8,946 nucleotides of DNA, from IMG/VR virus record IMGVR_UViG_2681813154_000005. One strand, 5' to 3'. The notes beneath the pieces were generated by a model. That model was not told the DNA's origin and made no database searches. It saw nothing but the letters and a program-made list of their open reading frames with translations. This document shows, one piece after another, positions 1 through 8,946 of the stretch; within the stretch, counting starts at the first letter, position 1, and every line of letters starts with the position of its first letter. The position numbers and the translations under genes were made by a program. This DNA comes from a virus (lineage: Duplodnaviria; Heunggongvirae; Uroviricota; Caudoviricetes).

Positions 1-12
1 ATTACCACCTCC
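1..12 (-). promoter_or_regulatory. ribosome-binding site of the next downstream gene (expected gpV-like major tail protein; start codon just outside the window)
   Basis: After the U stop (TAA 15-13) the minus strand reads GGAGGTGGTAAT up to the window edge. GGAGG is a strong Shine-Dalgarno placed for a start codon immediately beyond position 1. Confidence 0.4.
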
Positions 13-414
13 TTAATTCGTGTACGTGATCTGGTACGTGATTTCCGCCATCGCCCAGGTGGCCATCTCATTATCACGTTGATAGTTAAAACCGAGTGGG
101 ATCATGGTGTCGATGAGTCCGGAAAGCACCGGAATATCCTTCATGGCCGGAAATATGGTGTTCTCCATCCACGTATCCAGCTCAGAATCCGGCGCCTGTG
201 CACGGACGAAAACGGCAATATGCAGAACAGCCTGCCAGTCGTCCTCATCCGTCATTTTTCCGGTGTACTGCGCATCACTCAGCCACACCGCCACGGCGGG
301 CAGTTCCTGCGCATCAATAAATGCCGGAAGCCCGTCAAAAAACGTGGCGCTGTCTCCACACTGTTCCCGAAGGCGTGCCAGCACGCTCTGACGGATTTGT
401 GTGTGTCGGTTCAT
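13..414 (-). CDS. U: tail terminator protein (lambda gpU-like)
   Basis: 133-aa ORF MNRHTQIRQSVLARL...ATFFDG...PAVAV...YTG...DSELD.WME matches recalled lambda gpU in length (131 aa) and motifs. ATG at 414-412 overlaps the Z stop (TGA 413-411) as ATGA. Lambda gene order preserved. Confidence 0.88.
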   Translation of the reverse strand: MNRHTQIRQSVLARLREQCGDSATFFDGLPAFIDAQELPAVAVWLSDAQYTGKMTDEDDWQAVLHIAVFVRAQAPDSELDTWMENTIFPAMKDIPVLSGLIDTMIPLGFNYQRDNEMATWAMAEITYQITYTN

Positions 415-998
415 TTACTCAGATGTAACCTCAGTTGTTGTTTCAGGGCATACCCCAGCTGTTTCGGCATTTCCGCAGCAATGATGCGGTCGCGGGCATC
501 TTCAAATGCCTGTGTCAGCGGTCCGGACATCGGGATTTTCACCACATCAATGGGGTAACGATTTTTGCCGTCAATACGCCGCATCACATGCCAGCGACCA
601 TTCGCCAGTTGCTGAATAAACGCATCCCGGAAAAGGTATTTCCCCACTTTCAGTACGCTGCCACGATGACGTGAGTTGCTGCCATGCCGGGAGCGGGCCA
701 GTCTGACCTGTGCGGTACCCAGCTTAATGGCGGGCAGGTTACCCCGGTTAACACGCATGCGGGCATACATTTTTCCTGAGGGGCTGGCTTTAAGCAGCCT
801 GACACGCTCCCTGACCGTTTTCAGGGGAATACCTTTCACCTGGTTATCCCCGGCAACGGTATTCTGCGCAACCTGCCGTGTGGCGACAGAAACAATCTTT
901 GCCGCCACACGGTTTACCGCCCATGCGCTGGTCTGTGGCACCATGCGGGTATCGAGGCTGTTCAGATTGCGGATGGCATTCTCAAGTCCCTTCATCAT
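411..998 (-). CDS. Z: tail completion protein (lambda gpZ-like)
   Basis: 195-aa ORF MMKGLENAIRNLNSL...NGRWHVM.R..GKNRYPIDVVKIPM...LGYAL..QLR matches recalled lambda gpZ (192 aa). ATG ATG at 998-993 preceded by GAGG. Overlaps the FII 3' end by 17 nt. Confidence 0.88.
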   Translation of the reverse strand: MMKGLENAIRNLNSLDTRMVPQTSAWAVNRVAAKIVSVATRQVAQNTVAGDNQVKGIPLKTVRERVRLLKASPSGKMYARMRVNRGNLPAIKLGTAQVRLARSRHGSNSRHRGSVLKVGKYLFRDAFIQQLANGRWHVMRRIDGKNRYPIDVVKIPMSGPLTQAFEDARDRIIAAEMPKQLGYALKQQLRLHLSK

Positions 999-1359
999 AT
1001 CGCCTCATTCTGGCATTATTCTGTGGGGCAGGACTGCCCCGCCTTAACCGGATATAACAGCATCCCCCGTCATCCGGAGTAATACGATCCACAAAGAAAG
1101 AATCATCCCCGATAGTTAACGTATCCTGACGGCGTAACTGCGATATATCTGCCGTTTTCACAAACAGGCACGGTGAGGAATCCTCAAGCCGGATCCCCCC
1201 GGCAACAAAAGAAATACTTTCGGGATCATCAAAAACCCCTGTCAGGTGTGTCCCCTCAAGTTCTCCGGACGTAATGACGGCGCTGATCCCCATATCACGG
1301 AGAATGACTTCATTGACACCGGCAAGCGCAGCATCAAACAGATTATCGAAACCGTCCAC
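982..1359 (-). CDS. FII: head-tail joining / head completion protein (lambda gpFII-like)
   Basis: 125-aa ORF MDGFDNLFDAALAG...GVFDDPESIS...LRRQDTLTIGDD...PDDGG matches recalled lambda gpFII (MADFDNLFDAAIAR...). Start is GTG at 1359-1357, preceded by AGGAG with a 5-nt spacer. Confidence 0.85.
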   Translation of the reverse strand: MDGFDNLFDAALAGVNEVILRDMGISAVITSGELEGTHLTGVFDDPESISFVAGGIRLEDSSPCLFVKTADISQLRRQDTLTIGDDSFFVDRITPDDGGCCYIRLRRGSPAPQNNARMRRYDEGT

Positions 1360-1370
1360 GACATCTCCTG

Positions 1371-1757
1371 TTACTGCCTTTTTGCCAGACCACCTGCCGC
1401 CATGCTGGCAGCCACCTCAGCAGAAACACGAAACGACGTTCCCGGTGAAACAAATATCACTGAACCATTACATTTTGTATGCAGTGTCGCCAGTGCCACC
1501 ACCGTAACCTGCCCCGTTTCGTCTCCGGTAACAATGCCTGGCTGTTCAGGAACTGACTCGCCTTTATGCGCGGTCGGATCATCTTTCGATGGTGAGTACG
1601 TATCCGGCTCTGCGACCTCCCCCGCATCTCCAAGCTCTTCCTCCAGTTCCGCCACTCGCTGCGCAATATCTGCCGCACTACCGGAGACATCCGGTTCACG
1701 CCCCAGCCTCTCAGCCAGCTCACAAAGACGTTTCAGGTTTTCTTCTTTCGTAGCCAT
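1371..1757 (-). CDS. FI: DNA packaging protein (lambda gpFI-like)
   Basis: The ORF track gives 1371..1790, but from the internal ATG at 1757-1755 the protein (MATKEENLKRL...VTVVALATLHT...PGTSFRVSAEVAA) aligns with recalled lambda gpFI (MTKDELIARL..., 132 aa). AGGAG lies 7 nt upstream. The 1790 start would sit inside the intergenic hairpin. Confidence 0.8.
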   Translation of the reverse strand: MATKEENLKRLCELAERLGREPDVSGSAADIAQRVAELEEELGDAGEVAEPDTYSPSKDDPTAHKGESVPEQPGIVTGDETGQVTVVALATLHTKCNGSVIFVSPGTSFRVSAEVAASMAAGGLAKRQ

Positions 1758-1775
1758 ACCCGCTCCTGATTGAAT

Positions 1776-1803
1776 GAAAAACGGGAGCATTTAGCTCCCG
1801 CTC
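1776..1803 (-). terminator. terminator-like hairpin plus U-tract between major capsid gene E and FI (candidate partial terminator or mRNA 3' stabiliser)
   Basis: Minus-strand RNA after the E stop (TAA 1811-1809): CGGGAGC-UAAAU-GCUCCCG, a perfect 7-bp GC-rich stem (plus strand 1782-1788 and 1794-1800), extendable by A-U and G.U pairs, followed directly by UUUUU (plus strand A5 at 1777-1781). The FI RBS and start follow. Confidence 0.35.
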
Positions 1804-1808
1804 ACGGA

Positions 1809-2837
1809 TTATTTCACCTGCACCACCACAAACTCATCCGGATCCGGCAGCACCATCAGCGGCGCGGACTGCGTCATGGTGAATTCACGCGCCGGATCAC
1901 CCACGGTCAGCCAGTGTTTCGGATAACGGGAAGACGCCACCACGCCTTCAGACAATGCCTGCGCATCCTGAATGGCACCGTAGCAACGAATACCCTCTGC
2001 GGCCGTATTTCCCAGTACCAGTGTGCCGTCCGGCAGATAACGTTTTTCGGTACCGTCCTCTGCCACATAGGACGTTTTTGCCACCACGATTGCCAGATCA
2101 CCATAATACCCTTTGAAGGACACCACCGCCCCCAGGTCTTTCACTGCCGTTTCCAGCTGTGAATTTGAGCCACGACGGGTATCCAGTTTTTCGCGGAACA
2201 GCTTAAAGCCATTCAGCAGACGCCAGACCTTACCATCCATAATGGCAATATTGATGGTGCCGGAAGCAAAATCACAGTACGCATCCAGATCATGCGTCGG
2301 ATCAAAGGTATCGCGGTCCTGAGCGCTCCACTCCGTCCCTCCTGCCTGCGTAATGTTATTTCCCACCGACCGGCCAAAATCGACCTCAACAGTTTCAAAC
2401 TGCTCTCCTTCCATGGTGTATTTGCCATACAGCACGGCATTCACCGCCTGCATCTCTTCCACCTGGACAATGGCGTGCTCTTCCTGTTTGAGGTTATCGG
2501 TGATGATACGCAGGCGACGGTAAGCCGGGCCGTTCAGCTGGGCCGGATCTTCACCGGGAAGACGCTCCACCGCCTGCTGGTAATTAAATTCGTGTTTCGG
2601 CTTAACGTAGCCCGGGCGCAGTACACGAGTTTCACCGCCACGGTGACGCAACACCTTTCCTTCAACAACCGGGGAGACATAGGCCGCCACCGGCGTTTTT
2701 CCGGTAATTTTGTCCAGCATTACCTCTTCGGTATGGAAATTCACCGTACGGCGGAAAAACAGCTCCAGAAACAGCGCACGAAATTTAACTTTTTGTTCGG
2801 TATAACCGAGTAACTGGCGGGTCGTAAACAATCCCAT
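1809..2837 (-). CDS. E: major capsid protein (lambda gpE-like)
   Basis: 342-aa ORF (lambda gpE 341 aa) with long collinear matches to recalled gpE: PGYVKPKH, QVEEMQAV, GKYTM.GE.F, NNITQ.GGTEWS, KLDTRRGSNS.LETAVKDLG, TGDPAREFTM.QSAPLM, DPDEFV. ATG at 2837 preceded by AAGGAA. Confidence 0.95.
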   Translation of the reverse strand: MGLFTTRQLLGYTEQKVKFRALFLELFFRRTVNFHTEEVMLDKITGKTPVAAYVSPVVEGKVLRHRGGETRVLRPGYVKPKHEFNYQQAVERLPGEDPAQLNGPAYRRLRIITDNLKQEEHAIVQVEEMQAVNAVLYGKYTMEGEQFETVEVDFGRSVGNNITQAGGTEWSAQDRDTFDPTHDLDAYCDFASGTINIAIMDGKVWRLLNGFKLFREKLDTRRGSNSQLETAVKDLGAVVSFKGYYGDLAIVVAKTSYVAEDGTEKRYLPDGTLVLGNTAAEGIRCYGAIQDAQALSEGVVASSRYPKHWLTVGDPAREFTMTQSAPLMVLPDPDEFVVVQVK

Positions 2838-2894
2838 AAATCAGTTCCTTTCATTCAGAAATCAGTCAGGCTACCGCAGTGACCTGATAAAATG

Positions 2895-3242
2895 TTACGG
2901 CAGCGCTGCGTGACTCAGGGCACTGCCGGCAAAGGCATTCGCCTTTTTGTGTGTATCCACTCTCTCAGGCCAGTGGATGGCCTCCGTCGCAAAGGTCCCC
3001 GACTTGTAATACGTCAGCACCGTCTCTGTACCTTCAAGCGGCAGTACCAGTATGCCAACCACATGGCCTGCCTTCTGTCCGTCCCAGACCACCAGTTTCC
3101 CGGTATCCTCATCCAGCATCAGGGGCGTCAGAGCCGGTGTTGCCGAGGAAATCCCGCTGCAGCCTGTGGCGGTATGGGCCGGATCATTACCGGCAAAAAT
3201 ACGTACTTCCGCACGCTGTTCAGTGATGGTTTTCGTTACCAT
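2895..3242 (-). CDS. D: head decoration protein (lambda gpD-like)
   Basis: 115-aa ORF (lambda gpD 110 aa) with motifs DPAHTAT, TPLMLD, YKSGTF, AFAG matching recalled gpD. ATG at 3242 preceded by GAGG. Confidence 0.9.
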   Translation of the reverse strand: MVTKTITEQRAEVRIFAGNDPAHTATGCSGISSATPALTPLMLDEDTGKLVVWDGQKAGHVVGILVLPLEGTETVLTYYKSGTFATEAIHWPERVDTHKKANAFAGSALSHAALP

Positions 3243-3278
3243 ATTGTAAAAACCTCATATTGATGGTCAGCACTGACT

Positions 3279-3946
3279 TCATGGCATGGCCATGAGCATT
3301 TTCACGTCCGCATCACCGTCTGCTGACGTCTGTGGCACGCCACCCTGTACCGCTGCCGGTGAATGGTTCGCCATGNNNNNNNNNNNNNNNNNNNNNNNNN
3401 NNNNNNNNNNNNNNNNNNNNNNNNNNNNNNNNNNNNNNNNNNNNNNNNNNNNNNNNNNNNNNNNNNNNNNNNNNNNNNNNNNNNNNNNNNNNNNNNNNNN
3501 NNNNNNNNNNNNNNNNNNNNNNNNNNNNNNNNNNNNNNNNNNNNNNNNNNNNNNNNNNNNNNNNNNNNNNNNNNTTTTGCCTCATCCAGGGCCATAATCT
3601 GATCACGAAGTGAGGGTCCGGCATTCGCCTGCGGTGAAGCAGCCAGAATCGGACGGGCTTTTTCCACCGTCATCTCCGGCATCGCCGCCAGCGTTGCCGC
3701 CAGTTGTTCACGTCCTTTCGCCTCTTCACATGCCATAATGCGATCGGCTTCACTCTGCGCAGATACACCAGATTGTTGCGGTGCCGCCACGGCCAGAATC
3801 GCCCGGGCCTGCTCAACGCTCATACCCTGTTGCCCTGCCAGCATCGTGGCCAGTTGTTCACGTCCTTTCGCTTCCTGACACGTCAGGATCCCCATCACTC
3901 GCTGGTTCTCCTGCGCGGCAGCCTCCGTTGCAGTTAATTGCGGCAT
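3279..3946 (-). CDS. Nu3: candidate nested in-frame scaffolding protein (lambda Nu3-like), sharing the C terminus of C
   Basis: Internal ATG at 3946-3944 in the C frame, preceded by AGGAGG with a 4-nt spacer. The product begins MPQLTATEAAAQENQRVMGIL.C.EAKGRE, matching where lambda Nu3 starts within C (MTKETQ...SRIMGILNCEEAHGREEQ). Interrupted by the N-run. Confidence 0.45.
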
Positions 3947-4849
3947 AGTGCCTCCTGTATCGTGTGTGTTCAGCGTCGCAGCCATCACGCTGATGGCGTC
4001 CGACGCATTGATTAATTCATCCGCCAGTTCGGCCTCAATACCGGACTGACCTTCAAAAACGGCGGCCTCTGTTCCCATAACCGCATCCACAGATAAACCG
4101 GTATACATCGCCACTTTTTCAGCAAACATCCGGCGCGCCGCATCAATGCGCTGCTGCATGTCCTGGCGAACCTTTGCTGGCAGGGATTCAAACTGATTGC
4201 CATCCACCTTGTGCGATCCGGCGTAAATCAGCGTGATATCCACACCGGCCTGTGCCAGATGACCGGCATAGCTGACATGGCCCATCATCACCCCAATGGA
4301 GCCGATACGGGATGTCTGGGTAACCAGCCGTCGGGAGCAGGCCGATGCCAGTAACATGGCGGCTGAACAGGCCGTGTCATTGCACAGTGCCCAGACAGGC
4401 TTCAGCTGCCGGAGACGGTAAATCATGTCAGCGCAGTCAAACGCGCCGGTGGCCTGCCCGCCAGAACTGTCAATGTCCAGCAGTACGCCCCGTACCTGAG
4501 TGTCCGCCATTGCCTGCTGAAGACAGGCGACAATGCCGTCATAGCCAGTCATTCCGGAAAATGGCCGCATGCCACCCAGCCGGTGTACCAGCGTGCCGGT
4601 CACCGGCAGTACAGCAATACCGTTCACCACCCGGTAAACACGGGCAGGTCGTTTGCCTCCGGCCATGTACTCGTCCGTTTCAGCCAGCATCCCGGGAGCG
4701 TCAAGCTGTACCTGCTGTTGCGGTACCGAAAGGCTTGCTGCGCCCATCTCACGCCCGAGCGCGCAAAAGAAAACCCGCGCATAGGCGGGCTCCAGAAGCA
4801 GCGGCTCATTGAATGCCGCAGCGATAATATGTGAAAGATTACGTCTCAC
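3279..4849 (-). CDS. C: capsid assembly protease/scaffold protein (lambda gpC-like, S49/ClpP-like fold), interrupted by a 199-nt N-run
   Basis: The N-terminal 400+ aa (from GTG 4849) match recalled lambda gpC: AFNEPL.LEPAYARVFFCAL, NGIAVLPV.GTLV, SGMTGY.GI, GAFDCAD.I, KPVWAL.ND..CSA..LLASA.SRRLVTQT.R.GSIGVMM, ITLIY.GSHKVDGN. After the N-run the only protein-like frame ends ...AAVQGGVPQTSADGDADVKMLMAMP with stop at 3281-3279, resembling the lambda C terminus (AAGNPASDAVNDLLNTPV). That frame differs from the upstream frame, so the 3' end coordinate is inferred. Confidence 0.75.
3376..3574. other. run of 199 N (assembly gap or masked sequence) inside gene C/Nu3
   Basis: Directly visible. Abuts the third copy of the 150-bp tandem repeat. 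Confidence 1.
3575..3905. repeat. in-frame ~150-bp tandem repeat (at least 2.3 copies visible) within the Nu3/C scaffold region, continuing into the N-run
   Basis: cagttgttcacgtcctttcgc occurs at 3701-3721 and 3851-3871 (exact 150-bp spacing); ggccagaatc / agccagaatc at 3791 and 3641; gccataat at 3732 and 3591. The encoded units are RVMGILTCQEAKGREQLATMLAGQQGMSVEQARAILAVAAPQ, RIMACEEAKGREQLAATLAAMPEMTVEKARPILAASPQ and IMALDEAK..., the last cut by Ns. Confidence 0.8.
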
Positions 4850-6498
4850 GTGATGTTGTCTCCTCTTCCGGCCTGCGACTCTCCGCTATCTGCTGCTGAT
4901 ACGCCTGGGCTATCCACACCGGACGTGAGAGTCCGGCTTTTTCGCGCTCTGCGGATTCCCTGACCTGCTGGCGGAAAATGTCCTGATAATCTTCGCCCAT
5001 CAGTGCCAGTTCTTTCTCATACGTGCTCAGTCCGGCCTCAATGCGCATCACCGATTCCTGGACCTCCTTGAGCCCGTCAATGGCCATTCTTCCGGAGCTA
5101 ATCCACTCTGCCCGTGACCAGGCTGAACGCGCCTGGTAAAAATCAAAACGCGCCCGTGGCGGACGAATAATCCCCCGAAGAAGCGCCTCTTCCAGCCAGN
5201 NNNNNNNNNNNNNNNNNNNNNNNNNNNNNNNNNNNNNNNNNNNNNNNNNNNNNNNNNNNNNNNNNNNNNNNNNNATCTGCGTGGCCAGCCGGGCCGCAAT
5301 AAATTTTCGCCGCCCCATAAAATAGCGCCACGACTCATTGGCGGAGGCGCGGGCACTTGAGTAACTGACCTTCGAGTAATCACGGGACAACTGTTCGTAG
5401 GAAACGCCAAGACCGGCTGCAATATACCGCAGCAGCGCCTGTTCAAGCGCCGAAAATCCATTGTCTGAATCCTGCGCTGTCTGCAGGTTCAGCGCATCGC
5501 CAGGAAAAAAGGTGCGGAATTTTAACACCGCCCAGCGTCACGTTATTCGTGTCATACCAGCGGGTGAACTTCTCCAGAATATTAATAAGCGGATTATCCT
5601 GCTGACCTTGCGGTGCCCCCGCGATATATTCAAATGCCTTTTCGGTATCAAGTTCACTTTCGATTGTGGCTGCATACATCGCCTTCACAATGGCCGACTG
5701 AAGCTGCGTGGCCTGCAGGGAGTCCAGCATCTTCATCCGCTCCATTACGCTGTAAAACTGATTAGCCCCACGGGTCTGCCCGTCCTCCACCGGCTCAAAA
5801 ATATGCAGCATGGCCGGACGCCCGGTGGGAAGCTCACGCGGGATCCGCTCCCAGCGTCCGGCACCAGAGAACGGAAAATCATCCTCACAGATATGGTACG
5901 CAATCGCCCGCCCATACCGATCGACCTCAACCCCGGCCCGCAGAAAGTGGTTCCCCATACCGTGTCCTGGCGTGTCCACCCGTTTCGGACTCACGGCTTT
6001 AAAACGCGTACGGAATAACTGCGTGGTTTCCGTATCCCAGACCGGCTGCACAAAGATTTCGCCGTTAAAGGCATGCACGCCCACCCCTTCACGGATAAAT
6101 TCCGTAAACGTGCGTTTCCCTTCCACGTCGATCTCGCCAAACATTCCTTCTGCGTATTCCGACCAGGCTGCTTCCACCTCCCCGACAAAACTTTTTGCCG
6201 TGGTCTCCCGCATCCCCAGCCAACGCCAGTTCAGACGGTAGCTGATAAGAAACATGTGCCCGACGATATGATCCTTATGCAGGGCCACCGCATTAGCCGC
6301 GATACCGTTATTGCGCACCAGATCATCTGCCCGGGCATTCCCCAGACGCAATGCAGGCAACAGGGCCGCATCGGCACTCTGCGCCGGTGGTAACCACTCT
6401 GCCATTTGCCCGCCAAATCCTGCGCCGCCTCCGTTGTAGCTGAGACTCTCACGAAGCGGAACGCCGTTCACATCAATCAGGACAGGCGTTCGTTTCAT
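4839..6498 (-). pseudogene. B: portal protein (lambda gpB-like), split by a 1-nt frameshift in a homopolymer and containing a 75-nt N-run
   Basis: The N-terminal ORF 5443..6498 (NGGGAGFGGQ, GNARADDLVRNNG, HAFNGE.FVQ, FEPVEDGQTRGAN.FYSVME.MKMLD.LQ.TQLQSAIVKAMYAATIESELDT) and the C-terminal ORF 4839..5528 (PGDALNLQTAQD.DNG, LLRYIAAGLGVSYEQLSR, SGRMAIDGLKEVQE, IEAGLSTYEKE) together cover recalled lambda gpB (533 aa) but are in different frames. Removing one base from the A6 run at 5505-5510 (T6 on the coding strand) restores KIPHLFPGDALNLQ, as in lambda VPHLMPGDSLNLQ. ATG at 6498 overlaps the W stop as ATGA. Confidence 0.8.
5200..5274. other. run of 75 N (assembly gap or masked sequence) inside the portal gene
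   Basis: Directly visible. Confidence 1.
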
Positions 6499-6698
6499 AA
6501 CCTCACTCCCAGCGGTCGGCGGCGTCGGGTCGTACCCAGAACCGACTCCGCATCGTTGATCGCACGGTTAAGCTCATTCAGGGACGCTGCCGTATATTCG
6601 ATCCTGCGACCGTCTTTCTGTACCGACACAACCCGTTTACCGGTTAATAAATCAAGGCGCGCCTGACGCAGCGCCTGCAGTTCAGCGACTGTAACCAT
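6495..6698 (-). CDS. W: head-tail connector / head completion protein (lambda gpW-like)
   Basis: 67-aa ORF MVTVAELQALRQARLDLLTGKRVVSVQKDGRRIEYTAASL...RRRR matches recalled lambda gpW (68 aa; ...[24 protein letters not shown]...QRRR). ATG at 6698 follows the A stop directly; GGAGGAG lies upstream. Confidence 0.92.
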   Translation of the reverse strand: MVTVAELQALRQARLDLLTGKRVVSVQKDGRRIEYTAASLNELNRAINDAESVLGTTRRRRPLGVRL

Positions 6699-8609
6699 TC
6701 ACTCCTCCGGACAGCTTCGCTGCCAGTTCTTCAAGGGTCGGTTGTGCAGTTGCATCCTTGCGGGATGCAACTGCACAGCCAGATCAAGTTGCCAGCGTTG
6801 CACGGACACACGTAATGCCGCATAGGCATACACCAGGCAGTCCAGCGCTTCGTTACGCCGCTTTTTGTTATCCCACAACAGACGCATCTTTCCTTTTTCC
6901 CACTTTTCCACCAGTTCCTCCGCCACCAGTTGTTGTGCCTCTGTCTGCGAAAAAATCTCCGGATTATCAGGAAAGCGGATGGCATACGATGTGGCCTCAT
7001 TCACAGGGGTGGGATCGGCCTTCATTCGGGCATAGAGAATTTCTTTTGCGGTATCCGTCCCCACCTCACACAGATACACACCCCGCTGATTGCGGGTTTT
7101 CGGCATGGTGATCACCGGCTTGCCATAGACAGAGGCACCTTTTACCGGCAGTACCCGGAAAATACCGTGTTTTTTTGACCTCTGATACACGATTTCGCCA
7201 TCGATCCCCCCGATATCCCAGCAGACACGGGAAATGGTCATTTCGGTACCGTCTGCATGGCGGTATTTTTTATTGATCGCCGCATCCACACGTAACAGCG
7301 TCTCTTCCTCATCAGGACGTCCCATGATGATGATTTTATCCACCAGAAAGGCTTCCTCTCCCGGAGCCCACCCCCAGACATACATCTCAAAACGGTTTCG
7401 CTGCGAGTCAATGCCCGCCGTCAGATAAACCACCCGGACAGGCACCGTTGCCGTGTAAGGCACAACCTTATCCATCAGTACCTGGTGATCGAGTTTTTCG
7501 CCCACGGCCTCTTCCCAGGTCTCGCCCAGCGTGGTGTTCACAAAAGTTTTCACGCCGTTGGGATCTTTCAGTGCATCCAGCCAGTCACAGACTATCTGTA
7601 CCCTGGTGGTGAACGGACTGTACGCCGTCCATATATGGAAAGTGATGGAGCGCGGCGGCGGAATTTCATTACCCGAAGCACTGAAAAACGTCAGACCGTC
7701 ACACGTCCACATCCCGGTATTGTCACAAATCCAGCGCCCCCCGGTCTGATCAAGTTCAGACTGACGGATCACGCAGCCATTATGTTCACACAGGTAATAC
7801 ACCGTTTCCGGTTTACCCTTCTCCCATTTCAGGCCAAACGACGTCGCATCATCGCCAAACTTCAGATACTGCTCCTCCCCGCAATGAGGGCAAGGGACAT
7901 AAAACCGCATGAAATGCGCAGATTCATTCGCAGCTTTTTCAATCTGACAGGAGCCTTTAATTTTTGGCGTTGAACCGCGTATGGATTTTGGCCATACCGA
8001 ACCTTCAATACGTTTATCGCCAAGCAGTGTTGGCGAACCTTCTTTTTCCACATCCGGTTCAAACGAGGAGAGTTCGTCATAGCAGACCACATCGACAGAT
8101 TTTTCACGGTAGTTTTTGGCAGCAGCACCACCCAAACACCAGAACCCCACACCAGAGGAAAAACGCTTCAGTGTGAGCGTATTATCCCGGTGTTTCCGGC
8201 CCAGCCAGGGAGAAAGTTTTTTCAGGCAAGGAACATCACGAATTGTTGCTTCCACGTGAGACTTCATAAAATCTTCAGCAGCTGAGTCCGTCGGCTGAAA
8301 AAGAAGAGTGTTGCGGGATTTGTGCTCAATAAAATACCCGATCACACCAAGCACCATTTTTGTATAACCAACACGGGCAGATTTAATCAGGTTAACTGTA
8401 CGAATCTCGTCATTGCCCATGCAGTTCATGATGGCGACCTGAAACTGCAGCGTTTTCCATTCCCCCTCACCGTATGACGATTCTTTAGGCAGGTAATAAT
8501 TTTGATCGGCCCATTCTACAGCCGTCACCGGCAATACCCTGACCAGTGGCTGCAGTGCGATAGTGACTGCCACCATCATATTACTCAGTTGTTGTTCTGA
8601 TATATTCAT
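6699..8609 (-). CDS. A: terminase large subunit (lambda gpA-like)
   Basis: From ATG 8609 the product (MNISEQQL...TAVEWAD.NYYLPKES, 636 aa) is collinear with recalled lambda gpA (641 aa, MNISNSQV...) along its whole length: KSARVGY.KM.LGV, DNTLT.KRF, GFWCLGG.AAKNYREKSVDV, GSPT.LGDKRIEGSVWPKSIRGSTPK, CPHCGEEQYLKFGD, FHIWTAYSPFTT, TFVNTTLGETWE, YLTAGIDSQ, SKKHG.FRV.P.KGASVYGKP, WD.KKRRNEALDC. The track's 8666 start is a 19-codon extension inside the Nu1 overlap. Confidence 0.95.
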   Translation of the reverse strand: MNISEQQLSNMMVAVTIALQPLVRVLPVTAVEWADQNYYLPKESSYGEGEWKTLQFQVAIMNCMGNDEIRTVNLIKSARVGYTKMVLGVIGYFIEHKSRNTLLFQPTDSAAEDFMKSHVEATIRDVPCLKKLSPWLGRKHRDNTLTLKRFSSGVGFWCLGGAAAKNYREKSVDVVCYDELSSFEPDVEKEGSPTLLGDKRIEGSVWPKSIRGSTPKIKGSCQIEKAANESAHFMRFYVPCPHCGEEQYLKFGDDATSFGLKWEKGKPETVYYLCEHNGCVIRQSELDQTGGRWICDNTGMWTCDGLTFFSASGNEIPPPRSITFHIWTAYSPFTTRVQIVCDWLDALKDPNGVKTFVNTTLGETWEEAVGEKLDHQVLMDKVVPYTATVPVRVVYLTAGIDSQRNRFEMYVWGWAPGEEAFLVDKIIIMGRPDEEETLLRVDAAINKKYRHADGTEMTISRVCWDIGGIDGEIVYQRSKKHGIFRVLPVKGASVYGKPVITMPKTRNQRGVYLCEVGTDTAKEILYARMKADPTPVNEATSYAIRFPDNPEIFSQTEAQQLVAEELVEKWEKGKMRLLWDNKKRRNEALDCLVYAYAALRVSVQRWQLDLAVQLHPARMQLHNRPLKNWQRSCPEE

Positions 8610-8904
8610 CGAGTAAATCCGGTAATTTATCCCCCGCACGCGCGCACTGATTCGCTCCCTTAGCAATAAGGATTTTCAGATGATCAATATGACGCGGCGT
8701 TAAATCCGGGAACTGTCGTTGCATGGACAAAGGAATGGAGTCAAGCGTACTGGATAAAGCCATCGCCAGCTTACTAAGGGCAAAAATACAAAATCCGGTA
8801 TCGATAAGATTTCCTTTTGACACCTGATTTTTTAACTGCTGTGCGACAGCCTGTTCTGCGGTCAGTTCCCATCTGGCAATGAGTAGTTTGAGGTGTACTG
8901 GCAA
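8581..8904 (-). pseudogene. Nu1: terminase small subunit (lambda Nu1-like), C-terminal fragment lacking the N-terminal DNA-binding domain
   Basis: The ORF matches only roughly the C-terminal 100 aa of recalled lambda Nu1 (181 aa): ELTAEQAVAQQLKN...FCIFALSKLA...LDSIPLSMQRQFPDL..RHIDHLK...LLDEYI versus RLTRAQADAQELKN...FCTFVLSRIA...LDGLPLSVQRRFPEL.NRHVDFLK...LLSEYI. An in-frame TAG at 8916-8914 lies just upstream; there is no ATG, and the frame opens with TTG. Its 3' end overlaps the A start, as in lambda. Confidence 0.7.
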
Positions 8905-8946
8905 TAGCGGACACTACCATTTGTTCTTTTTTTAAGCAGCCATCTG
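8889..8946 (+). mobile_element. candidate left terminal inverted repeat of an IS3-family insertion sequence (element body lies beyond the window)
   Basis: Plus strand 8889 onward reads TGAGGTGTACTGGCAATAGCGGACACTACC.... This resembles, from memory, IS3-group ends that begin 5'-TGA and contain GCAATAGTGGACAC (IS3) or TGAGGT...GGACAC (IS600). Nu1 homology stops at about this point. Recollection only; not verified. Confidence 0.3.

Follow-up and report, generated by a model that had tools for sequence, protein, structure and literature searches.

The repeated sequence in the scaffold gene of the stretch of phage DNA analysed here (the window, 8,946 nt of a Caudoviricetes virus, IMG/VR record IMGVR_UViG_2681813154_000005) is very probably the part of a head gene of the phage 21 type that encodes the scaffold. 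Its product carries three copies of the Nu3 module, in an arrangement that is ancient, fixed and under purifying selection, and that may allow each scaffold molecule to make multivalent contacts. The three-module gene is a known and widespread architecture, that of a classical phage whose head genes were sequenced long ago.

Every long open reading frame of the window lies on the minus strand, and together they make up a lambda-type head module (Table 1), which also includes homologues of FI, FII, Z and U. The gene order, portal, protease, decoration protein, major capsid protein, FI and FII, was read from the window's open reading frames and from the annotation of near-identical closed genomes. 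The protease/scaffold gene thus lies between the portal and the decoration and major capsid genes, the position expected of a gene of the C/Nu3 type. It starts at a GTG at 4849 and ends at a TGA stop at 3281..3279 (minus strand). Its apparent length of 1571 nt includes a run of 199 N; the true length is 1506 nt (501 aa), and the closed genome of E. coli ECMA0423 encodes the identical 501-aa protein. RefSeq labels the gene 'S49 family peptidase'. The S49 (SppA-like) domain is N-terminal: Pfam Peptidase_S49 (PF01343) matches residues 147-292 with E = 2.3e-33, SppA structures match at E = 4e-15, and phrog_53 covers the protein over its full length (E = 8e-226). A putative internal start, AGGAGG-N4-ATG, is present at 3956..3944 on the minus strand, with the ATG at 3946..3944 in frame with the protease. 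The product read from this ATG starts MPQLTATEAAAQ, and its true length is 200 aa.

Table 1. Coordinates of the head genes, scaffold features and runs of N in the window
Feature	Position	Strand	Basis
Large terminase	8666..6699	-	ORF list
W homologue	6698..6495	-	ORF list
Portal, split	6498..4839	-	ORF list
Head maturation protease/scaffold gene, phage 21 gp5 / lambda C homologue	3279..4849	-	ORF and translation
Shine-Dalgarno AGGAGG, 4 nt 5' of internal ATG	3951..3956	-	Read directly; RBS annotated at the corresponding phage 21 site
Putative nested in-frame scaffolding protein gene, phage 21 gp6 / lambda Nu3 homologue	3279..3946	-	Translation, phage 21 annotation
Repeat unit 1, 46 aa, ENQRVMGILTCQEAKGREQLATMLAGQQGMSVEQARAILAVAAPQQ	3910..3773	-	Translation, unit alignment
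Repeat unit 2, 43 aa, EADRIMACEEAKGREQLAATLAAMPEMTVEKARPILAASPQAN	3751..3623	-	Translation, unit alignment, BLASTP
Repeat unit 3, 43 aa	3482..3610, lower coordinate nominal	-	First 12 codons visible, remaining 93 nt inside the N-run
C-terminal tail, conserved, visible part (MANHSPAAVQGG...DADVKMLMAMP)	3282..3375	-	Alignment; lambda counterpart ...DRLMQGAPAPLAAG...DLLNTPV
N-run 1, 199 N, standing for 134 nt of real sequence (rest of unit 3 and start of C-terminal tail)	3376..3574	.	Closed genomes
N-run 2, 75 N, in portal gene, standing for 9 nt (CAGGAAAAC)	5200-5274	.	Closed genomes L005, L007
Decoration protein	3242..2895	-	ORF list
Major capsid protein	2837..1809	-	ORF list

Two repeat units are complete in the window, and the visible start of the third (LRDQIMALDEAK, 3610..3575, minus strand) directly adjoins the first N-run. 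Units 1 and 2 are 63% identical by BLASTP (E = 2e-14), and the lambda Nu3 profile, phrog_8399 'head scaffolding protein', finds three distinct segments of the completed protein (E = 9.6e-35), so that chance cannot account for the repeat. The original prediction that the scaffold motif of Nu3/C occurs in frame at least twice in full, with the beginning of a further copy, was borne out by the translation and by phrog_8399. Its identical DNA cores of 20-24 nt were also found, the longest exact word common to the units being the 23-nt sequence GCGAAAGGACGTGAACAACTGGC, in units 1 and 2. The motif is followed by a conserved C-terminal tail, recognized by alignment with lambda, phage 21 and Gifsy-1, which reads ...STTAMFEHF/MANHSPAAVQGG...DADVKMLMAMP across the gap edge (slash); motif and tail together are as in a C/Nu3-type gene.

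At the DNA level, a repeat search of the window gave direct repeats of 94 nt at 73% identity with a spacing of 150, and of 30 nt at 73% identity with a spacing of 141. Tandem Repeats Finder (TRF) reported zero arrays, both in the window and in the gap-free ECMA0423 sequence. The lack of an array, together with the 73% DNA identity of the units, indicates a diverged repeat at the protein level and not a tandem array of DNA. The repeat family is absent from Pfam and NCBIfam. DUF7178 was considered as the repeat family and was dismissed, as the match was weak (E = 0.12).

The sequence hidden by the gap was recovered by comparison with four closed genomes, E. coli O121 201805972 (L001), FDAARGOS_943 (L005) and ECMA0423 (L006), and Shigella flexneri SFBU1023 (L007). 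Across the gap flanks, identity to the window is 100% for L001, L006 and L007 and about 98% for L005 (flanking blocks); L006 and L007 reach 99.9-100% over all that they cover. In all four genomes 134 nt take the place of the 199 N, with the same fill in L006 and L007. Whereas 134 nt keep the reading frame, 199 nt would break it, which shows that the N-run does not reflect the real size of the gap. The completed unit 3 is IMALDEAKGAEAQAEKLAACPGMTVENARAVLAAASGRA, and its fill is the same in L001, L006 and L007. In both N-runs of the window the run exceeds the true sequence by 65-66 nt; this common excess seems to stem from the scaffolding software.

When the completed scaffold part was used in a tblastn search of phage genomes, it matched Escherichia phage 21 over its full length with 93.5% identity. 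The phage 21 record (OL657228, CPT_21_05/06) annotates a 'capsid protease/scaffolding protein' with a nested 'scaffolding protein' coding sequence that has its own annotated RBS. Phage 21 gp5 and gp6 resemble the window gene throughout: they are 501 and 200 aa long, with the same putative internal RBS and ATG, three units and the tail, and they have the same neighbours, namely the portal, the decoration protein and the major capsid protein. The two copies differ in a few percent of residues. The complete genome of phage 21 has been described (PMC9119081). Unlike phage 21, the window copy is a chromosomal prophage with 1-nt insertions or deletions in its portal and terminase genes.

The gpC homologue of the Salmonella phage Gifsy-1, STM2605, also has three units in the same order; its record cites UniProt 'VG05_BPP21 ... 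GP5 [Contains: Scaffold protein GP6]'. The scaffold parts are 57% identical, and each Gifsy-1 unit is orthologous to the corresponding 21-type unit: unit 1 is 72%, unit 2 is 77% and unit 3 is 60% identical to its counterpart, whereas non-corresponding pairs are only 40-53% identical, and units within a single protein 42-53%. As corresponding units are closer to each other than paralogous ones, the triplication is older than the divergence of these phages of E. coli and Salmonella. In a Nei-Gojobori count, pN was 0.18, 0.22 and 0.25 for units 1 to 3 as against 0.18 for the protease domain, with pS at about 0.7, so that synonymous sites are near saturation. On these counts the constraint on every unit matches that on the protease domain, which points to purifying selection. 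The region is present in 1870 of 5426 complete E. coli genomes (about a third). Sixty complete genomes were taken from records sampled evenly down the ranking, and 58 of them contain the full-length region in one aligned piece. The orthology of the units and the constraint on each of them indicate that the triplication is old, fixed and functional, and is neither a local expansion nor an artefact.

Phage lambda has the same type of gene, with an S49 protease (gpC) and a nested, co-terminal scaffold (gpNu3), the same module family, the tail motif and the same gene order. Lambda has one unit, in proteins of 439 and 131 aa with a leader about 36 aa longer, whereas the 21-type proteins have three units and a short leader. 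The lambda motif, single according to the original prediction, does occur once in gpC of J02459. In the tblastn search lambda matched only residues 7-71 of the scaffold query, equivalent to one unit, and in a four-way alignment lambda gpC likewise had a single unit, against three each in Gifsy-1, phage 21 and the O121 prophage. The alignment of units with Nu3/C homologues that the prediction proposed thus showed units orthologous to those of Gifsy-1, with one in lambda and three in phage 21. MAFFT placed 'DRLMQGAPA' of lambda on the start of unit 2, suggesting a vestigial second unit; this was rejected, because the segment corresponds to the conserved tail helix, as seen in the single-unit proteins P0091 and P0094.

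The distribution of unit number in the wider family was examined with a profile made from 19 units, which was searched against 1.84 billion representative proteins (E ≤ 0.001) and found 1414 clusters. Among the best 150 of these 1414 clusters, 138 have one unit, nine have two and three have three; several of the nine two-unit representatives are fragments of three-unit proteins. Since summed scores put multi-unit proteins first, the share of multi-unit proteins in the remaining clusters is probably lower still. The units lie near the C-terminal end of protease fusions of about 420-550 aa, or in stand-alone scaffold proteins of about 110-200 aa. There is thus a natural series, with one module in lambda and most of its relatives, two in rare deletion variants, three in phage 21 and Gifsy-1, and four in one E. 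coli prophage lineage.

AlphaFold2 (AF2) predicted three helices per unit, with a pLDDT of 82.5 for unit 1 alone and of 75-81 for units within gp6. The structure prediction proposed at the outset for the repeat unit thus yielded a three-helix module. In the gp6 model the linkers have pLDDT values below 60, and the pTM is 0.27. The unit and gp6 models are only moderately confident; they suggest that gp6 resembles beads on a string, with modules predicted to fold independently on flexible linkers. The invariant and near-invariant positions of the unit form a small hydrophobic core and an exposed Lys-Gly-Arg-Glu turn. Unit 3 of the 21 type reads GAE in place of the GRE turn found in almost all other units, including unit 3 of Gifsy-1, and binding by the 21-type unit 3 may therefore be weaker or different. 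A profile search of the PDB with the unit gave chance matches only, for example to a haemoglobin, and no relative by sequence. When the single-unit and gp6 models were compared with the PDB by Foldseek, no match had E ≤ 0.001, and none fell below E = 3. A 24-residue chain of a large assembly, 9hqv_Un, contains AKGREALAEK, the most conserved part of the unit; its match (E = 0.28) is too short to judge.

The scaffolds of P22 and phi29 bind the N-arm of the capsid protein through a small helical motif (PMC11922011). The coat-binding helix-turn-helix of P22 gp8 and the motif of phi29 gp7 offer an analogy only: in each case a small helical part of the scaffold, with basic residues on its surface, makes contact with the capsid protein (PMC11922011). 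P22 has just one such element, located at the very C-terminus, whereas the Nu3 module here is repeated and is followed by a further conserved tail. No similarity to a P22-type coat-binding domain was found by sequence or by fold, with a query of 46 aa, a length that limits sensitivity.

Nu3 of lambda is an essential scaffold that is degraded by C (PMC3224144, PMC10695390), and C and Nu3 are both essential (PMC10695390). Nu3 interacts with E, with itself, with C and with B (PMC3224144), and a single gene encodes protease and scaffold (PMC8508860, citing Shaw and Murialdo 1980). In gp5 (501 aa) the scaffold domain comes after an S49 serine protease, and the internal Shine-Dalgarno sequence and ATG would direct synthesis, in the same frame, of gp6 (200 aa), a Nu3-type scaffolding protein that, by homology with lambda, would act in procapsid assembly. 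The scaffold domain comprises a short leader, three modules of about 43-46 aa on linkers predicted to be flexible, and the conserved tail. As the module is common to protease and scaffold across the whole family, it may be a co-assembly element that brings both into the procapsid, where they would associate with the capsid protein and with each other. Three modules could then provide up to three contacts per gp6 or gp5 molecule, giving higher avidity or cross-linking, and the protease would subsequently degrade the scaffold, as it does in lambda.

The main rival explanation is that units 2 and 3 are spacers. According to this explanation, one unit or the tail alone would make the specific contacts, and units 2 and 3 would set the length or flexibility of the scaffold, replacing the long low-complexity leader of lambda Nu3. 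In its favour are the long leader and single unit of lambda Nu3 beside the short leader and three units of the 21 type, and the loss of the near-invariant Arg from unit 3. The major capsid proteins of lambda and the window are also very similar (E = 3e-137); lambda builds its capsid with one unit, and three units are therefore not required by this type of capsid. Every unit, however, keeps the invariant positions of the family and is as constrained as the protease domain, whereas drift like that of the linkers would be expected in a mere spacer. The spacer explanation is thus weakened by the purifying selection on all of the units, and we consider it unlikely.

If the modules make contacts, the number of Nu3 modules might set the valency of the scaffold and protease for the capsid lattice, although we regard this as a tentative and somewhat doubtful proposal. 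The module is discrete and occurs one to four times in otherwise very similar lambda-like head modules, and could offer a handle on scaffold valency. Were the proposal true, the one-to-four series could be used to test valency control of procapsid nucleation, of fidelity or of the scaffold-to-capsid stoichiometry. The assembly system is a classical one, its scaffold is without a solved structure, and the series is only a mildly new angle on it. Literature searched for repeats in Nu3 or gpNu3, or for phage 21, did not mention the triplication; the first paper on the head genes of phage 21, reportedly that of Smith and Feiss 1993 (Gene 126:1), fell outside this search.

The original prediction regarded the repeat as a tandem expansion, prone to recombination, and as the likely cause of the adjacent assembly gap. 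A recent, strain-specific and unstable expansion, driven by recombination, might have broken the assembly as well. Changes in unit number do occur in the family. Three rare 21-type variants with two units, P0021, P0019 and P0015, have in-register junctions and in-frame loss of a unit, with 1-3 member sequences each; P0021 is an exact hybrid of units 1 and 2. In a further 21-type variant, P0081, also with 1-3 member sequences, the whole repeat region is missing. The two-unit variants and P0081 may be genuine alleles or errors of assembly. In another, separate lineage of E. coli prophages, with four units (P0024, 48 member sequences), units 2-4 are 79-84% identical, and TRF calls a 138-nt array of 3.7 copies (GCA_032727965.1, contig ABNWJB010000046.1, L008 1-1043). 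The four-unit lineage therefore has a DNA tandem-repeat locus, in the gene context S49 - gpD - gpE - FI - FII, and its sequence points to recent amplification or concerted evolution. None of the isolated phages in the collection searched has the four-unit form.

The window lineage differs from this. TRF finds no array in it, its units are 73% identical in DNA, and 58 of the 60 sampled genomes have the region at the same length, so that it does not behave as a copy-number-variable tandem locus. Its units are orthologous across E. coli and Salmonella phages and under purifying selection. Three units are standard in phage 21 gp5/gp6 and Gifsy-1, and about one in three complete E. coli genomes has them. 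What remains of the predicted proneness to recombination is the rare in-register two-unit variants and the four-unit lineage; the window lineage itself is essentially fixed. Judged from these sequences, unequal recombination does add and remove units in the family, but such events are rare and have not affected the window's lineage. A recent expansion in the window is accordingly highly improbable. For annotation, the gene is a standard phage 21-type C/Nu3 gene in which the N-run hides 134 nt of ordinary sequence, with no copy-number anomaly.

Nor is there support for the repeat as the origin of the gap. Within the window the hidden 134 nt occur only once, and they have no exact word of more than 12 nt in common with its remaining sequence. 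The 23-nt core, the longest exact repeat, sits in units 1 and 2, outside the gap, and both of these units were assembled cleanly. The second N-run, which hides 9 nt, lies in non-repeated portal sequence. Thousands of database copies of the protein end at contig ends, and many start or stop inside units 1-2 (gp5 residues ~327-391, window ~3870-3680), the latter a point in favour of the repeat; this survey was biased, in that only proteins overlapping the query could be found. One contig family of 382 members ends at about residue 469, which corresponds to the right edge of the window gap (~3376), and it is there that prophage alleles differ (FEHF or FERI). Up to five copies of the gene are present per genome, with 90-95% identity. 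The truncated copies, the position of the gap edge and the several copies per genome fit branching of the assembly graph between co-resident prophage alleles, which we offer as a lead and not as proof.

The DNA cores could alternatively have a regulatory role, for instance as CII-type TTGY-N6-TTGY boxes of the other strand, and not be a by-product of the protein repeat. The phage 21 record annotates two matches to TTGYN6TTGY here, on the strand opposite the scaffold gene (L003 1506-1519 and 1740-1753), the second of which lies in the unit 2 core and corresponds to window ~3694-3707 (plus strand). These are pattern matches only, probably arising by chance, and the unit 1 core has none. Conservation of the cores tracks the codons and the protein motif across distant phages, while synonymous sites are saturated, and there is only a very slim chance that the cores are regulatory.

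The last alternative, raised in the original prediction as the result that would overturn it, is that mis-joined or duplicated reads produced the repeat from a single real copy of the motif; although the window is draft sequence interrupted by N at 3376-3574 and 5200-5274, this can be discounted almost completely, because the same three units are present in the closed genomes L001, L005, L006 and L007 and in phage 21 and Gifsy-1, and because the units differ by about 50% in protein sequence, which duplicated reads could not produce.

An insertion sequence in the gap was also considered and rejected. The prophage of FDAARGOS_943 contains ISEc60, an IS4-like element (L005 1323-2513), which lies between the Z and FII homologues and not in gene C; this prophage is otherwise 98.5% identical to the window, which does not contain ISEc60. 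Two other genes of the window head module, both on the minus strand, carry single-nucleotide changes relative to FDAARGOS_943. In the portal gene, one extra A in an A-run at window 5505 splits the open reading frame into pieces of 351 and 229 aa. The extra A is also present in the complete S. flexneri SFBU1023 genome, and reflects either a real pseudogene in a defective prophage or a homopolymer error common to both sequences. In the large terminase gene, a 1-nt deletion at window 6773, outside homopolymers and found likewise in SFBU1023 (L007), replaces the last ~30 residues. The C-terminal end of the lambda terminase large subunit, gpA, binds the prohead, and the window enzyme may therefore be inactive. 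With 1-nt insertions or deletions in both the portal and the large terminase genes, the scaffold gene may be out of use in this particular prophage.

Follow-up and report, generated by a model that had tools for sequence, protein, structure and literature searches.

The portal gene of the prophage examined here is divided between two open reading frames, and the question is whether this split is a genuine mutation, an error of sequencing or assembly, or a site at which a full-length product is restored by recoding. The window, a stretch of 8,946 nt from the IMG/VR record IMGVR_UViG_2681813154_000005, holds the head module of a phage-21/lambda-like prophage with the gene order Nu1'-A-W-B'-C-D-E-FI-FII-Z-U. 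The portal gene sits between gpW and the protease/scaffold gene C, as expected for a lambda-like head module. The features discussed below are collected in Table 1.

Table 1 Features of the window, with positions numbered from its first letter
Feature	Coordinates	Strand	Remarks
199-N run in gene C	3376..3574		134 real bases in otherwise 100% identical sequences
Gene C homologue (S49 peptidase/scaffold)	3279..4849	-	501 aa in relatives; start overlaps portal end; coordinates converted from locus L012
Downstream portal remainder	4839..5504	-	P332-T530 plus stop, in the original frame; without demonstrated start of its own
75-N run in downstream portal	5200..5274		9 real bases, caggaaaac (+ strand), in otherwise 100% identical sequences
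Upstream portal ORF	5443..6498	-	351 aa; 331 native codons, M1-F331, then 20 out-of-frame codons
A6 mononucleotide run (coding T6)	5505..5510	-	+1 insertion site; 5 in intact relatives
gpW homologue (head-tail joining protein)	6495..6698	-	67 aa, intact
Terminase large subunit (gpA homologue)	6699..8609	-	636 aa vs 642 aa in E. coli and other S. flexneri lineages
Perfect palindrome at the gpA -1 frameshift site	6744..6776		14-nt arms, GTGCAGTTGCATCC-TTGCG-GGATGCAACTGCAC
Nu1 remnant (small terminase)	8581..8889	-	C-terminal ~102 codons plus stop; PF07471 profile positions 85-163 of 164
IS600 terminal ~57 nt	8890..8946		stands in place of the 5' part of Nu1 and everything upstream of it; coordinates converted from locus L012

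The two portal ORFs, called at 5443..6498 and at 4839..5528 (minus strand, 229 aa, of which 25-26 are X from an N run), lie in different frames and overlap by 86 nt at 5443-5528. A preliminary description of the window had reported this overlap, and both the ORF coordinates and the domain matches given below confirm it. On the plus strand, positions 5500-5514 read ccaggAAAAAAggtg and include the A6 run; on the coding strand the junction reads CAC CTT TTT TCC TGG, in the context GTTAAAATTCCGCAC CTT TTT TCC TGG. The run and the junction were both found in the sequence as first described. The T6 run falls within portal codons 330-332 and the frame is lost after F331. Translation of the upstream ORF then passes through 20 codons without relation to the portal to a TGA at 5443-5445, and the junction peptide, which in frame would contain ...IPHLFPGDALNLQ..., becomes ...IPHLFSWR....

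A profile search was used to relate the two ORFs to each other. The PF05136 (Phage_portal_2) profile was matched at positions 2-288 by the upstream ORF (228.7 bits), at 288-354 by the downstream ORF (80.4 bits), and without a break at 2-354 by the protein obtained after repair of the frame (326.5 bits), against a match cutoff of 32.9 bits. Because coverage of the profile by the two ORFs meets at position 288, they are the collinear halves of a single gene. No continuous ORF of about 530 aa spanning the full profile is present in the window, and one is restored only by the removal of one T. The product as encoded is without the C-terminal 199 residues of the portal, among them the last fifth of the PF05136 domain.

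The portal gene was compared with intact alleles. A comparison with 5,426 complete E. coli genomes gave the prophage of E. coli CFSAN029787 as the best match; it is the nearest intact relative, is 99.9% identical across the portal gene, and has its portal annotated as one 530-aa protein. Together with the profile match, this DNA identity makes the family assignment unambiguous. The sole indel inside the gene lies at the mononucleotide run, with A5 in CFSAN029787 and A6 in the window. When one T was deleted from the window sequence, a 530-aa portal was obtained that differs from the CFSAN029787 protein only by G445S. The 1.6-kb gene is therefore separated from its intact E. coli allele by one 1-nt indel and one substitution, and relative to that orthologue the window carries a 1-nt change in a homopolymer followed by a premature stop; since this is a direct difference from an orthologue and not a statistical pattern, chance is not at issue.

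The shorter run is general among E. coli homologues. Over a 121-nt query, all of the best 40 E. coli homologue rows were one base shorter than the window, as were all 59 rows that span the site in an evenly spaced draw of 1,508 E. coli records (88-99% identity). In both sets combined, 99 of 99 homologues spanning the site (88-99% identical) are in the one-base-shorter, single-ORF state. The repaired 530-aa protein and lambda gpB (533 aa) are about 60% identical and align over their full lengths, and in this alignment the earlier prediction that a five-T version would read HLFPGDALNLQ, collinear with HLMPGDSLNLQ of lambda gpB, proved exact. The gene for the phage 21 portal (gene 4 product) is 93% identical to the portal gene of the window at the DNA level. 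The order Nu1-A-W-B-C-D-E-FI-FII-Z-U is common to all three; unlike lambda gpB and the phage 21 protein, the portal of the window is broken after codon 331 by an additional T, and no full-length portal is encoded.

The preliminary description had left two causes for the split side by side, a genuine pseudogene or a homopolymer sequencing error, and had taken the N runs as a sign of a draft assembly. The draft state was borne out. The two N runs stand for 9 and 134 real bases, indicating that they are wrongly sized scaffold gaps; that they could be 1:1 masks of the underlying sequence was ruled out. The run within the portal inflates the downstream ORF from 207 to 229 codons, and the excess length of the run in gene C is not a multiple of three, which produces an artificial frame change there. 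An extra A introduced by sequencing or assembly of such a draft, over a portal gene that is in reality intact, would accord with these gaps and with the presence in databases of an intact 530-aa version carrying the S. flexneri-specific S445 (WP_134799197.1 / QBQ21922.1), but the same T6 run is found in independent complete genomes, among them the Sanger-era genomes of S. flexneri 2457T and 301, and in thousands of other assemblies.

A 37-mer that includes A6 was matched exactly in two complete chromosomes, those of S. flexneri SFBU1023 and of a 4.44-Mb genome labelled E. coli ECMA0423. The exact 351-aa product has been deposited for S. flexneri 2a 301 (AAN42336.1), 2457T (AAP16213.1), serotype 5 strain 8401 (ABF04804.1) and 2002017 (ADA73063.1), and occurs on at least 1000 contigs. 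A gene index of public assemblies lists it in 2,587 blocks. Contigs exceed 1 Mb in 31 of these blocks and measure 5-10 kb in 2,146, as would be expected of short-read assemblies that end at the flanking IS elements. T6 was read in 12 of 12 related Shigella-type loci (L002/L003, L005-L012, L023 and L026, of which L003 and L010 are the same chromosome, CP178302.1); all eight long loci fetched, including AE014073.1 (2457T), have it. Two of the 12, the IMG/VR contigs L023 and L026, are 100% identical to the window outside the N runs and both carry T6. Outside its N runs the window shows no indel against 2457T across 8.6 kb, which further speaks against an error-prone sequence. The T6 run is thus reproducible across independent isolates and sequencing technologies, and all reliable assemblies of the locus have the indel.

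The intact S. flexneri entries were also inspected. A 530-aa portal with S445 was found on only about 20 S. flexneri contigs, which come from CP037996.1, from Logan assemblies of the SRR31555xxx series and from SRR16936277 (loci L013-L022). Compared with 2457T, most of these contigs have lost single bases in other runs as well (G6, A6, A7 and T6), and most have a terminase gene that is broken into two to four called pieces; CP037996.1 has several insertions instead of deletions, and two shorter contigs (L020 and L022) have the T6 deletion alone. The extra deletions in other 6-7-nt homopolymers mark the T5 contigs as the error-prone ones and point to homopolymer under-calling behind their T5 calls, which on this sequence evidence are most likely errors and not revertants. 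Of the two causes first proposed, the genuine pseudogene therefore stands, and a sequencing error, for which T6 in the complete, Sanger-era genomes of 301, 2457T, 8401 and 2002017 and in the 2,587 blocks leaves a negligible probability, was rejected as the cause of the split.

The split itself is already known, in that its fragments have been deposited as separate proteins for 301 and 2457T. Both genomes carry split 'head-tail preconnector gp5' genes (AAN42336.1 / AAN42337.2 in 301, AAP16213.1 / AAP16214.1 in 2457T), in which the 351-aa product is identical to that of the window and the 207-aa downstream fragment equals that of the window once the N gap is allowed for. In S. flexneri genomes the downstream piece is annotated separately, as a fragment of 207 or 137 aa. 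The IS600/Nu1 junction and the neighbouring genes of 301 and 2457T also match the window, without any difference of substance. In the window the 301/2457T locus is seen again, this time from a draft assembly. A literature search, with the 2457T genome paper outside its scope, found no published description of this specific prophage lesion.

Apart from error, the split form could have been retained because it is used. The T6 run might serve as a recoding site, with full-length portal made in functionally relevant amounts, either by slippage during transcription or by a +1 shift of the ribosome at CUU UUU UCC. Re-pairing of tRNA-Phe on U6 after a +1 shift would be perfect and would give back exactly HLFPGD, the two-ORF form is retained in thousands of S. 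flexneri genomes, and transcriptional slippage at a run of U's is used by Shigella at mxiE (PMC1088944). Like mxiE and the +1 frameshift of E. coli prfB, the window has a pair of overlapping ORFs joined at a re-pairable T/U run. Unlike those systems, its run comprises 6 bases and not about 9, it lacks a Shine-Dalgarno-like stimulator and a stop codon, and its arrangement is not conserved in divergent homologues, in which the ancestral state is a plain single ORF. In most bacteria, selection against slippage-prone A/T runs becomes evident from about 9 nt (PMC1088944), and the run in the window falls short of this length. By inspection, neither a stop or rare codon in the A site nor a Shine-Dalgarno-like element just upstream was seen. 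The flanks are one substitution away from the intact allele, which argues that no stimulatory element has evolved. The preliminary description had named conservation of the two-ORF structure in related genomes, together with a slippery signal, as an observation that would count against a simple lesion. Such conservation exists only trivially, in S. flexneri copies with 0-17 SNPs between them across most of 8.7 kb, a 22-SNP tract in gene U aside; because these copies are nearly identical, the shared arrangement reflects common descent. None of the 99 spanning E. coli homologues sampled had T6. A scan of IMG/VR with a degenerate pattern gave four hits, of which two were the Shigella-type contigs identical to the window, the only portals with T6; the other two matched by chance, in sequence that is unrelated and does not encode a portal. 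A restored portal would, moreover, be without a working packaging partner, since Nu1 and gpA are also damaged. Recoding to a relevant product is accordingly judged very unlikely, and nothing in the sequence points to a programmed use of T6.

The truncated product could also have been co-opted; one conceivable role would be dominant-negative, with the fragment poisoning the proheads of superinfecting lambdoid phages during their assembly. All loci recovered have the same truncated ORF, and the prophage persists across S. flexneri lineages, but copies with a recent common ancestor are expected to be identical, and retrieval of the loci by exact protein match biases the sample. No sign of selection, new promoter or gain of a domain was seen, and the gene lies in the late operon, which in lambda is normally silent in the lysogen. 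Co-option is considered even less likely than recoding. Low-level read-through to a full-length portal, by +1 re-pairing of tRNA-Phe on U6, may nevertheless occur. Should a leaky T6 yield a little full-length portal, by re-pairing or by RNA polymerase slippage, or should the 351-aa fragment hinder prohead assembly of incoming lambdoid phages, the 'pseudogene' would keep a biological role in S. flexneri; we give this pair of possibilities very little credence.

The portal gene is thus, with high confidence, a genuine, vertically inherited frameshift pseudogene, and its split should be annotated as such. Variation among the loci bears on its age. The T6 run occurs together with the ancestral G445 in one lineage (L006/L008/L011) and together with the derived S445 in the window, 2457T and 301, indicating that the frameshift is older than G445S. 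Residue G445 is conserved in lambda gpB and lies in the portion that is no longer translated in frame. Four SNPs were seen in the portal gene among the loci, three synonymous and G445S, in a sample that is biased by the choice of loci by exact protein identity and with a divergence too low to show relaxed selection statistically. The extra T would have arisen by replication slippage, from T5 to T6, in an ancestor of the sampled S. flexneri lineages, and the allele would have been fixed by descent from an ancestral S. flexneri lysogen. Ribosomes would leave the portal frame after F331, read the 20 foreign codons and end at the TGA, and the resulting fragment would not be expected to build a working dodecameric portal. 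Portal function has presumably been lost.

The portal is not the only damaged gene of the module. The truncation of Nu1 mentioned in the preliminary description was confirmed and is explained by an insertion of IS600, which removed the N-terminal part of the protein, about 67 codons, and left only the C-terminal half of the PF07471 profile (Table 1). Homology to the intact prophage ends at position 8889 of the window, and the IS600/Nu1 junction near 8890, which can be placed to within a few bases, is shared by all loci; beyond the IS the lineages differ, with extra IS copies and deletions. The loss may have come before or after the portal frameshift. A 107-aa 'ORF' with a TTG start at 8904 begins within the IS600 end.

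In the lineage of the window, the same prophage has also lost the native C-terminus of gpA: a -1 frameshift replaces its last 27 or so residues. At this site the palindrome is imperfect in E. coli and in another S. flexneri lineage, where it reads ...GGATGCCGCCAGCAC. In the window this has become ...GGATGCAACTGCAC, opposite GTGCAGTTGCATCC, by a change of CGCCAG to AACTG with a net loss of 1 nt, which resembles a quasipalindrome template-switch mutation. The C-terminus of lambda gpA is the part that contacts the portal. A further +1/-1 pair relative to the window, at 7884 and 8012 in gene A, is shared by SFBU1023, ECMA0423 and SRR16936277 (L002, L003/L010 and L015). These two indels are 127 nt apart and outside long homopolymers, split gpA into 201 and 397 aa, and probably represent further real decay in that sublineage.

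Because Nu1, the portal and, in the lineage of the window, gpA are damaged, the prophage appears to be a decaying, non-packaging remnant that has been degraded stepwise. Against the pseudogene reading it may be held that the remaining head and tail genes are still called intact, with very few substitutions; these features indicate that the decay is recent. The locus resembles the IS-riddled cryptic lambdoid prophages of Shigella and E. coli, which likewise show an IS in a packaging gene, point frameshifts and lineage-specific decay. It differs from them in that most of its head and tail genes are full length and more than 97% identical to those of apparently intact E. coli prophages, which puts its decay at an early stage.

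The lesion is ordinary prophage decay, with a T6 run common to thousands of Shigella flexneri genomes. S. flexneri is known for the accumulation of pseudogenes, and a further frameshifted gene in one of its defective, IS-riddled prophages carries little biological weight. The practical value of the result is for annotation. The rare 'intact' S. flexneri entries, such as WP_134799197.1, most likely stem from homopolymer under-calling in error-prone assemblies, and tools for prophage completeness that count 'portal present' will overrate this element.

Several other differences were observed among copies of the prophage. Compared with the window and most other S. flexneri copies, 2457T has 22 SNPs clustered in about 240 nt of gene U (window 192-429, L012 16070-16307) and none in the preceding 8.4 kb; this cluster resembles a short stretch acquired from another lambdoid prophage through recombination or gene conversion. 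Identity to the CFSAN029787 prophage is only 88% at positions 1-1455 of the window and 97-99.9% elsewhere, a drop that places a mosaic boundary near 1455-1631. In one S. flexneri copy (WACK01000005.1, L005 2321-3742), a group II intron-type reverse transcriptase (RVT_1 and GIIM) lies between the Q antiterminator and the holin gene, and is missing from the other loci of the same prophage. The 4.44-Mb chromosome CP178302.1 (L003/L010), deposited as Escherichia coli ECMA0423, has a prophage of the S. flexneri type, including T6 and the shared IS600 junction, and is probably a Shigella-lineage genome under an E. coli label.

Follow-up and report, generated by a model that had tools for sequence, protein, structure and literature searches.

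How did a lambdoid prophage of Shigella flexneri come to hold only the C-terminal part of its small terminase subunit Nu1, and can such a prophage still package DNA? On its minus strand, the stretch of DNA analysed here (8,946 nucleotides, hereafter the window) carries the head and packaging genes of a lambdoid prophage and reaches, at the left, the first tail genes (gpU type, tail tube). Annotations of a chimeric ORF, described below, give S. flexneri as the source organism. The head genes also comprise an S49 protease, a decoration protein and the major capsid protein; among isolated phages, coliphages of the PhiR12 and phage 21 types come nearest to them (∼89% identity). The features on which the analysis turns are the following.

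4839–6498, minus strand: portal pseudogene, with a +1 insertion at 5505 and a run of N inside (5200–5274)
6495–6698, minus strand: gpW
6699–8609, minus strand: terminase large subunit (TerL; GpA_ATPase and GpA_nuclease domains), with a -1 frameshift at 6773
8581–8888, minus strand: Nu1', the 3' remnant of the small terminase subunit gene (residues 68/69–169 of 169 and the stop codon)
8581–8904, minus strand: chimeric 107-aa ORF (TTG start and first five codons in the IS600 right repeat, fused to Nu1 68–169)
8886–8888: 3-bp target-site duplication on the right-inverted-repeat side, GTT (AAC on the Nu1 sense strand)
8889–8946, minus strand: IS600 right end (nt 1264 back to 1207 of 1264 bp), 100% identical to annotated copies

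The window contains two runs of N, at 3376–3574 (199 bases, in the S49 protease gene) and at 5200–5274 (75 bases, in the portal gene). In genomes otherwise identical to the window, 134 and 9 ordinary bases occupy the corresponding positions, so the runs look like scaffolding gaps or masking in which length has not been preserved. The left end of the window was considered as a second IS boundary, a reading we reject: positions 1–700 match the tail genes of intact prophages throughout.

The Nu1 remnant and the IS600 end

Nu1' matches the Pfam family Phage_Nu1 (PF07471) from profile position 86 to 163 of 164 (E = 5e-19, 68.9 bits with a cut-off of 30). Its 102 residues are 100% identical to residues 68–169 of an intact 169-aa homologue in a prophage of E. 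coli FDAARGOS_943 (locus L001), a locus that is 100% identical to the window over 8500–8889 and diverges completely beyond. A preliminary description, made from the sequence alone, had proposed that only the C-terminal part of Nu1 is present, that the frame is closed by a TAG at 8916–8914, that the 30 nt past it hold no Nu1-like coding, and that homology fades at about 8880–8890 beside a repeat resembling the ends of IS3-group elements. All of this is borne out. The minus-strand Nu1 frame runs ...KW, stop, CPLLPVHLKLLIARWELTAEQ..., the stop being the TAG at 8916–8914, and we found no Nu1 coding in any frame between 8889 and the end of the window. The stretch past the TAG contains instead the end of IS600 orfB (QMAA at 8946–8935, stop codon TAA at 8934–8932, minus strand). 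The breakpoint can be read directly and is exact, 8888/8889, with the T at 8889 being the terminal base of IS600.

The 58 terminal nt of the window comprise the right inverted repeat of IS600, an IS3-family element, together with the final orfB codons and stop. The outer 26 nt of the repeat (8889–8914, plus strand) read TGAGGTGTACTGGCAATAGCGGACAC, and the transposase has the same orientation as Nu1. Positions 8881–8946 match annotated IS600 in 2772 of 5426 complete E. coli genomes (97–100% identity), which at E values of ∼1e-22 to 1e-25 is far beyond chance. The matching copies are annotated as 'IS3-like element IS600 family transposase', with the RefSeq remark 'programmed frameshift'. At this locus the full-length element is 1264 bp long and has the ends TGAGGT...ACCTCA. 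The window holds the last four orfB codons only, and the two-ORF arrangement and slippery motif were examined in L010, a relative with 0 mismatches to the window, whose IS600 copy shares 99.5% identity over 1264 nt with annotated IS600. There, orfA spans nt 65–367 (frame 2) and orfB nt 403–1221 (frame 1, the -1 frame), ending in ...YHQMAA and a stop; the -1 frameshift motif that the preliminary description had suggested looking for is the A7G slippery sequence AAAAAAAG at IS600 nt 316. The products contain the Pfam domains HTH_Tnp_1 and rve, the latter being that of a DDE transposase. The left inverted repeat (TGAGGTAGCCTGAGTTTAACGGACAC) and the reverse complement of the right one (TGAGGTGTACTGGCAATAGCGGACAC) agree at 19 of the 26 outer positions, and the element has the 5'-TG ... 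CA-3' termini and imperfect repeats of the IS3 family. Other IS600 copies are flanked by a 3-bp duplication, GTC. An unrelated IS600 beside a KilA-N gene in E. coli CFSAN004176 (L003 2490–2515) has AGTAGTT outside its right repeat, as does the window, and this common heptamer could reflect either chance or a target preference.

At least 12 chromosome loci of Shigella contain the Nu1'-IS600 junction. Two genomes that have been finished, those of S. flexneri SFBU1023 and 'E. coli' ECMA0423, have its 46 nt exactly, it is base-identical in five further Shigella chromosome loci whose junction text was inspected, and all ten chromosomal loci L009–L018 align with the window across CACCTCA/AACTACTCATT. 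Because the same bases recur in many independently finished chromosomes, we regard the junction as real. A search of 5426 complete E. coli RefSeq genomes with window positions 8500–8946 returned no instance of it, the best matches stopping at query position 390. The junction is specific to Shigella.

In lambda, the N-terminal residues of Nu1 form a winged-helix domain that binds cosB. The 67 residues missing from Nu1' match, in intact relatives, positions 12–86 of phrog_57, and residues 1–66 of lambda Nu1 match positions 11–75 of the same profile. BLASTP of the intact homologue's N-terminal 67 residues detected no similarity to the lambda Nu1 DNA-binding domain, a Pfam search with these residues returned no Nu1 domain (and a marginal Sigma70_r3 at E = 0.046), and a PDB sequence search with the N-terminal domain gave no match. 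By the shared PHROG profile and by analogy, the missing 67 residues are probably the counterpart of the lambda DNA-binding domain. The gene in the window is a fragment of a Nu1 family member without its N-terminal, putatively DNA-binding half, and because this domain is absent from the window we consider Nu1' a non-functional fragment of the family. The intact 169-aa protein matches two additional profiles, phrog_7289 ('unknown function', 91 positions) with residues 2–90 and phrog_1790 ('terminase small subunit', 114 positions) with residues 56–169; the two look as if they had been built from N- and C-terminal pieces of split small-terminase genes.

The far side of IS600 in related loci

Complete genomes show what lies on the other side of the element, and three states can be observed directly. 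In state (i), represented by L015 (S. flexneri 5 strain 8401, CP000266.1; accession confirmed in PMC1550401) and L016, IS600 is a simple insertion with AAC on both sides. Both loci read through Nu1 codons 1–67 into the IS600 left repeat (...GAAGAGAAAC/TGAGGTAGCC). The intact target site is GAAGAGAAACTACTC, and L015 and L016 read ...GAGAAAC, IS600, AACTACTC.... A lambda-like cos is located ∼200 nt upstream of the Nu1 start in both; it was identified from collinear stretches matching lambda cosQ and cosN, TTTCaCTATTTATGAAAATTTT among them. Its core, CTATTTATGAAAATTTT, is present in L001, L002, L007, L015 and L016 and absent from the window, L004, L005, L009–L014, L017 and L018. L015 and L016 thus combine everything that had been named beforehand as a sign of an IS interrupting Nu1: they have a transposase, a matching inverted repeat at the other end of the element (here the left one), a duplication of 3 bp (AAC) and, on the far side, the 5' part of Nu1 with cos. 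Strain 8401 has in addition an inverted IS600 between Rz and Nu1 (duplication GTC), and L016 contains another extra copy.

State (ii) comprises L009–L014, L018 and L004/L005, in which Rz breaks off after residue 133 and the left end of IS600 follows. The junction, CGGGACGG-G-TGAGGTAGCC, is seen in L009–L014, L018 and L005, and L004 is 100% identical to L005 there. In the Rz flank these loci do not differ from L015 (100% identity), and Nu1 5' sequence is absent from them. The deletion removed the 5' part of Nu1, cos, all genes from there to Rz, and the 3'-terminal 22 codons of Rz itself. Measured against strain 8401 it covers coordinates ∼222–3439 (∼3.2 kb with the second, inverted IS600, ∼1.95 kb without), and against E. 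coli prophages 1.2–3.0 kb, varying with the accessory genes between Rz and cos. IS600 is flanked by GGG and AAC in state (ii); it lacks a target duplication in the window's lineage because the left flank has been deleted. Beyond IS600 the relatives' loci continue with lysis genes, Q, NinH and a DnaB-type helicase, so that the breakpoint is not the edge of a prophage remnant, as had been suggested.

Two other readings of these loci were rejected. IS600 in L004/L005 is not a simple insertion: its flanks, GTT and CCC, form no duplication, a mismatch that leads to the deletion model. The far flank is only 90–93% identical to E. coli prophages, which raised the idea that the two flanks derive from different prophages; we discard it because Rz of the same prophage in strain 8401 matches that flank at 100% identity. 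In E. coli RMDEC364 both flanks are collinear and 2.5 kb apart, which also speaks against this idea.

State (iii) is represented by L017 (GCA_900457225.1), which has a different left-side deletion, ending at the 5-nt tip of the inverted second IS600 (3430–3460: ...GGGTC, TGAGG, TGAGGTAGCC). This second copy is intact in strain 8401, with its GTC duplication. The L017 junction looks like an independent deletion targeted to the inverted-repeat tip and could be the natural footprint of intramolecular transposition into an inverted repeat.

Some further details of the element and its left junction were recorded. A single G precedes the IS600 left repeat at L010 4752 and at all state (ii) equivalents, where native Rz has an A (CGGGACGGAATC compared with native Rz, CGGGACGGG followed by TGAGG); this base may represent either a substitution or filler at the deletion junction. 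An IS629-like element with the ends TGAACCGCCCCGGG has inserted into the Nu1 copy of IS600 on two independent occasions. One insertion is at IS600 nt ∼371 (duplication TTG; ECMA0423 and SFBU1023; L005 1935–3226, L014 ∼3830–5120), the other, in opposite orientation, at nt ∼181–184 (duplication CAC; strain 8401 group; L015 3624–4932). A nested IS629-like element is found within IS600 in L004, L005 and L014.

We propose that IS600 inserted into Nu1 and that a later one-sided deletion and frameshifts left the prophage decaying and packaging-dead, a history we hold to be very probable. The first step is seen directly in state (i): IS600 entered a lambda/phage-21-like prophage of an S. flexneri ancestor at codon 68 of its Nu1-type gene, duplicating AAC and splitting Nu1 into a 5' fragment with the N-terminal domain and the 3' fragment seen in the window. 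The second step, a deletion on the left-repeat side of the same IS600 that left the right-hand junction untouched, is likewise visible as an event in state (ii); it would have come about either by transposase-mediated adjacent deletion or by recombination with a direct IS600 copy since lost. Both routes are recognised reasons for IS copies without target duplications (PMC11708052, PMC7373316).

RecA-dependent recombination between the IS600 in Nu1 and a direct copy that once stood in Rz is a possible second route, and to us the less probable one. Homologous IS copies are a recognised cause of deletions in Shigella (PMC7373316) and their recombination a recognised source of IS copies without target duplications (PMC11708052); moreover, the region has gained extra IS600 copies, the inverted one in L015 and another in L016. 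However, none of the retrieved genomes has an IS600 at that position of Rz, and the sole extra copy between Rz and Nu1 is inverted, from which an inversion rather than a deletion would be expected. Both mechanisms give identical products, between which the sequence cannot discriminate, and neither predicts the G in place of A at the junction.

Terminase and portal lesions and the state of the window

Additional lesions can be seen directly in the packaging genes. The TerL lesion at 6769–6773 consists of three clustered substitutions and a -1 deletion near the 3' end of the gene. The frameshift at 6773 replaces the last 30 residues by 24 out-of-frame ones, giving a protein of 636 instead of 642 aa; it is found in the window's lineage and is absent from strain 8401. 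The C-terminal tail of lambda gpA is the part that binds the prohead. Compared with the intact L001 gene, the portal gene contains a +1 insertion that yields two overlapping ORFs (5443–6498, 351 aa, and 4839–5528). This insertion, at 5505, is common to all S. flexneri loci examined, including strain 8401. In L004/L005, TerL differs from the window and L001 by a -1 and a +1 indel 128 nt apart (window 7884 and 8012), which may be either true mutations or homopolymer errors of long-read sequencing; accordingly, the annotation of L014 splits TerL in two.

The window stops 58 nt into IS600, and we infer its far side from identical genomes. Over 6223 nt it shows 0 mismatches and 0 indels compared with L010, L012 and L018, all of state (ii). 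Because of this identity and the common TerL frameshift we are confident in assigning the window to state (ii), in which the 5' part of Nu1 and cos would be gone. Were the window genome to carry only the 8401-type simple insertion, the 5' part of Nu1 and cos would still follow beyond the IS, and the prophage DNA could be packaged with terminase supplied in trans. That arrangement does occur in nature (L015, L016), and the window does not reach the far side of IS600, yet we judge it improbable here: three deleted-state genomes are identical to the window over 6223 nt, 12–14 mismatches and one indel, that in TerL, separate it from L015–L017, the three genomes without the state (ii) deletion, and all seven inspected loci with the window's type of TerL frameshift have the Rz'-IS600 junction. 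The portal frameshift is common to both states in any case.

A prophage of the window type, assigned in this way to state (ii), should be unable to cut or package its own DNA, even when helper functions are provided, because it would have no cos, no DNA-binding half of Nu1, a frameshifted TerL C terminus and a frameshifted portal gene. The preliminary description had considered it packaging-defective unless complemented. The defect stands; the proviso falls, as cos acts in cis and is deleted in the state inferred for the window, so that the defect would not be rescued in trans.

The chimeric 107-aa ORF was found on 343 public contigs by exact-protein look-up and is named, for example, 'terminase small subunit [Shigella flexneri]'; shorter 'partial' versions occur on more than 1000 contigs, many of them stopping at contig ends. 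In lambda, the C-terminal half of Nu1 carries the gpA-binding region. A read-through product of IS600 transposase expression might act as a DNA-binding-deficient decoy for the large terminase of superinfecting phages, and would then represent a packaging-interference defence against phage-21/lambda-like phages that has been retained in S. flexneri. We regard this as very unlikely. An outward promoter driving Nu1' has no sequence support, because a promoter and terminator scan of 8400–8946 found nothing. Least probable is that Nu1 is intact and its truncation an assembly artefact (a contig mis-joined or broken at a repeat, or a TAG arising from a sequencing error): the window does contain two N runs and end inside a multi-copy repeat, and many public partial versions of the protein stop at contig ends, but the junction recurs base for base in many independently finished chromosomes and the sequence past the break is not Nu1 in any frame and is 100% identical to IS600.

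Comparison with known prophages and implications

IS600 itself does not differ from known copies (58 nt at 100% identity in the window). The gene order R-Rz ... cos - Nu1 - A - W - B - C is that of lambda, the C-terminal half of Nu1 shares 45% identity with lambda residues 86–180, TerL likewise contains GpA_ATPase and GpA_nuclease domains, and the intact relatives of the window also have cosQ/cosN-like sequence ∼200 nt upstream of Nu1. By contrast, neither BLASTP nor Pfam recognises a similarity between the intact homologue and lambda Nu1 in the N-terminal domain, this domain is missing from the window, and cos is missing from the window and its lineage. Other grounded lambdoid prophages, such as the IS-rearranged S. 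dysenteriae stx prophage and DLP12, Rac and Qin of E. coli K-12, are of the same kind, and fixation of a lambdoid prophage by IS insertion, followed by deletion and frameshifts, has been described (PMC6379469, PMC7373316). In comparison with these, the lesions described here are in the packaging module (Nu1, cos, TerL, portal), the loci read leaving out integrase and excision functions, and the ancestral and derived states of the same insertion can both be observed in S. flexneri lineages.

There is nothing new in kind in these findings: the element, the gene fragment and the process were already known, and the fragment is already in public annotation. Annotations should call Nu1' a pseudogene fragment instead of 'terminase small subunit', and to prophage-prediction tools the head module will look nearly complete although it is unable to package. 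IS600, an IS3-group element that has multiplied in every Shigella species, is one of five IS that have expanded in Shigella (PMC7373316), and the locus is an example of how this expansion has grounded S. flexneri prophages, with little weight beyond correct annotation. The 8401-type and derived junctions, which occur in different lineages, provide a phylogenetic marker of stepwise, IS-mediated prophage decay.
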